64,000 nucleotides of DNA, taken from positions 96,001 through 160,000 of the forward strand of contig CAWHCQ010000004.1 in assembly GCA_963827755.1 (NCBI GenBank), written 5' to 3'. The position numbers and the translations under genes are program-made. Numbering within the stretch: position 1 is the stretch's first letter; the number at the start of each line of letters is the position of its first letter. This document shows positions 1 through 64,000 of this stretch, one piece after another. The notes below the pieces were generated by a model that saw nothing but the letters and a program-made list of their open reading frames with translations, was not told the origin of the DNA and did no database searches. The DNA comes from an uncultured Gammaproteobacteria bacterium (GTDB lineage Bacteria; Pseudomonadota; Gammaproteobacteria; UBA9214).

Positions 1-395
1 CCGTCGAGCACGCAGCGGATCGCGATCAACAGCGTCTCGCCCATCTCCTGCTTGCTGACGTAGCCATTGGCGCCGGCGCGCAAGGCGCGACGTGCGTATC
101 GAGGGGCCGCGTGCATGGAGAGCACCAGGATCGGCAGGTCCGCGTGGCGTGCGCGGATATCTTTTATCAGCCCGAAGCCATCGGTTTCCGCCAGCCAGAG
201 ATCGGTGATCACCAGGTCGGGTTGGCTGCTGGCGATGGCGTCGAGGCCATCGTGGTGCGTGGACTCGGCACAGACACCGAGATCGGGCTCGTTATCGATC
301 AGCGCGCTCAGACCGCGACGCACCAGGGGATGGTTATCGATGATCAGGAGCCGCTGCCGGGTCTTCGTTGCAGGTGGTGTGACGATGCTGTCCAT
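1..395 (-). CDS. NarL/FixJ-family response regulator (3' end runs off window)
   Basis: Manual translation from ATG at 395: MDSIVTPPATKTRQRLLIIDNHPLVRRGLSALIDNEPDL...PDLVITDLWL...LVLSMH...ALRAGANGYVSKQE. This is a REC domain paralogous to the next gene; it is not in the ORF track because it is truncated. Confidence 0.85.
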   Translation of the reverse strand, partial: MDSIVTPPATKTRQRLLIIDNHPLVRRGLSALIDNEPDLGVCAESTHHDGLDAIASSQPDLVITDLWLAETDGFGLIKDIRARHADLPILVLSMHAAPRYARRALRAGANGYVSKQEMGETLLIAIRCVLD

Positions 396-523
396 GACCT
401 GACAGGGTGGACCATAAGTGCGGCTATGCGTTACCTATATATAGCATGGGGGAAAGCCCCATGGGTCAGGCTGCCTGATTTGTATGGTAAACACCGGATG
501 CGGGCGGCACCCGGCAACGCGTA

Positions 524-1213
524 TTACCGATCTCCTTTCCCGGCTTCAACCCATTGCGTTGCACGTTGGGCGAGTTCGGCAGAGGATTCCAGCACCAGTT
601 TCTGCTTGATGTGCTGGCGGTGGGATTCAATCGTCTTGATGCTCAGGGTGAGGGTCTTTGCAATCTGGCGCGTGCCCTGGCCTTCACCGATGAGTCGAAA
701 CACCTGCAACTCGCGGTCGCTGAGCGCATCCATGGACGCGTCCGCTTGCAGCGTTCGCCCGCCCAGGTATTTCGCGGAAAGCCGCGCCTCGAGCTTGTCG
801 CCTATGTACATCTCGCCGTTAAGCACCCGGCGCATGGCAAACAACAATGTCTCGTCGAGTTGTTGCTTGGTGACATAGCCCAGGGCGCCGGCCCGCAGGG
901 CGCGCTCGGCATACACCGACTCATTGTGCATCGAGAGCACCAGTGCCGGAATCTTCGGGTGGCGTTTTTTCATGGTCTTGATCAGGTCCAGGCCGTGAGA
1001 GCCATCGAGCTCCAGATCGACCAGCACCAGGTCGGGCCGGCACGCCCGGACAACCTTGAGCGCGGCCTCGCAGCAGGCGGCCTCCCCGCAGACTTCGAGG
1101 CCGGGCTCGGACTCGATCAGGGCGGTCAGGCCGCGACGCATCATGGGATGATCGTCGACGATGAGAACCGCCTTGCTGGCCGGAGAGCCGGTTTCAGGTG
1201 TCTTCGCGTTCAT
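524..1213 (-). CDS. NarL-family response regulator (REC + LuxR HTH)
   Basis: IVDDHPMMRRG, DLVLVDL, GALGYVTK, and C-terminal LSDRELQVFRLIGEG...TIESHRQHIKQKL. Confidence 0.93.
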   Translation of the reverse strand: MNAKTPETGSPASKAVLIVDDHPMMRRGLTALIESEPGLEVCGEAACCEAALKVVRACRPDLVLVDLELDGSHGLDLIKTMKKRHPKIPALVLSMHNESVYAERALRAGALGYVTKQQLDETLLFAMRRVLNGEMYIGDKLEARLSAKYLGGRTLQADASMDALSDRELQVFRLIGEGQGTRQIAKTLTLSIKTIESHRQHIKQKLVLESSAELAQRATQWVEAGKGDR

Positions 1214-2321
1214 GGTCCGGGGCCTCGGCCGTTTCAGGCGTCTCGGGAATGGGAAAGGTGCAGCTGACCGCCGTACCGCGCAGGCTACGGCGTCGCACCT
1301 CCAGGGACCCGCCGATCAAACGCGAGCGGTAGGCCATGGTGTGCATCCCCACCCCGTCCGCCGCGCCCGCCCCCTCGGGTATGCCGACGCCATCGTCGCG
1401 GATGCGCAGCAGGCCCTCTCCATCGTTCACGCCCAGGCTGCATTCGATCCGCTCTGCGCGTCCGTGGGATACGGCATTGCTCATCGCCTCTTGCGCGATG
1501 CGATAGAGGTGCGCCTCGATCTCAGGGCAATTACAGTCCATGGGCCAGTCACACTCGAGCGTGCAGGGGATGCCAAAGCGGTCATGAATATTGAGTGCCA
1601 GGGTCTCGAGCGTCGCGTCGAGACCGGCCTTGTTCAGGCCCTGCGGGCCGAGACCGCGCGCAAGGTCGCGGGCCTCGCCGATGGCCTCGTTCAGCAGTGT
1701 GTTGATCTCGCGGGCGTCAACTGACGTGGCGGATTCAGGGCCCCGCGCCAGCTTTCTGGAAAGCGTCGCGGTGAGGGCCGCAATACCGGCCAGCGTTTGG
1801 CACAGGCCATCATGCAGTTCCCGGCCCAGGCGTTCCTTTTCCTGGTCGACGATCTCGAGGACCTCCCGCTCCAGCCGCTTCTGGCGGGTGACGTCGCGTG
1901 CGTTGGCGTAGATCTGTTGCCGCTCCGGCACAGGCCGCGAGTTCCACCGCAGCCAGCGATACGAGCCATTCTTGTGGCGATAGCGATTCTCGAACAGGAC
2001 TACCTCGGCACTCTTGTTAAGCAGGCCAACTTGCGCCAGCGTGGCCTCGCGGTCCTCGGGGTGTACGAACTCGATGAAGGGTTTGGCCTGCAGCTCCTCC
2101 GGCGTCCAGCCCAATAGGGTCGTCCACTGCGGGTTCAAGTGCTTGAAGTATCCATCGAACCCGGCAATGCACAGCAGGTCGAGCGACTGGTCGAAGAAGC
2201 GGGTGTACTCGTCCTCGGCCCGCTCCATCCGTGCGGACTGGAGTTTCAGGTTCTCGTTCTCCCGGCGGGAGGCGTCGAGATCCTCGATGAGCTCGGCTCT
2301 TGTGGGTTGTTCTTGTTCCAT
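1194..2321 (-). CDS. Cytoplasmic PAS sensor histidine kinase (HisKA_3, NarX/ComP type)
   Basis: PAS domain (FIEFVHPEDR, YRWLRW), H-box ERLGRELHDGLCQ, YRIAQEAMSNAVSHG, DDGVG; overlaps the cognate response regulator. Confidence 0.92.
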   Translation of the reverse strand: MEQEQPTRAELIEDLDASRRENENLKLQSARMERAEDEYTRFFDQSLDLLCIAGFDGYFKHLNPQWTTLLGWTPEELQAKPFIEFVHPEDREATLAQVGLLNKSAEVVLFENRYRHKNGSYRWLRWNSRPVPERQQIYANARDVTRQKRLEREVLEIVDQEKERLGRELHDGLCQTLAGIAALTATLSRKLARGPESATSVDAREINTLLNEAIGEARDLARGLGPQGLNKAGLDATLETLALNIHDRFGIPCTLECDWPMDCNCPEIEAHLYRIAQEAMSNAVSHGRAERIECSLGVNDGEGLLRIRDDGVGIPEGAGAADGVGMHTMAYRSRLIGGSLEVRRRSLRGTAVSCTFPIPETPETAEAPDHEREDT

Positions 2322-2419
2322 TTTCGAGTCGGGCTTCGTTTATTGTTAGGGGAGCGTGTTGGGTAGCATAACCTACCCGCATATATGAAAGGTAATAGTC
2401 ATTTCCCGTCAAGGCCTGC

Positions 2420-2600
2420 TTGTTGAATAGCCACCGACCTCGCTATTCACCCCAGAATAGACCGCTGCCCCACATATTACAGGGGTCGATGCCGATCAGG
2501 CCTAAAGCACCTACTTTTGGTGAAAACCCGCCTCAACCACCGGGCCCAGGCCATCGTAGCCTGGCGCTTCATAGCCGAGTTTGGGTCAGCGGCTGAGCGA
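2420..2600 (-). mobile_element. Possible degenerate IS91/ISCR-family transposase C-terminal remnant
   Basis: KRQATMAWARWLRRVF resembles the IS91/ISCR C-terminal RxAMTWAQRLKRVF. An inverted repeat TGAATAGC-N10-GCTATTCA lies just downstream (~2424-2449). Confidence 0.35.
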
Positions 2601-2834
2601 GCACTTGGCGGAATGGTCATTTTCGAAGTGTCGGTGTTGTAGATCGCAACCAGGTTATGAATGTCTCCTTTTCTATAAACTTGCCGTTCAGAACTGTAAC
2701 CGGGAATGGCTGGAGTTGGCCGATAGTCGCCAACCAGGAGCCCTGCATCAGCTGGGTTTTCTGTGAACGTGGAACGGCAACTTTTCCGAAAGAGGACATT
2801 TAGCAAGTCAGCATGGACAGACTATCTGTTTTAT

Positions 2835-3090
2835 CCCCCATAGGCGCAGCCGAGCATCGCAGTGAAAACCGGATGAAGCATGCGCCCTGTTTGAGCTTTC
2901 GAGCGCAGCGAGATTGCGAGTTGCGCATGCGCCGGTTTTCGCGAGAAGCGCATGGGCAAGCCTGCGAAGCGGGCTTGTAGATCAAGTAGCGGGCAAGCCT
3001 TCGGGCCGCCTTTCTTTTGGATACGTTTCTTTGGCGCAGCAAAGAAAAGTATCTCGCCGTGCGCGACCAGCGAAAGCCCGCATCAAATAA
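2835..3090. repeat. Multi-hairpin intergenic element (REP/MITE-like or structured RNA)
   Basis: Nested stems GAAAACCGG/CCGGTTTTC and GCATGCGC/GCGCATGC; hairpins CAAGCCTGC-GAA-GCGGGCTTG and GATACGTTTCTTTG-gcgcag-CAAAGAAAAGTATC. Confidence 0.6.
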
Positions 3091-3116
3091 AACTCTTCGC
3101 CCGCCAGGGCAAAACC

Positions 3117-3825
3117 CTAACCACGCAGTGGTTCCAGCCAGCGCCGGTACAAAACATCCGCCACCTGTTGTGCTGCGGTAATTCTTTGCTCCAGTCCCTC
3201 GGTCATCTGTTGCTGCCGATTGCACGCTGGCTGCCGGATCATCGAGTTCGTCTGCATAAAGCGTTGCCCATTCACGCACCATGGCGGCGGTCATCTCCAC
3301 GTGGCATTGCAGGGCGAGGGTGTTGCCTGCTGGCAAAGGCCTGGTTGCTGCAGTGGTCGTTCTCCAGTGATCACCTCGGCCCCGGCCGGAATGGAGAAGG
3401 TTTCGCCATGCCAGTGAAACAGCGTGGTTTCATCTGGCAGTCCGTCGAGCCAGCGTTGCGCTGTCGGGTTGTCACATTTGCGCACCGGGTGCCAGCCGAT
3501 TTCCCTTGGCGGGTTTTTTGTCACCTCACCGCCCAGTGCCTTGCTGATCAGCTGGCCACCCAGGCAGTGCCCGAGTACCGGCATGCTCTCGTGCCTGTGC
3601 CATCCGGATCAGGGCCAGTTCCTGTTCGATCCAGGGCAGGGGGTCGTTGACACTCATTGGACCACCCATGAAGACCAGACCGGAACAGTCATCAATATGC
3701 CGGGGCAACGGTTCGCCCCGGTCAATGGCGATCAGCCTGAAAGGAACCTTTTCACGCGCCAGTACCTCTGACAGGTATCCGGGGCCTTCACAGTCGATGT
3801 GGCGAAATATATACAGAGGTTTCAT
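3117..3825 (-). CDS. Type 1 glutamine amidotransferase (split by about 3 frameshifts)
   Basis: Consecutive frames give FMGGPMSVND, LGHCLGGQL (catalytic Cys), FHWHGETF, LALQCHVE (His-x-Glu) and end ...VLYRRWLEPLRG* at 3117. Confidence 0.8.
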
Positions 3826-3855
3826 AATCAGGGCACGGCAGCCGATAGGTAACAG

Positions 3856-4515
3856 ATGATGGCATTATCCAGAATTTCCCGGGCTCTCCTAGTGCTGTGG
3901 CTAGGCGGTTTGAATCAATCCGCGCAGGCGGGTACCGATGTACGTGTTGTCGGCTTGTTCAGCGAACGTGCCGTGGTGGTGGTCAACGGCAAGCAGCATA
4001 TTCTGAGAGTGGGGCAGAGTACGCCGCAAGGCGTCAGGCTGCTTGCGGCGGACAGTGAATCAGCAGATCTCGAGATAGACGGTAAAGTGGTCAGGGCGCG
4101 GCTGGATGGACGCATCACCGCAAGCAAGCAAACGCCCGGCGCGAAGGAATTTCATATCTCACGCAACACCCGGGGGATGTATTCAACGGTGGGCAGTATC
4201 AATGGTTTGACGGTTTCATTCCTGGTCGATACCGGTGCCACGCTCCTTTCCCTGAATGCAGCCGAGGCCCGGCGCCTGGGCATAGACTTCCGCGTGGTTG
4301 GTACGCCAACGACGGTCACCACGGCCTCGGGTGTCGAACGCGCCTGGGGTGTCGTCCTGGATACCGTCAAGGTTGGCGAACTGGAGTTGCGTAATGTAGG
4401 GGCAGTGGTACTCGAGGGTCCCCAGCCTGAACAGGCCCTGCTGGGTATGAGTTATCTCGGTCGACTGGAGATGTCCAACAGTGGTCGCTTGATGACCTTG
4501 CGCAAAAAGTACTAG
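3856..4515 (+). CDS. Clan AA retropepsin-like aspartic protease (TIGR02281 type)
   Basis: Signal peptide, FLVDTGAT catalytic motif, ALLGMSYL. Confidence 0.9.
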   Translation: MMALSRISRALLVLWLGGLNQSAQAGTDVRVVGLFSERAVVVVNGKQHILRVGQSTPQGVRLLAADSESADLEIDGKVVRARLDGRITASKQTPGAKEFHISRNTRGMYSTVGSINGLTVSFLVDTGATLLSLNAAEARRLGIDFRVVGTPTTVTTASGVERAWGVVLDTVKVGELELRNVGAVVLEGPQPEQALLGMSYLGRLEMSNSGRLMTLRKKY

Positions 4516-4545
4516 GCCTGCGAAAAGAAGTGCCTATGTCGCCTG

Positions 4546-4638
4546 GTAGGATGGGTAAAGGAGCAAAGCGACGTACCCGTCAATGCACGACGCAAACCAT
4601 TCACCCCTGACGGGTACGCTGCGCTTTACCCGTCCTGC
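4546..4638. repeat. GTAG-family REP inverted pair (REPIN-like)
   Basis: GTAGGATGGGTAAAG..GCG.CGTACCCGTC ... GACGGGTACG..CGCTTTACCCGTCCTGC, located between convergent genes. Confidence 0.7.
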
Positions 4639-4649
4639 TAAAAGCAGGC

Positions 4650-5471
4650 TTAATCAGCTGTGTTCTTCGTGTGCTCGATCAGGGCGTAGGCTGAATGGTT
4701 GTGAATGGACTCGAAGTTTTCGGATTCCACCGTATATGAAGTGATACGCTCATCATTATTGAGGCGGGTGGCAATGTCGCGCACCATGTCTTCAACAAAC
4801 TTCGGATTGTTATAGGCCCTTTCTGTCACGTACTTCTCATCCGGACGCTTCAACAGGCCATAGAGTTCACAGGAAGCCTCTTCCTCGACGAGATCGATCA
4901 AATCCTCAATCCAGACAAAGCCGTGTGTTTCCGCGTTGATGGTCACATGCGAGCGCTGGTTATGTGCGCCGTAGTCGGATATTTTCTTGGAGCAGGGGCA
5001 CAGGCTGGTGACCGGGACAACAACCTTGACGTTCATTTTCGGTTCGCCATCGATAAACTTGCCAATGAGACTGACTTCATAGTCCAGCAGGCTTTCAACA
5101 CCCGAAACCGGGGCTGCCTTGTTGATGAAATAGCTGAAGCTCATCTCGATGTGGCCTGAATCGGCCTCCAGGCGATCGGTCATTTCGCTGAGCATTTCCT
5201 TGAACGAGTCCACCGTGATTTCGCGTTCATGGAGATTGAGAATCTCGACAAAGCGCGACATGTGCGTGCCTTTGAAGTTGTGCGGCAGATTGACGTACAT
5301 GTTGAAGTTTGCGATGGTATGCTGTTCGCCGCCGGCGCGGTCTTTAACCCGTACCGGGTGACGAATATCCTTGATGCCCACCTTGTCGATGGGAATCTGC
5401 CGTGTATCGGGTCTGTTTTGCACGTCGGCAATGGTTGCTTCAGCCTTGTGTGCCATTTCACTTGCTTTCAT
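4650..5471 (-). CDS. folE2: GTP cyclohydrolase IB
   Basis: [53 protein letters not shown]. Confidence 0.96.
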
Positions 5472-5669
5472 CAGTCTTTGTCCGGGTAGATGTCAGAACG
5501 GCCTGAGTTTTCTTTTTCCCAGCCTACCCGCCGCTGCAGGGCATGCCTACATGTCCGAAGGGGTAGCGGCAGTTTGGCGGGTGTTGCGCTTCAATTCCTG
5601 AGTAGAATGGCAGGATATTACCCCAGCGCCGGTGGCCGTGCAATTGACGAGACGTGCAGGTTCCTTGTT

Positions 5670-6575
5670 TTATCTTTCTCTTTCAATAATATAGAGTGAT
5701 ATCCGGCGCAGCGGATCGGCGCCGGCATCGAAGCCGGAGAGGCTGTCCATCGCCTCGGCATGCAACTCGGCGGTGCGCTGGCGGGCGGCATCCAGTCCGA
5801 TCAGTGCCGGGTAGGTCGATTTTTCAGCGGATTGGTCGGCACCCGGATTCTTCCCGAGGGTGGCGGCCTCACCTTCGACATCAAGAATATCGTCGCGTAT
5901 CTGGAACGCCAGGCCGATGCACTTTGCATAGTGGTCGAGTTTTTCCAGCTGCTCACTGTCGGAGTTTTCAGCATTCATGGCCCCGAGTACCAGGCTGGCC
6001 CGAATCAGGGCACCTGTCTTGTGAATGTGCATATCCTCGAGTTCGGCGATATTTTGTGACCGCCCTGTTGCGGCCAGGTCAATCGCCTGTCCGCCAGCCA
6101 TGCCGCGGGAGCCGGCAGCGAGTGCCAGGGTCCTGATCATTTTCAGCCGCGTACCGTCCCCGATGCCGGCAGTGGTGTTGTTCGCAAGCACCTGGAAAGC
6201 CAGCGATTGCAATGCATCACCGGCAAGGATGGCGGTGGATTCATCAAAGGCGCGGTGACAGCTGGCCCTGCCGCGGCGCAGGTCGTCATTATCCATGGCC
6301 GGCAGGTCATCATGAATCAGGGAATAGGCATGGATGAATTCAATTGCACAGGCAGGTGCATCAAGTGTTTCCTGCCCGGCGCCGACGGCAAGGCCACTGG
6401 CATATACCAGTGCCGGGCGAATGCGTTTACCGTCACTCAGCACCGCGTAACGCATGGCCTCATGCAGGTGGGCGGGATGCGTCGTTGCGGCCGGCAGCAA
6501 CTGTTCCAGGTGCTTGTCCAGGCGTGCGCGGCATTGCGCCAGGAACGCCGTCAGTTGCGGATCAGTTGTCTTCAC
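5670..6575 (-). CDS. ispA: Farnesyl diphosphate synthase
   Basis: GKRIRP, SLIHDDLPAMDNDDLRRG, HKTGALI, FQIRDDILD, KSTYP. Confidence 0.95.
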   Translation of the reverse strand: MKTTDPQLTAFLAQCRARLDKHLEQLLPAATTHPAHLHEAMRYAVLSDGKRIRPALVYASGLAVGAGQETLDAPACAIEFIHAYSLIHDDLPAMDNDDLRRGRASCHRAFDESTAILAGDALQSLAFQVLANNTTAGIGDGTRLKMIRTLALAAGSRGMAGGQAIDLAATGRSQNIAELEDMHIHKTGALIRASLVLGAMNAENSDSEQLEKLDHYAKCIGLAFQIRDDILDVEGEAATLGKNPGADQSAEKSTYPALIGLDAARQRTAELHAEAMDSLSGFDAGADPLRRISLYIIERER

Positions 6576-6804
6576 TGTCGAACGCTGTGATTTCGTCCTG
6601 GCCGCTTTTCTGCATCAGGATTTCAACCTTCTGTTCGGCTTCTTTAAGTGCCTTTTGACAGGCGCGGGACAGTGCTACGCCACGTTCAAAGTGGCTCAGG
6701 GAGTCTTCCAGGCTGAGGTCGCCCTGTTCCATCTTTTCAACAAGGGTTTCGAGTTCTTTCAGGGATTGCTCGAAACCGGGCGTCTCTGTACTTTTTTTTG
6801 CCAT
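6562..6804 (-). CDS. xseB: Exodeoxyribonuclease VII small subunit
   Basis: FEQSLKELETLVEKMEQGDLSLEDSLSHFERGVAL; overlaps the ispA start. Confidence 0.95.
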   Translation of the reverse strand: MAKKSTETPGFEQSLKELETLVEKMEQGDLSLEDSLSHFERGVALSRACQKALKEAEQKVEILMQKSGQDEITAFDSEDN

Positions 6805-6894
6805 CGCTTGTATCTTCCTGATAATCGGCTTAACTTACTCCACCCGGGCAAGAAGGGTCAATTCAGGGGCCGTCTTTTTTCGCCACGTGCAGGG

Positions 6895-6941
6895 TTGACG
6901 ACCGCGGCTTCCCCGGCTAGTATTTAGACACATTCTAAATA
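6895..6941 (+). promoter_or_regulatory. Sigma70 promoter with overlapping ICE/PerR-like palindrome upstream of rubrerythrin
   Basis: TTGACG (6895-6900), 17-bp spacer, TAGTAT (6918-6923); palindrome TATTTAGA-cacat-TCTAAATA (6921-6941). Confidence 0.7.
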
Positions 6942-6993
6942 CAAACAGGATCAAGTCTCCACCAAAAATCACCATTCAAACGAGGTACTTATT

Positions 6994-7413
6994 ATGGATC
7001 TAAAAGGCAGCACAACTGAACAGAATCTCAAAGACGCGTTCTCCGGTGAGTCCCAGGCCAACCGCCGCTACCTGTATTTTGCCGCCAAGGCCGATGTCGA
7101 AGGCTACAACGATGTTGCTGCCGTGTTCCGTTCCACCGCTGAAGGCGAGACGGGGCATGCGCATGGTCACCTGGAATATCTCGAGCAGGTTGGTGATCCC
7201 GCAACCGGTTTACCGATCGGACCTACGGCCAGCAACCTGAAGGCCGCCATTGCCGGTGAAACACACGAGTACACCGATATGTATCCGGGTATGGCGAAGT
7301 CGGCGCGTGATGAAAGCTTCGATGAAATTGCGGACTGGTTCGAGACACTGGCCAAGGCCGAGCGCTCGCATGCGAACCGATTTCAGAAGGCCCTGGACAA
7401 TCTTAACGACTAG
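6994..7413 (+). CDS. rbr: Short rubrerythrin (no rubredoxin domain)
   Basis: AFSGESQANRRYLYFA, EGETGHAHGH, GETHEYTDMYPGMA, AERSHA. Confidence 0.93.
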   Translation: MDLKGSTTEQNLKDAFSGESQANRRYLYFAAKADVEGYNDVAAVFRSTAEGETGHAHGHLEYLEQVGDPATGLPIGPTASNLKAAIAGETHEYTDMYPGMAKSARDESFDEIADWFETLAKAERSHANRFQKALDNLND

Positions 7414-7431
7414 GATCAGTTGAATCCGGAC

Positions 7432-7459
7432 AAAGGGCCGGTCTATCCGGCCCTTTCTT
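7432..7459 (+). terminator. Intrinsic terminator or stabilising hairpin after rbr
   Basis: AAAGGGCCGG-tctat-CCGGCCCTTT followed by CTT. Confidence 0.65.
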
Positions 7460-7489
7460 GTTGACCTCCAATAACCAGGAACGACGGCA

Positions 7490-8838
7490 ATGGGATCAAA
7501 TACTGAAGGTAGCCGGGAAGGAAGCCTGCAGGCACCGATACGGCATCCGCTGGACTGGACCGCCCCGTCTTTCTATGACGAAGAGAGCCTGTTCACGGAA
7601 CTCGAACGGGTCTACGACATCTGCCATGGATGCCGTCGCTGTTTCAGCCTGTGTAATGCCTTTCCAACCCTGTTTGATGCCATTGATGAATCCGACACCA
7701 TGGAGCTCGATGGTGTCGCCCGGGAAGTGTACTGGGACGTGGTTGACCACTGTTACCTGTGTGACATGTGCTACATGAGCAAGTGCCCCTACGTACCGCC
7801 GCATGAGTGGAATGTCGATTTTCCCCATCTCATGTTGCGGGCCAAGGCAGTAAAATTCAAAAAAGGCAAGACACGTTTTCGCGACAGGGTGCTGACGTCA
7901 ACGGATACTGTCGGCAAGCTTGCCGGAATACCGATCGTGGCACAGGTGGTGAATGCCTCTAACCGCAGCAAGCTGGGCCGCAAGTTGCTGAAGACGGCGC
8001 TTGATGTTCATCCGGACGCGGTATTGCCTGAATACAATTCACGGACCCTGCGCAAACGGCTTGGCAACACGGCACAGGCCGGTATGGACGTGCGAACCGG
8101 CCGGGCCGACGACCGGCAAGGTCGTCCTGTTTGCTACCTGTTATGGCAACTACAACGAGCCGGGGATCGGCCAGGACCTGGCGGCGATTTTTGCGCACAA
8201 CGATATCCCGTTGACCCTGGCAGGCAAGGAACGCTGTTGCGGCATGCCGAAACTGGAACTCGGTGACCTGGATAGCGTCAAGGCAGCGCGTGATGCCAAT
8301 ATCCCCGAACTGGCCAGGCTGGTCGATGAGGGCTGGGACATCGTGGCGCCCGTGCCTTCCTGCGTATTGATGTTCAAGCAGGAATTGCCATTGATGTTTC
8401 CGGATGATGCGAGTGTTGCTAAAAGTGAAGGATGCGATTTTTGACCCGTTTGAATACCTTATGCTGCGGCATAAACATGAAAAGCTGAAAACCGACTTCA
8501 GGGAACCGCTTGGCAAGATCGCCTGGCATGTGGCCTGCCATCTGCGGGTACAGAATATCGGTATGAAAACCCGTGATCTTCTCGAACTGATACCGGAGAC
8601 CAGTGTCGAGCCCATCGAGCGCTGTTCCGGGCATGATGGTACCTATGCCGTTAAAAGCGAATTTCACGAGATATCGATGAAAATTTGCAAGCCGGTTGTG
8701 AGCCGGGTGCAGAAATCCGGGGCGGACCATTACAGCAGTGATTGCCCCATGGCCGGCCATCAAATCAGGAACGGCCTGGCTGATGACAGTGCACCGCTGC
8801 ATCCGTTGACATTGTTACGCATGGCGTACGGAGTATAG
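7490..8838 (+). CDS. Rubrerythrin-associated Fe-S oxidoreductase (GlpC/CCG domains; 2 frameshifts near 8095 and 8415)
   Basis: CHGCRRCFSLC, CYLCDMC..KCP, then CCGMP, ACH, CSGHDG, SDCPMA across three overlapping frames. Confidence 0.88.
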
Positions 8839-8843
8839 ATACC

Positions 8844-9428
8844 ATGGACAAGCTTACGCGCAAGGACCTCTATTCGCTTGAAGAATATGCCGAGAACAGG
8901 GATGTTATCCGCAAGCGGGTGCTGGCTCACAAAAAGAACCGCAAGGTGCATATCGGGCCCTCTGCTACCCTTTACTTTGAAGACCGCCGGACTGTTCAGT
9001 ACCAGATACAGGAGATGCTGCGGATCGAACGCATCTTCGAGTCCGCCGCTATCGAGGAAGAACTGGGTGCCTACAATCCCCTGATCCCGGAAGGCAGTAA
9101 CTGGAAAGCAACCTTTATGATCGAGGAGCCGGATGTGTCGCGGCGTAAGGAACTGCTGGCCGGGCTGGTCGGTATCGAGGACAAGGTCTGGGTACGTGTC
9201 GATGGCAGTGAACCGGTGTACGCGATTGCCGACGAGGATCTGGAGCGCGAAACCGCAGAAAAGACCTCTGCAGTGCACTTCATGCGCTTCGAACTTGACG
9301 AGAAAATGATTGCTGCACTAAAGGCAGGGGCTTCCCTGAGCATGGGGATTGCACACCCCGGTTACTCGCACGAGGTGGCGCCGGTCGTTGCACCGATACG
9401 TGATGCCTTGCTGGCCGATCTGGCGTAA
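8844..9428 (+). CDS. DUF3501 family protein
   Basis: YSLEEY, HKKNRKV, YQIQEMLRIE, YNPLIP, KTSAVHFMRF; canonical partner of rbr and RFO. Confidence 0.9.
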   Translation: MDKLTRKDLYSLEEYAENRDVIRKRVLAHKKNRKVHIGPSATLYFEDRRTVQYQIQEMLRIERIFESAAIEEELGAYNPLIPEGSNWKATFMIEEPDVSRRKELLAGLVGIEDKVWVRVDGSEPVYAIADEDLERETAEKTSAVHFMRFELDEKMIAALKAGASLSMGIAHPGYSHEVAPVVAPIRDALLADLA

Positions 9429-9506
9429 CCTGCATCCGCTCACGGAGAGTCTGCAGCATACAACAGGGTCGCTTTGACGTGTGCCGCGCGTTAAACTGCG
9501 CTACCC

Positions 9507-10065
9507 ATGAAAACCGGACTCACCTGCAAAAAAACCGTTAATACGCCTCCTTGCCGCGGGCCTCCTGGTAATGGCCCCCCCCTGCCTTGCCAGCGATGAA
9601 GAGGATTCGCCGGGCTGGACGCCGAAGCATTTTATTGCCGCAGAACCCTGGAAAGAGCAGCAAACCGGATTACCTGCCTACCCCGAAAAAGGGAATTTGC
9701 TCGAGGTCAATATCAGTACCGGCGGCCAGCCTTGGAAAATCTATATTGACACGCTTTCTGTAAGGCAGGGAAAAGACTCCGTGGTGCGTTATACCGTGGT
9801 CCTGATTTCCGCAACCGGCGTATGGAATATTTCCAATGAAGGGCTGCATTGCGGTGAAAATAAATACCGGCGTTATGCCTATGGCTATGAGGGAGAGTGG
9901 CGGGAGCTGGAAGATGCGCCCTGGTTACCGCTTCGCGGGCACGGTGTTAACCAGTATCGCCGGATATTTTACAATGATTACATGTGTAACCAGTCCGATC
10001 CCTACCTTGAACCCCGACAGATTATCGAAAGAATCCGCTCATCGGATTATGGATATGAAGAATAA
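9507..10065 (+). CDS. CNP1-like family exported protein (probable +1 A-run indel in signal peptide)
   Basis: WKE..LPAYP, YIDTLS, VVRYTVV, EGLHC. Removing one A from the A7 run at ~9528-9534 gives the signal peptide MKTGLTCKKPLIRLLAAGLLVMAPPCLA. Confidence 0.75.
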
Positions 10066-10089
10066 ACAGTTTCAAGCCAGCCAGTCGGT

Positions 10090-11985
10090 ATGCCGGTAAT
10101 GGCTGGCAGATACGACGCAGCAGCAATCGAGGTTTTGAGTGGCCTGGATCCGGTGCGCAAGCGCCCGGGCATGTACACCGATACCACGCGCCCCAACCAT
10201 CTTGCACAGGAAGTCATCGATAACAGTGTGGATGAGGCCATTGCAGGGCACGCTACGCGCATTGATGTGAAACTCTTCAAGGATGGTTCGCTGGAAGTGC
10301 GTGACGATGGACGCGGCATGCCGGTGGATCTGCATCCGGAGGAAGGGGTACCCGGTGTCGAGGTCATCCTCACGCGTTTGCATGCCGGCGGCAAGTTTTC
10401 CGCAAAAAACTATGAATTCTCCGGTGGTTTGCATGGCGTCGGTATATCAGTTGTCAATGCCCTGTCGAAACACCTTGAAGTCTGGGTGCGGCGCGGCGGC
10501 AAGGAATACAACATGGCGTTCGCCGACGGCGAGTGCGTTTCAAAACTCGAGGAAATCGGCACGGTCGGCAGGCAGAACAGCGGCACCACGCTGCGCTTCT
10601 GGCCGAATCCCGAATATTTCGATTCTGTAAAGTTCTCGCTGCCACGCCTGAAACACATCCTGCGTGCCAAGGCGGTGTTGTGTCCCGGCCTGCAGGTAAG
10701 GCTGCATGTCGAGGCCGGCGACGAGAAGCTCGAGTGGTGTTACGCGGATGGCCTGCACGACTACCTGGCCGGCGAGCTCGGGGATACCCCGTTACTGCCG
10801 GAAGTCCCGTTTGTCGGCAAAATGGAAGGCAATAACGAGATCGCAGAGTGGGCGCTGGCGTGGTTGCCAGAGGGAGGCGATCCGGTTGCAGAGAGTTATG
10901 TCAACCTGATACCAACCGTGCAGGGAGGCACGCATGTCAATGGATTGCGCATGGGCTTGACGGAAGCAGTGCGTGAGTTTTGTGAATTCAGAAACCTGTT
11001 GCCGCGTGGTGTAAAACTCAGCCCGGAAGATGTCTGGGAAAACTGCAGTTATATCCTGTCCGTCAAGCTGCATGATCCACAGTTCAGCGGACAGACCAAG
11101 GAACGGCTGTCATCACGTGAATGTGCAATTTTTGTCTCCGGTGTGGTCAAGGACTCGTTTGGCCTGTGGTTGAATCATCATACGGAAATAGGCGAACGCA
11201 TTGCCTGGCTGGCAATTGAAAATGCCCAGACGCGCCAGCGCGCAGGCAAGAAAGTGGTGCGCAAGAAAATCACCAGCGGCCCGGCACTGCCGGGGAAGCT
11301 GGCGGACTGTACCTCGACAGACAACGAGCGCAGCGAACTTTTCCTGGTGGAGGGTGATTCAGCCGGTGGTTCGGCCAAGCAGGCGCGTGACCGCATTTTC
11401 CAGGCGATCATGCCGCTGCGCGGCAAGATACTGAATACCTGGGAGGTGGACTCTGCCGACGTGCTGGCATCACAGGAAGTCCATGATATATCCGTTGCCA
11501 TCGGTGTTGAGCCCGGATCGAATAACCTTGGCAAGCTGCGCTACAGCAAGATTTGTATCCTCGCTGACGCCGACTCTGACGGGCTGCATATTGCGACCCT
11601 GTTGTGCGCCTTGTTTCTCAGGCATTTTCATACTCTGGTGCAGGCAGGTCATGTGTATGTTGCCATGCCGCCGCTGTACCGCATCGACGCCGGCAAGCAG
11701 GTATTCTATGCGCTGGATGATAGCGAGAAACAGGGCGTGCTTGACCGGGTAGCGGCAGAAAAGATCAAGGGGAAAGTCATGGTGCAGCGCTTCAAGGGTC
11801 TTGGCGAAATGAACCCGATGCAGTTGCGTGAGACCACCATCGCCCCGGAGACGCGCCGTCTGGTGCAGCTGACCATCGACAGCAAGGACGGCACCCACAA
11901 GCTCATGGATATGCTGCTCGCCCGCAAGCGCGCCCCGGACCGGCGTAACTGGCTGGAATCAAAAGGAAATATGGCCGCAATATGA
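10090..11985 (+). CDS. parE: DNA topoisomerase IV subunit B
   Basis: IEVLSGLDPVRKRPGMYT, GGLHGVG, LVEGDSAGGSAKQAR, PLRGKILN, QRFKGLGEMNP. Confidence 0.97.
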   Translation: MPVMAGRYDAAAIEVLSGLDPVRKRPGMYTDTTRPNHLAQEVIDNSVDEAIAGHATRIDVKLFKDGSLEVRDDGRGMPVDLHPEEGVPGVEVILTRLHAGGKFSAKNYEFSGGLHGVGISVVNALSKHLEVWVRRGGKEYNMAFADGECVSKLEEIGTVGRQNSGTTLRFWPNPEYFDSVKFSLPRLKHILRAKAVLCPGLQVRLHVEAGDEKLEWCYADGLHDYLAGELGDTPLLPEVPFVGKMEGNNEIAEWALAWLPEGGDPVAESYVNLIPTVQGGTHVNGLRMGLTEAVREFCEFRNLLPRGVKLSPEDVWENCSYILSVKLHDPQFSGQTKERLSSRECAIFVSGVVKDSFGLWLNHHTEIGERIAWLAIENAQTRQRAGKKVVRKKITSGPALPGKLADCTSTDNERSELFLVEGDSAGGSAKQARDRIFQAIMPLRGKILNTWEVDSADVLASQEVHDISVAIGVEPGSNNLGKLRYSKICILADADSDGLHIATLLCALFLRHFHTLVQAGHVYVAMPPLYRIDAGKQVFYALDDSEKQGVLDRVAAEKIKGKVMVQRFKGLGEMNPMQLRETTIAPETRRLVQLTIDSKDGTHKLMDMLLARKRAPDRRNWLESKGNMAAI

Positions 11986-12086
11986 CCATAAATACCGAGG
12001 GCGCGAGGTGTTTTGTTCTTTCCTTCGTGCCTTTGCGAGTTTGCGCGATTATTGATTTTTGAAGAATACCGAACAGGTAATACCTC

Positions 12087-14339
12087 ATGGAAACCATTGA
12101 ACTCGATTACGAAGGCATCGAACAGCTGCCCTTGAAGACCTTTACCGAGAAGGCCTACCTGGATTATTCCATGTACGTCATTCTTGACCGCGCATTGCCG
12201 CATATCGGTGACGGCCTCAAGCCTGTGCAGCGGCGCATCATTTATGCCATGTCCGAGCTCGGCCTGCAGGCAAGTGCGAAGCACAAGAAGTCGGCGCGCA
12301 CTGTCGGTGATGTGCTTGGCAAGTTTCACCCGCATGGCGACTCCGCCTGTTACGAGGCGATGGTGCATCTTGCGCAATCTTTTACCTGTCGTTATCCGTT
12401 GATTGACGGCCAGGGCAACTGGGGTTCGCCGGATGATCCAAAATCATTCGCCGCCATGCGTTATACCGAGGCGCGGCTGACGCCGTTTGCCGCGGTGCTG
12501 TTATCGGAACTCGGGCAGGGTACGGTTGACTGGGCGCCGAACTTTGACGGAACACTGGAAGAACCCAAACAGTTACCTGCGCGCCTGCCTGCGGTATTGC
12601 TGAACGGCGCAACCGGTATTGCCGTGGGCATGGCCACGGACATCCCGCCGCATAATCTGAAAGAAGTTGCCGAAGCAACCATCATGTTGCTCGACAAACC
12701 GAAGAGTACAACGGCAGATCTGTGCAAGATAATAATGGCTCCGGATTTTCCTACCGGCGCAGAAATTATAACCCCGCAATCCGAACTGCTCGAAGCCTAT
12801 ATGACAGGACGTGGCAGTGTGCGCATGCGTGCCTGTTACGAAATTGAGCAGGGTGAAATAGTCGTCACTGAATTGCCTTTCCAGACATCGGGCGGAAAGG
12901 TGCTGGAGCAGATCGCCGCACAAATGATTGCGAAGAAACTGCCCATGGTGGAGGACCTGCGCGATGAGTCCGATCACGAGAACCCGACCCGCCTGGTGAT
13001 CGTACCGCGCTCCAACCGGGTTGATACCGGGGCACTGATGTCACACCTGTTTGCAAGCACCGATCTGGAGCGCAGCGCCCGTATCAATCTCAATATAATC
13101 GGCCTGGACGGAAAGCCAAAAATCAATGACTTAAGAGGTATTCTGAAGGAATGGCTTGAATTCAGAACGAGCACGGTCAGGCGCCGGATAGAGTACCGTT
13201 TGGAGAAGGTCAACACCCGTCTGCACCTGCTCGAGGGTCTGTTGATTGCGTTTCTCAACCTGGATGAAGTGATCAGGATTATTCGCGAGGAAGACAAGCC
13301 GAAACCGGCATTGATGAAACGCTTCAGGTTGTCGGAAGAGCAGGCGGATTACATCCTTGATACCCGCCTGCGCCAGCTCGCGCGCCTCGAGGAAATGAAG
13401 ATTACCGGCGAGCAAAAAGAACTTGCCGATGAGCGGGATGCCCTGCAGAAGATCCTTTCTTCCGGTGCACGGTTGAAGACGCTGATCAAGAACGAGATCA
13501 GGGCCGATGCAGAAAAGTTTGGTGATGCGCGGCGCTCAAAACTGGTTGAGCGTGAACCGGCACAGGTCATGGATGAGAACGCGCTGGTGCCAAGTGAGCC
13601 GGTGACAATCGTATTGTCAAAGAACGGCTGGGTGCGTGTCGCCAGGGGTCACGATATCAACCCGACGGAGATGAACTACAAGGCCGGCGATGAATTTGCA
13701 GCGGCGGCGCAGGGACGCAGTAACGAGCTGGTCGTATTTATCGATTCAACGGGCAAGACCTATGCATTACCCGCACATACACTGCCATCGGCAAGAGGTC
13801 AGGGTGAGCCCCTGAGTGGTCGTTTAAAACCGGCTGATGGCGCACGCTTCACAGGTGTGATGGCCGGCAAGCCCGAGCAGTTGTATTTGCTTGCGAGTGA
13901 TTCAGGTTACGGTTTTGTTGTAAAGCTCGGTGATATGTATACGCGTAACAAGGCCGGTAAATCAACACTCTCGGTACCGAAGGGTGCAAGGGTATTGCCA
14001 CCGGTGACTGTGCGCAGTCTGAAGGACGACTGGATTGTGGCGATATCAACCGAGGGACACATGCTGGTCATTCCCTTGAGTGACGTTCCGCAGATGTCTC
14101 GCGGCAAGGGAAACAGGATCATTAATATCCCGTCTGCAAAACTGAAGACCCGCGAAGAGCATGTGAAGATTATTGACTGCATACAGGATGGCGAGAAGCT
14201 CACCATTTACGCAGGCAAGAAGCACAAGACCATGAAGGCGGACGAGGTCGATGAATTTGCCGGTGAGCGCGGCCGGCGAGGGCGCAAACTGGCGCGCGGC
14301 TATCAGAAGGTGGACCGGGTAGAGGTAATCAGGCGCTAG
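12087..14339 (+). CDS. parC: DNA topoisomerase IV subunit A
   Basis: [36 protein letters not shown]. Confidence 0.97.
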
Positions 14340-14404
14340 GCCGGGGAGGGCCCTGAAGTTCGCCTGGCCCGGCATTGGCCCGCCAGCTGTCTTGCGTGCT
14401 CGAT

Positions 14405-15959
14405 TTAACTATAAATATCAGCTGGTTGAGGGTTGAAAAAATTCTGCCCCATGATCTCGAGCGCCTGTTCAAACTGCTTGTCTACGATTGCCTGGTAGTC
14501 GGCCGTCAGGGCTTCCAGCAGGTAGGTGGAGACGTACTCGCTGATACCCCGTAACTGGATCGACTGGTATTCACCGGCAACTATGCGGTCCCTGACACCG
14601 TCATGCATGTACATCTCGCGTGACATGACAATTTGACCGCCATTTGTTATGCCACAAAGCCTGGATGCCATGTTTACCGCGTCACCGACAACTGTATATT
14701 CCATACGTGTTTCCGAGCCCATATTGCCGGCCAGCATGAACCCTGTATTCATTCCAATCTTGAACTTGACGGGAAACTCGCCGCGCATTTCTCTTTCCTT
14801 GCTCTCATGCATGATGAGTTTCTGGGCGAGCAACGCGCAGATTATGGCATGGAAGACATGATCCTTGTCCGTTTCCGGTGCACCGAAAACCAGCATCACA
14901 CCATCTCCCATGTATTTATCAACTGTGCCGTAGTTGATCTCACAGGCGCATGTAATAAGGGAAAAATACTTGTTGAGCATGCTCACCAGGGACTGCGGAT
15001 CGGTTTTTTCGGCAATTTCCGTAAACCCGGCGATGTCGGCAAACAGTACAGTGCCTTCAATCTTTTTACTGCCAAGTTCAACAGTGCTCAGGTTGGACAG
15101 TATCTGGCGGGCAACGCCTGGTGAAACATAACGCGACAGGGCATTCTTGACCTGTGATTTTTCCAGCATGCCTGCCGCCATCTCGTTAAAGGAATTCATC
15201 AGCAGGCCAAGTTCATCATGTCGCCGTTCTGTGAATCTGAATGAGTACTCGCCTTTTCCCAGCGCGCGACTTGCATCGACCAGTTCATTGATAGGCATGC
15301 TGAGATGCTGTCCGAGTGCAAATGCCATTCCGATGCCAAGGGCAATTACCAGCAAGGTGGCAGCCGTAATTGCCTGCACCGACCTGCGTACAGAGTCTTT
15401 CATGCCGGACTGGCTGAGGGTTACCAGTGCGTAACCTGCCGTAATACCCTGGAATGTAACCGGCTGGGTGAATGAAATAACCGCATGGGTCTTCCCGGAT
15501 GCCGTTTCCCAGTCCCATATGTATGAGTTCGCAGCGCCCCGGGCGAGCTGTTCCAGCAGGGCAATATCGCCTGTATGTGCCGTCCCCGCCTGTGCAATAA
15601 CCTCTCCCTGCAACGTAATAATGGCCGTGGCCAGCACGCTCTTGCCATTCGTGAAGCTTTCCGTAATGGTTACAAGCGCATGCTCTGTCATCCGCCAGCA
15701 GGGGTTCCCTGCTGGATTGCGCCATCAGGCCTGCCAGGGTGGCGCCCTGTTCGTTGATTTGCTGCAGCAGTACCCGGGTCTGTTGCTGGATCAGAATAAC
15801 CCCGAGTAACAGCATGCAGCCCACGACCAGCACTGTGATAAAGAATGACAGTTTGTAGGCCAGCGGGATGCGCTGCGTCGTGATGCGCAGTTTCCGCGCC
15901 AGCCTCATAATACCGGTGCCCGTGGCGGCTTCATGATTTCCGGTTGCTGCCTTGTTCAT
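14405..15959 (-). CDS. Membrane class III adenylate/guanylate cyclase with HAMP domain (frameshift near 15690)
   Basis: First TM helix in ORF 15285-15959. ORF 14405-15691 has HAMP (DELGLLMNSFNEM), VLFADIAGFT, DKYMGDGVM and EYTVVGDAVNMASRL. Confidence 0.88.
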
Positions 15960-16048
15960 CTGCCGGTCCCGGCTGCACCTGTCGCGGGCGACGGGACGTA
16001 TGTGTACAATGCCTGCTGTTTTCCGTGGTTACAGCCTGAGGAATATTC

Positions 16049-17266
16049 ATGACCCTGATTCGTCCCTTTGCCGGTTTGCGGCCAGCCGCAGGTCGGGCCG
16101 AAGAGGTGGTTGCGCCGCCTTACGATGTGCTCAGCAGTGACGAGGCCCGGCTGCGTGCCAGGGGTCGCCCCTGGAGTTTTCTGCATATATCCAAACCCGA
16201 GATTGACCTGCCCGTGGGTACTGACCCGCACGCCGCAGAGGTCTATAAAATGGCTGCCGAAAACCTGCAGCGGATGTTGCAGGCAGGTGTGCTCGTTCGG
16301 GATGAGAGGCCGTTTTATTACGTTTATCGCCTGGTCATGGGCAAGCACAGCCAGCTCGGACTTGTAGCCGTGGCTTCCGTGGCTGATTACAACTCGAATC
16401 GTATTCGCAAGCATGAATTTACGCGGCCGGACAAGGAAGATGACCGGGTGCGGCAGATCGATGCCTTGCATGCACAGACGGGGCCGGTCCTGCTGGCCTG
16501 TAAATCCGACCCGGCCATCGATGCCATGCTCGCCGGGGTTGCACGCGGCCGGCCGGATGTCGATCTCGTTGCGGATGATGGCATCGGTCATACGATTTGG
16601 GTCGTCAGGGATGCGGCCCTGATCGATAAAATTACCGCTGGTTTTAACGCGATGGATGCGTTGTATATAGCCGACGGACACCACCGTTCGGCAGCTGCGT
16701 CCAGGGTGGCTGCCAGTCATGGCGAGCTTGAGTCGGCCGGGTATTTTCTGACCGTGATTTTCCCGCACAGGCAGATGCAGATCCTTGACTACAATCGCGT
16801 TGTCAGGGACCTGGGTGGTATGAGCGCTGAAGAATTCCTCGCACGTGTTGTCGAGTCCTTCTCGGTAACTCCGATCGAGGCGGCGGTGCGTCCCGATGGG
16901 CCGGGAACGTTCGGTATGTACCTTGCCGGTCAGTGGTACCGGCTGGAAATTCATGCGGACTGCATTCCGAATGATCCGGTCGGCAGGCTGGATGTCAGTT
17001 TGCTTGCCAACAGGCTGCTGGCACCGGTACTCGGGATAGAAGATCCCCGGCGGGATACCCGGATTGATTTCGTCGGCGGTATTCGCGGACTTGCCGAGCT
17101 GGAGAGGCGTGTTGACAGCGGTGAAATGAAAGTCGCTTTTTCCATGTATCCAACCGGCATGGAAGACCTGATGGCAGTTGCCGATGCCGGCGAGGTTATG
17201 CCTCCGAAATCGACCTGGTTTGAACCAAAACTGGCCGACGGCCTGGTTTCTCACGTGCTTGATTGA
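16049..17266 (+). CDS. DUF1015 family protein
   Basis: APPYDV, IRKHEFTRPDKEDDR, YIADGHHRSA, MPPKSTWFEPKLADGL. Confidence 0.92.
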   Translation: MTLIRPFAGLRPAAGRAEEVVAPPYDVLSSDEARLRARGRPWSFLHISKPEIDLPVGTDPHAAEVYKMAAENLQRMLQAGVLVRDERPFYYVYRLVMGKHSQLGLVAVASVADYNSNRIRKHEFTRPDKEDDRVRQIDALHAQTGPVLLACKSDPAIDAMLAGVARGRPDVDLVADDGIGHTIWVVRDAALIDKITAGFNAMDALYIADGHHRSAAASRVAASHGELESAGYFLTVIFPHRQMQILDYNRVVRDLGGMSAEEFLARVVESFSVTPIEAAVRPDGPGTFGMYLAGQWYRLEIHADCIPNDPVGRLDVSLLANRLLAPVLGIEDPRRDTRIDFVGGIRGLAELERRVDSGEMKVAFSMYPTGMEDLMAVADAGEVMPPKSTWFEPKLADGLVSHVLD

Positions 17267-17360
17267 GCGACTTTGCCGGCCATCATGTGCTTGTTCGATT
17301 ATGCAGAAACTTGCCGGCCTTGCTTTTGGCCGGGCCTATGGATGCCGTGTTCATGAAAGC

Positions 17361-19460
17361 TCAGGCGAGCTCACCTTCAAAGTCATAATCAAGTACCCGG
17401 CTGGGTGCCTGGATAAAATTTCCCTGGATCATATCGACACCGTTCTGCCAGAGTACTGCCAGGTCTCCAGGATTATCGATACGTTCGGCAATGCATACCG
17501 TACCGAGATTATGGGCGAGCTTCACAAGTGCCCTGACGCGGGACTGTTGTTCCTTGTTGCTGGCCAGGTTCTCGGTCAGGCTGCCGTCGATTTTCAGAAT
17601 ATCCGCAGGTACATGTTTTAACAGCAGAGGCTGCTTGCTTAAACCGAAGTGTTCGAGTGCCACCCTGCACTGCAGCTTTTTCATCGCCTTGACGAAGGTG
17701 ATGGCGCTCTTCAGATCGTTGGCTGCATCAAGTTCCTTCACTTCAAACACGACAGAACTGTGAGAAAGTCTGTATTCCTTCAGCTTGTCGTTTATCCATG
17801 CCGGCAACTTCGTGTCGGCGAGAACTGACCTTGAAAGCTTTAGATAAACCGTAATATCGTCGCCATTTTCGCGAAGCTCGACAATGGTCCTGAACGCGGC
17901 CTCGAAAACCCAGTAATCAATTTCACGGCTCAGGCCCGACTTCTCGGCAAGTTCGATAAACTGGCCGGGCAGTATGGTATGACCTTCTTCGTCAACAATT
18001 CTAAGCAGGGCTTCATAGCATTTACTGGTATCACCCGCCAGGCTGATGATGGGCTGATATGCCAGGTAGAAGCGTTGCTCATCGATGGTATTTCTGATGA
18101 CCTTATCCCATTCCTCTTCATGGCCCTGGGACACCTGTTCATCAATAACGGCGCTGTGTGTGTGAATCCGGTTGCCGCCGGATGAACGGGCGACTTCACA
18201 TGCCGTATCAGCATGGCTGAGTATTTTCTGCGCGTCAGTCGTATGTTCTGTAACTGCGCAGATACCGATACTGCAGCTCAACGTTATGGACCGTCCGTCA
18301 GTTTCCGATATGTGCGCGGAGATATGGCGCAGCAGCTTTTCCGCCTTTGCCTGGACATTCTCGCTGCTGCTGGCGTGATGCAGTATGGTGAAGCTGTAGT
18401 CTCCAAAGCGGGCGATACTGTCCTGGGTGTTACACTGTTTTTCCAGTAGCCTGGCAATCTCGCAGAGCACCGTATCGCTTGCAGCAATGCCGTTTTCCTC
18501 GCGAACCTCCTTGAATCCATCAAGTGTAATGTAGATGAGTGCACGTGCCTCTTCCCCGTCTTTCTCTGCTTGTGTTACCTCTTCACCAAGCAGATTCATG
18601 AAGTGCTGGCGGTTATATAACCCGGTCAGGGTGTCCAGGTGCGCCATTGATTCCATATTTTCATCCAGGTCAGCCTTGCCGGTGCGGATGACGATTTGCG
18701 TACAGGGTTTTCCGTCGATGCTTGCCGGCGCGAATTCCAGGGTTCTGTCGAAGGCTGTGTGGTCATGATTGACACACTTGATCCTGAGCATGCTGTCACT
18801 GCTGCTGCCAGCCTGAAATTTGCGCAGAAACTCATTGAACGTGTCGCGCTGCTCCGCGCAGATCATGTCGACTACCGGCATTGCCTCGATTTCTTTACGA
18901 TTTTCGATTCCGAACAGATCCATCCAGGACTGGTTGACAAAACAGAGCATACCTTCGTCCATACAGGCAACGGCATCAGTGGAACGTTCGCTGAGGGAAT
19001 TGCAGCGGTTTTCGCAATTGTCAAGGGCTGCTTCAAGGTCAGCCACCCTTTGCTGAAGCTTCAGCAGCGTTAGTACCTGCGAGAACGCCAACTCAAGGTG
19101 ACCGGGCTGGTTGGAGGAGACCAGCGCCGAGATCCCGGATTTTCCGGCAGCGACTACCGCTGCCTCGGGAGCCTCCCCGGCGACGGCAATAAGCGGTGGT
19201 GAAAGTTTGTGTTGTGCAAGGATGCCCTGAACGGTTTCTGTGCTGATGACGCCTTCACCTTTTCCGCAGAGTACGATATCAGGCACCTGTTCAAGCAGGG
19301 CGGTCTCGAATATCTGCGCATCACGTGCATAGCCAAAGCGTAAATGATGTCCGCCCTCGCGGAGGATATTTGCCAGGCTCTCCGCGTCTTTTTCGCTTTT
19401 CTCCACAATGAGTAGACGAAGATTATCTACATTTTCCACAATAGACCTCGCTTTGATCAA
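17361..19460 (-). CDS. fimX: FimX-like REC-PAS-GGDEF(degenerate)-EAL protein
   Basis: Degenerate REC, PAS, DTLTGLYNR, ARFGDYSF in place of GGDEF, EALLR, ALEHFG; position next to a FimW-like gene and near parC. Confidence 0.8.
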   Translation of the reverse strand: MIKARSIVENVDNLRLLIVEKSEKDAESLANILREGGHHLRFGYARDAQIFETALLEQVPDIVLCGKGEGVISTETVQGILAQHKLSPPLIAVAGEAPEAAVVAAGKSGISALVSSNQPGHLELAFSQVLTLLKLQQRVADLEAALDNCENRCNSLSERSTDAVACMDEGMLCFVNQSWMDLFGIENRKEIEAMPVVDMICAEQRDTFNEFLRKFQAGSSSDSMLRIKCVNHDHTAFDRTLEFAPASIDGKPCTQIVIRTGKADLDENMESMAHLDTLTGLYNRQHFMNLLGEEVTQAEKDGEEARALIYITLDGFKEVREENGIAASDTVLCEIARLLEKQCNTQDSIARFGDYSFTILHHASSSENVQAKAEKLLRHISAHISETDGRSITLSCSIGICAVTEHTTDAQKILSHADTACEVARSSGGNRIHTHSAVIDEQVSQGHEEEWDKVIRNTIDEQRFYLAYQPIISLAGDTSKCYEALLRIVDEEGHTILPGQFIELAEKSGLSREIDYWVFEAAFRTIVELRENGDDITVYLKLSRSVLADTKLPAWINDKLKEYRLSHSSVVFEVKELDAANDLKSAITFVKAMKKLQCRVALEHFGLSKQPLLLKHVPADILKIDGSLTENLASNKEQQSRVRALVKLAHNLGTVCIAERIDNPGDLAVLWQNGVDMIQGNFIQAPSRVLDYDFEGELA

Positions 19461-19669
19461 AAACAGGCATCAAGCCCCCGGGCACCGGGCATAATGGAAC
19501 TTCCACGAATCAGGGTACCGACTCTCTTTTTTTCGGCATTTCAGGCCAGGTCTTGAGTACTCCCTGTATATAGCGGGCTGCGCCGGGCAAGGCGGATTGG
19601 CTGTGATTCAGGTATTTCCTGTTCAGCCGTTTCCTGATAGCATGCAAGTGTCTGAAAAATGGGCATTTA

Positions 19670-19687
19670 GAGTACAGTTCTGTACTC
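19670..19687. promoter_or_regulatory. Perfect palindrome, candidate operator
   Basis: GAGTACAG-tt-CTGTACTC in the divergent fimX/GNAT intergenic region. Confidence 0.45.
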
Positions 19688-19721
19688 AAGTTGCCGGCAA
19701 CCGCTGAACCTGGAGATACGT

Positions 19722-20243
19722 ATGCATTCGATTACAGTCAGGCCCGAGACGCCGGAAGATATCCGCGCGATTGATGTTGTACATATCAGCGCTTTTGGGG
19801 GGGAGGCCGAGGCCCAGTTGGTCAGTGTTTTGAGGGGCTCGGCGACCTACAACCGGGAGCTTTCGCTGGTTGCCGAGCTTGGCGGAAGAATCGTCGGCCA
19901 TATCCTCCTCACCAGGGTGCCGCTGCGCAACCAGGGCAAGGAAAAAAATGTGCTCGCGCTGGGGCCGATGTCGGTGGTTCCTTCACAGAGCCATCGCGGC
20001 ATCGGCTCTGAACTGATCCAGGCGGCTATAAAACTTGCAGAAGAAAAAGGCTATGGCGCGATTGTGGTTCTCGGGCACCCGGAATACTACAAGCGGTTCG
20101 GTTTCACGAATGCGAAGGATGCACAGGTAAGCTGTAATCTGCCCGCACCCGAAGATGCCTTGACGGTCATGGAGATCGTTGCGGGAAACCTGGCCGGTGG
20201 TGGCCACGTGGAATACCCGGAACCCTTCCTTGCGCTTTATTGA
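19722..20243 (+). CDS. GNAT N-acetyltransferase (YhbS-like)
   Basis: VRPETPED, LALGPMSVVP, RGIGSELI, VLGHPEYYKRFGF. Confidence 0.9.
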   Translation: MHSITVRPETPEDIRAIDVVHISAFGGEAEAQLVSVLRGSATYNRELSLVAELGGRIVGHILLTRVPLRNQGKEKNVLALGPMSVVPSQSHRGIGSELIQAAIKLAEEKGYGAIVVLGHPEYYKRFGFTNAKDAQVSCNLPAPEDALTVMEIVAGNLAGGGHVEYPEPFLALY

Positions 20244-20305
20244 CTGCAGGTCTGCCTGGTATTTCCACTGTTCGTACCTGCCTGCCCGGTTCGATATATC
20301 CGGGC

Positions 20306-21958
20306 TTATGTAGCCTTTGCCCTGGTAAAATGATACTGGCCGAATATGCCGGTATTTTCCAGTTGTTGGGTGAGAATGATGGTTTCCTTGCGGCCCTCGT
20401 ATTCCAGTGTGGAAATACAGCCGACACGAAAGGGCAGGGACGGGAGCACCAGGCTGGCGGCCTGGTTAAGTGATTTCAGCTCCGGCAGCAAAATACCTTT
20501 CATCCTGATAGTGGTGCTTATGTCATCCCTGCATATACGGGTCCACACCGGGCGTGCCCCGGGCGACAGCATCTGCAGACCCAGCTCCAGCCCGCGTTCC
20601 CTGGTAAATTTTATCCTGCGGATTACACCAAGGTGCCAGTCCTGTGCGCCGTTATCCGCGGGAAACCTGACAGCGACAAGTTCTCCAACCCTGGCAGTGG
20701 TAGGGTCTGTACTGTCACAAAGCAGGCAGTAACCCCCGGCACTCATGTCTGCTATTTTCCATTCCTCGACCTGTAAGGGTGCAGCTTTACTGTGCGGGGA
20801 ATCAGTCTTGCCGGTAATGTTGCCGCCCATGTCCTTGAAGGGAAGGGTCCTGAAGCTGGTGGTGTTTTCGAAAGTGGGATCCTGCAGGTCCTGACTTTCA
20901 TCTTTTTCCTTTACTGTTACAGGCTGCTGAAAGAGGGCTTCGGTAGCCGACTCTTCCGCCAGCCGGTGTATGGAATCGAGCCCGACAATCAGGTTTACGG
21001 GGGTGACGGCCTGGTGACGGGAGAATCTGCGTTTCGGCATCACTCCCCAGGCAAGCATCAGTCGCCTCAGGGTTTCCTTGTCGCCGATACCGGTGTGTAC
21101 TCCGCTGGCACCGCTATCTTCGGCCACGCGGGCGCGCAGGATGCCTGCCATCTTTGAAGTGTCCAGTATGCGCCAGTAGTCATTTACCTGGTTGTCGCTG
21201 TTGAGTGCCCGGTAGGATGGCGGGTCGTCAGAGAGCAGGTTGATTGCAAACAGTCCGTCGTCCTTGCTGCTGGTAACGGATGACAGGCGTGTTGCAACGG
21301 CCCATTCAAGCAGTTCACTGTATATATGCTGTATTTCTTTTTGCCGCAAGCGATAGGGGTTTGCCAGCGATAACAGCAGGATTTGTTTGTACACCGTCTC
21401 GATTGTGCTCCTGGCGGATGAGGGTAAGGTCGTGTCGGTAACGATTTTTGATGCGACGCCTTCCTTCTCGGCAGCCGTGTAGAGCGTGTGGATGCTTTTC
21501 CAGAGTCCTGCCGGGTACTGCAGGTAAATCTGATAATTGGTCAGCAGGCATTCACTTGAGTAACGTATTGCACGATGGATGGCTGTTGCCAGTTGCTGCT
21601 TTTTGCCGGACATGCGTCCCAGGTCGGCGGCCATGATTTTATAAGCGGTTGCCATCCGGTTATAGAGTTCAAGACACTGCCTGGCCCTGGCCAGGTGCTT
21701 GTTAAGGAGCGGAACATGTTTGCCGAGAATTTTATTTTTTAATGCTTCGGTGACGCAGAGCACAGGTATGGATAACAGCTCCATGGCCGCATACCTGTCC
21801 GTTGGACTGATATCCAGTGTATTAATCTCTTCGAGAGCCTGATCGAGTAATTCCTGTGACTTGCCGGTATTGATTATCGGCAGATCTTCAATCCATTGCT
21901 TGACGGCTGCCGGGTTTGTGTCGAAGTCGTTTTCCCCGGGTTTTTTTCGCTTTGGCAA
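20306..21958 (-). CDS. FimW-like c-di-GMP receptor (PilZ-type motifs)
   Basis: Likely TTG start at 21958 after a GGAGG RBS; WIEDLP, LANPYRL, RRFSR (RxxxR), DMSAGG (DxSxxG); adjacent to fimX. Confidence 0.72.
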   Translation of the reverse strand: MPKRKKPGENDFDTNPAAVKQWIEDLPIINTGKSQELLDQALEEINTLDISPTDRYAAMELLSIPVLCVTEALKNKILGKHVPLLNKHLARARQCLELYNRMATAYKIMAADLGRMSGKKQQLATAIHRAIRYSSECLLTNYQIYLQYPAGLWKSIHTLYTAAEKEGVASKIVTDTTLPSSARSTIETVYKQILLLSLANPYRLRQKEIQHIYSELLEWAVATRLSSVTSSKDDGLFAINLLSDDPPSYRALNSDNQVNDYWRILDTSKMAGILRARVAEDSGASGVHTGIGDKETLRRLMLAWGVMPKRRFSRHQAVTPVNLIVGLDSIHRLAEESATEALFQQPVTVKEKDESQDLQDPTFENTTSFRTLPFKDMGGNITGKTDSPHSKAAPLQVEEWKIADMSAGGYCLLCDSTDPTTARVGELVAVRFPADNGAQDWHLGVIRRIKFTRERGLELGLQMLSPGARPVWTRICRDDISTTIRMKGILLPELKSLNQAASLVLPSLPFRVGCISTLEYEGRKETIILTQQLENTGIFGQYHFTRAKAT

Positions 21959-22033
21959 CTTATGTCCTCCCTCGTGATCTGCGCTGCGTGCCCGGGTAAA
22001 CCGGCGTGTTGCGCAAACGTGCAATAGCGATTT

Positions 22034-23083
22034 TCAGCTATTATATGCAAGCCGTGGTTCGATGTCAGGAACTGCGCCGGGGTAGATCGGTTTCTTGCCC
22101 GGCTCACCCGCCAGCTCCCGTACCAGCCGTGGAACAAGGTAGCCGGGCAGCGAGCGGTGCACCTCGTCCATCAGGGCAATTGCCGTTGCATCATCGACCT
22201 CGAAGTGGGCGGCGCCCTGCACCCTGTCCAGTTGATGCAGGTAGTAAGGCAGCACCCCGGCAGAGAACAGGGCTTCGCTCAGGCGAATCAGTGTTGCGGC
22301 GCTATCGTTGACGCCGCGCAGCAGCACGGACTGATTCAACAGGGTCACGCCGGCCAGTTTGAGGCGGCCCATTGCCTTGCTGACGTTTGCGTCAATTTCA
22401 TTTGGATGGTTGCAGTGTACGACCATGACAATGTGCAGTTTCTGTGCGTCAACCCAGGAGAGGAAACCCTCGTCAATCCGTTCCGGCAGGACGATGGGCA
22501 GGCGGGTATGGATACGCAGGGTGTGTAACCGGGGTAATTCAGCGAGGCGGATGCCGAGGGTGTGCAGTCGTGAATCCGGCAGTGACAACGGGTCGCCGCC
22601 GCTGAGGATGATTTCCCTGATGTCCGGGTTCCGCCCCAGCCAGTTGATCGACTGTTCCCAGTCATCTACCGCCGGGTTGGCCTCGTTGTAGGGAAAGTGG
22701 CGGCGGAAACAATAGCGGCAGTGTACGGCGCATGCACCCGTGGTCGTCAGCAATGCGCGACCCCTGTATTTCTGCAGCAGCCCGGGCACCTGCATGGCCT
22801 GTTGTTCGGCAAGCGGGTCAGGCAGGTAGTTGTCGCATTGCTGCATTTCGTCCTGCAGAGGCAACACCTGCCGCAGCAGCGGGTCATTGATATCGCCCCT
22901 GGTCATGCGCTTGATGAAGCCGCGCGGTACCCGTAGCGGAAAATTGCTGTCAAGTGGTAGTATGTTCATGGCTGCCGGGTCGATTTCCAGCAGACGCAGC
23001 AGTTCATCGGTCGACTTCACGGCCGCGGCCAGCAGCGATTGCCAGGTGGCCCTGTATTCCGCATTCGGTAATCCGGGTATCAT
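22034..23083 (-). CDS. epmB: EF-P beta-lysylation radical-SAM lysine 2,3-aminomutase
   Basis: CAVHCRYCFRRHFPY, ILSGGDPL, LNQSVLLRGVND, GYLVPRLV; divergent from efp. Confidence 0.95.
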   Translation of the reverse strand: MIPGLPNAEYRATWQSLLAAAVKSTDELLRLLEIDPAAMNILPLDSNFPLRVPRGFIKRMTRGDINDPLLRQVLPLQDEMQQCDNYLPDPLAEQQAMQVPGLLQKYRGRALLTTTGACAVHCRYCFRRHFPYNEANPAVDDWEQSINWLGRNPDIREIILSGGDPLSLPDSRLHTLGIRLAELPRLHTLRIHTRLPIVLPERIDEGFLSWVDAQKLHIVMVVHCNHPNEIDANVSKAMGRLKLAGVTLLNQSVLLRGVNDSAATLIRLSEALFSAGVLPYYLHQLDRVQGAAHFEVDDATAIALMDEVHRSLPGYLVPRLVRELAGEPGKKPIYPGAVPDIEPRLAYNS

Positions 23084-23128
23084 GGCGGGCGTTTTCCTGC
23101 TGTTTCAGCGACACAAGGTTAAAGACAT

Positions 23129-23698
23129 ATGGCATCTTACAGCACCAATGAGTTCAAGGGTGGCCTGAAAATCATGATTGATAATGATCCCTGCGCCATC
23201 ATTGAAAACGAATTTGTAAAGCCCGGCAAGGGTCAGGCCTTTAACCGGGTCAAGATCCGCAACCTGAGAAGCGGCCGGGTGATAGAGCGCACCTACAAGT
23301 CGGGCGAGACGGTCGAGGCCGCCGATGTCATGGATGTTGTGCTGCAGTATCTCTACTCGGACGGCGAATTCTGGCATTTTATGGATACCGAGACCTTCGA
23401 GCAGAAGGCGGCGGATTCAACGGCAGTCGGTGATGCCGTGAAATGGCTGAAAGAACAGGATATGTGCGAGGTGACCTTGTGGAACGGTACGCCACTGGTG
23501 ATTACTCCGCCCAACTTTGTCATGTTGACGGTTGCCGAAACCGATCCGGGCGTGCGCGGTGATACTTCCGGCGGTGGCGGCAAGCCGGCAACACTGGAAA
23601 CCGGGGCCGTGGTGCGCGTGCCGCTGTTTATTAATATTGGCGAGACGCTGAAAATCGATACCCGCACCGGGGAGTATGTCGGGCGGGCAAAAGAGTAA
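23129..23698 (+). CDS. efp: Elongation factor P
   Basis: [33 protein letters not shown]. Confidence 0.97.
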
Positions 23699-24689
23699 CT
23701 TGCCGACTGACGATTCATGGAGGCCGGCGGCCTCGCTCGAGAACATCAGGCTCAGGGCACTGTTGCTTGCCCGTATCAGGCGCTTTTTTGCAGAGCGCGA
23801 CATCCTCGAAGTCGATACGCCGGCACTTTCCCGCGCCGCGACCACGGATCCTTCCCTGGCAAGCTTCAAGACCCGTTTCCATGGTCCCGGGCCGGCCTCC
23901 GCTGATACCTTCTACCTGCATACCTCGCCGGAATACCCGATGAAACGATTGCTGGCGGCGGGAGTCGGATCGATTTATCAAATCTGCAAGGTGTTTCGTG
24001 ACGGCGAATCCGGCAAGCGGCATAACCCTGAATTCACCCTTCTGGAGTGGTACCGGACAGGCTTTGACCATTTCGACCTGATGGACGAGGTTGAAAAACT
24101 GCTCACCGGGATTCTCTCCGGCATTGCGCCGGTCGAGTCTGTCTATCACTGGAGTTACCGGGAACTGTTCCTGGAATTTGCCGGTATCGATGTCACCACT
24201 GTTACAGAAGCCGAACTCGGCTCATTGCTGCAATCCGGCTACAACATTGATCCCGTTGGCATGACCGCTGCCGGCCTCGATGCCTGGCTGGACCTGACGA
24301 TGACGCACATCATCGAACCCCGGCTCGGACCGGGGCTGGTGTTCGTGCGTGATTATCCAGCGAGCCAGGCGGCGCTGGCGCGTCTGCGTCCCGGCACCCC
24401 CCCGGTGGCGGCGCGTTTCGAGGTCTACCTCGATGGCGTGGAACTGGCAAACGGATTTCATGAGCTTGCTGATGCCGGTGAACAGCGCCGCCGGCTCGAA
24501 CTGGAATCGAGGCGGCGTGAACTGGCAGGCGCCGATCCTGTCAGGATCGATGAAAATTTTCTCGCCGCGCTTGAAGCCGGGCTGCCGAACTGTGCAGGTG
24601 TCGCGCTGGGCCTGGATCGCCTGCTGATGCTTGCTGCCGGCGCCGACAGCCTGCGTGATGTCATCGCTTTTCCGTTCGAATCGGCCTGA
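23676..24689 (+). CDS. epmA: EF-P lysine aminoacylase (start may be TTG 23700)
   Basis: [42 protein letters not shown]. Confidence 0.95.
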
Positions 24690-24739
24690 ATCGGCCTGCA
24701 TGGCTTGTAACCGGGCGGCGCATCTCCGACACTTCGCAT

Positions 24740-25855
24740 ATGGATGATCCTGACAACCAGGCTGCGCGTATTACGCTGGAGGCGGATGCGCTGGTCTGTA
24801 ACAGCCGCTGGACCGTCAATACCATCGCCCCCCTGAGTAACTCGCTCGACACCCTGCTGATGCCGAAGGCGATTGCCGTGCGCATCGATGCGGGCGGGAT
24901 TTCCTCGCTGGATACGGCGGGTGCCTGGTTGTTGCTGCAAATCAGGCGGCATCTGCAGGCTGCCGGCCGGCAAGTGCGTTTTGAGGGACTTGCTCCGGAG
25001 CAGGACCGCCTGATCGAATTTGTATCCGCTGCAAGCCGCGAAGCCGATCACGCTGCCGCGCCGCGCAGGGCGGCAACTGCCGGGGAGAAAGGGCGGGCAG
25101 TGGCCGCTGACCTTGTCCGTTTCCTCGCGTTTTTCGGCGAGACCATGGTGTCGCTGTTCAGCGCCCTGCGCAGGCCGGGCAAGATTCGCTGGCAGGAAAT
25201 ATTCTCCGAGGTCCATGAAACCGGTGTCAAGGCGCTGCCGATCATCGGGCTGCTGTCATTCCTGATGGGTGTGGTGTTTGCCTACCTGGGCGCCGTGCAG
25301 CTGAAGCTGTACGGTGCGAATATTTATATAGCCGACATGGTCGGTTATTCAATGTTGCGCGAACTCGCTCCCTTTCTTACTGCCATTCTTGTCTGTGGAC
25401 GCACCGGGTCGGCGTTTACCGCGCAGATAGGTACCATGAAGGTGCGCGAAGAGGTCGATGCCCTGCAGACGATCGGCATATCGCCGATCGAGATGCTGGT
25501 ATTGCCCAAGTTGCTGGGGCTGTTGCTGGTTATGCCGCTGGCCGCGGTGTATGCCGATATACTTTCCGTGTTCGGTGGCATGGTGATGGCAAACGCGCAG
25601 CTTGGACTTGGATTTGGCGCCTTTATAGGACGGCTTGAAGAGGCGATCACCTATACAACCTTCATGCTCGGCCTTTGCAAGACGCCCGTGTTCGCGGCGA
25701 TTATCGCCATTGTCGGCTGTTACCAGGGGTTTCGCGTGATGGGTAGTGCGGAGAGCGTCGGCAGGCGTACGACTATCAGTGTTGTGCAGTCGATGTTCCT
25801 GGTGATTGTAACCGACGCGTTGTTTTCGGTGCTCTTCAGCATCATTGGAGTGTAG
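24740..25855 (+). CDS. MlaE-family ABC permease with N-terminal STAS domain
   Basis: LDTAGAWLL (STAS), LRELAP..TAI..GRTGSAFTAQIGTMKVREEVDAL. Confidence 0.92.
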   Translation: MDDPDNQAARITLEADALVCNSRWTVNTIAPLSNSLDTLLMPKAIAVRIDAGGISSLDTAGAWLLLQIRRHLQAAGRQVRFEGLAPEQDRLIEFVSAASREADHAAAPRRAATAGEKGRAVAADLVRFLAFFGETMVSLFSALRRPGKIRWQEIFSEVHETGVKALPIIGLLSFLMGVVFAYLGAVQLKLYGANIYIADMVGYSMLRELAPFLTAILVCGRTGSAFTAQIGTMKVREEVDALQTIGISPIEMLVLPKLLGLLLVMPLAAVYADILSVFGGMVMANAQLGLGFGAFIGRLEEAITYTTFMLGLCKTPVFAAIIAIVGCYQGFRVMGSAESVGRRTTISVVQSMFLVIVTDALFSVLFSIIGV

Positions 25856-25860
25856 CGGCA

Positions 25861-26682
25861 ATGGCGCCAGGTCAGTCGGGAGGACCGGTTGCGGAGACTG
25901 CAGATTCCAGTGATGCGGTCATCAGTATTCGCGGACTCCGGACCGCGTTCGGCCCCCGCGTTATCCATGACGGTATCGATCTCGATGTCTATCGCGGCGA
26001 GGTACTGGCGCTGGTGGGGGGCAGCGGCAGCGGCAAGACCGTCTTGTTGCGCGAAATGATCATGCTGCATCAAATGAACGCAGGCTCCATCCGCCTGTTC
26101 GGCACCTCGATTACCGGAATATCCGGGCATATGGCGCAGCAGCTGCGCAGCCGGATCGGTGTGCTGTTTCAGCAGGGGGCCTTGTTCAGCAGCCTGACCG
26201 TACTGGAGAATGTCGGTTTCCCGTTGCGCGAACATACGCATCTCGATAAAAGCGTGATCGATTCACTGGCGCGCGTGAAGATAGTCCAGGCCGGTCTGCA
26301 GCCTGAGGCCGGCCCGCTCTATCCGAGTGAGCTGAGTGGTGGCATGATCAAGCGGGCTGCGCTGGCGCGGGCGATGGTGCTGGATCCGGAGCTGCTGTTC
26401 CTCGATGAACCGACTTCCGGGCTCGATCCCAACAGCGCCGGTTCTTTTGACGAGCTGGTTCTGAAGCTCAAGGACCTGCTCGGACTGACCATCGTGATGG
26501 TAACTCATGACCTTGATTCCCTGTGGACGGTTGCAGATCGGGTTGCGGTGCTTGGTGGTGGTAAACTCCAGGGAGTCGACTCCATGCAGGTGTTGTCTTC
26601 ATCAACGGAACCGCATATCCGCGAATATTTTCAAGGCCCGCGTGCCCGTAATGCGCAGGAGCGCAAATGGAAAGGAAAGTAA
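25861..26682 (+). CDS. MlaF-like ABC ATP-binding protein
   Basis: GGSGSGKT, LSGGMIKR, LFLDEPTSGLDP. Confidence 0.93.
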   Translation: MAPGQSGGPVAETADSSDAVISIRGLRTAFGPRVIHDGIDLDVYRGEVLALVGGSGSGKTVLLREMIMLHQMNAGSIRLFGTSITGISGHMAQQLRSRIGVLFQQGALFSSLTVLENVGFPLREHTHLDKSVIDSLARVKIVQAGLQPEAGPLYPSELSGGMIKRAALARAMVLDPELLFLDEPTSGLDPNSAGSFDELVLKLKDLLGLTIVMVTHDLDSLWTVADRVAVLGGGKLQGVDSMQVLSSSTEPHIREYFQGPRARNAQERKWKGK

Positions 26683-27548
26683 ATTACGCAGTGGTCGGAT
26701 TGTTTGTCATCCTGCTGGGAGCTGCCTTTCTGGCGATCAGCCTGTGGCTGGCGGTCGGCGAATTTTCCGGAAATTTCACCCGTTATCACGTGTTTGTGGA
26801 TGAATCGGTATCGGGTCTCTACCGGGATGCGCCGGTTAAGTATCGTGGCGTGGAAATCGGCAAGGTGCGGGAGATCGAACTGAACCCGCTGGTGCCGGAC
26901 CAGGTGCAACTCACGCTTGATATAAAGTCCAATGTTCCTATCAGGCAGGATACTGTCGCGTTGCTCACCGTGCAGGGCCTGACCGGTGTTGCCTTCATCG
27001 ACCTGACCGGGGGAAGTCTGGCTTCACCATCCCTGGAAGCGGAAGCTGACCAGATTTACCCGGTCATAAAGAGCGGCCCGTCTTTTTTTTCCAGGCTTGA
27101 TGAATCAGGCAGTGACCTGATTAAAAACCTGAATGTACTGACCAAAGGCATCACGGAGTTGCTTGATGAAGAAGAAAGGCAGGCGATCAAACAGACCATT
27201 CGAAATATCAGGGATATCACGGCCGAGTTGGCCGGTAACAGGGATGACCTCGGGACGGGCATGGCTCGTATGCCGGGGCTGCTGGAACAGATCGATGTAA
27301 CCGCCCGGGAATTCGAGCAGATGGCCAGGAAGGTGGCCGTGACCAGTGAAAACATCAACCGTTATATCGGCAGCAGCGGCGCGGGCGTGCAACAATTCAG
27401 CCAGCAGACCCTGCCGGAATTCGCGGCGCTCATCGGCGAACTGCGCCGGCTGGCGGATACCATGCAGGGTCTTGGCCAGAAGCTCGAGGAAGACCCGCGC
27501 GTGCTGCTCTACGGGCGTACTCTCGAAGTTCCGGGACCGGGGGAATAA
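26667..27548 (+). CDS. MlaD/MCE-domain protein
   Basis: N-terminal TM, SVSGL...VKYRGVEIGKV, helical C-terminus. Confidence 0.9.
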   Translation: MERKVNYAVVGLFVILLGAAFLAISLWLAVGEFSGNFTRYHVFVDESVSGLYRDAPVKYRGVEIGKVREIELNPLVPDQVQLTLDIKSNVPIRQDTVALLTVQGLTGVAFIDLTGGSLASPSLEAEADQIYPVIKSGPSFFSRLDESGSDLIKNLNVLTKGITELLDEEERQAIKQTIRNIRDITAELAGNRDDLGTGMARMPGLLEQIDVTAREFEQMARKVAVTSENINRYIGSSGAGVQQFSQQTLPEFAALIGELRRLADTMQGLGQKLEEDPRVLLYGRTLEVPGPGE

Positions 27549-27551
27549 ACG

Positions 27552-28166
27552 ATGACAGTAATGAGAGGCCTGCTCTGTTTTCTCGCAATTACCGGCTTGC
27601 TGACCGGCTGCTCGATATTGCCGAAGCCCGCACCGGTCGGCATCGACCAGTATCTGCTTGAGTATACATCCACCCCGCAGGTAACCCGGCAGATCCCGAA
27701 GGACGCCCCGGTGATCCTGATTGCCGTCCCCAGGGCGCACGGTGGTTATGACACCCCGCGCATTGCCTATATGCGGGAAGATTATGGCTTGCGCTATTAC
27801 ACCCGCAGTCGCTGGGCAGATACCCCGGCGCGCATGCTTGCCCCCTTGCTGGCGGATGCCGTGCAGGCGAGCGGCCAGTTTCACGCCTTGTATGCGACAC
27901 CGGGTTCGCTTGCCGCGGATATGCGGCTCGATACAGAGCTGGTTCGTTTCCACCAGGATTTCAGGAAGCAACCCAGCGAAATGCACATTACCATGCGCGC
28001 ACAGCTCATTGATCTTGACAAGGGCAGGGTCATTGCCACCTGGCTTGTCGATCGAACCGCGCAGGCGGATACGGATAACGCCTATGGCGGTGTCGTCGCG
28101 GCGAACCGGCTGCTTGGCCAGGTACTGGATGAGCTGGCACGCTTTTGCGTAAGCAACCGGCCATGA
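27552..28166 (+). CDS. ABC-type transport auxiliary lipoprotein (PqiC-like)
   Basis: Lipobox LTGC, IAY, RWADTP; operon position. Confidence 0.85.
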   Translation: MTVMRGLLCFLAITGLLTGCSILPKPAPVGIDQYLLEYTSTPQVTRQIPKDAPVILIAVPRAHGGYDTPRIAYMREDYGLRYYTRSRWADTPARMLAPLLADAVQASGQFHALYATPGSLAADMRLDTELVRFHQDFRKQPSEMHITMRAQLIDLDKGRVIATWLVDRTAQADTDNAYGGVVAANRLLGQVLDELARFCVSNRP

Positions 28167-28188
28167 TTGCCTGCGGGGTGCTGCCGCC

Positions 28189-28914
28189 ATGTTAGGCAGC
28201 ATTCGCGTGGTGCTGGTAAACACCAGCCACCCGGGAAATATCGGCGCGGCTGCACGGGCCATGAAGACCATGGGTCTGACGCGGTTATCTCTCGTCAAAC
28301 CGGCACGCTACCCTGATGCGGAAGCAACCGCGCGCTCCTCCGGTGCAAATGATGTGCTGGCAAATGCACCTGTTTATGAAGATGTAGACGAGGCGTTGCA
28401 GGGTTGCCGTTTCGTGGTTGGCGCCAGTGCGCGCTCACGCAGTATCCCGGTCCCGCTGGTCGACCCGGGCGAGTGTGCAGCAATGCTGCGTACGGAAAGT
28501 GAAACAGCCGAGGTGGCGCTGCTGTTCGGTTGTGAGCGCGCGGGGCTGAGCAACCCGGAGATTGACCGCTGTAATTACCTGGTGCAGATCCCGACAAGTC
28601 CGGCCTACAGTTCCCTGAACCTGGCGGCCGCGGTACAGATTATCTGCTACGAAATATTCAAGGCCCATGCCGGCGAATCTGCCCTGCAAGCCCCGCCCGA
28701 ACATGTACCGGTTGCGGCCGATGAAATGGAGCGGTTCTACCGGCATCTCGAAGAGACGCTGGTTGCGCTTGATTTTCTCGATCGATCCAATCCGCGCATG
28801 CTGATGCGCCGCTTGCGCCGTTTATACAACCGCGCGCGTCCTGATGCGAATGAAGTGAATATTCTGCGCGGCATCCTCACGGCGGCCGGGCAGGGCGGTA
28901 AACAGAACGGCTGA
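28189..28914 (+). CDS. trmJ: tRNA (C/U32) 2'-O-methyltransferase
   Basis: HPGNIGAAARAMKTMG, FGCERAGLSN, SSLNLAAAVQ, EVNILRGIL. Confidence 0.93.
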   Translation: MLGSIRVVLVNTSHPGNIGAAARAMKTMGLTRLSLVKPARYPDAEATARSSGANDVLANAPVYEDVDEALQGCRFVVGASARSRSIPVPLVDPGECAAMLRTESETAEVALLFGCERAGLSNPEIDRCNYLVQIPTSPAYSSLNLAAAVQIICYEIFKAHAGESALQAPPEHVPVAADEMERFYRHLEETLVALDFLDRSNPRMLMRRLRRLYNRARPDANEVNILRGILTAAGQGGKQNG

Positions 28915-29045
28915 CCGGTTATCCTGTCCATGCAGACCACCTTGGCATACACTGTAGTGCGGCGCAGCATTAATGCCGGAAACAGTTTTATTCGATGCTG
29001 GATGGTATCTGCACATGTATCCTGACTTGATGCAAGTAAAAGACT

Positions 29046-29876
29046 ATGTTTGACAGAATCCGTGAAGATGTACGCTCGGTATTCGAGCGTGACCCGGCTG
29101 CACGTAATTCCCTGGACGTATTGACGACCTACCCGGGTATACATGCCGTGTTGTTTCATCGCCTCAATCATGCCCTGTGGATACACGGGTTCAACTGGCT
29201 TGCACGTTTTTTGTCCAATATCCCGCGCTGGTATACGGGTATTGAAATTCATCCGGGTGCGGTAATCGGGCGGCGGTTTTTTATCGATCATGGCATGGGT
29301 GTGGTGATCGGGGAGACGACCGAGATCGGCGACGACTGCACGCTGTATCACGGGGTTACCCTGGGCGGTACCAGCTGGGACAAGGGCAAGCGCCATCCAA
29401 CACTGGGAAACAACGTGGTCATCGGCGCAGGTGCCAAGGTGCTGGGGCCGATTCACATCGGTGATAATTCACGTATCGGGTCCAACGCCGTTGTCCTCAA
29501 CAGCGTTGCAGCCGGATCAACCGTGGTCGGTGTACCGGGTCGCCTCGTCACCGCGGCAAAGCCGGCCGGGCCTGTGCCGGTTGATGAAAAGCGCCAGGCG
29601 ATTGCGAAGAAAATGGGATTCGATGCCTATGGCGCCACCAGTGACATGCCGGATCCGGTTGCCACGGCAGTGAACGGCATCCTCGACCATATCCATGTCA
29701 TGGACAAACGCATGGAGGAAATGTGCAAGGGCTTAAAAGACATGGGTGCGGAAGTTGGTGATCTCGATTTACCCGATATCGATTCATGCGAATTAAAGCA
29801 TACAGAAGATGAGGGAATAGAGGAGCTCGACACAGGTACCGTCAGGTACAGGACAGGTGAGTCCCCTGATTCTTGA
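29046..29876 (+). CDS. cysE: Serine O-acetyltransferase
   Basis: [35 protein letters not shown]. Confidence 0.95.
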
Positions 29877-29931
29877 CCTGCCATACTGCATGTGACAGAT
29901 TGGCGCAGCAACGTTATGCGGATATAAAATT

Positions 29932-30414
29932 TTGAAACTGACAAGTAAAGGGCGTTACGCCGTAACCGCGATACTCGATCTGGCTTTTCATTCGGGAGCG
30001 GGCCCGGTTTCGCTGTCTGAAATTTCAAAACGTCAGGATATTTCACTGTCCTACCTGGAGCAGCTGTTTACCCGTTTGCGCAAGCAACAGATTGTAAGCA
30101 GTACGCGTGGTCCGGGGGGAGGCTACGTCCTGCAGCGGCCACCCGGGCAGATTGCAGTCGCGGATGTGATTTCAGCCGTTGATGAAATTGTCGCCACGGG
30201 ATGTGCCAACGAGGGAGATTGCAGGGATGGCGAACAATGTCTGGCACACGAGTTATGGGTTGAGCTCAGCCAGCAAATTCACGGCTTTCTTGATGGCATC
30301 AGCATTCAGGACCTGATGGATGAGGGCAGTATCCAGCAGGTTGCCCGGCGCCAGGACGGCGAATCCGGCAACGATCCCGGTGTCCAGGTAACCAGCCCCC
30401 CGGGGCGCCGCTAG
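29932..30414 (+). CDS. iscR: Rrf2-family Fe-S regulator IscR
   Basis: KLTSKGRYAV, SYLEQLF, RGPGGGY, and Fe-S ligands C-x5-C-x5-C-x2-H; follows trmJ-cysE. Confidence 0.85.
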   Translation: MKLTSKGRYAVTAILDLAFHSGAGPVSLSEISKRQDISLSYLEQLFTRLRKQQIVSSTRGPGGGYVLQRPPGQIAVADVISAVDEIVATGCANEGDCRDGEQCLAHELWVELSQQIHGFLDGISIQDLMDEGSIQQVARRQDGESGNDPGVQVTSPPGRR

Positions 30415-30483
30415 TCACAGTCAGCACCCGGGCGCCTGGTTCCAGGCTGAAAAACCCGGTTTTCGAGCATTATTTACCCTGTT

Positions 30484-30499
30484 TGTGATCCACATCACA
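30484..30499. promoter_or_regulatory. CRP-family binding site
   Basis: Exact TGTGA-N6-TCACA (TGTGA tccaca TCACA). Confidence 0.6.
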
Positions 30500-30583
30500 C
30501 CCGTCTGTGTACCAGTTCACGGCGAATCAGCGGGCACTGCCGATAAGATAATCACCAATGAAACACAAATGCAGGTGATCGAC

Positions 30584-30739
30584 ATGCACAAATGGTTCGT
30601 AATTCTGGCAGTGGTTTTTTTTATGGGTGACCCGAGCCTGGGCTTTCTGGAGTACATTCAGAACGGCAGGGATTACCTGATTGCAATCACGGTTTCCCTT
30701 TTTGCCGCTCCCTGGGTTATTGCACATCTTGATAACTGA
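30584..30739 (+). CDS. Small hydrophobic membrane protein (51 aa)
   Basis: AGGTGA RBS, two hydrophobic segments, CRP-type site upstream. Confidence 0.55.
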   Translation: MHKWFVILAVVFFMGDPSLGFLEYIQNGRDYLIAITVSLFAAPWVIAHLDN

Positions 30740-30846
30740 CCTTGACGGTTGAAGGCACCGACCCCGACATCCGTGTGGTTTCCTCTTTCGCCGGCCCTGT
30801 TGTCAGTAACAGGGCCGGCATCTTCATGCAGACACCAGTACCCTGT

Positions 30847-31617
30847 TCATGCGACACAAGACATAGCCGCAACCTGTACGCAAATGCACGGACTTGCGAA
30901 GCGCTTGCAATGTCCGGATCTTAACCCGATGGGACCTCGGTCATCCTGCGGGAGCGGGTATGCCGGTGCTTTCGCGCGGGCCACGCCCGTAGGTGGTAAG
31001 GGCCGACGTACCCATAATTGCACGCTGCATGCTTTCACCCACACCAGCAAACGATTATTGACCGGCATCTCGTGGTCTGCCTTCAGGTGCATACCATTGA
31101 CGCCGGCAAGCGCATCGAGGTCCTCGAAATTACGCAGCCCACTCAAGGGATCGCGGTCCTTTAGCCAGTGTTCAAAACGCTCATTACTGGCGCTGGTGAA
31201 GTGCCCCTGGTAGTTAAATGGCCCGTACAGGCAGAAGCTTCCACCACCAGCCAGCAGCCTGCCGATACCGCGGAACATATCCTCGACCGCAGACCAGGCC
31301 ATGATGTGCGCGGTATTGGCGCTGAATATTCCGTCGTAAACGGTTTCCGGCCACGGACCCCGGGTGACATCGAGTGACAGCGGTGGCAGCACATTATCCA
31401 GGGCGGCCTCAGCCCGCCATGCACTGATGCTGGCATGGTTGCATGCCATGTCACTTGTTTGCCAGGTCAGGTGGGGGAGTTGACTGGAGAAATAAACGGC
31501 ATGTTGCCCGGTGCCGCTGCCGATTTCGAGCACTCGGCGGGAGTCTGCAAACTCATCGCGAATAATGCCGAGGATAGGCGTCCTGTTTTGTTCGCAGGCT
31601 TCAGAGTACTGCTTCAT
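30847..31617 (-). CDS. DUF938 SAM-dependent methyltransferase (C-terminal read-through tail)
   Basis: SEACEQN, VLEIGSGTGQH, WQTSD, ANTAHI, YGPF, MPVNN; homology appears to end near 31030. Confidence 0.88.
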   Translation of the reverse strand: MKQYSEACEQNRTPILGIIRDEFADSRRVLEIGSGTGQHAVYFSSQLPHLTWQTSDMACNHASISAWRAEAALDNVLPPLSLDVTRGPWPETVYDGIFSANTAHIMAWSAVEDMFRGIGRLLAGGGSFCLYGPFNYQGHFTSASNERFEHWLKDRDPLSGLRNFEDLDALAGVNGMHLKADHEMPVNNRLLVWVKACSVQLWVRRPLPPTGVARAKAPAYPLPQDDRGPIGLRSGHCKRFASPCICVQVAAMSCVA

Positions 31618-31699
31618 TGTTCAGGCACCGGGGGAATTTCAGCATGAAAGCGGGCCAGGCCGGCCTCATGCGAAGCCGGCCTGCCGGTACACAAGGGTG

Positions 31700-32128
31700 T
31701 TACCTGACAGTAATCTTCCTGGGTTCAGGCTTTTCCTGTTTCGGAATGCCGATTTCAAGCACGCCATCCGTCACAGTTGCACTGATGGCCTCTGCGTTGA
31801 CAGTATCCGGAAGGGTGAACTGTCTGACGAAGCTGCCATGGCTGCGTTCCCTGCGGCGATAGGTTTCAGCGTTTTCCCCGCTATCGATGGTGCGTTCGCC
31901 CTTCACGGTCAGGACACTGTCTTCGAGCGAGATGTCGATATTCTCGCGCGCAACGCCCGGGATATCCGCTGCCAGGACATAGCGGTTTTCCTCCTCGCGT
32001 ATATCCACGGCGGGAGTCCAGTCATGTGCCTGGTTTGCCGCCTCGGCACGGGTGTTGGAAAAGTACCGGTTCAGTTCGTTATCAAACTGCTGAAACAGGT
32101 TAGCGGGTTTGTAATGGACTAAAGACAT
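31700..32128 (-). CDS. Hsp20/alpha-crystallin small heat-shock protein
   Basis: GGAGG RBS, WTPAVDIREE, ADIPGV, RRERSHGSFVRQFTLP, DGVLEI. Confidence 0.93.
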   Translation of the reverse strand: MSLVHYKPANLFQQFDNELNRYFSNTRAEAANQAHDWTPAVDIREEENRYVLAADIPGVARENIDISLEDSVLTVKGERTIDSGENAETYRRRERSHGSFVRQFTLPDTVNAEAISATVTDGVLEIGIPKQEKPEPRKITVR

Positions 32129-32176
32129 GATGCTGCCTCCTTGAATAAATTGATTGTCACCATTGACATAGTCTCT

Positions 32177-32204
32177 AGATAGGGGCGTCGCAGGATATTT
32201 CAAG
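32177..32204 (-). promoter_or_regulatory. Sigma32 (RpoH) promoter of hsp20
   Basis: Minus strand CTTGAAA-tatcctgcgacg-CCCCTATCT, close to the RpoH -35/-10 consensus. Confidence 0.72.
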
Positions 32205-32414
32205 TGGGGGCAGGTATCTTTTTATCGCCCGAATGCCACGGTGTTGATCTCCGGCTGCAAAAAGGCCATCAATGACGGGTGAGGCGGCGGTTGTGGCCCG
32301 GGTTATCGAATATATAAAGTACGCGGAGGGGCTTGCGGGCTCCTGGAGGTGGCCACACATCCCGCGGCCTGGATCACCGGCACCTGTCGGCTTGTGCGCC
32401 GTGCGGTTCCCGTT

Positions 32415-32825
32415 TCAAGAGGGCCGCTTTTCAAGGACTGATTGCAGATACGCCTGCAGTCCCTTGCGGGTGGTCTTGTCCATGTGGATGAATTTTACAC
32501 CCACGTGAAAATCGTCCTGGGCAAGGCGTACAAAGTGTACCAGGCTTGCGTTACATTTCACCGCGAGCGCTGCGAGGTCCGGTCGCGGCAACTCGAAATG
32601 TATTTCGACCATAACACCCGTTACATGGTCGGGTGTTCTCATGTCTTCAGGGAGGATGTCATAAATCATATGACGGCCACAGGAGAATTTCAGCCCGTCC
32701 TCGGACAAGTCGCGTATGTAAGCAGTTGAAAGTTCACCACCCGGAAGACCCACGACGCAGTGAATCCCGGTTTCAATGCGGGGGTATTTTCTTTCAATCC
32801 ACAGGTGTTGTTTATATGTTTTCAT
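32415..32825 (-). CDS. PilZ domain protein
   Basis: ERKYPR (RxxxR), DLSEDG (DxSxxG), VGVKF. Confidence 0.85.
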   Translation of the reverse strand: MKTYKQHLWIERKYPRIETGIHCVVGLPGGELSTAYIRDLSEDGLKFSCGRHMIYDILPEDMRTPDHVTGVMVEIHFELPRPDLAALAVKCNASLVHFVRLAQDDFHVGVKFIHMDKTTRKGLQAYLQSVLEKRPS

Positions 32826-33160
32826 GCCTTATATGTAACGCTGCATGCCAGGCAGAATGGCGCGCATCACTCATCAGAAAAGCTGTATATTCCGTCCGGG
32901 AAAAGAGGAATTATGCCCTGGCATTATCTCTTTAGTCGTTCATGCATGCAATTATGCCATTGCCCTGGCTGAGATTTTTAGCGGCCCGTCCCCGGCCGGT
33001 GATGAAGACGCGTTCAGGTTGGCCGGGATAGTATGTCACCATGGCTATCATGCAGGCAGGTAAAAAATGGCCGGGCAAGCGGCCAGGGCGCTGGAAGCCT
33101 GCAAATGAAACTAATCGTTTCATGCAGGTTCATAAGAAAGAATCGAGTGGAATCAGAAGA

Positions 33161-34567
33161 ATGGTGAGAACATATTTTCCCGTTGTGTCCCGTTGCGCCG
33201 GCCTGTGCCTGGTGTTGTTGCTGACGGCATGCGCGACAGCGAATCAGCGCATCGCGATTGAAACCCCTTTGCCCGGGGCATTTTCCAGGTCAGGAGAATT
33301 ACCACTGGCGGATAACTGGTGGGAACTGTTTGCCGACGACGACCTGAACACCCTTATGGACACCGCGCTGCGTGACAATCTTTCCCTGCGCGCCACCTGG
33401 GACCGCCTTGCCCAGGCCGATGCCATCGCCCGCCGTGACGGGGCAGCGCGCCTGCCCGCCGTCGACCTGGACGGCTCGGCAGAGCAGGTGCGAGGTGAAG
33501 ATATCGCCACCACCAGGGACTATGCAACAGGCGTGGCGGCCTCCTATGAAGTGGATCTCTGGGGCCGGGTACGCTCGACCGCTCAGGCTGCGCAGCTTGA
33601 TGCCCGGGCTGTTGCGGCGGCGCTGGACACCGCTGCCATTTCCCTGTCCGCCGAGGTGGCCGGCAGCTGGTACCAGCTGGTGGAACAGCGCGGACAGCTC
33701 GCGTTGCTGGCGCAACAGGCCGCCTATAATGAACGGGTGGAGGAACTTGTTACCCTGCGTTTTCGCATGGGGCAGGCGCAGGCCGCAGATGTGCTGCGCC
33801 AGCGTCAACTGGTGGAGCAGACGCTCGGTGACAGCGAAGACGTGCGCGCACAAATCATGGTGCTGGAACATCAGCTGGCGGTGTTGCTGGGCAAGGCGCC
33901 CGGCAGCATGATCTTCTCCGCCCGTGAGACACTGGATGCCTTGCCGGTCTTGCCGAATACAGGGCTGCCGCTTGAATTGATTGAACGCCGCCCGGACATT
34001 CGCGAGGCCTTCTACCGGGTATATGCAGCTGATGCGCGCCTGGCAGCCGCCATTGCGGATCGCTATCCGCGCATTGATTTAACAGCCGGCATCAACTCCA
34101 TGGCGACGACCCCGGGCGACCTGTTCTCCACCTGGCTTGCCAGCCTGGCCGCCCGGTTTGCTGTTCCGCTGTTCGATGCCGGTCGCCGGGTGGCGGAAGT
34201 GGACCGCAACCGTGCCGCTGTATCGGAGCAGCTGAATGCCTACGAGAATACCGTGCTGCTGGCCTTGCAGGACGTCGAAGATGCACTGGCGCAGGAGACC
34301 GGGCAGCATAAATTAATCGCGAGCCTGGAACGCCGCCTGCAGCTGGCGGATGAAGTGATCCTGCGCCTGCGCGATCGTTACATCCAGGGCGCCACGGATT
34401 ATCTCGATATCCTCGACACCCTGGTCAACCAGCAGGACCTGGCGCGTCGCCTGTTGACCGCGCGGCGCGAGTTGCTGGATTTTCGTATCAACCTGGCACG
34501 CGCCCTGGCGGGTGGCTGGGATTTGCAACGCCCGCAACCGCGGCGGCTGGTGGAGGCGGGTGTCTGA
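33161..34567 (+). CDS. RND efflux outer-membrane lipoprotein (NodT/OprM type)
   Basis: Lipobox LTAC, WWELF, SYEVDLWG, RRPDI, ALAGGW. Confidence 0.92.
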   Translation: MVRTYFPVVSRCAGLCLVLLLTACATANQRIAIETPLPGAFSRSGELPLADNWWELFADDDLNTLMDTALRDNLSLRATWDRLAQADAIARRDGAARLPAVDLDGSAEQVRGEDIATTRDYATGVAASYEVDLWGRVRSTAQAAQLDARAVAAALDTAAISLSAEVAGSWYQLVEQRGQLALLAQQAAYNERVEELVTLRFRMGQAQAADVLRQRQLVEQTLGDSEDVRAQIMVLEHQLAVLLGKAPGSMIFSARETLDALPVLPNTGLPLELIERRPDIREAFYRVYAADARLAAAIADRYPRIDLTAGINSMATTPGDLFSTWLASLAARFAVPLFDAGRRVAEVDRNRAAVSEQLNAYENTVLLALQDVEDALAQETGQHKLIASLERRLQLADEVILRLRDRYIQGATDYLDILDTLVNQQDLARRLLTARRELLDFRINLARALAGGWDLQRPQPRRLVEAGV

Positions 34568-34568
34568 C

Positions 34569-35828
34569 ATGAGAACAGAACATGACAATGTGCTGCTGCG
34601 CGTTATGCGCACAGGCTCAGGTTTCCTGCTGCCCGTCGGCGTGCTGTTGCTGGCCATCATCCTTTTTATGGTCATGATGAAAAGCGCGCCCCGTGCCGAA
34701 CGTACCCCCCGGCCGCAACTGGCGCGACTGGTTGAAACCGTCACCGTCAGTTACGGCGATCAACAGGTCTCGATTCCGGCAATGGGAACCGTGCAGCCTG
34801 CGCAGCAGGTGACCCTGCGGCCACAGGTGGATGGCGAGGTGGTGGAAATCAGCCCGCAGCTGGTACCTGGCGGATACTTTGAGGCGGGTAAGCGCCTGCT
34901 GCGCATCGATGCGGCTGACTACAGGCTTGCCGTGCAGCAGCGCGAAAGCGACCTGGCCAGGGCCAGGGCCGAACTGGCAATCGAACAGGGTAACCAGACC
35001 ATCGCCCGGCGTGAAAACGAGATCCTGGGTGAGGTGCTCACCGACCAGGAAAGCAGCCTGGTACTGCGTCAACCACAACTTGCCATGGCCCGGGCGTCGG
35101 TGGCGGCGGCGAAAGCGGCCCTGGACGACGCGCACCTTGCGCTCTCGCGCACAATCATCATGGCACCCTTCGATGCCCTGGTGATGTCGGAATCAGTCGA
35201 CCTTGGCACACGGCTCACCAGCCAGAGTGAAATTGCGACCCTGGTGGGTACCGATGTGTACCGGGTGGAGCTGTCCGTTCCCGGCAGCCAGTTGAAATGG
35301 ATCACGCTGCCGGGCATCGATAATGGCGAGGGTGCCGCGGTGACGCTCTACCAGGATGCCGTCTGGGGCCCCGGCCAGTATCGCAGCGGCCGCGTTATTC
35401 GCCTGCTGGGTGAGGTGGGTGATGCGGGACGCATGGCACGGGTGCTGGTGGCAGTTGACGACCCGCTGGCCATTCGAGCGGAAAATGCCGGCGCGCCGCG
35501 ACTGTTGATCGGTGCCTATCTGCGCGCGGAGATTACAGGGCGAACCCTGCCCGGGGCGCTGGCGCTGGAACGTGAATGGCTGCGCGACGGTGATCGTGTG
35601 TGGATCATGAACGCTGATGATCAGCTTGAAATACGTGACGTCGAAATTGCCTATCGCAGCGGCGACGCGGTGTTCGTTACCGGGGGAGTGGCCGACGGCG
35701 AGCGCATCGTGCGCACTAAAATTGCCGCTGTCGCGGCGGGCATGCCCTTGCGCGTGGACGCCGGCATGGATGCGAGTATGGCAAAACCGGGAAATCCCGG
35801 CACGCGTGGGGCCGCTGCGAATGACTGA
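34569..35828 (+). CDS. RND efflux periplasmic adaptor (MFP)
   Basis: N-terminal TM, GTVQP, PQVDGEV, IMAPFD. Confidence 0.9.
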   Translation: MRTEHDNVLLRVMRTGSGFLLPVGVLLLAIILFMVMMKSAPRAERTPRPQLARLVETVTVSYGDQQVSIPAMGTVQPAQQVTLRPQVDGEVVEISPQLVPGGYFEAGKRLLRIDAADYRLAVQQRESDLARARAELAIEQGNQTIARRENEILGEVLTDQESSLVLRQPQLAMARASVAAAKAALDDAHLALSRTIIMAPFDALVMSESVDLGTRLTSQSEIATLVGTDVYRVELSVPGSQLKWITLPGIDNGEGAAVTLYQDAVWGPGQYRSGRVIRLLGEVGDAGRMARVLVAVDDPLAIRAENAGAPRLLIGAYLRAEITGRTLPGALALEREWLRDGDRVWIMNADDQLEIRDVEIAYRSGDAVFVTGGVADGERIVRTKIAAVAAGMPLRVDAGMDASMAKPGNPGTRGAAAND

Positions 35829-38800
35829 GCGGATTGACAGGCAGCACGGCCCCCTGGCCTGGATGACCCATCACCGGGTGGCGCCCAACCTGCTCATGCT
35901 CGTCCTGATTATCGGTGGACTCTTCATGAGTACCAAGATCAAGCAGGAAGTCTTCCCCGAATTTGAACTGGATTCCGTCACCATTCGCGTTGCCTTGCCG
36001 GGCGCGAGTCCGCAAGAGGTGGAGGAGGGCGTCATCCTCGCTATCGAGGAAGAGCTGCGCGATCTGGACGGGATCGAGGAGATGCAGGCTACCGCGGCGG
36101 AGGGCAGTGCATCCATCGTGATTGAGCTCGAGGCCGGCGCTGACCATGGCAAGCTCTACCAGGATATCCAGCAGGCCGTGGACCGCGTGGATACCTTCCC
36201 GGACGATGCAGAGGAACCCCGTATCAGCATGGACACCCGGCGTCGCAGTGTGCTCGATCTGCAACTCTACGGCGAGGTAGACGAATGGAACCTGCGCCAG
36301 GCCGCCGAACAGGTGCGCGACCGGCTGTTGCAGCAGTCGGGAATTACCCAGGTGGAACTGGAAGGCGTGCGCGACCTGGAAATTCACCTGGAGATTCCCC
36401 AGGCACGCTTGCGTGAATACGGGCTGACCCTCGAAGATGTGGCTCGCACCGTGGAACAGGCCGCCCTCGACCGTTCCGGCGGCTCCGTGGAAACCCGCGC
36501 AGGCGAAATCCTGTTGCGGGTGCAGGAGCGCCGCGAATGGGCTGATGAATTCAGCGGGATTCCCGTCATCGTCGATGCCAAAGGTGCGGTAGTGCGGCTC
36601 GGGGACCTGGCCAGCATCAAGGAGGGGTTCGCACAGAGCGACACCTTCGCCACGTACAATGGCCAACGCGCCGTCGGTATCAGGGTGTACCGCGTCGGCG
36701 ACCAGACGCCGGCCAGTGTTTCCGGGGCGACGCGCGAGGCCCTGCCCGGAATCATGGCGGAATTGCCGCCGGCGATTACCGCGGTCATCGAGGACGACGA
36801 CTCGGAAATCTACCAGCAACGCGTACAGTTGTTACTTAAAAACGGCTTCATCGGCCTGGTGCTGGTGCTGGCGCTGCTCAGTGTGTTTCTCGAATTCAAA
36901 CTTGCCTTCTGGGTGACGGTGGGCATTCCCACGGCCTTCCTGGGTACCCTGTTGTTCCTGCCGGTTCTGGGCGCCTCCCTCAACATGGTGTCGCTGTTTG
37001 CGTTTATTCTTGCGCTGGGCATCGTGGTGGACGATGCCATTGTCGCGGGCGAGAACATTTATGAATACCGCCAGCGCGGCATGGGCAATCTGCAGGCCGC
37101 TATCCGCGGTGCCCATGACATCGCCGTGCCCATCTCGTTTTCCATCCTCACCAACATGGTTGCTTTCCTGCCGTTGATGCTGGTGCCCGGCGGCTTCGGC
37201 AAAATCTGGGCGGTCATACCGGTGGTCGTTATGACGGCCTTTGCGATTTCATGGGTCGAGGCGCTGTTTATCCTGCCTGCGCACCTGGGGCATGTGCGCA
37301 GTCAGTCCAAGAGCAAGCTGGGGGCACGCTTGCACGCCAGGCAACAGTCCTTCTCACTCGGGTTCCGCCACTTCATCGTGGATGTGTACGGGCCGGTACT
37401 GGATGCCGCGATCCGTTACCGCTACCTGACCGTGGCATTGATGGTCGCCGTGCTGCTGCTGGTGCTTGCGCTGCCCTTGAGCGGGCGGATGGGCTTCATT
37501 CTCATGCCAAAGGTGGAGAGCGATTATGCCCTGGCAACGGCTACCCTGCCGGTCGGCAGCCCACCCCGGGATGCCCGCATTGTGCGTGATCGCCTGGTGA
37601 GTGCGGCGAGTGCTGTGATTGACGCCAACGGCGGCGAACAACTCGGTGCGGGAATTTATGCGCTGGTGCGCGAGAACAGTGTTGAGGTGCGCGCCTATCT
37701 GCAGCCGGCCGGCCAGCGGCCGCTCTCGACGCAGCAGGTAACCGGCCTGTGGCGCAAACAGAGCGGAGAAATCCCCGGGCTGGAAAAATTGCGCTTCGCG
37801 TCTGACTCGGGCGGTCCCGGCAGAGGTGCTTCGGTGAGCATCGAGCTCAGCCATCACGACATTAACGCGCTGGAGAACGCCGCCGGTGCGCTGGCCGCCG
37901 GGCTGGAAGAATTCAGCAGCGCCAAGGATGTGGATAACGGTTTTGCACCCGGCAAGGTGCAGCTCGACTTCCATCCCACGACCGAGGCACGCAGCCTGGG
38001 ACTCAGTTCCGCGGAAATCGCCCGACAGGTGCGTGCCGCCTTCTACGGTGCCGAGGCCCTGAAGCAACAACGCGGTCGTAACGAGGTAACTGTCAAAGCG
38101 CGACTGCCCGGGCAGGAACGCCGCAGCGAGGCCAACGTTGAAAACCTGATCCTGATGCTCCCCGGCGGCGGCGAGGTACCCCTGTACGAGGTCGCCAGCG
38201 TCGAGCGTGGCCGCGCCTATACAGAGATCAACCGCCGTGACGCACGCCGCACCGTGACCGTCACCGCCAACGTGGAACCCATCAGCGACACCAGCCGGAT
38301 ACTCGCCAGCGTGCAGTCCGAACTCCTGCCCCGTCTGGTCGCCGACTATCCGGGCATCAGCTATTCCTTCGAGGGCCGCCAGGCCCACATGCGCGATGCA
38401 ATGCAGAGTTTTTTCTCCTCGGTGACCATCTCGCTGATCATCATCTACTTCCTGCTGGCGATTCCGTTTCGCAGCTATATCCAGCCGCTGATCATTATGA
38501 TGGCGATACCCTTCGGGGTGGTGGGGGCGATCCTCGGCCACCTGCTGATGGGTTACAGCCTGTCGATCATTTCCATCATGGGCATCATTGCGCTCGGCGG
38601 GGTGCTGATCAACGACTCGCTGGTGATGATCCACTACGCCAACAAGCAGCGGCTGGAAGGCCTGGATGCCTTTCATGCCATTCACCAGGCCGGCATCCGC
38701 CGCTTCCGCCCCATCCTGTTGACGACACTGACGACCTTCGGCGGCCTTGCACCGATGATCTTCGAGACCTCGCGACAGGCGCGATTCCTGATCCCCATGG

Positions 38801-38952
38801 CACTTTCCCTGGGCTACGGCATTCTCTTCGGCACCGCCATCATCCTGCTGCTGACACCCTGTCTTTACATGGTTATCGAGGATATCAAGCAGCTGGCCGG
38901 ATTCGCCGCGGAACCGGCAGCGGGCGATGTGGCCACCGGGGCGGTGGATTAG
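35821..38952 (+). CDS. RND efflux permease (AcrB/CzcA superfamily)
   Basis: LGIVVDDAIVAGENI, RFRPILLTTLTT, two large periplasmic loops. Confidence 0.94.
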   Translation: MTERIDRQHGPLAWMTHHRVAPNLLMLVLIIGGLFMSTKIKQEVFPEFELDSVTIRVALPGASPQEVEEGVILAIEEELRDLDGIEEMQATAAEGSASIVIELEAGADHGKLYQDIQQAVDRVDTFPDDAEEPRISMDTRRRSVLDLQLYGEVDEWNLRQAAEQVRDRLLQQSGITQVELEGVRDLEIHLEIPQARLREYGLTLEDVARTVEQAALDRSGGSVETRAGEILLRVQERREWADEFSGIPVIVDAKGAVVRLGDLASIKEGFAQSDTFATYNGQRAVGIRVYRVGDQTPASVSGATREALPGIMAELPPAITAVIEDDDSEIYQQRVQLLLKNGFIGLVLVLALLSVFLEFKLAFWVTVGIPTAFLGTLLFLPVLGASLNMVSLFAFILALGIVVDDAIVAGENIYEYRQRGMGNLQAAIRGAHDIAVPISFSILTNMVAFLPLMLVPGGFGKIWAVIPVVVMTAFAISWVEALFILPAHLGHVRSQSKSKLGARLHARQQSFSLGFRHFIVDVYGPVLDAAIRYRYLTVALMVAVLLLVLALPLSGRMGFILMPKVESDYALATATLPVGSPPRDARIVRDRLVSAASAVIDANGGEQLGAGIYALVRENSVEVRAYLQPAGQRPLSTQQVTGLWRKQSGEIPGLEKLRFASDSGGPGRGASVSIELSHHDINALENAAGALAAGLEEFSSAKDVDNGFAPGKVQLDFHPTTEARSLGLSSAEIARQVRAAFYGAEALKQQRGRNEVTVKARLPGQERRSEANVENLILMLPGGGEVPLYEVASVERGRAYTEINRRDARRTVTVTANVEPISDTSRILASVQSELLPRLVADYPGISYSFEGRQAHMRDAMQSFFSSVTISLIIIYFLLAIPFRSYIQPLIIMMAIPFGVVGAILGHLLMGYSLSIISIMGIIALGGVLINDSLVMIHYANKQRLEGLDAFHAIHQAGIRRFRPILLTTLTTFGGLAPMIFETSRQARFLIPMALSLGYGILFGTAIILLLTPCLYMVIEDIKQLAGFAAEPAAGDVATGAVD

Positions 38953-39010
38953 GAAACTGCCTTTATGGAGGCGGGGTGAACCGAAACGGTGTGTACCGGA
39001 CCCGGGTGGC

Positions 39011-40354
39011 TTATTTCACAGGCTCGGCCAGCGCGGGCCGGGTCCATTCGGACATCAGAATCCAGCGGATAAACTTCTCGCGGGGCATCGGCTTGCCGAT
39101 ATGGTATCCCTGGCCATGGTGGCAGCCCATGCCGATCAGCTGCTGTAATACCTGCTCGTTTTCGATGCCTTCCGCGATCACGCTGAGTTCGAAGTTTTCC
39201 CCGAGGTTGATCATGGTCTGGACAATACGGCCGTCGTTGACGTCTGTCGCCATCCCCATGACGAAGGACTGATCGATTTTCAGCTCGTGTACCGGGAGGT
39301 TTTTCAGGTAACCGAATGATGAGTAGCCGGTGCCGAAATCATCAATCGATAGCTTGACACCGAGTTCACGCAAGCCATGCAGGGTCTCGATGCTGGCTTC
39401 CGGGTCTTTCATGATCGCACTTTCAGTGACCTCGATCATGAGTTCATCGGCTGCGGTATCCCAGGTCCGCAGCGCGCGCTTTACCAGTTCCACCAGCTCG
39501 ATTTCAGTCAGGGTGGTAGCGGACAGGTTTACCGCGACCCTGAATTCAGGCCACAGCTGCCTGATTTCAATACCCTGACGCAAGGCGGTGTTGAGGCTCC
39601 ACAATGTCATGGGAAAGATCAGGCCATTCTCTTCCGCCAGTGTGATGAACTCATTCGGACCGATGAATCCGCGCTCGGGACTGTTCCAGCGCATCAATGC
39701 TTCGGCGCCGATCAGGCGATGGTTTTTCAGGTCGACCTTCGGCTGGTAGTAGAGTTCGAACTCGTTGTTCCTGATGGCACGTTCGAGTTCAGGGACAAGT
39801 ATCAATGATGAGATTTCTGTTTCCGTGCTGTCCTTGGCCAGCTTGTAAGACTGGTAGCTTGCGCGTGCCGAATGCAAGGCCATGTCTGCCTGCAGCAGTA
39901 GTGCATCGCTGCTGTCGCCGTGTTCGGGAAATAATGCGATACCGATATGTATCCTGACATCAACGGAACGTCCGTCATCGAGGGTGATTTCATCGAGTTC
40001 TGAAATCAGCTTGTTGGCGGCCAGCTCGGCAAGGTGGGGAGTCTTCAGTTCCGGTAACAGCAGTGCGAACTCGTCGAGACCAACGCGTCCGCTAATGTCA
40101 TTGTCTCGCTTGATGGACTGTATGCGTTCGGCGATCTGCTGCAGGACCTGGTCTGCAATACTGTAGCCGTAAACGGAGTTGATCGTCCTGAAGCCCTTTA
40201 TGTTCAGCAGGACGACTGCGAGGGCGGCGTCTTTTTGTTTATGCTTTTGAATCTCGCTGTCAAGACGGGAGAAAAATTCTGCACGCCCCGCCATAGCTGC
40301 GAATGTGTCCATGAGTCTGCGCTTGCCGATTCTGCGAGGATGATCTCTGGACAA
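39011..40354 (-). CDS. GGDEF(GLDEF)-EAL protein (start may be 40312)
   Basis: RVGLDEF, YQPK, AEALMRW, IEVTESA, SIDDFGTGYSS, IAEGIE. Confidence 0.9.
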   Translation of the reverse strand: MSRDHPRRIGKRRLMDTFAAMAGRAEFFSRLDSEIQKHKQKDAALAVVLLNIKGFRTINSVYGYSIADQVLQQIAERIQSIKRDNDISGRVGLDEFALLLPELKTPHLAELAANKLISELDEITLDDGRSVDVRIHIGIALFPEHGDSSDALLLQADMALHSARASYQSYKLAKDSTETEISSLILVPELERAIRNNEFELYYQPKVDLKNHRLIGAEALMRWNSPERGFIGPNEFITLAEENGLIFPMTLWSLNTALRQGIEIRQLWPEFRVAVNLSATTLTEIELVELVKRALRTWDTAADELMIEVTESAIMKDPEASIETLHGLRELGVKLSIDDFGTGYSSFGYLKNLPVHELKIDQSFVMGMATDVNDGRIVQTMINLGENFELSVIAEGIENEQVLQQLIGMGCHHGQGYHIGKPMPREKFIRWILMSEWTRPALAEPVK

Positions 40355-40359
40355 AAGTC

Positions 40360-41646
40360 CTAGAGATAGTAGTCGCCTGGATCGAAATCGAAGTCTTCAG
40401 GGTCCAGGGCATGGACAATGGTAAGCCGTTCACCCAGGCTCTTTTCTTCATGTTTCATCAGGTCGAGAATTTGCGGCTTCTCGTAGGGCTCCTTGTCAGC
40501 GTTCAGTATCAGCAGCAACTTCGGGCTGAGACGCCGAATGCGGTTCTGGGACATGACAATCGCGACCTGCCCGGAACTCAGTTCAACCAGGGTGCCGGTC
40601 GGATAGATACCCTGGCACTGGATGAACTGCTCTACCAGGTCCTCCTGGAAGTCGGTGCCGCGCCACTTGTAGAGCTCACGAATCGCGTCATGCGCGGAAA
40701 GGGCCTTCTTGTGGGGTCGATCACTGGTCATGGCGTCATAGCTGTCGACGATAGCGGCGATCCGGCCGCACACGGGAATGGCCGTGTCCTCGAGTTTTTG
40801 CGGGTACCCCATGCCATTGAGACGCTCATGATGGCTTGCGACCATCGCCATCGCTGTAGGGGAGACATTTCCAGCTTCTGTCAGTATTTCCGCTCCGAAA
40901 GTAACGTGTTCCTGCATCAACCTGAATTCTTCTTCCGTCAAGGGGCCATTTTTTTCGAGGATTTCCTCAGGAACCCTGAGCTTGCCAATATCCAGCAGCA
41001 GGGTGCCCATGGCCACATCCTTGAGTTCTTCTTTGGGGTAACCGAGATGGCGGCAGAACGAGGCCGCCAGTGCGCAGGAATCGATGGCATGGGAATAACT
41101 GTAGGTGTCCTTGGCCTTCAATTGGCGTAACAGCATGAAGGCATCGGGGTTGCGCAGGACGCTGTCGGTGATTTCGTCAACGGCCGCCCTGACAGCCGGG
41201 ACATTGAGTGTCGCCTTGTTGCGGATGTCACTGAACAGGTCCTGAACCAGGTTTTGAGATTTTTCATGGCTTGTTCTGGCCCGCTCCAGTTCATCCTCCA
41301 CGGTGATGATGTCTTCATACCTGGTCCTGGTATGTGGAAGGCTGGAGACACGTACCAGGTCCTCCATGTTCACCCTGACGCGGGGAGGCGGGATCTTGTA
41401 GACATGCGGGGTATCGTGACCGAGTTCCACGTTGATATAAACGTACTCGCACAATTCCTGCAGGATCTCGATCTCGCGCTGCTCCTGCAACATGAAGCCC
41501 TGGAAAAGAAACGGGGTTTCTACCCAGGGGCGGTCGAGTTCATGGACGTACATCCCCCTCACCAGGTTCGCGGTACTGACGCATTTCATAAATTCAGTGT
41601 CTGCCTTGCTGTCGGTAGCGTCTGCAACAGGGTGCATATTGCTCAT
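40360..41646 (-). CDS. HD-GYP domain protein with N-terminal DUF3391
   Basis: GMYVHELDRPWVETPFLFQGF, YSHA, LLDIGK, HHERLNGMGYP, YDAMTSDRP. Confidence 0.9.
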   Translation of the reverse strand: MSNMHPVADATDSKADTEFMKCVSTANLVRGMYVHELDRPWVETPFLFQGFMLQEQREIEILQELCEYVYINVELGHDTPHVYKIPPPRVRVNMEDLVRVSSLPHTRTRYEDIITVEDELERARTSHEKSQNLVQDLFSDIRNKATLNVPAVRAAVDEITDSVLRNPDAFMLLRQLKAKDTYSYSHAIDSCALAASFCRHLGYPKEELKDVAMGTLLLDIGKLRVPEEILEKNGPLTEEEFRLMQEHVTFGAEILTEAGNVSPTAMAMVASHHERLNGMGYPQKLEDTAIPVCGRIAAIVDSYDAMTSDRPHKKALSAHDAIRELYKWRGTDFQEDLVEQFIQCQGIYPTGTLVELSSGQVAIVMSQNRIRRLSPKLLLILNADKEPYEKPQILDLMKHEEKSLGERLTIVHALDPEDFDFDPGDYYL

Positions 41647-42033
41647 TGTTATAATCCTGGATCTTGTCAGGTTACGAGGTGTAATCGATGAAACAGTTAT
41701 CGGCATATGGCGGGTGGTCTTGAGCCGGTTTCTGATGCCATTTGAGGGCGGCCGGGAGGGCAGGGGGCGGTACGGGTTGTGCCTGGGCAAGCTGCTAAAA
41801 GTAAACGTTATTTGTTGCGAAAGAGGCGTGTTTCGGGGGTGCCGGGGTGCCCATTCGGGCGTTGACAGCCGACCCCTGCGGTCCTCGGGCCTGTGCCATC
41901 CCGGTAACCGTGCATTTCCGGTCTCACCGGTTCATGCGCGTTTGCCGGCTGCTGCTGATGCCAGGCCTGCCCCGCTGCGGTACAGGCCATGGGTAGCCAG
42001 CCTGATCAGTGTAAAAGGTTCACGGGAATTCAA

Positions 42034-42909
42034 TTAAAGCGGGAGTTTTTCCAGGGAACTGATCTTGGTGACGCCGCCGGGTAACTTGCGCAGACGGCGT
42101 ACACCTTCACCACCGATCCAGATGTCGATATCTTCCGGTATCTGCCTGCGCAGCTCCAGTAAATGCGGGCGTATGTTCCTGTACTGGTAGGCTCCACTGA
42201 AGGTCAGACCGATGATGTCGGCACGAAACTGTTCGGCTGCACGAACGATCTGGTCCATCGGCACCTCGCCACCGAGGTTGATGATCGAGATGTCATGGGA
42301 GGAAAGCATGGCGGCCACGATCAACAGGCCCAGCGTATGTTTCTCGCCGGGCAGGGTTGCCAGCAGTACAAGGGGTTGCTTCGCGCTTTTCTGCATTCCG
42401 GCGATCCTGGTATTGAGAAACCGGATCAGTTGTTCTGACAAAAAATGTTCCTGGAAGACCTGCAGCTTGCCGCCGACCCAGAGCTCGCCGACGGTATGCA
42501 GCAGCGGCACGACCGTTGCGGTAACAAATTCTTTCATACCCGTTTTCTCATACTGCAGCTGGAACAGGGTTTCTATTTGCCCGGCATCCGCCGAGCGAAT
42601 CGCCTCGAGCATGGCGCTGACCATTTCATCAGGTGGCTGCGTATCTTCTGTCTGCAGGCTGGCCTCGAGCTCATCCATGTCGGTCTCGCTGAGTGGCAGC
42701 AGCTTGCCCGGGCGAATGCCCCGATCCAGCAATCGACGGATCCGCTGCAGCTGCCGCAGCTGCTTCTCGGGGTAGATGCGCTCGCCTTTTTCATTGCGCA
42801 CAGGCCTGGGAAAGCCATAGCGGCGTTCCCAGACCCGCAGGGTGTCGCGGCCGATGCCGGTATCCCGTTCGACCACGCCGATCGCGTGGAGCCGGCTGTT
42901 TTCAGTCAT
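42034..42909 (-). CDS. CarH/LitR-type MerR regulator with cobalamin-binding domain
   Basis: MerR HTH (TLRVWERRYGFPRP), W-x9-EH motif (LWVGGKLQVFQEH), GEKHTLG (E-x-H-x2-G). Confidence 0.9.
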   Translation of the reverse strand: MTENSRLHAIGVVERDTGIGRDTLRVWERRYGFPRPVRNEKGERIYPEKQLRQLQRIRRLLDRGIRPGKLLPLSETDMDELEASLQTEDTQPPDEMVSAMLEAIRSADAGQIETLFQLQYEKTGMKEFVTATVVPLLHTVGELWVGGKLQVFQEHFLSEQLIRFLNTRIAGMQKSAKQPLVLLATLPGEKHTLGLLIVAAMLSSHDISIINLGGEVPMDQIVRAAEQFRADIIGLTFSGAYQYRNIRPHLLELRRQIPEDIDIWIGGEGVRRLRKLPGGVTKISSLEKLPL

Positions 42910-42951
42910 TTGATTACACCTAAAAGTTCATGGTTATTAATAATAACATAA

Positions 42952-42986
42952 TTTGTCCTAGACAAAACTAAAATTCCGTGTATAGT
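42952..42986 (+). promoter_or_regulatory. Divergent promoter with palindromic operator
   Basis: TTTGTC-cta-GACAAA overlaps a -35-like TAGACA; -10 TATAGT follows after 16 bp; AT-rich spacer. Confidence 0.55.
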
Positions 42987-43046
42987 CGTGTCATGAGCAC
43001 TCTAACAGGCCCATACACCTGTCGAATATCAATGAGGAGAAATGCC

Positions 43047-43211
43047 ATGACCGGCTACGAACGTCAGATCCAGGAAACTGCAAAGTTCTATGACAACGCC
43101 ATCGCTGCGGCTGAAAGGGAAAACATCGAAGTCCTTTCGTCGGTCGTCCCCGGCAGCCGCCTGCACCAGGTCATTCACAACCCGGTCGACAGCGGTATCG
43201 ACGAAGGCTGA
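43047..43211 (+). CDS. Small acidic hypothetical protein (54 aa)
   Basis: GAGGAG RBS; first ORF after the divergent promoter. Confidence 0.55.
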   Translation: MTGYERQIQETAKFYDNAIAAAERENIEVLSSVVPGSRLHQVIHNPVDSGIDEG

Positions 43212-43229
43212 GGCGACCCGGACACACTC

Positions 43230-43613
43230 ATGTCGCACCAGGCAGTTATGGATAAACAGGTCGCCATGTTTTTCGACGGCGGTTGTCCTCTGTGTATGCG
43301 TGAGGTAATTCATTACCAGCGCATTGACCGGGCCCGGGCTGTGCGCTGGGTCGATATCAGCGCACAGCCTGAACAGCTCAAGACCTTCCACTTGAGCTAT
43401 GAAAATGCAATGGCACGTTTGCATGTGCTTGATACCGAAGGGCAGATGCACACGGGCGCAGCGGCTTTTGTGGCGCTATGGAATGTATTGCCGTACTACC
43501 GCTGGCTGGCAAGAATAGTCCGCTACACCGGGCTTGTTCCGCTTCTCGAGATGGTCTATCGGCCATTTGCCCGCTGGCGGCTGGCCCGGCGTCGCAACAA
43601 CTGCCCTGTCTGA
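43230..43613 (+). CDS. DUF393/DCC thiol-disulfide oxidoreductase
   Basis: FFDGGCPLC (DxxCxxC), LHV, GAAAFVALW, YRPFARWR. Confidence 0.9.
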   Translation: MSHQAVMDKQVAMFFDGGCPLCMREVIHYQRIDRARAVRWVDISAQPEQLKTFHLSYENAMARLHVLDTEGQMHTGAAAFVALWNVLPYYRWLARIVRYTGLVPLLEMVYRPFARWRLARRRNNCPV

Positions 43614-43625
43614 GGCTCGACCAGT

Positions 43626-43850
43626 ATGCTCCCGGTTTTTGATTGCACCACGGAGCTGGGCTGGTTCCGGTTCGCAGTTGGCATGGCCGGATCTGCCCTG
43701 GCCGCATTCTTCCTGCTCTGGTTGCTGGCTGGCTGGATCGGTTGGGTGCCCACACTGGTAGATATCTTTGGTGTCGTCGGGATGAGGACACCGGCATCGT
43801 TTACCGTTGCCGGACTGTTGCTGGCGGCCATCGCGTTCTGGGAATGTTAA
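43626..43850 (+). CDS. Small membrane protein (74 aa)
   Basis: GAGG RBS, two hydrophobic helices, 12-bp gap after DUF393. Confidence 0.6.
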   Translation: MLPVFDCTTELGWFRFAVGMAGSALAAFFLLWLLAGWIGWVPTLVDIFGVVGMRTPASFTVAGLLLAAIAFWEC

Positions 43851-43894
43851 GAGAAATCCCGATCAACAAATCAACCAAGAGGAGGAATAGCATC

Positions 43895-44077
43895 ATGTTC
43901 AAGCTGTCAGATTTTTTTATTCTAGTTGCCGTGGTCGTCTCGTTTGCCGTATCGGCCTATCTATGGTTCAACGGCTTTACTGAGCAGGGCATATTCACCG
44001 CGATCTGGGTACCTTCCATTCTCGCATTCGGTATTTACTTCAAGCTTTCGGCGCTACTGGCCAGGAGGGAAACATAA
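43895..44077 (+). CDS. Small membrane protein (60 aa)
   Basis: GAGGAGG RBS; MFKLSDFFILVAVVVSF...WVPSILAFG; stop overlaps the next start (TAATG). Confidence 0.72.
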   Translation: MFKLSDFFILVAVVVSFAVSAYLWFNGFTEQGIFTAIWVPSILAFGIYFKLSALLARRET

Positions 44078-44268
44078 TGACCGAGCCCAACATTCTCTAC
44101 CCCGCAATATTTGTGTTCAGCATGCTGCTGATTGGACTTTTACTGACCATCTGGGAGTTTTCACGTCTGCAAAAGTCGACCAGCAGGAGCAAGCAGGAGA
44201 AGCGGGGTGCCAACCCCGGGTCTGGTGGTTCCGATGCCCGGCTGCACAAGGCCTCCGGCTTCCAGTGA
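44077..44268 (+). CDS. Small single-TM protein (63 aa)
   Basis: AGGAGG RBS, translational coupling, TM helix ending in TIWEF. Confidence 0.68.
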   Translation: MTEPNILYPAIFVFSMLLIGLLLTIWEFSRLQKSTSRSKQEKRGANPGSGGSDARLHKASGFQ

Positions 44269-44317
44269 CCTGCAAGGCCTTGAACTTTTATATTCTGCAG
44301 CCATGAAGGAGATCATT

Positions 44318-44936
44318 ATGAACGGGTACATTCCGAACGGACGGGGCGCCGCAGTTGCCCTGTGTATGGCAGTGATGCTGAACGCACCCGGCATCGCATT
44401 CGCCGGGCCGGGGTGCATGAACGACCAGCGGGCATCCAGGGGTTTTTACCCCTACAACCCGATGCCCCCGCAGACCGCTTATCCGCAGGGACGCCCGTAC
44501 GGGTACCAGGCAGCGCCGCCCGTGCACGCCGGGTGGATGGCTGCTCCCTACCGGGGGCCTGCGTATGCCCGGCCGCACTAACCCCGCCGCCAGCGGCGAG
44601 CCGGCGGCGGTTGCCTCGCCCGGCAGCGAAGGGCTGATCGCAGTCGGCAATGACAGCAAGGCTGCCGCTGAAACCATTACCGTGCGCATCAGCGGCATGC
44701 GTTTCGAGCCCGCGAACCTGACCGTTAAACCGGGTACCACTGTTCGATGGGTGCAGAACGACCGCATGCCGCATACCGTCACCGGCAAGGGCAATGCGCT
44801 GCGCTCAAACACCCTGCAGATGAGCCAGGCTTACAGCTACACGTTTAATGAAGCAGGCCAGTTCGACTACGCCTGTGATTTCCATCCCGCGATGCAGGGT
44901 GTTGTCTCGGTGAAGGAAAGCGGGCTGGATACCTGA
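44318..44936 (+). CDS. Exported cupredoxin (plastocyanin/amicyanin-like; frameshift near 44575)
   Basis: Signal peptide, Pro/Tyr-rich linker, then FEP..LTVKPG, MPHTV and type-1 copper ligands in CDFHPAM. Confidence 0.8.
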
Positions 44937-44985
44937 TCGGGCCACCGCCCTGTCGCGCATTCGATCCGTGATCCGGGGATAAGGC

Positions 44986-45693
44986 ATGAACATCGTGATC
45001 ACAGGCGGCACGGGCGGTATTGGCGGGGCCTTTGTCGAGGCCCTTGCCAGGCGAAAGCAGGTGAACAGGATCATCGCCACCGGGAGGCGCAAGCCGCCCG
45101 GCAACACCGACCCGAAAGTCACCTGGCACAGACTGGACCTCGGTGATGAAGACGCCGTTCGCGACTGGGCGCAACAGCTGGATGAAATTGACTGGCTGAT
45201 CAACGCCGCGGGTATCCTGCACACGCCGACACACGGCCCCGAAAAGACCGTCCGCCAGGTTGATCCTGAATTCTTTCTCGAAAACATGCGCAGCAATACC
45301 GTGCCCACCCTGTTGCTGGCCAAGTATCTGCACGGCAATTTCAGGCACGGGCGGCCGTCTGTTTTCGCAACCGTATCCGCGAAGGTCGGCAGTATCGAGG
45401 ATAATCGCCTCGGCGGCTGGTACAGTTACCGCGCTTCCAAAGCGGCGCTGAACATGTGCCTGAAGACGCTTGCCATCGAGTGGGCGCGAACGCTGCCCAA
45501 CGTTGCGGTGGCCGCCTTGCATCCAGGGACCACGGATACCGGCTTGTCGAAACCCTTTCAGCGCAATGTGCCGCCGCAGCAGCTGTTCTCCCCGGGGCAA
45601 AGCGTGGACTACATGCTTGATGTTCTGGGCAGTCTCATACCGGCGCAATCGGGACGCTTCCTGGCCTTTGACGGGGAGCGGCTCCCGTGGTGA
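44986..45693 (+). CDS. Short-chain dehydrogenase (CsgA/C-factor-like)
   Basis: TGGTGGIG, INAAGILH, GGWYSYRASKAALN, LHPGTTDT. Confidence 0.9.
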   Translation: MNIVITGGTGGIGGAFVEALARRKQVNRIIATGRRKPPGNTDPKVTWHRLDLGDEDAVRDWAQQLDEIDWLINAAGILHTPTHGPEKTVRQVDPEFFLENMRSNTVPTLLLAKYLHGNFRHGRPSVFATVSAKVGSIEDNRLGGWYSYRASKAALNMCLKTLAIEWARTLPNVAVAALHPGTTDTGLSKPFQRNVPPQQLFSPGQSVDYMLDVLGSLIPAQSGRFLAFDGERLPW

Positions 45694-45872
45694 AAGACCC
45701 CGGATTCGACTCGGGATATGAAGCCGGGGATATCGGGATTGTCGGCGTCGCGGCATGGGAACAGGCCGATCCGGCTGATGCACCGGCGGGGCAAAGCGCG
45801 CAAAGACGATGATTCTTTTCAGGGCCTGCAGTGTGTGGTCCCTCATCCCTTACCCTGTTTTATTGCGCAGGT

Positions 45873-46526
45873 TCAGTGTCGAGTGACCGACCCGGGTGCA
45901 TCGAGCTGGCTGTCCAGCAGGGCGGTAAAGGTAAACAGGCGCTCGGCGGGTTCAACCGTTTCCAGCAGTACTTGCTTGTCCTGTTCGCTGAGCGGTAGCG
46001 CCATGCTCAGGCTGTTCACCAGGCTGACAATCGACAGGCGCTCCAGCAAGGCCCAGTCGGTCTCCAGCCCTTTGGCCTCGCAATAGCGTTTCAGCGTGCG
46101 CATCAGGAGGTCCTGTTCATTGTGCAACTTGCCCTCGTGATCGGCGTAGTCGTCACTGAAGCGCGACCAGTCCGGGACAATCACTCGATAGCCGCGAGTG
46201 GTCGGCAGCTCCTCAACGAGATCGTAACGACACACGCCGCTGAGCACCATGTCGATGCAGCCGTCGCTGGTTTCGCGATACCGGGTGATCCGTCCGGCGC
46301 AACCGGTGTGGCAGAGACCGGTTGCGTCCCCGGCAACCGGGTCGGGCTGGATCATGCCGATCATGCGATGGGTGCCGAGGGCGTCGCTGACCATGTTGAG
46401 ATAGCGTGGTTCGAAAATGTGCAAGGGCAGCTCGTTGCCCGGCATAACGATCGCGCCCGCCAGTGGAAAGACCGGCAGTGTCCCCGGCAACTGGTCAAAG
46501 GGTGCTATGAACGGATTGAAACTCAC
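45873..46526 (-). CDS. LON peptidase substrate-binding domain protein
   Basis: GTG start after GGAGG; LPVFPL, LPLHIFEPRYLNMV, GCAGRI, DKQVLLE. Confidence 0.88.
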   Translation of the reverse strand: MSFNPFIAPFDQLPGTLPVFPLAGAIVMPGNELPLHIFEPRYLNMVSDALGTHRMIGMIQPDPVAGDATGLCHTGCAGRITRYRETSDGCIDMVLSGVCRYDLVEELPTTRGYRVIVPDWSRFSDDYADHEGKLHNEQDLLMRTLKRYCEAKGLETDWALLERLSIVSLVNSLSMALPLSEQDKQVLLETVEPAERLFTFTALLDSQLDAPGSVTRH

Positions 46527-46699
46527 GAACCACCTCCCGGGCGTCTTGCCCTGTGTAGCCCATACTATCAGCTTCGGCCAGATCGATTGTCCTGCATGAA
46601 ATGTACAGTCCCCCTGCAGGATCCACGAAAACTTTGACCACACCTTCAGGAAATCGTTCGCCTGACGGTTCCGGTTCAAGTCACCCCGGCCAGACAAGT

Positions 46700-47006
46700 C
46701 CTGCCGCCGGTAGAGGACCAGGGCATTGTCTGCCAGGCATTTCGCGCCACCTGCAGCACTGCTTGTCCCGACAAGCCGTGCGGCCAGGTCCAGCCATGCA
46801 ATGACCAGGGGCAGTTCCTGTTCACGGTGTTGTTGCAGTGTTTGCTGCAGCAGCGGCTGCCAGTCGTGGCGTTGTGCGCTGCTGGTGTTGACGGTTTTCC
46901 AGGCGTAATATTCGAGTTGCCAGTCCGCGTTGCGGTAAACCAGTTGGGTGCTGCTGCAGGCGGTGCCAGGCACCGTCACCAGTAAAACGGCGGCGATGCG
47001 TATCAT
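46700..47006 (-). pseudogene. Truncated lipoprotein (DUF6279-like N-terminus) reading in frame into the LON gene
   Basis: Lipobox-like TACSS, LVYRNADW, QHREQELP; recognisable similarity stops after about 100 aa. Confidence 0.5.
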
Positions 47007-47043
47007 CGACCGATTGTCAGCTTAAGTACAGGAAGAATTTTTC

Positions 47044-48168
47044 ATGAAATCCGGATACCGGGGGCTGAGCGAATTTGAGCACGGGCGCATGCCGCGGCTG
47101 GGGGTTGTGCTGGTCAACCTGGGTACGCCGCAAGCGCCCACGGCGGCTGCGTTGCGGCGCTACCTGGGCGAGTTTCTCTCCGATCCCCGCGTGGTCGAGA
47201 TTCCGCAACTGCTCTGGAAAATCATCCTGCACGGCATCATCCTGCGGGTGCGGCCGAAAAAATCCGCCCGCGCCTATGCCAGTGTCTGGACCGATGCAGG
47301 TTCACCGCTGCGTGCATTTTCCGAGGCGCTGACGCTGAAGGTGCGGGAAGAACTGGAACAGCTTCTGCCCGGCCCGGTCTCTGTTGTTCTTGCCATGCGC
47401 TATGGTGAGCCGGCAATTGACGAGGTGCTGGTGAAGCTGCAGGAGGAGGGTGTCGAACGTCTCCTGGTGCTGCCTTTGTACCCCCAGTATTCGGGCGCGA
47501 CCACGGGCTCGGTTGCCGATGCGGTATTCAGCAGCCTCGGCCGCTGGCGCTGGGTGCCCGAGTTGCGCCTGATGGGTGCTTACCACGACGATCCCGGTTA
47601 CATCCAGGCCATTGCCGATTCGATTCGCAGCCACCGGGAAACCCATGGCAGCAGTGATAAATTGCTCATCTCCTTTCATGGCATGCCCGAGGCCACGTTG
47701 AAAAAGGGTGATCCCTACCATTGCCACTGTCAAAAAACCGCGCGCCTGGTAGCCGAAGCACTCGGCCTTGAAAAAGCGCAATGGGAAATCGCCTTTCAGT
47801 CGCGCTTCGGGCGGGCTGCCTGGCTGCAACCCTACGTGGTGGAACGCCTCGAGGCATTACCCGCGGAAGGGGTCAGGCACCTGACGGTTGTTTGTCCGGG
47901 CTTTGCCAGTGATTGCCTGGAGACGCTGGAGGAAATCGACATGCAGGGTAGGGAAAGTTTCCTGCAGGCCGGCGGTGAACGCTTTGACTACGTGCCGGCC
48001 CTGAACGCTGAGGCCGCGCATGCGCGTCTGCAGGCTGCAAGGATACAGCAGCACGCCTCGGGCTGGCCTGAATCCAGTGTCGGTTTTGACCGGCAGCGGC
48101 TCGAGGATGAACTGGCTGTCTCCAGGCGTCAGGCACTGGCCGCCGGGGCGAAAGGCCGGACGAGCTGA
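47044..48168 (+). CDS. hemH: Ferrochelatase
   Basis: LVNLGTP, FLSDPRVVE, LPLYPQYS, SFHGMP, FQSRFG, DCLETLEEI. Confidence 0.95.
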   Translation: MKSGYRGLSEFEHGRMPRLGVVLVNLGTPQAPTAAALRRYLGEFLSDPRVVEIPQLLWKIILHGIILRVRPKKSARAYASVWTDAGSPLRAFSEALTLKVREELEQLLPGPVSVVLAMRYGEPAIDEVLVKLQEEGVERLLVLPLYPQYSGATTGSVADAVFSSLGRWRWVPELRLMGAYHDDPGYIQAIADSIRSHRETHGSSDKLLISFHGMPEATLKKGDPYHCHCQKTARLVAEALGLEKAQWEIAFQSRFGRAAWLQPYVVERLEALPAEGVRHLTVVCPGFASDCLETLEEIDMQGRESFLQAGGERFDYVPALNAEAAHARLQAARIQQHASGWPESSVGFDRQRLEDELAVSRRQALAAGAKGRTS

Positions 48169-48315
48169 TCCATGGGACAGCCCGAATAGCCATGGCCCGT
48201 GGACAGACACCGCTGCCTGTGAGGATGTGCAGCATGAATACAGTCGCTGTTTGCGCCCGCTCGCAGACACAGGGGCATGTGGGGTGATCAGCGAGCGCAA
48301 TGCGATGAGGAAACC

Positions 48316-49590
48316 ATGAACGCAAACATGCAAAACCTCGAGGATGACAGGGTGCTCGAAAACCAGGGGCTGGCGGCACTGACATTCACGCTGCAGTGGT
48401 CGGACGGCCGGGCCGTGCATGAAGATGAAATGTATGTCGATAATTTCAGTGTCTGGCGCGAGGCGGATTTTCTGCCCGCGACCATTGGTGCGAAGCTTTC
48501 CGGGATGCGCCCCGGTGATTCTGCGCAGGCTGAATTGCCTGCCGGAGAGGCGACGGGCGCCTGGAATGCCGGCCGACAGGTTTGCGGCAGTCCTGCCGGC
48601 TTCGACCGTGAATATCGCCGCGGTCTCGAGGTGCTGCCGCGTTACGGGCGTTTTTATCCCGAGGGGTTTTTTCACGGCTTTCCGGGGATCGTACGCGAGG
48701 CCGTCGGGCCGGCGCGCATTACAGCGCTGGATGACACGACGATGTGTGTGGACCTGAATCACCCGCTCGCCCGTTTTCCATTGCAGGTGTCCTGCCGGCT
48801 GGTGCGCGTGTTGCCCGGTTCCGACAGGCGGGGCGGGCGCTGTACCAGTCCGCTTGACGACCTGGTCCGCTTTCCGGGCCTCGCCGCACCGGTCCATGAC
48901 GGCCTGGATACCGACTTCGGCGACAATGAGCACGGTCTGGCGCGCCTGGATGAACGGGCAGATGATGCCTTCTATGCAAATCCCCGCATGGTGCAGCACC
49001 TGGATACGCGTGCACTGGCAGCGGTCAATGCGCTCTACAGGCGCCTGATCCCGGCAGAGGCTGACGCCCTTGATCTGATGGCAAGCCACGATTCACATCT
49101 GCAAGGCTGTTCGCTGCAGAGTCTGCAGGTGCTCGGTATGAACGCCGCTGAACTCCAGGCCAATGCGCCGGCGACTGCACGGGTGGTGCAGGACCTGAAC
49201 CAGGAGCCGACGCTGCCTTTTGCAGAGGCGAGCCTGGATGCAGTCATCTGCACGGCATCCGTGGAATACCTTGTCGAGCCGCAAAAAGTCTTTGCCGGGG
49301 TCCTGCGCATCCTGCGCCCCGGTGGCATTTTCGTGCTGACTTTCAGCAACCGCTGGTTCCCGACCAAGGCCATTCGAGTGTGGAGCGAACTGCACGAGTT
49401 CGAACGGCTCGGCATGGTTACGCAGTGGTTGCAGCTTGCAGGGTTTGAAGGCCTGCACAGCCATTCGTCCCGGGGCTGGGCGCGCCCGAATGATGACCCG
49501 CATCGCGGCGAGACCGCGGTGTCGGACCCGGTCTATGCCGCCTGGGGTTTCAGGCCCGGCATGCGCGTGCCGGGCGCTCATGGCCCCTGA
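48316..49590 (+). CDS. Class I SAM-dependent methyltransferase with FKBP/SlyD-like N-terminal region
   Basis: VDLNHPLA (SlyD-like), FYANPRMVQHLD, DLMAS, DLN, SVEYL, FSNRWFPTKA. Confidence 0.85.
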   Translation: MNANMQNLEDDRVLENQGLAALTFTLQWSDGRAVHEDEMYVDNFSVWREADFLPATIGAKLSGMRPGDSAQAELPAGEATGAWNAGRQVCGSPAGFDREYRRGLEVLPRYGRFYPEGFFHGFPGIVREAVGPARITALDDTTMCVDLNHPLARFPLQVSCRLVRVLPGSDRRGGRCTSPLDDLVRFPGLAAPVHDGLDTDFGDNEHGLARLDERADDAFYANPRMVQHLDTRALAAVNALYRRLIPAEADALDLMASHDSHLQGCSLQSLQVLGMNAAELQANAPATARVVQDLNQEPTLPFAEASLDAVICTASVEYLVEPQKVFAGVLRILRPGGIFVLTFSNRWFPTKAIRVWSELHEFERLGMVTQWLQLAGFEGLHSHSSRGWARPNDDPHRGETAVSDPVYAAWGFRPGMRVPGAHGP

Positions 49591-51656
49591 ATATCCAGTT
49601 GCCTTGCCATGGGGGAGTCCCGCACCGGTAAATGCTGCTTGAGGATGTTGGTCATTCCCGGCTTGTTGAAGGCAAGCACGCCATAGCCGCCGTAATGCGG
49701 CAGTTTTGCCGCCAGTAAAGCGATCACCTCTGCAGTATCTGCACCGATAAAGCCCAGGGGTGTGCGGCTGTTGTCCGGATCAAGCAGCACCACGGCATGT
49801 TCACCTGCAGTGAACTTTTCGCTGCCGATCAGTGCTGTACGGCCGGAGATATGTTGCGTTGTTGAAGAGAAACGCGTGCCATTTTCGTCAAGCAAGCTGT
49901 TTTGCCAGCCCAGCAACCAGGCAGCCGTGTCATCGGGCAAGGTTTGCAATGCGTTGTCGTCAACAAGCTCCACGTTTTTATAACGTCCGGACCAGGCAGT
50001 CGCCAGCTGCCGCCATGCGCGGACCTGTTCTTCCGGTGCATTCGCCGGCAATACCAGCAATTGCTTTTTAGCACCAAACAAGCGGCCCAGTGATGCAGGT
50101 CGTTCACCCGGGTGCAGCAGGCGAAATACATCATAGTCAGGATCGAGAACAATCGACCGCGGGCGCTGCCTGTATTTCAGGCTGATGAGCGCGTGTTTTC
50201 CTGAAAGCGTTACCAGCTCGCGCACAGCCTTGTCGCTGTTTTCCAGCTCCACCTCGAGCGGCAGTTGCAGCGTGTAGCCGGGGCCTGGCTGGGTTTGTTC
50301 GATATTCACGGATAAAAGATAGCCATCCGCCAGCTTGCCGAGCGCGACATCCGTCAGGGCTATTTCAGGTGCGCCGGTTCGATAGAGCCATTGTTCGACA
50401 AAGGTGTCGAGCCCGCCATGATTGCCCGCATGCAACTGCCGGAGAACGTCGACAAAGTTCGCGGGCCTGAAGCGGAAATCTTGCCACAATTTCCTGACAT
50501 TCAGGTTGAATTGTTCGTCACCCGTCTGCCTTCTCAACATATGGAACAGCATCATTGACTTGCTGTAACCGACTGCCTGGCTGGCTTCATCATGCCGTGA
50601 TTTGAAGTCGGCAAGCGCAAAATCACGCTCACTTGCTGCAAAATTGGCGTAGCGCTCCAGCGCCTTGCGCCGATATTCACCGCCCTTGCCCTGTTGCTCG
50701 CTGCCCAGGTGATCCGACATGTAGGCGGTGAGACCCTCGCTCCAGTTACCCTTCGAGAAATCGATATAAACGCCATTGCCCCACCAGTTATGAAGGATTT
50801 CATGTGGCAGCGAGGTGGTGAGAATGAACGGCAGGCGCATCACCCGGGAGCCAAGCAGGGTAAACGAGGGCATGCCATAACCGGTCTGCCAGCGGTTTTC
50901 GACAACCGCGAACCTGGCATACGGGTAAGGACCGATCCACTTGCTGTACATGCCCAGGTATTCCGCACTTGCCTGCAGGTAAGCCTGTGCCAGTTCCGCA
51001 TCGGCATCGTACAGGTAAACGTCGAGTTCGATTCCGTCGTGGTTCGTCGAGTAGCGGGTGAAGGCAGCGCCAAGCAGGTAGATATCTTCCTGTGGCCGGG
51101 GCATGCTGAAGGTGAAACGGCCAGCATGGCCCCGGCGCTTGCCCTGGCTGACTATTTCCCAGTTTTCCGGGGCATCGACCTGCAGCCTGAAGGTGTAGCG
51201 GGGATAATTTTCAAACCGGGGGATCCAGTGACTGGCACCATCGAGGTAGACACCGTCCGGGCCGAAAACCGATTCGGGCATGGCGAAAGGTCCCCCCGTA
51301 GCGGCAGATTTGATACTGCCTTCGTAGCCGAGCCGGACCGATCCATCTGCCGGCAGTTTTTCAAGCCGGTAGTGGTGCAAACGGGATGCCGGGTTTTCCT
51401 CAAGCAATGTGAGTTCAACCCCGTCTGCTTTTACCGCCAGGGTGCTTCGCAGTGAAAAGACGACACTTTCGGTACCGGCGGGGAATTTTATATAATCGAT
51501 TACCTCGATGCGGGATTGTTCCGCCAGCAGCTTTACATGCAATTCATGGTGGATGGTTTCTGACGCGAGCGCGTGCGAAACTGTCAGCATGATAAACAGG
51601 GGAATCCAGGGAATCCCGCCATGAGCCAGTCCGGACCTGCTTGCTTGAAACTTCAT
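49578..51656 (-). CDS. M1-family aminopeptidase
   Basis: GYGMP, HEILHNWWGN (HExxH), WSEGLTAY, VGYSK. Confidence 0.9.
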   Translation of the reverse strand: MKFQASRSGLAHGGIPWIPLFIMLTVSHALASETIHHELHVKLLAEQSRIEVIDYIKFPAGTESVVFSLRSTLAVKADGVELTLLEENPASRLHHYRLEKLPADGSVRLGYEGSIKSAATGGPFAMPESVFGPDGVYLDGASHWIPRFENYPRYTFRLQVDAPENWEIVSQGKRRGHAGRFTFSMPRPQEDIYLLGAAFTRYSTNHDGIELDVYLYDADAELAQAYLQASAEYLGMYSKWIGPYPYARFAVVENRWQTGYGMPSFTLLGSRVMRLPFILTTSLPHEILHNWWGNGVYIDFSKGNWSEGLTAYMSDHLGSEQQGKGGEYRRKALERYANFAASERDFALADFKSRHDEASQAVGYSKSMMLFHMLRRQTGDEQFNLNVRKLWQDFRFRPANFVDVLRQLHAGNHGGLDTFVEQWLYRTGAPEIALTDVALGKLADGYLLSVNIEQTQPGPGYTLQLPLEVELENSDKAVRELVTLSGKHALISLKYRQRPRSIVLDPDYDVFRLLHPGERPASLGRLFGAKKQLLVLPANAPEEQVRAWRQLATAWSGRYKNVELVDDNALQTLPDDTAAWLLGWQNSLLDENGTRFSSTTQHISGRTALIGSEKFTAGEHAVVLLDPDNSRTPLGFIGADTAEVIALLAAKLPHYGGYGVLAFNKPGMTNILKQHLPVRDSPMARQLDIQGP

Positions 51657-52835
51657 CGTTATCTCAAACCTTGTTCCCTGGCAGCCTGCAGCGGAAACCT
51701 GCTGCTGTTCGTGGTTGCAGTGATTGCAATTTCAGGCGCTGGTATATTGTCTGCCGATACACCCATGCAGCATGGCTCTCCTGCCGCTGTAGCCGATTTG
51801 CCCGTGATCAGGCTGGATCAAACCAGGTCACTGGCGCAGACGCTGGAGCAAATTGACGATGCGCGGGTGGTGCTGGTCGGCGAAACGCACACGCGCTACG
51901 ACCACCACCTGGTCCAGCTGGAAATATTGAAGCATTTATACCAGAAATCCGCAAAACTCGCGCTGGGTGTCGAGTGGTTTCAACAACCTTTCCAGCAGCA
52001 CCTGGATGATTACATTGCCGGCAAAATCTCCGAGAAGGACATGCTCCAGCGTACTGAATATTTCACTCGCTGGGCTTACGATTACCGCCTTTACCGGCCA
52101 ATAATCCAGTATGCCCGCGAGCATGCCATTCCGGTGATTGCGCTCAATGCCTCACGGGAATTGATCGCGGCCCTGGGTGAGAAGGGATTCGATGACTTGC
52201 CGGACGAATTGCAGGCACAGTTACCAGCGAGCTATGACTGGTCTGACAGGAACTACGAGCGCCGCCTGCGCGAGATGTTCGACATGCATTCGGAATATGC
52301 AGGTGAATTCGAGGACTTCCTGCGCAGCCAGCTCACCTGGGATGAAAGCATGGCCGGGCGGGCCGCACACTACCTGCAGCAGCACAAGGATGCACGCATG
52401 CTGGTTCTTGCCGGTAGCGGACATATTATGTACGGTTCCGGGATTCCTGATCGCATCAGGCGCCGCGTCCCGGTCAAGCAGTTCTCCATACTGGTGTCGG
52501 GAGACCATCACCCTGTCTCTGAAGGCATCGCGGATTTTCTGGTGTTGTCGGCAGAGCAGTCACTGGAGCCTGCCGGCCTTGTGGGCGCGTACCTGGAAGA
52601 CGAGGGCCGGCTGCTTGTCATCAGGGGTTTTTCGAATAACAGCGCCATTAAAGACGCCGGCCTGGAAAAGGGGGCCGTCATTATCGGCGTCAATGATGAA
52701 CCGGTAGAGAGTTTCGCTGACTTCAAGCTGGCGATGCTTGACAAGAAGCCGGACGACAGCATCGTGCTTCACTATCTTGACAGTGCAGACCGGGGCAGCA
52801 AAGAAAGGAAATCAGTTAATATCGAGCTCAGATGA
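51621..52835 (+). CDS. ChaN (haem-uptake, TIKI-fold) protein with C-terminal PDZ domain
   Basis: VLVGETH, LGVEWF, YRPI, QLTWDESMA, LAGSGH, PDZ-like C-terminus; start uncertain. Confidence 0.85.
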   Translation: MSQSGPACLKLHRYLKPCSLAACSGNLLLFVVAVIAISGAGILSADTPMQHGSPAAVADLPVIRLDQTRSLAQTLEQIDDARVVLVGETHTRYDHHLVQLEILKHLYQKSAKLALGVEWFQQPFQQHLDDYIAGKISEKDMLQRTEYFTRWAYDYRLYRPIIQYAREHAIPVIALNASRELIAALGEKGFDDLPDELQAQLPASYDWSDRNYERRLREMFDMHSEYAGEFEDFLRSQLTWDESMAGRAAHYLQQHKDARMLVLAGSGHIMYGSGIPDRIRRRVPVKQFSILVSGDHHPVSEGIADFLVLSAEQSLEPAGLVGAYLEDEGRLLVIRGFSNNSAIKDAGLEKGAVIIGVNDEPVESFADFKLAMLDKKPDDSIVLHYLDSADRGSKERKSVNIELR

Positions 52836-52891
52836 AATACCGGTATCTAAAGCACAGTCACCGGGTCCGTCGCGTTGCTCCTTGATCCGGC

Positions 52892-54076
52892 CTACACGGC
52901 TGAACCTCGATTGCGCGGGCCAAGTCGCAATATCAGATAACCCAGGATCCCGGATGCAAGCGACCCCGCCAGGATGCCGACCCGGTCATCCACGGCAATA
53001 TTCGACCCTCCCTGCTCGAAAGCGAGGGAACCGACGAATAAACTCATCGTAAAACCGATTCCGCAGAGTGATGCCACCCCATACAGCTGGAGCCAGCCCG
53101 CGTCCTGCGGGATTTTTGCAATACCGAGCCTTATTGCCAGCCAGCTGAGGCCGAACACGCCAAGCTGGTTACCAAAAAACAGGCCCGCCGCGATTCCGAG
53201 CGGAACAGGATGCAGCAGGTATTCAAGACTCATCGCCTCAACAGGGATACCGGCATTAGCAAATGCAAACAGCGGCAATATGCCAAACACAACGCTTGGG
53301 TGAAGGTCGTGCTCCAGCCTTTCCAGTTGTGTTTGCGATTCTCCCGGCGCTTTTTTGAAGGGTATAAAAAACGCTGTCAACACGCCTGCCAGTGTCGCGT
53401 GCACGCCCGATTTAAGAACAGACACCCACAGCACCAGTCCAACAAGAATATAGGGCGTCAGCCCCAGTACGTTCCTGCGGTTCAGGATAATCAATACCAT
53501 GACTGCAAATGCGGCGATCGATAAAGAGGCGATGGACAGGTCGGCAGTATAGAAAATTGCAATGATGATAATCGCCCCCAGGTCGTCAATGATCGCCAGT
53601 GTCATCAGGAACAATTTCAACGACTGCGGAATGCGGCTGCCAAGCAGCGCCAGAACACCCAGGGCAAAGGCTATATCCGTGGCCGATGGAATCGCCCAGC
53701 CCTTCAGTGCGACGGGATCTCCCCAGTTGATGTAGGAATAAATCGCCGCAGGAACAGCCATGCCGCCGATGGCTGCGATGATCGGCAGGATTACACGGGA
53801 AGGATCGGATAATTCACCTGCCAGGAACTCACGTTTGACTTCAAGGCCAATCACGAAAAAGAAGATGGCCATCAGCCCGTCGTTGATCCAGAGCAGCAGG
53901 GGTTTGGCAATTTCAAGTGTGCCAATTCTTACTTCAACCGGCGTTCCGAGCAAGGCGTCATAAAGACCTTTTGCAGCAGAGTTTTCAGCCACCATGGCAA
54001 GGATCGCGGCGATAAGCAGCAGCATCCCGCTTGCGGACTCAAGGCGTATGAATTCCTTGAGGGATTTCACAATCAT
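52892..54076 (-). CDS. nhaA: Na+/H+ antiporter NhaA
   Basis: [57 protein letters not shown]. Confidence 0.96.
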
Positions 54077-54209
54077 TGTTACGAAACCGTGTAATGTCGA
54101 TGACAGCAGAATATAACAAGGAATTGCTTTCGGTGCTGCATGCAATCGACCCGGAATGCGCGCCCGGACAGCCATGGACAGGAGGTTCGTATAAAAGGAC
54201 AACCGAGGG

Positions 54210-54547
54210 ATGAATTTCACCGATGAATCATCCGGCGACAAGGCGTTTCTGACGCGGGTACTTGAAGTCAGCATACGCATTGGCGTCGTCCTTCTCCTGG
54301 CAGCCCTGTGCTTCCAGATCGTACGACCCTTCCTGATCCCGGTGCTCTGGGGCATTATCATCGCGGACGCGGTGTCAGGGTTCCCATGCTCGTCATCTTC
54401 GCCGGCTCGATCGGCGGCTTCCTCAGCATGGGAATTATCGGGCTGTTTACGGGGGCGGTTGTGCTGGCGCTCGGTTACAAGTTGTTTCTCGCCTGGCTGC
54501 AGGGGAGTGCCAAGCCGGCGCAGCCGCAGGAAGAAGCGGAAAGCTGA
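54210..54547 (+). pseudogene. AI-2E family transporter remnant with large internal deletion
   Basis: N-terminus (...[13 protein letters not shown]) joined out of frame at ~54365 to the C-terminal [31 protein letters not shown]. Confidence 0.75.
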
Positions 54548-54666
54548 CTGGTACTCGAAGCGTTGCGGGGGTATATTAAAGTATAGATGTCGACCAACTT
54601 CGATTTTTCACGACGCACCCCGGCGTTGGAAAAAGCACTGCCCGCGTCTTGAATTATCATGAATGT

Positions 54667-54698
54667 CTGCTTAACTTAGCAGTGTGTGCTATCACACA
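54667..54698. promoter_or_regulatory. Two abutting palindromes upstream of zorA
   Basis: CTGCT-taactt-AGCAG followed directly by TGTGTG-ctat-CACACA. Confidence 0.4.
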
Positions 54699-54777
54699 GA
54701 TCCGCCATGCGGGCGTTGCTCCAACGTACTGGCTTGGCCAATATCTTCAATGATAACAATGGGTAAGGATAACCGCC

Positions 54778-56943
54778 ATGACACCTACGTCAACAATGTA
54801 TTTCACCCTCATCATTTCCATAATCATCGTAGTGCTGCTGTTCTATTTTCTTAGCAAGCCGACCACAAAAAATGTAGCGACAGCACCGTCCATACTGACC
54901 GGTATCGGTATCTTCGGAACATTTCTGGGTGTTGCCATCGGCTTAATGCATTTTGATGCCAGTGACGTCATAGCGGGGGTGCCGATATTCCTCAGCGGCA
55001 TCAAGCTGGCATTCTGGTCATCGGTCGTCGGTATCGGAGCCTCTTTGATTCACAAGGCCACGTTTACCATTAAACCCCTGCAGGAAGAATATATACAGGA
55101 TGAAATGGGAGTCAGTACCGTGTCGTCCTTGAAGGAAATTACCCAGTCACTGAACAATATCGAAAAGCAGAATGCGAAAGACGGCCTGGGTGAGTTTCTG
55201 CAATCATTTGGCGAGAAGCTGGAGGCCGGTTTATTACCTCCCGCCCGTGAAGAACAAAATTTCATATCGGTTGATGACATTAAAGTGGATGAAGCCGTTC
55301 TGATCGCGTTGCAGAACCTGAAAGAAGAACTGGCCAAAAACTCGGCCGATGAACAGAGCATTATAAAAGACCAGATGCAGCGCTTGCTGGACGAGCTGAA
55401 AGAAGACGCTGTTGCAGGGGGCAGGCAATCGGAAAGTTTACTGGAAGCATTAACGAGCCTGAAAGAAACCAATCAAGCCGAAGATGAAGCCGTGGCACTG
55501 GCGTTGAGTGAGTTGAAAGACGAACTGGCCAAAAACGCGGCAATGCAGTCCGACAGCCTGGTAGACGCGTTGGCGGGCCTCAAAGAAACCAATAAAGCTG
55601 AAGAAGCGGCCACTATCCTTGTATTGAATGAACTGAAAGACGAGCTGGCCAAAAACTCGGCGATGCAGTCCGACAACATGGTAGAAGCGTTGGCGGGCCT
55701 CAAAGAAACCAATAAAGCTGAAGAATCGGCCACTATCCATGTATTGAATGAATTGAAAGACGAGCTGGCCAAAAACTCGGCGATGCAGTCCGACAGCCTG
55801 GTAGACGCGTTGGCGGGCCTTAAAGAGACCAATCGTGCTGAAGATGAAACGGTTGTCGGAGCAGTAAGGGAGTTAAATGAAGAACTGGCCAAAAACTCGG
55901 CAAAGCTGTCAGAAAATATGCTCCAGACATTTGCGGGGCTTAGAGATAGCAACCGGGCTGAAGATGAAGCCATTGTCCTGGCATTGAAGGAGTTGAATGA
56001 TGAGCTGGCCAGGAACTCGGCAAACCTGTCAGAAAATATTCTACAGGCATTCGGGGGTCTGAAAGAAGACATCGGGGCTGGATCGGCAAAGGATCGCGAG
56101 GTATCCAAAGAACAGATGGAAGCCCTGTTTGCCGGGCTGACGAAGGCGGCGGCAAGTACCCTCACCGATTTATCCGACATTGCCGAAAATGCAATTTCCC
56201 AGGCAAAGTGGCAGGCTGCCAACCTGGCCAAGGAACTGTCAACGGCAAATGATACTTCCACCAAGTCGATGATAGCCATGCTCAAGGAAATTCTCGGGGC
56301 CACGGAAGATGCCAACTTTAAAATTACATCCGAACTGGCCAAGCTCAGGGGCGATGTAGCGGCCGACCTCAAGGTCACTACTGATCAGTCCAAGGCGCTG
56401 GCCGAGCAGCTCCATGCAATGACCGAGTCCTACAAGGCATCGCTCATCTCGACAGTAACGGACCTGAAGGCGCAGATATCCAAGGATATGAAGGCCAACT
56501 ATAACCTGATCGACACCTACACCAGGGCCGTGGCGGATGTTACCGGTACTAACCAGGTCGAAGCACTGGAGCGTATGGAGGGGATTGCAAATATCATGCA
56601 AAACGTCGTGCAGTCATCGTCGGACATGTCCACTTTGCTGCATGATAATGCTGCGGCGATGGATCGCATGCAGGAGGCCTTTACCGGTACAAATGAAGGG
56701 TCATTGGGGCGTTTCCTGCTCAACATGAATCAGGACCTGATTGACCATGTCACTTCATTGCAGCATTCACTGGATGCACAGGGCTCCCTCGGTACCTTGA
56801 TGCAGGATATGAACAATGAAACCAATCTCCGCCTGAAAGCAATGGAAAAGGCATTCGAAGGCTCGGTATTCGAAATCAAGCAGTTGCCGCAACAATTCGT
56901 GAAAGGCATGTCCAAGCTCGAGTCGAGCGGCAGGAATATTTAA
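54778..56943 (+). CDS. zorA: ZorA-like protein (MotA/TolQ/ExbB head plus long helical tail)
   Basis: Three TM helices, PSILTGIGIFGTFLGVAIGL..FD, GIKLAFWSSVVG, about 600-aa helical tail; abuts the MotB/OmpA gene. Confidence 0.8.
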   Translation: MTPTSTMYFTLIISIIIVVLLFYFLSKPTTKNVATAPSILTGIGIFGTFLGVAIGLMHFDASDVIAGVPIFLSGIKLAFWSSVVGIGASLIHKATFTIKPLQEEYIQDEMGVSTVSSLKEITQSLNNIEKQNAKDGLGEFLQSFGEKLEAGLLPPAREEQNFISVDDIKVDEAVLIALQNLKEELAKNSADEQSIIKDQMQRLLDELKEDAVAGGRQSESLLEALTSLKETNQAEDEAVALALSELKDELAKNAAMQSDSLVDALAGLKETNKAEEAATILVLNELKDELAKNSAMQSDNMVEALAGLKETNKAEESATIHVLNELKDELAKNSAMQSDSLVDALAGLKETNRAEDETVVGAVRELNEELAKNSAKLSENMLQTFAGLRDSNRAEDEAIVLALKELNDELARNSANLSENILQAFGGLKEDIGAGSAKDREVSKEQMEALFAGLTKAAASTLTDLSDIAENAISQAKWQAANLAKELSTANDTSTKSMIAMLKEILGATEDANFKITSELAKLRGDVAADLKVTTDQSKALAEQLHAMTESYKASLISTVTDLKAQISKDMKANYNLIDTYTRAVADVTGTNQVEALERMEGIANIMQNVVQSSSDMSTLLHDNAAAMDRMQEAFTGTNEGSLGRFLLNMNQDLIDHVTSLQHSLDAQGSLGTLMQDMNNETNLRLKAMEKAFEGSVFEIKQLPQQFVKGMSKLESSGRNI
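55441..56070 (+). repeat. Coding tandem repeat, 120-bp (40-aa) unit, about 5 copies
   Basis: Rows starting 55441/55561/55681/55801/55921 and 55501/55621/55741/55861/55981 align; unit approximately ALAGLKETNKAEE.A....LNELKDELAKNSAMQSDSLVD. Confidence 0.9.
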
Positions 56944-57909
56944 ATGTCTACACTGGTGGCAGGAAAAAACAGGCCCCCTGCAGGACAGGGAGACGATGAC
57001 TGGATCTCGGTCAGTGACTTGATGAGTGCACTGATGATGATATTTTTGTTGCTGGCCGTGTTTTACATGATGTACCTGGACGAGGCGAATAAACTGCAGA
57101 GAATTGATGATGAGGACTATATTGCCAAAACAGTCGGCCTGGAAACCAAGCTGGCGAGTGTTGAATCAAGGGTAGCCGAGCAGGCAAGGCTTTTACTCGA
57201 GCTCGACAGTAAAAATGCTGAAAAGGATAAACTTCTTTCAGAAGCGACCAATCAACTGGCGTTAATTCAAAAAGACAATGAATTAAAGCTCAGTAAATTC
57301 GATGCGGTGATCTCTGAAGCCGTGATTTATGAGGATGTTATCAAGGAGCTGCGTCAGAGCCTGCTAGGGGAGTTCAGTCAGGATCTGGATAAATGGAATG
57401 CTGAATTGCGTGATGACCTGACATTCAGATTTAATGAACCAAGGACCTTGTTTACTATTGGTGATGCGACACTCAGACCCAGGTTCAAGCGTATTCTGGA
57501 TGATTTCTTCCCGCGTTATCTCAAGGTCATTACCTCTGATCAATTCCGTAACGATATCGCTGAGGTACGTATCGAAGGTCACACCTCCAGCGTCTGGGGT
57601 GACTTGCCGCCCTATGGCCAGGAGGCCTATTTCAAGAATATGGAACTGTCACAGAACAGGTCGAGAAACACCCTCTATTATGTCACCGCGCTGCCGGAGG
57701 CAGAGCGCCATGCCGAATGGCTGAAATCAAAGTTAACAGCGAATGGCCTGTCGTCCTCAAAGCTCGTCGACAAAAACGGGTATTTTATAACCGACCACCG
57801 AAGTGATGGCGTCGAAAGCCTGAGAAATTCCCAACGCTCTGAATTCAGGGTAAGGATTGACGCAGAGTCAAAAATCACCAAGATCATTGATTCGGGGAAA
57901 ACTCAATAG
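56944..57909 (+). CDS. zorB: ZorB-like MotB/OmpA protein
   Basis: WISVSDLMSALMMIFLL (TM Asp), FFPRY, RIEGHTSS, NMELSQNRSR, ANGLSSSK. Confidence 0.82.
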   Translation: MSTLVAGKNRPPAGQGDDDWISVSDLMSALMMIFLLLAVFYMMYLDEANKLQRIDDEDYIAKTVGLETKLASVESRVAEQARLLLELDSKNAEKDKLLSEATNQLALIQKDNELKLSKFDAVISEAVIYEDVIKELRQSLLGEFSQDLDKWNAELRDDLTFRFNEPRTLFTIGDATLRPRFKRILDDFFPRYLKVITSDQFRNDIAEVRIEGHTSSVWGDLPPYGQEAYFKNMELSQNRSRNTLYYVTALPEAERHAEWLKSKLTANGLSSSKLVDKNGYFITDHRSDGVESLRNSQRSEFRVRIDAESKITKIIDSGKTQ

Positions 57910-58246
57910 CAAGACCGGGTTCAGAACACAGCTTCAATACCCGCAGGAAGAATCTCCCGGCCTGGCATTCACGCAGGAATCGCACGCGCAGTCGTATTTC
58001 ATTGCTCCGCTGGCGAACACTGATTGCCGCCGTCCACAATGTATCCGTAAAACCGGTGTAAAACCCCTCGGGAAATGTTATGCAGACAGCCGGCTATTGC
58101 GCAGGACGAATTCCTGTTCGATACTGCACCCAACGCGACCGGCACCTGCAGCAGTATCCGCCAGGAGGTGCCGGCATTGCCCTGGACTTCGACAAGCCAC
58201 GGGCCCGGCAACCACCTGCCGGGGCCGGGAATCAAGGAAAGTACCG

Positions 58247-58426
58247 ATGCAGATCTACAAGGATATATTCCGCGGTATGCTTGCCGGCCTGCTCGCGACC
58301 TGCCTTCTTTCCCTGCTGACGCTGAGCAGCGGCCTGGTCCCGCAATTTGACCTTGTAACCCTCTCCGGGCACCTGGTCTATGGCCTGGCACCGGGGGTTA
58401 TCTACCGCTGGCTGGCTCCGCGATAA
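58247..58426 (+). pseudogene. Short membrane-protein remnant (probably internally deleted)
   Basis: AAGGA RBS; GMLAGLLAT... and ...HLVYG look like the first and last helices of a multi-TM family, but the ORF is only 59 aa. Confidence 0.4.
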
Positions 58427-58431
58427 CAGTC

Positions 58432-59283
58432 ATGGATTTTCGTGATGCTCCGGAACGAATGCAATGCATGGAGGTCTGGGGCGGCAACCAGGGTGTTGAG
58501 CGAAGTTTCCAGACCGCCGGGCTGGACATCAGGGTATACAGTCGTCCGTATGGACAGGCCGCTTGCGGTGGTGATGTCTACTATCTTTCCTCCTGCGCCT
58601 CGGGACGTATTACGCGAATGCTGCTTGCCGATGTAAGCGGCCACGGTGAGGTGGTATCGCAGCTGGCTGGAGGCTTGCGCGACCTCATGCGGCGAAACAT
58701 CAATTTCGTAAAACAGGACCGTTTTGTGAGGGCGATGAATCTGCAGTTTACGGAATATGCAGATAAAGGTTGTTTTGCGACGACACTCGTCAGTACATTT
58801 TTCGCACCTACAAGGAGTTTTACCCTCTGCAACGCAGGACACCCGCCGCCACTGGTGTTTCGACAGGTCGACTCACAATGGTCGGAATTAACGCGCGAGC
58901 TGGAAGAAACAAATGAGGTGACGGATATACCGTTTGGAATCATGAATGAAGTCTGTTACAGCCACAATGAGCTGCGACTCCGGCCGGGTGACATGGTGCT
59001 TAGCTACAGTGACGCCATAATAGAGTCTACAGGCGCAGATGGTCGGCAACTTCACCAGGAGGGTGTACTGGATCTGGTTCGTGAACTCGACCTGCAAGAG
59101 CCTGAAAAGATCATTCCGGCGCTGGTTGAAAGTATCACGGGTTTATCAAATGATAACCTCAAGCAGGATGATGTAACGATTATGTTATGCCAGGCGACCG
59201 GTGGTGGCCCTGTGCTCAAAAACAGCCTGCTTGCGCCGTTCCGGATTTTCGGCAAGGTAACGGATCAAACGAAGATTGGCTGA
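58432..59283 (+). CDS. Stand-alone PP2C/SpoIIE Ser/Thr phosphatase
   Basis: GGDVY, LADVSGHG, NAGHPPP, YSDA, DDVT. Confidence 0.9.
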   Translation: MDFRDAPERMQCMEVWGGNQGVERSFQTAGLDIRVYSRPYGQAACGGDVYYLSSCASGRITRMLLADVSGHGEVVSQLAGGLRDLMRRNINFVKQDRFVRAMNLQFTEYADKGCFATTLVSTFFAPTRSFTLCNAGHPPPLVFRQVDSQWSELTRELEETNEVTDIPFGIMNEVCYSHNELRLRPGDMVLSYSDAIIESTGADGRQLHQEGVLDLVRELDLQEPEKIIPALVESITGLSNDNLKQDDVTIMLCQATGGGPVLKNSLLAPFRIFGKVTDQTKIG

Positions 59284-59537
59284 CCGGGGCTTGCATCGAT
59301 TGCTGTGAGCACGCTGTATAAACAGCAACATGTGGCACCCATGTTCCATGATTCTACAGGCAGGTAAACATTCGCGAAAAGGTGGCAAATCATGTACCGG
59401 CTTTTCGGCGGGTGGGGCATGCGTGGAATTGGCGCGTTTGATTTCAATGTGCTAATCGAGAAACAACTGAAGGACAAGTATGGCGAAGAAGAGGAGGGTA
59501 TTCATTAGACGTCGCGTCGATCAACTGCTCGAGCAGT

Positions 59538-60359
59538 TCAGATGCTGTCCGACGCCTGTTCCGTGGTGTGTTTGTTCGAGCCGCTGATGCCGCGTTCCTC
59601 CAGTGCCTCGATGAATCGTTCGGTGATGTCACTGGACAACAAGCGCTCCAGGCGTACATCGACGACATAGGCCTTGATTGTCAGGCGCAGCAGGAAGTTG
59701 TAGTCGTAACGCGACTCGACGGTAACGCTGACCGGTTTCTTCAGGAAGGTATACGGTGAAGCGATGGCGGCTTCCCTGGCCAGCGAGCGGGCTTCCTGTA
59801 TGGCTATACTGCGCGGCAAGTCGATGTTGACCACCACCATTTCCGACAGTTCACCGCTGTTCGCGTTGGCAACCGCGTTTTCCAGCACCGCCGAGTTCGG
59901 CACCATGATGACACTGTCGTCGAGCGTGTGCAGCCAGGTCACGCTGAGATCCATTCGGGTCACCTCGCCGTAGTGGCCCCCGAAGTGCACCATGTCCCCG
60001 ACCCGGAACGGAGGGTTGAATATCATCATCACTCCGGCGAGCAGGTTGCGCACACCGCCCTGCGCTGCGAGACCGACAGCCAGGCCCAGGGAGCCGAGTA
60101 CGGCAAACACGATTGTCTGCGGAGGTTTTATTACGCCGAAAATGATGTAGGCAATGACCAGGGACCAGATGAAAATGCGCAGTACCGGGTACATCTGTCC
60201 CATTTGCAGGCGATAGCGCGGAAAGCGCTTTATAAGCTGCTGCAGGCCTGCGTGAAGAACGCGCAATAACAGCCAGGCGAAGCCGATGACCAGGGCGCTC
60301 TGCAGCAACAGCGAAAACGAGAACAGTTCGGCAAGCTCGGCGAGGATATCTTCCTTCAT
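59538..60359 (-). CDS. Small-conductance mechanosensitive channel (MscS family)
   Basis: GLAVGLAAQ..VRNLLAG, PFRVGD, YGEV, VPN. Confidence 0.9.
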   Translation of the reverse strand: MKEDILAELAELFSFSLLLQSALVIGFAWLLLRVLHAGLQQLIKRFPRYRLQMGQMYPVLRIFIWSLVIAYIIFGVIKPPQTIVFAVLGSLGLAVGLAAQGGVRNLLAGVMMIFNPPFRVGDMVHFGGHYGEVTRMDLSVTWLHTLDDSVIMVPNSAVLENAVANANSGELSEMVVVNIDLPRSIAIQEARSLAREAAIASPYTFLKKPVSVTVESRYDYNFLLRLTIKAYVVDVRLERLLSSDITERFIEALEERGISGSNKHTTEQASDSI

Positions 60360-60368
60360 GCCCGTCTC

Positions 60369-61595
60369 CTAGTACAGATAGTTCGCGTTGTTCAGGAATC
60401 GCGTAATCACGTCGGAATACACCGGCACCAGGTGGTAGGCCGGTTCAGCCCCTGTGCCGTTCCTGTCGAGCAGGCACTGGTGGTAGAGACGTTCCAGCAG
60501 CAGCCAGCTTTCCTCGCGGCTGCAACGAAATACGGCGCGATGGTCATCGACGCTCAGCTGGCCGTGTGCCGCCACCTCGGCAAGGGTAAACAGTTCCTCG
60601 CTGATCAGCTGCTTGAGCAGGCTGAAGTCCAGTTCGACAAGGGGCTGTATATCCCACAGCTTGTGTTCATCGATCACGAGGGAGCCAAGCAAATAGAAAA
60701 ATGCAAAATCCGGTTTGCCGTTACTGAGTCTGTGGAGTGTGGTCAATTGACGTGCAAGCGCGGGCAGGCTCTGCGGGTGATCAGTCGACGTTCCGGTGTC
60801 CGGCGTGATGCCGGATGCCTGCAGGCGTGCCGTCAGGCACTGCCCGAGTTCGGCCTCGCTGAACAGGGGCAGCTCGATTTGCCCGGAGAAAAAGCGGTCG
60901 GCACGGTAGACATAGGCCAGGCGACGCCAGGCGTATTGCTCGCAGCCCAGCACCCAGAAATGGCGTTGCTGGGTCGCGACCATGACGGCACCGAAAACAC
61001 GTATCGCCTCGTTGGCCCCCATGATACGGCAGGCCAGGAAGTGGCCGTTATCGATCGCAATGATGCTCGGTGTCATGCCGTTGAGGTATTCAAGCAGTTG
61101 CTCAACCGAATCAACCGGCTGCTCGCAGCCGACGATTGCGCAGAGTTGCGCCAGGGTATCGTTGATGTCATATGGCCGGTGTGTCAGCTCGCCGTAACGC
61201 CAGGCTTCATGGTCACCGACTTGTGTGGCCAGTTGCTGCAGGAAAGTAGTGATGCCACTGCCCTGGGGGCCGGTGACGGCGACCATGGAGCCGTGCCCGG
61301 TGCGCCACGTGCCGAGTGCTGCCAGCAACCGGTCTGACTGTTGCTTGCGTTCGACAAGACGTGCGTCACCTGCTGCCAGCGGTTCGACCGGGAAGGCCTG
61401 CAGCAGTGCTTGCGGCAACGCCATGTCCGCGTAGCGTTGCGCCCGGCGCACGGCCTGGGCAAGGCACAGGTCGATGTTCACCCTGATCGATTCGGCAGGC
61501 TCGTCCGGCCGGCCTCCGAGAAGCCGGAATACCCATCGAGACAGGCGGGAGAATGGTGCAGAAGCCAGGAAAGTTGTTTGCGTGGTATTTTTCAT
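60369..61595 (-). CDS. P-loop/AAA-like NTPase of unknown function
   Basis: Walker A-like GPQGSGITT (no Lys), IIAIDN Walker B-like; 9 bp upstream of mscS. Confidence 0.65.
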   Translation of the reverse strand: MKNTTQTTFLASAPFSRLSRWVFRLLGGRPDEPAESIRVNIDLCLAQAVRRAQRYADMALPQALLQAFPVEPLAAGDARLVERKQQSDRLLAALGTWRTGHGSMVAVTGPQGSGITTFLQQLATQVGDHEAWRYGELTHRPYDINDTLAQLCAIVGCEQPVDSVEQLLEYLNGMTPSIIAIDNGHFLACRIMGANEAIRVFGAVMVATQQRHFWVLGCEQYAWRRLAYVYRADRFFSGQIELPLFSEAELGQCLTARLQASGITPDTGTSTDHPQSLPALARQLTTLHRLSNGKPDFAFFYLLGSLVIDEHKLWDIQPLVELDFSLLKQLISEELFTLAEVAAHGQLSVDDHRAVFRCSREESWLLLERLYHQCLLDRNGTGAEPAYHLVPVYSDVITRFLNNANYLY

Positions 61596-61704
61596 CTTCT
61601 GCCTGATGATCGCATTATCCCGGCGACAGTGCCAACACGGCAATGCTGAAGCAGAATACCGGCGGGAAACGAAGGAGCGAACCCGCGAGCCGGTAACTCA
61701 TTGA

Positions 61705-63597
61705 CTAAACATCAGTCCGGCCTGTGATAGCGCCAGGGACCTGGTTTCCCTCTTCCATCTCCATCTCCAGCTCCAGCCAATTCTCCTCCAGCTCTGCCAC
61801 TTTTGCTTCCAGCCTTACATGCTCCATGTTCAGTTCACTGATCTTGTCGCGGTCGGGACTGGCGTAGGTAGCGGGGTCGGCTAGTTGCTCGCTGACTACA
61901 GCGAGTGCTGCCTGTGTGCTGGCCAGTTCGGTTTCGAGTTTGTTCTGCCTGGACTGCAACGCTTTCCGGTTGGGCCCGGGTCCGCTTTGCGTGCGCGGTT
62001 TTTCCTGCCGTGCCTGGGTGGCGGCTTCGCGCGGGCGACGGGTTTCGATCCAGCTCTTGTAGTCTTCCAGATCGCCATCGAACAGTTTGGCTTCACCATC
62101 GGCGACCAGCCATAGTTCGTCGGCCACGGCGCGGATCAGGCTGCGGTCGTGCGACACGATCACCACAGCACCCGTGTATTCCTCCAGCGCGATGGTGAGT
62201 GCATCGCGCATGTCCAGGTCGAGGTGGTTGGTGGGTTCGTCAAGCAGCAGCAGGTGCGGTTTCTGCCAGGCCAGCAGGGCGAGTGCAAGACGGCTTTTCT
62301 CACCACCCGAGAAACTCGCCACCGGACGGTCTTCACTGTCTCCGGCCAGACCGAAACGGCCGAGGAAGTTGCGCAGCGCCAGCGTGGTCTCCCCGGGCGC
62401 CAGGCGTTCCATGTGTTGGAGTGGCGTAGCTGCGATGTCGAGATTTTCCAGCTGATGCTGGGCGAAGTAGCCGATACGAATGTCGGGGGTGATCTCCAGC
62501 GTGCCCGAGGTGGGCTGCAAGGCTCCCGCCAGCAGTTTGATCAGCGTCGATTTGCCCGCGCCGTTGGGGCCGAGCAGGGCGATGCGCGCACCGGCACGCA
62601 GCACCAGTTTGATATTCCTGAACAGCATTTTGTCGCCATAGGCGAAGCCCATCTTTTCAGCGCGCATCAACAGGTCCGGGCTGCGTTCCGGTGCTTCGAT
62701 CTCCAGTTCAAAATAACCGTCGGTGACATGCACGGCGGCTATGCGTGTAATTCGATCCAGCGCCTTGATGCGGCTTTGCGCCTGTTTGGCCTTGGTGGCT
62801 TTGGCCCGGAAACGACGCACGAAGTTTTCCAGGTGTGCGATCTTTTCCTGCTGTTTGTTGAACGCCTGATTCTGCAGCGCGATCTTTTCTGTGCGGCTGC
62901 GCTCGAAGTCGTCGTAATCGCCGGTGTAGCAGTCCAGGGTTTTATCGTGCAGATGGGCGATGCGATTGACACAGGCATTGAGGAATTCGCGGTCGTGAGA
63001 AACCAGCAGGATGCTGCCGGGATAGCGCGCCAGGTATTGTTCGAGCCAGAGAATGGCTTCGAGATCGAGATGGTTGGTGGGTTCGTCCAGCAGCAACAGA
63101 TCGGCGCGATGCATCAGTGCACGCGCCAGATTCAAACGCATGCGCCAGCCGCCGGAGAAGCTGGTAACCGGACGGGTCAGGGTGTCGTTGGCAAAGCCAA
63201 GCCCGTTCAGCAGTTGCGCGGCACGTGCCCTGGAACCATAGCCATCGATGTCCTCAAAACGGTGCTGCGCATCGAACCATTCAGTATCGTGGTTTTCGTG
63301 CGCCAGCGTTTTCTCCAGTAGACGCAGTTCGGCATCACCGTCGAGTACGAACTCCAGCGCGGGCTGATCGGAGTTGACGATCTCCTGTTCGACGAACCCG
63401 ATGGTCTTTCCGGTCTGAATGGAAACCTCGCCGTCATCCGGCCTGATTACGCCGCGTATCAGGCGGAACAGCGTGGACTTGCCGCTGCCGTTCTTGCCGA
63501 CCAGACCGATGCGCTGGTTGGTATACGCCTGCAAGTTCACATTCCGGAGCAGCGGGATGCCGCCTTGCAGGTAAGACAGGTTCTGGATATTGAGCAT
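61705..63597 (-). CDS. yheS: ABC-F family ATPase (YheS-like)
   Basis: Two NBDs: GKNGSGKST/FSGGWRMR/LLLDEPTNHLD and GPNGAGKST/FSGGEKSR; linker RFRAKATKAKQAQSR. Confidence 0.85.
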   Translation of the reverse strand: MLNIQNLSYLQGGIPLLRNVNLQAYTNQRIGLVGKNGSGKSTLFRLIRGVIRPDDGEVSIQTGKTIGFVEQEIVNSDQPALEFVLDGDAELRLLEKTLAHENHDTEWFDAQHRFEDIDGYGSRARAAQLLNGLGFANDTLTRPVTSFSGGWRMRLNLARALMHRADLLLLDEPTNHLDLEAILWLEQYLARYPGSILLVSHDREFLNACVNRIAHLHDKTLDCYTGDYDDFERSRTEKIALQNQAFNKQQEKIAHLENFVRRFRAKATKAKQAQSRIKALDRITRIAAVHVTDGYFELEIEAPERSPDLLMRAEKMGFAYGDKMLFRNIKLVLRAGARIALLGPNGAGKSTLIKLLAGALQPTSGTLEITPDIRIGYFAQHQLENLDIAATPLQHMERLAPGETTLALRNFLGRFGLAGDSEDRPVASFSGGEKSRLALALLAWQKPHLLLLDEPTNHLDLDMRDALTIALEEYTGAVVIVSHDRSLIRAVADELWLVADGEAKLFDGDLEDYKSWIETRRPREAATQARQEKPRTQSGPGPNRKALQSRQNKLETELASTQAALAVVSEQLADPATYASPDRDKISELNMEHVRLEAKVAELEENWLELEMEMEEGNQVPGAITGRTDV

Positions 63598-63829
63598 GGA
63601 CGCGATGATAACAGACCGATAAAAGTGACGATGCTATTGTCAAAGTAATCGCAAAGAAGAGAAAATATGGAGCAAAATACATATGGAAACACCGATCTAT
63701 TCGTCATTGCGACGACAGCATGTATGCAGGAGATAGAGTATCTGCAGCAGGTGCCCAAGGACAGTAAGTTGCGCTCCCGAATTGTCCGAAAGTTGCCAAA
63801 TTTACCTGCTCATTCCCGCCCCCGGGTCT

Positions 63830-63868
63830 TTGCCGCAAGCGGTATCGAAAAGATACCGCCCGCGGCAA
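63830..63868. terminator. Hairpin downstream of the last gene
   Basis: TTGCCGC-aa-GCGGTATC-gaaaa-GATACCGC-cc-GCGGCAA. Confidence 0.5.
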
Positions 63869-63876
63869 GGATTAAA

Positions 63877-64000
63877 TTACCAGCGCTTGCCGGAACCTTT
63901 TCCATGACCACGGTCCTGGCGTAGCCCGGAGAACTTTTCGCGCTGCGCAACGCTCAGCTGGGCACGGATGTCGGCAGTGGTTTTGGCATGCAGCAGCATC
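63877..64000 (-). CDS. 3' end of probable Spy/CpxP-family periplasmic protein
   Basis: ...AKTTADIRAQLSVAQREKFSGLRQDRGHGKGSGKRW*; LSVAQ resembles the LTxxQ motif. Confidence 0.5.
   Translation of the reverse strand, partial: MLLHAKTTADIRAQLSVAQREKFSGLRQDRGHGKGSGKRW

Follow-up and report, generated by a model that had tools for sequence, protein, structure and literature searches.

An intact two-gene relative of the Zorya motor from a rare, conserved lineage with a stalked wall anchor and no known effector gene

We report here an intact two-gene relative of the Zorya motor in an uncultured gammaproteobacterium, which belongs to a rare, conserved lineage with a stalked wall anchor and without a known effector gene. 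The pair lies in a 64,000-nucleotide stretch of one contig (hereafter the window), where a zorA-like gene (54778-56943, 721 aa) and a zorB-like gene (56944-57909, 321 aa) abut on the forward strand, both intact, with the zorB start codon immediately after the zorA stop codon. The reading that we favour, and consider probably correct, is that these genes and their leader form a functional, horizontally acquired cassette encoding a distinct, conserved ZorAB motor lineage that is related to type II Zorya and has no effector in cis. The current Zorya model regards ZorAB as a latent sensor whose linker-less wall anchor cannot reach peptidoglycan, and holds that defence requires recruited nucleases, either ZorC/D or ZorE. 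The lineage departs from both rules, since it combines a long anchor stalk that varies by heptads with no recognisable effector, and it provides a natural case in which sensing and signalling by such motors can be tested.

A first-pass annotation had recognised adjacent ZorA- and ZorB-like genes with family motifs at this locus, and profile searches bear this out. PADLOC assigned the two products to ZorA2 (PDLC00637, E 6.3e-23, covering the N-terminal residues 11-129 only) and ZorB2 (PDLC00641, E 7.5e-78, 259.5 bits). Against profiles of solved structures, ZorA matched 8vvi_F (E 1.7e-20) and 8qyd_A (E 2.2e-13), and ZorB matched 8vvi_A (E 3.4e-68, with 200.8 bits for domain 2). PDB 8VVI is the type II ZorAB of Sulfuricurvum kujiense (PMC11890865), and PDB 8QYD the type I ZorAB of Escherichia coli (PMC11946911). 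Nor do the HMMs place the pair in a generic MotA/MotB family outside Zorya. The best NCBIfam models were ZorA2 and ZorB2, although all NCBIfam scores fell under the strict equivalog cut-offs, as they did for a canonical type II control locus. ZorB2 scored 166 bits against 30 bits for flagellar MotB, whose equivalog cut-off is 277. Pfam gave no match to MotA_ExbB or MotB_plug in the pair and no flagellar family among the 46 larger ORFs scanned in the window (13 + 8 + 25).

ZorB retains the channel aspartate D25, in a motif that is invariant in all 32 aligned ZorB sequences and aligns with that of 8vvi_A, together with an OmpA-like peptidoglycan-binding motif (Y229/N232/L235/S236/R239) that is likewise invariant. 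ZorA has three transmembrane helices within residues 3-98, modelled by AF2 at 3-26, 30-57 and 64-98 as a MotA/ExbB-like membrane core, followed by a long, all-helical tail, for which the same model draws a strand-free helix at 109-720 with low confidence (low pLDDT in the tail; 57.6 for the model, pTM 0.23). In ZorB, the pair thus shares with type II Zorya the wall-binding domain and an aspartate-bearing membrane helix; further common features are a short three-helix ZorA core with no large TM1-TM2 loop, a helical tail, and the order zorA then zorB with tight coupling. It differs as follows: zorE turned up neither in cis nor elsewhere in the genome; ZorB carries 70 additional helical residues that separate its membrane helix from the wall-binding domain; and the ZorA tail has 40-aa tandem repeats and a clade-specific tip. 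Type I ZorABCD resembles the pair in its long ZorA tail (about 700 residues for the whole protein), in the profile matches to ZorA (the 8qyd_A match above) and to the ZorB N-terminus, and in the wall-binding, ion-driven 5:2 motor architecture that we infer for the present proteins. Unlike in type I, ZorC was not found here and the search for ZorD yielded no more than a weak match of generic helicase type; ZorA is without some 100 extra N-terminal residues, and ZorB has a long stalk whereas E. coli ZorB is linker-less. Flagellar MotAB/PomAB stators are also ion-driven motors with an OmpA-like wall anchor and a spacer from membrane helix to anchor. The MotB linker is flexible, whereas the spacer of the present ZorB is a heptad-quantised helix, and ZorA consists of three helices and a tail rather than four helices with a torque loop.

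The ZorA tail is itself divided into a variable and a conserved part. The variable part carries tandem repeats of 120 bp, or 40 aa (55457-56066, forward strand), which TRF reported at period 120 with 2.8-3.3 copies and 84-91% match, and at period 240 with 2.4 copies over 55457-56023. Copy number varies, the region is variable across the clade, and one repeat unit (55566 to 55687) is missing from one RNA-library contig. The clade-specific tail tip (residues 431-721; 56068-56940, forward strand) has many invariant columns, and only 7 representatives were found for it at E<=0.001 among 1.84 billion proteins. BLASTP similarity between the 620-residue tail and one canonical type II ZorA tail was not significant. 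Relatives of ZorA numbered 33, and the precomputed family PF28082 ('ZorA-like_t1') is listed for 21 of these.

Both genes belong to a well-supported clade and are under purifying selection. The ZorB clade comprises about 33 sequence clusters; ZorB matched P0001-P0034 at E<=3.8e-90, with the next match at 3.7e-65, and in the ZorB tree the clade forms a 35-row group with an SH-like support of 100 and a stem length of 0.63. One clade member is named Psychromonas sp., and ZorA and ZorB relatives also occur as pairs on contigs of 24,188, 61,243, 79,742, 100,600, 107,544 and 110,801 bases. The dN/dS ratio was 0.19 for zorA and 0.165 for zorB, falling to 0.14-0.15 in the tail tip and 0.07 in the wall-binding domain, at dS of about 1.1-1.3. 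Metatranscriptome libraries hold near-identical contigs (97-100% identity), one of which spans the zorA/zorB junction; parts of a 6.6-kb stretch have no cover there. These contigs are compatible with transcription of zorAB and are not proof of it, DNA carry-over being a possible source.

Such conservation bears directly on whether the locus is a decaying type II Zorya that recently lost zorE; a decayed Zorya was among the explanations that the first-pass annotation had offered. In the type II systems studied, deletion of any component, ZorE included, abolishes protection (PMC11890865), and a deletion scar lies just upstream of the cassette, both of which would fit a remnant. The scar (54210-54547, forward strand) derives from an AI-2E-type transporter and survives as two pieces in different frames, one N-terminal (54210-54365) and one C-terminal (54383-54547). 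An ORF in a relative (L131:8505-9500), itself a match to PF01594 (AI-2E_transport), shares 32% identity with the N-terminal piece; Pfam on the two fragments alone, the C-terminal piece included, gave no family match. Against decay, both ORFs are intact with dN/dS of 0.17-0.19 at dS >1, the clade has its own derived and conserved stalk and tail tip, near-identical contigs occur in RNA libraries, and the two-gene unit with its leader is kept in another species at a different locus, where ZorB is 72% identical. Intact ORFs, purifying selection and a conserved clade largely refute a decaying remnant, and we regard it as very improbable.

The absence of zorE beside zorB recurs in every clade locus that could be read. 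None of the three clade loci with readable downstream DNA has zorE after zorB, and they share no other downstream ORF; these close homologues do not retain the gene. In contrast, of 75 ZorB2-like loci whose downstream DNA extends for 1 kb or more, 53 have ZorE, in most cases with an overlap across the zorB stop. The HNH nickase ZorE was detected neither in the window nor in the rest of the genome (91.8% complete), nor in the two clade loci L012 and L014, nor, with one ZorE model, in the genome of the relative G012. In keeping with the first-pass annotation, none of the 46 larger window ORFs scanned with Pfam matched an HNH or SF2 helicase family. Could effectors be encoded elsewhere, as had also been suggested? 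In the genome we found no match for type I zorC with the EH-signature models PF15611 and PDLC00625, or for type III zorF (DUF3348, PF11828) and zorG (DUF2894, PF11445), where the ZorC, ZorF and EH_Signature searches matched in no genome at all and so have no positive control. The ZorD model PDLC00632 gave only a 25-bit, generic helicase match, and the same model matches 11 of 14 control genomes. A stand-alone HNH protein of 119 aa is the sole other effector-like signal in the genome. Thus the known effectors ZorC, ZorE, ZorF and ZorG find no counterpart here, and an unassembled effector is possible because the genome is 91.8% complete. It is the third of the earlier suggestions, an undescribed effector-less or co-opted motor, that the evidence favours.

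Of the nearby genes, PP2C, the NTPase and nhaA are poor candidates for a replacement effector. The first-pass annotation had taken nhaA and a PP2C phosphatase gene for remnants bounding the pair; both proved to be full length, and the AI-2E scar is the sole remnant that we found. The nhaA Na+/H+ antiporter gene (52892-54079, reverse strand), which lies outside the cassette, matches PF06965 over positions 2-374 of 374 (E 4.7e-149), and the PP2C/SpoIIE-type phosphatase gene (58432-59283, forward strand), an accessory gene, matches SpoIIE over positions 5-190 of 192. The proposal that ZorAB and the product of a nearby gene (PP2C phosphatase, MscS channel, NTPase or NhaA) make up a new effector module draws on the PP2C gene, which follows on the same strand after 522 bp, has a lower GC than the MscS and NTPase genes, and occurs in only 3 of 37 genus genomes, both zorAB carriers among them. 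Yet in G012, the second carrier, PP2C is on another contig with different flanks and homology limited to the ORF; G011 (81% complete) has PP2C and no ZorB match; and the locus L014 is without PP2C in 5.5 kb downstream. The NTPase fares no better, as it is present in G013, G015 and G427, all without a clade ZorB match. Of the 37 genus genomes, 33 have NhaA-type homologues (E<=1e-60), with 73-84% identity for the closest, and in G012 nhaA and zorAB sit on different contigs. With neither PP2C nor NhaA kept beside the cassette elsewhere, the linkage that had been suggested lacks support for PP2C, the NTPase and NhaA, and a module with a neighbour seems to us improbable.

What is conserved as a unit is the leader with the two genes. 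Nucleotide homology with L012, from a same-genus relative, is confined to 54646-57909, beginning at the leader and stopping at the zorB stop. The leader (54646-54777, forward strand) contains a promoter-like element and a Shine-Dalgarno sequence, and blocks of it are kept in the window, L012 and L018. It may well hold a promoter, although a consensus promoter scan did not list the promoter-like element. Beyond the end of the L012 homology at 57909 lies an unrelated, GC-rich spacer (57910-58431, forward strand) with a 59-aa membrane ORF (58247-58426), whose match to DUF6789 (E 8.7e-5) is below the cut-off; downstream of the cassette nothing is conserved among the three clade loci. On the zorAB side of nhaA, the corresponding regions of six relatives have nothing in common. 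A ferrochelatase gene lies about 4 kb away in three of the six.

The composition of the cassette is also foreign. As had been noticed from the letters, zorAB is more AT-rich than its flanks, with GC of 0.45-0.54 across the pair and 0.55-0.62 on either side. Taken whole, the pair has a GC of 0.492 where the genome averages 0.5745 (sd 0.034), and among 5405 genomic windows of 3.1 kb only 99 reach so low a value, which places it in the lowest 1.8%. Two of the 54 genomes from the order gave clade-level matches; a further 399 scored genomes from the class and 400 from the phylum gave none. Because of this low GC and patchy distribution, we consider the cassette to be of probable horizontal origin. 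Scans of viral contigs returned nine loci, none above 50% identity, and a plasmid search 14 records, all below 60% identity; a metagenome scan found two clade loci among the best 80 of 555 relatives.

Is the motor immune at all? A ZorAB-derived stator may instead have been recruited to maintain the envelope, to keep ions in balance or to do other energised work in the periplasm, none of which would require an effector. All three clade contexts, that of the window and those of two relatives, are housekeeping neighbourhoods rather than defence islands, with transporters, c-di-GMP enzymes and RNA helicases, and at each locus the cassette adjoins a cation or anion transporter (NhaA, a Na_H_Exchanger or CitMHS). 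Further ZorB2 lineages without ZorE share a chromosomal setting beside formamidase genes that looks vertically inherited, and the permanent-anchor geometry implied by the stalk is nearer to an engaged stator than to a latent sensor. However, the distribution is patchy (2 of 54 order genomes and none of about 800 others sampled), zorAB have a GC foreign to their genome, each of the three loci has flanks of its own, and repeat copy number changes fast in both proteins. Because of these four features zorAB look accessory and conflict-driven rather than core, and we hold a housekeeping motor to be possible, though unlikely. On the reading that we favour, that of a distinct type II-related motor lineage, the motor would, judging by homology, most likely monitor the envelope as a guard against phage.

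Besides the ZorA tail tip, the stalk of ZorB sets the lineage apart. ZorB of E. coli joins directly to its membrane helix, with no linker, an arrangement central to the proposed distance sensing (PMC11946911). Here a periplasmic helical stalk, absent from solved ZorB, occupies residues 48-125 (57085-57318, forward strand), and the alignment to 8vvi_A splits, leaving about 125 profile positions unmatched. The distance from motif to motif is 127 residues and so departs from the canonical linker-less spacing of 57, the value in 61 of the 75 ZorB2 loci and 57 of the 70 proteins outside the clade. The insert over this spacing is 70 residues here and 42-301 residues across the clade, with lengths that are all 0, 3 or 4 modulo 7, that is, heptad-quantised. 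In an AF2 monomer model of ZorB, helices span 23-86 and 91-124 with a break at 87-90; given this break, the stalk may fold back as a hairpin instead of forming a straight rod. A complex prediction with two copies of residues 20-152 scored 0.12 (mark 0.42), a value that does not bear on a dimer either way. Clade stalks, if straight, would measure 6-45 nm, the longest of which would overreach an ordinary periplasm. An N-terminal membrane helix that runs into a long helical stalk is also seen in the ATP synthase b subunit, by structural analogy only; the ZorB clade profile matches b subunits at E of about 5e-5 over profile positions 18-150, a weak likeness that is probably compositional and entails no functional relation.

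From homology we infer defence, assembly, ion flow and stalk geometry, and the favoured reading would then work as follows. ZorA and ZorB would assemble as a 5:2 rotary unit, as in the solved ZorAB complexes. The ZorB insert would be a rigid, dimeric coiled coil that lengthens the helix from the membrane segment to the wall-binding domain by whole heptads, its 70 residues adding about 10 nm, and as a rigid extension it would let the anchor reach the cell wall without prior collapse of the envelope, a departure from the distance-sensing model of canonical ZorB. Ion flow would turn ZorA and its tail, with output through the conserved, clade-specific tail tip onto a partner encoded elsewhere and unrelated to ZorC/D/E/F/G, or onto membrane potential. 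A bolder proposal, which we judge rather unlikely, is a self-sufficient, nuclease-free Zorya-like machine in which the ZorB coiled coil acts as a 'ruler' that holds the motor wall-engaged at a set distance and the motor itself is the output, by a proton or sodium leak or by tail rotation acting through the tail tip on a host structure. If true, such a machine would operate on a principle other than the sensor-recruits-nuclease scheme of Zorya I and II, and its function might not be immune at all.

Whichever mechanism applies, the clade supplies stalks of naturally differing length with which to test the distance-sensing model, and a case for asking whether the ZorAB motor acts alone or through an unknown partner. 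Effector-less ZorAB pairs may be an overlooked class, missed by detectors that require a complete gene set, because 22 of the 75 ZorB2-like loci with at least 1 kb of downstream DNA examined are without ZorE, several of them as lineages of their own. ZorE-less ZorB2 lineages other than the present one recur beside formamidase genes (L040, L055, L060 and L082), in a pattern that looks like vertical inheritance.

The pair consists of two adjacent open reading frames on the forward strand: a zorA-like gene of 721 amino acids (54778-56943) and a zorB-like gene of 321 amino acids (56944-57909), the start codon of the latter lying directly after the zorA stop. PADLOC identified the first as ZorA2 (best model PDLC00637, E 6.3e-23, over residues 11-129 only) and the second as ZorB2 (PDLC00641, E 7.5e-78, 259.5 bits). 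A Pfam scan found no family above cut-off in ZorA and, in ZorB, a sub-threshold OmpA match (22.8 bits against a cut-off of 27.2). NCBIfam ranked ZorA2 and ZorB2 at the top, with ZorB2 at 166 bits compared to 30 bits for flagellar MotB; all scores of the pair lie below the narrow equivalog cut-offs, as do those of a canonical type II Zorya control (L013). The pair is thus Zorya-like and no generic MotAB. Against solved structures, profiles of the clade (the close ZorB and ZorA relatives, including the window pair) matched 8vvi_A for ZorB (E 3.4e-68) and 8vvi_F (E 1.7e-20) and 8qyd_A (E 2.2e-13) for ZorA; 8VVI is the type II ZorAB of Sulfuricurvum kujiense (PMC11890865). The adjacent ZorA- and ZorB-like genes reported in the first-pass annotation are thus confirmed by ORFs, PADLOC, NCBIfam and PDB profile matches alike. 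We consider it rather likely that they encode a functional ZorAB motor that was acquired horizontally and belongs to a distinct clade related to type II, one with no cis effector, an anchor stalk quantised in heptads and a tail tip unique to it.

At E<=1e-10, ZorB matches 3474 relatives; a gap separates the 34 closest (E<=3.8e-90, identity 54% or more) from the next (3.7e-65). In a FastTree phylogeny of 129 ZorB rows, the window falls in a 35-row group with an SH-like support of 100 and a stem of 0.63; outside it, many of the ZorB are of type II and ZorE-linked. On this unrooted tree, the parsimonious reading would be that zorE was lost on the clade stem. For ZorA, 33 relatives reach E<=1e-10 (425-791 aa), and for at least 10 of these the size of the longest contig equals that of a clade ZorB, which suggests that both genes lie on the same contig.

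Three clade loci are readable downstream of zorB: the window, L012 from the same-genus relative G012, and the metagenome locus L014. In L012 (ZorB 72% identical), a zorA of 723 aa and a zorB of 321 aa are preceded by an HDOD-GGDEF gene, a TPP enzyme and a Na_H_Exchanger, and followed by small ORFs with no family match. In L014 (ZorB 62%), a CitMHS transporter in convergent orientation comes after zorB, together with two DEAD-box RNA helicases. It had been considered that close homologues might all retain zorE or zorC/D; none of the three loci (0/3) has ZorE, and their downstream kilobases share neither an ORF of at least 25 aa nor any nucleotide similarity. The alignment between the window and L012 spans 54646-57909 only, that is, a 132 bp leader and both genes up to the zorB stop. 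The leader has blocks conserved in the window, L012 and a further locus (L018), including a Shine-Dalgarno sequence and an element that, from its sequence, is a putative promoter. As homology is confined to this interval, the two-gene cassette appears to be the unit selected and transferred.

Could the effectors be encoded elsewhere in the genome (2.85 Mb, 52 contigs, 91.8% complete)? ZorE model PDLC00645 had no match there, and PDLC00642 had one motif-only match (E 1.9e-5), a 119-aa stand-alone HNH protein adjoining an ABC-2 transporter. A custom HMM based on ZorE ORFs from 65 loci retrieved only this same ORF, at 27 bits, from 23,912 stop-to-stop ORFs. ZorC models (PF15611, PDLC00625), which matched no control genome either, found nothing in the genome, nor did those for ZorF (PF11828) and ZorG (PF11445). 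ZorD model PDLC00632 gave a single 25-bit generic helicase match and also matches 11 of 14 control genomes. Beyond these HNH and helicase signals, the proposed genome-wide search for ZorC/D/E/F/G yielded no match. In G012 (97% complete), the one ZorE model applied gave two motif-only HNH matches. Within the window, no HNH or SF2 helicase family occurs among the 46 larger ORFs scanned with Pfam, in line with the first-pass annotation.

Both genes are under constraint. Between the window and L012, the dN/dS suggested as a check is 0.19 for zorA and 0.165 for zorB, falling to 0.15 in the ZorA tail tip and 0.07 in the ZorB wall-binding domain, at a dS of ~1.1-1.3. One of the earlier proposals was a decayed Zorya; zorE may have been lost on the clade stem, but clade membership and these ratios go against local decay, and decay of a type II Zorya now seems hardly credible. 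The distribution is patchy. Clade-level ZorB is present in 2 of 54 genomes of the order, including the window's own, in none of 399 other scored genomes of the class (best E 4.9e-52) and in none of 400 other genomes of the phylum, each set being a sample of its group. GC content is 0.45-0.54 across the pair versus 0.55-0.62 in the flanks, so the pair is indeed AT-richer than these, as had been noticed; as a whole it has a GC of 0.492, below the genome mean of 0.5745 (sd 0.034, 3.1-kb windows; 99/5405 windows as low). Together with the differing flanks, the patchy distribution and low GC point to horizontal acquisition of the cassette.

The surroundings are ordinary chromosome (topoisomerase IV, EF-P, Mla, an RND pump, c-di-GMP enzymes, ferrochelatase). 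The flanking nhaA (52892-54079) and PP2C gene (58432-59283; GC 0.526, below the genome mean), previously taken for remnants, are not: they cover PF06965 positions 2-374 of 374 and SpoIIE positions 5-190 of 192, respectively. Between nhaA and zorA lie two membrane-protein fragments in different frames, one N-terminal (54210-54365, 52 aa; 32% identical to an AI-2E transporter ORF of a relative) and one C-terminal (54383-54547, 54 aa). Judged by sequence, 54210-54547 look like a deletion scar beside the cassette, formed by an internally deleted AI-2E family transporter. Downstream of zorB, a GC-rich spacer of 522 bp contains a 59-aa hydrophobic ORF (58247-58426), whose sub-threshold match (E 8.7e-5) is to the C-terminus of DUF6789; it could represent a gene remnant or encode a small membrane protein.

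The proposed link to neighbouring PP2C, NTPase or NhaA genes fared poorly. Of 37 genus genomes, 3 have a PP2C homologue (G000, G011, G012), each in a different context; homology in G011 and G012 is limited to the ORF, the flanks differ, and G011 has no ZorB match. The stand-alone PP2C/SpoIIE gene is itself accessory. The P-loop NTPase (60369-61643, 424 aa; weak AAA_16 and nSTAND_NTPase5 matches) is found in 5 of 37, including three genomes (G013, G015, G427) that have no clade ZorB match, and only as a fragment in G012; this gene, too, is accessory and does not track zorAB. Homologues of nhaA at E<=1e-60 are present in 33 of 37, the G012 copy lying off the zorAB contig. That the pair works together with a present neighbour is therefore very unlikely. 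Directly upstream of the cassette, both genus genomes have a cation/proton antiporter, NhaA (52892-54079) in one and Na_H_Exchanger (L012:4156-5445) in the other; being of two families, these may be coincidence or a hint at the coupling ion.

In ZorB, the clade is set apart by a putative stalk. The alignment of the clade profile with 8vvi_A is split, positions 10-57 matching chain residues 6-53 and positions 183-374 matching 49-239, so that ~125 profile positions have no counterpart in the solved type II ZorB. The AF2 model (pLDDT 72.8) places helices at 23-86, 91-124 and 129-151 before the wall-binding domain. We determined how many residues separate the aspartate motif from a conserved motif in the wall-binding domain: canonically 57 (61/75 ZorB2 loci, 57/70 non-clade proteins) and in the clade 99-358, with a median of 177.5 (30 of 34 proteins, four having only one of the motifs). 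The excess, 42-301 residues, leaves a remainder modulo 7 of 0, 3 or 4 in 30/30 proteins (18, 9 and 3) and never 1, 2, 5 or 6, although these proteins are kin and not 30 independent trials. In long members, hydrophobic residues recur with a strong period of 7. Length changes that leave a coiled coil continuous are those of whole heptads, or of whole heptads plus 3 or 4 residues. From these permitted steps we infer that a coiled coil, rigid and dimeric, extends the membrane-to-anchor helix. With a helix rise of ~0.148 nm per residue, the window's 70 extra residues would add ~10.4 nm, and the clade range would be 6-45 nm.

Hu et al. (PMC11946911) describe the E. coli ZorB anchor as fused 'without a linker', put the inner membrane-peptidoglycan distance at ~90 Å, and propose that ZorAB fires once a perturbed envelope lets the anchor reach the wall. 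The window's ZorB, in contrast, has a long stalk, and one of 10 nm would allow the anchor to reach the cell wall already at rest. Alternatively, the helix break at residues 87-90 of the AF2 monomer may produce a folded-back hairpin instead of a rod. Some ZorE-linked ZorB (L025, L053, L054, L095) likewise have short inserts, of +7 and +14, so a stalk in itself is not tied to ZorE loss.

In ZorA, the membrane core (residues 1-100) is conserved, residues 100-430 vary in length and include 120-bp (40-aa) tandem repeats (55457-56066), and the tail tip (residues 431-721) is highly conserved. BLASTP against a canonical type II ZorA matched the TM2-TM3 hairpin only. An exhaustive phmmer search of 1.84 billion representatives with the tail tip returned 7 proteins at E<=0.001, all at E<=1e-30, and in each full-length match (451-1063 aa) the tip is C-terminal. 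Its AF2 model, of low confidence (pLDDT 57.6), is helical throughout and has no strands.

Taken as a motor, the pair would serve in envelope surveillance, probably against phage, and its output might pass through a partner other than the known ones or through membrane potential. A non-immune envelope motor is conceivable, if doubtful. A search of article full texts found no description of effector-less ZorAB lineages, stalked ZorB or 'Zorya IV'. The PADLOC paper mentions orphan genes in general terms (PMC8565338), another reports on V. cholerae with a truncated zorABC of type I, unrelated to the present case (10.1101/2024.04.05.588314), and PMC12505986 was among the papers considered as well.

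Sequence words of the cassette turned up in 4 metatranscriptome runs, all from one study, and in sediment metagenomes from 9 studies. RNA-library contigs of X13 and X15 differ from zorA/zorB at 0-5 positions over 150-375 bases; one bridges the zorA/zorB junction (56722-56972) and in another exactly one 120-bp unit of the zorA repeat is missing (window 55566-55687). These contigs, possibly DNA-derived, would fit both transcription and a polymorphism of repeat number in natural populations. DNA contigs of X1 cross both cassette junctions, X1 being perhaps the source sample and so non-independent.

ZorE is also missing beyond the clade. We gathered 98 ZorB2-like loci, in 75 of which zorB is followed by 1 kb or more of sequence. 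ZorE is present in 53/75, usually overlapping the zorB stop, and missing from 22/75 (two clade loci counted), on short contigs and by a custom HMM that could miss very divergent ZorE. PADLOC found no ZorC/D/E/F/G among 55 ORFs of 16 ZorE-less loci; a ZorA2-type gene adjoins zorB in 8 of the 16. Several ZorE-less loci form lineages of their own, including an 11-row soil group (support 99) with 8/11 lacking ZorE. Four of its metagenome loci (L040, L055, L060, L082) have a formamidase/acetamidase gene near the ZorE-less ZorB2, which suggests vertically inherited effector-less loci of a soil taxon; among them, a ZorA2-type gene is confirmed in L082 only. In two other loci without ZorE, a same-strand gene 93-115 bp after zorB encodes a protein of 476-477 aa that has a molybdopterin oxidoreductase domain (L039:737-2167, L088:811-2244). 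At L099:2052-3543, a short-tailed ZorA (331 aa) and a ZorB (226 aa) precede two same-strand ORFs, one of 241 aa with no Pfam or PADLOC match and one of 252 aa reaching the end of the locus, both possible alternative partners. Gene order is reversed at L105:60-1902, where a ZorA2-like ORF (330 aa) lies downstream of an insert-bearing 294-aa ZorB on the same strand. Finally, an insert-bearing 283-aa ZorB without ZorE (L021:10832-11527) adjoins a TraI-like/LPD7 protein and is probably on a conjugative element.
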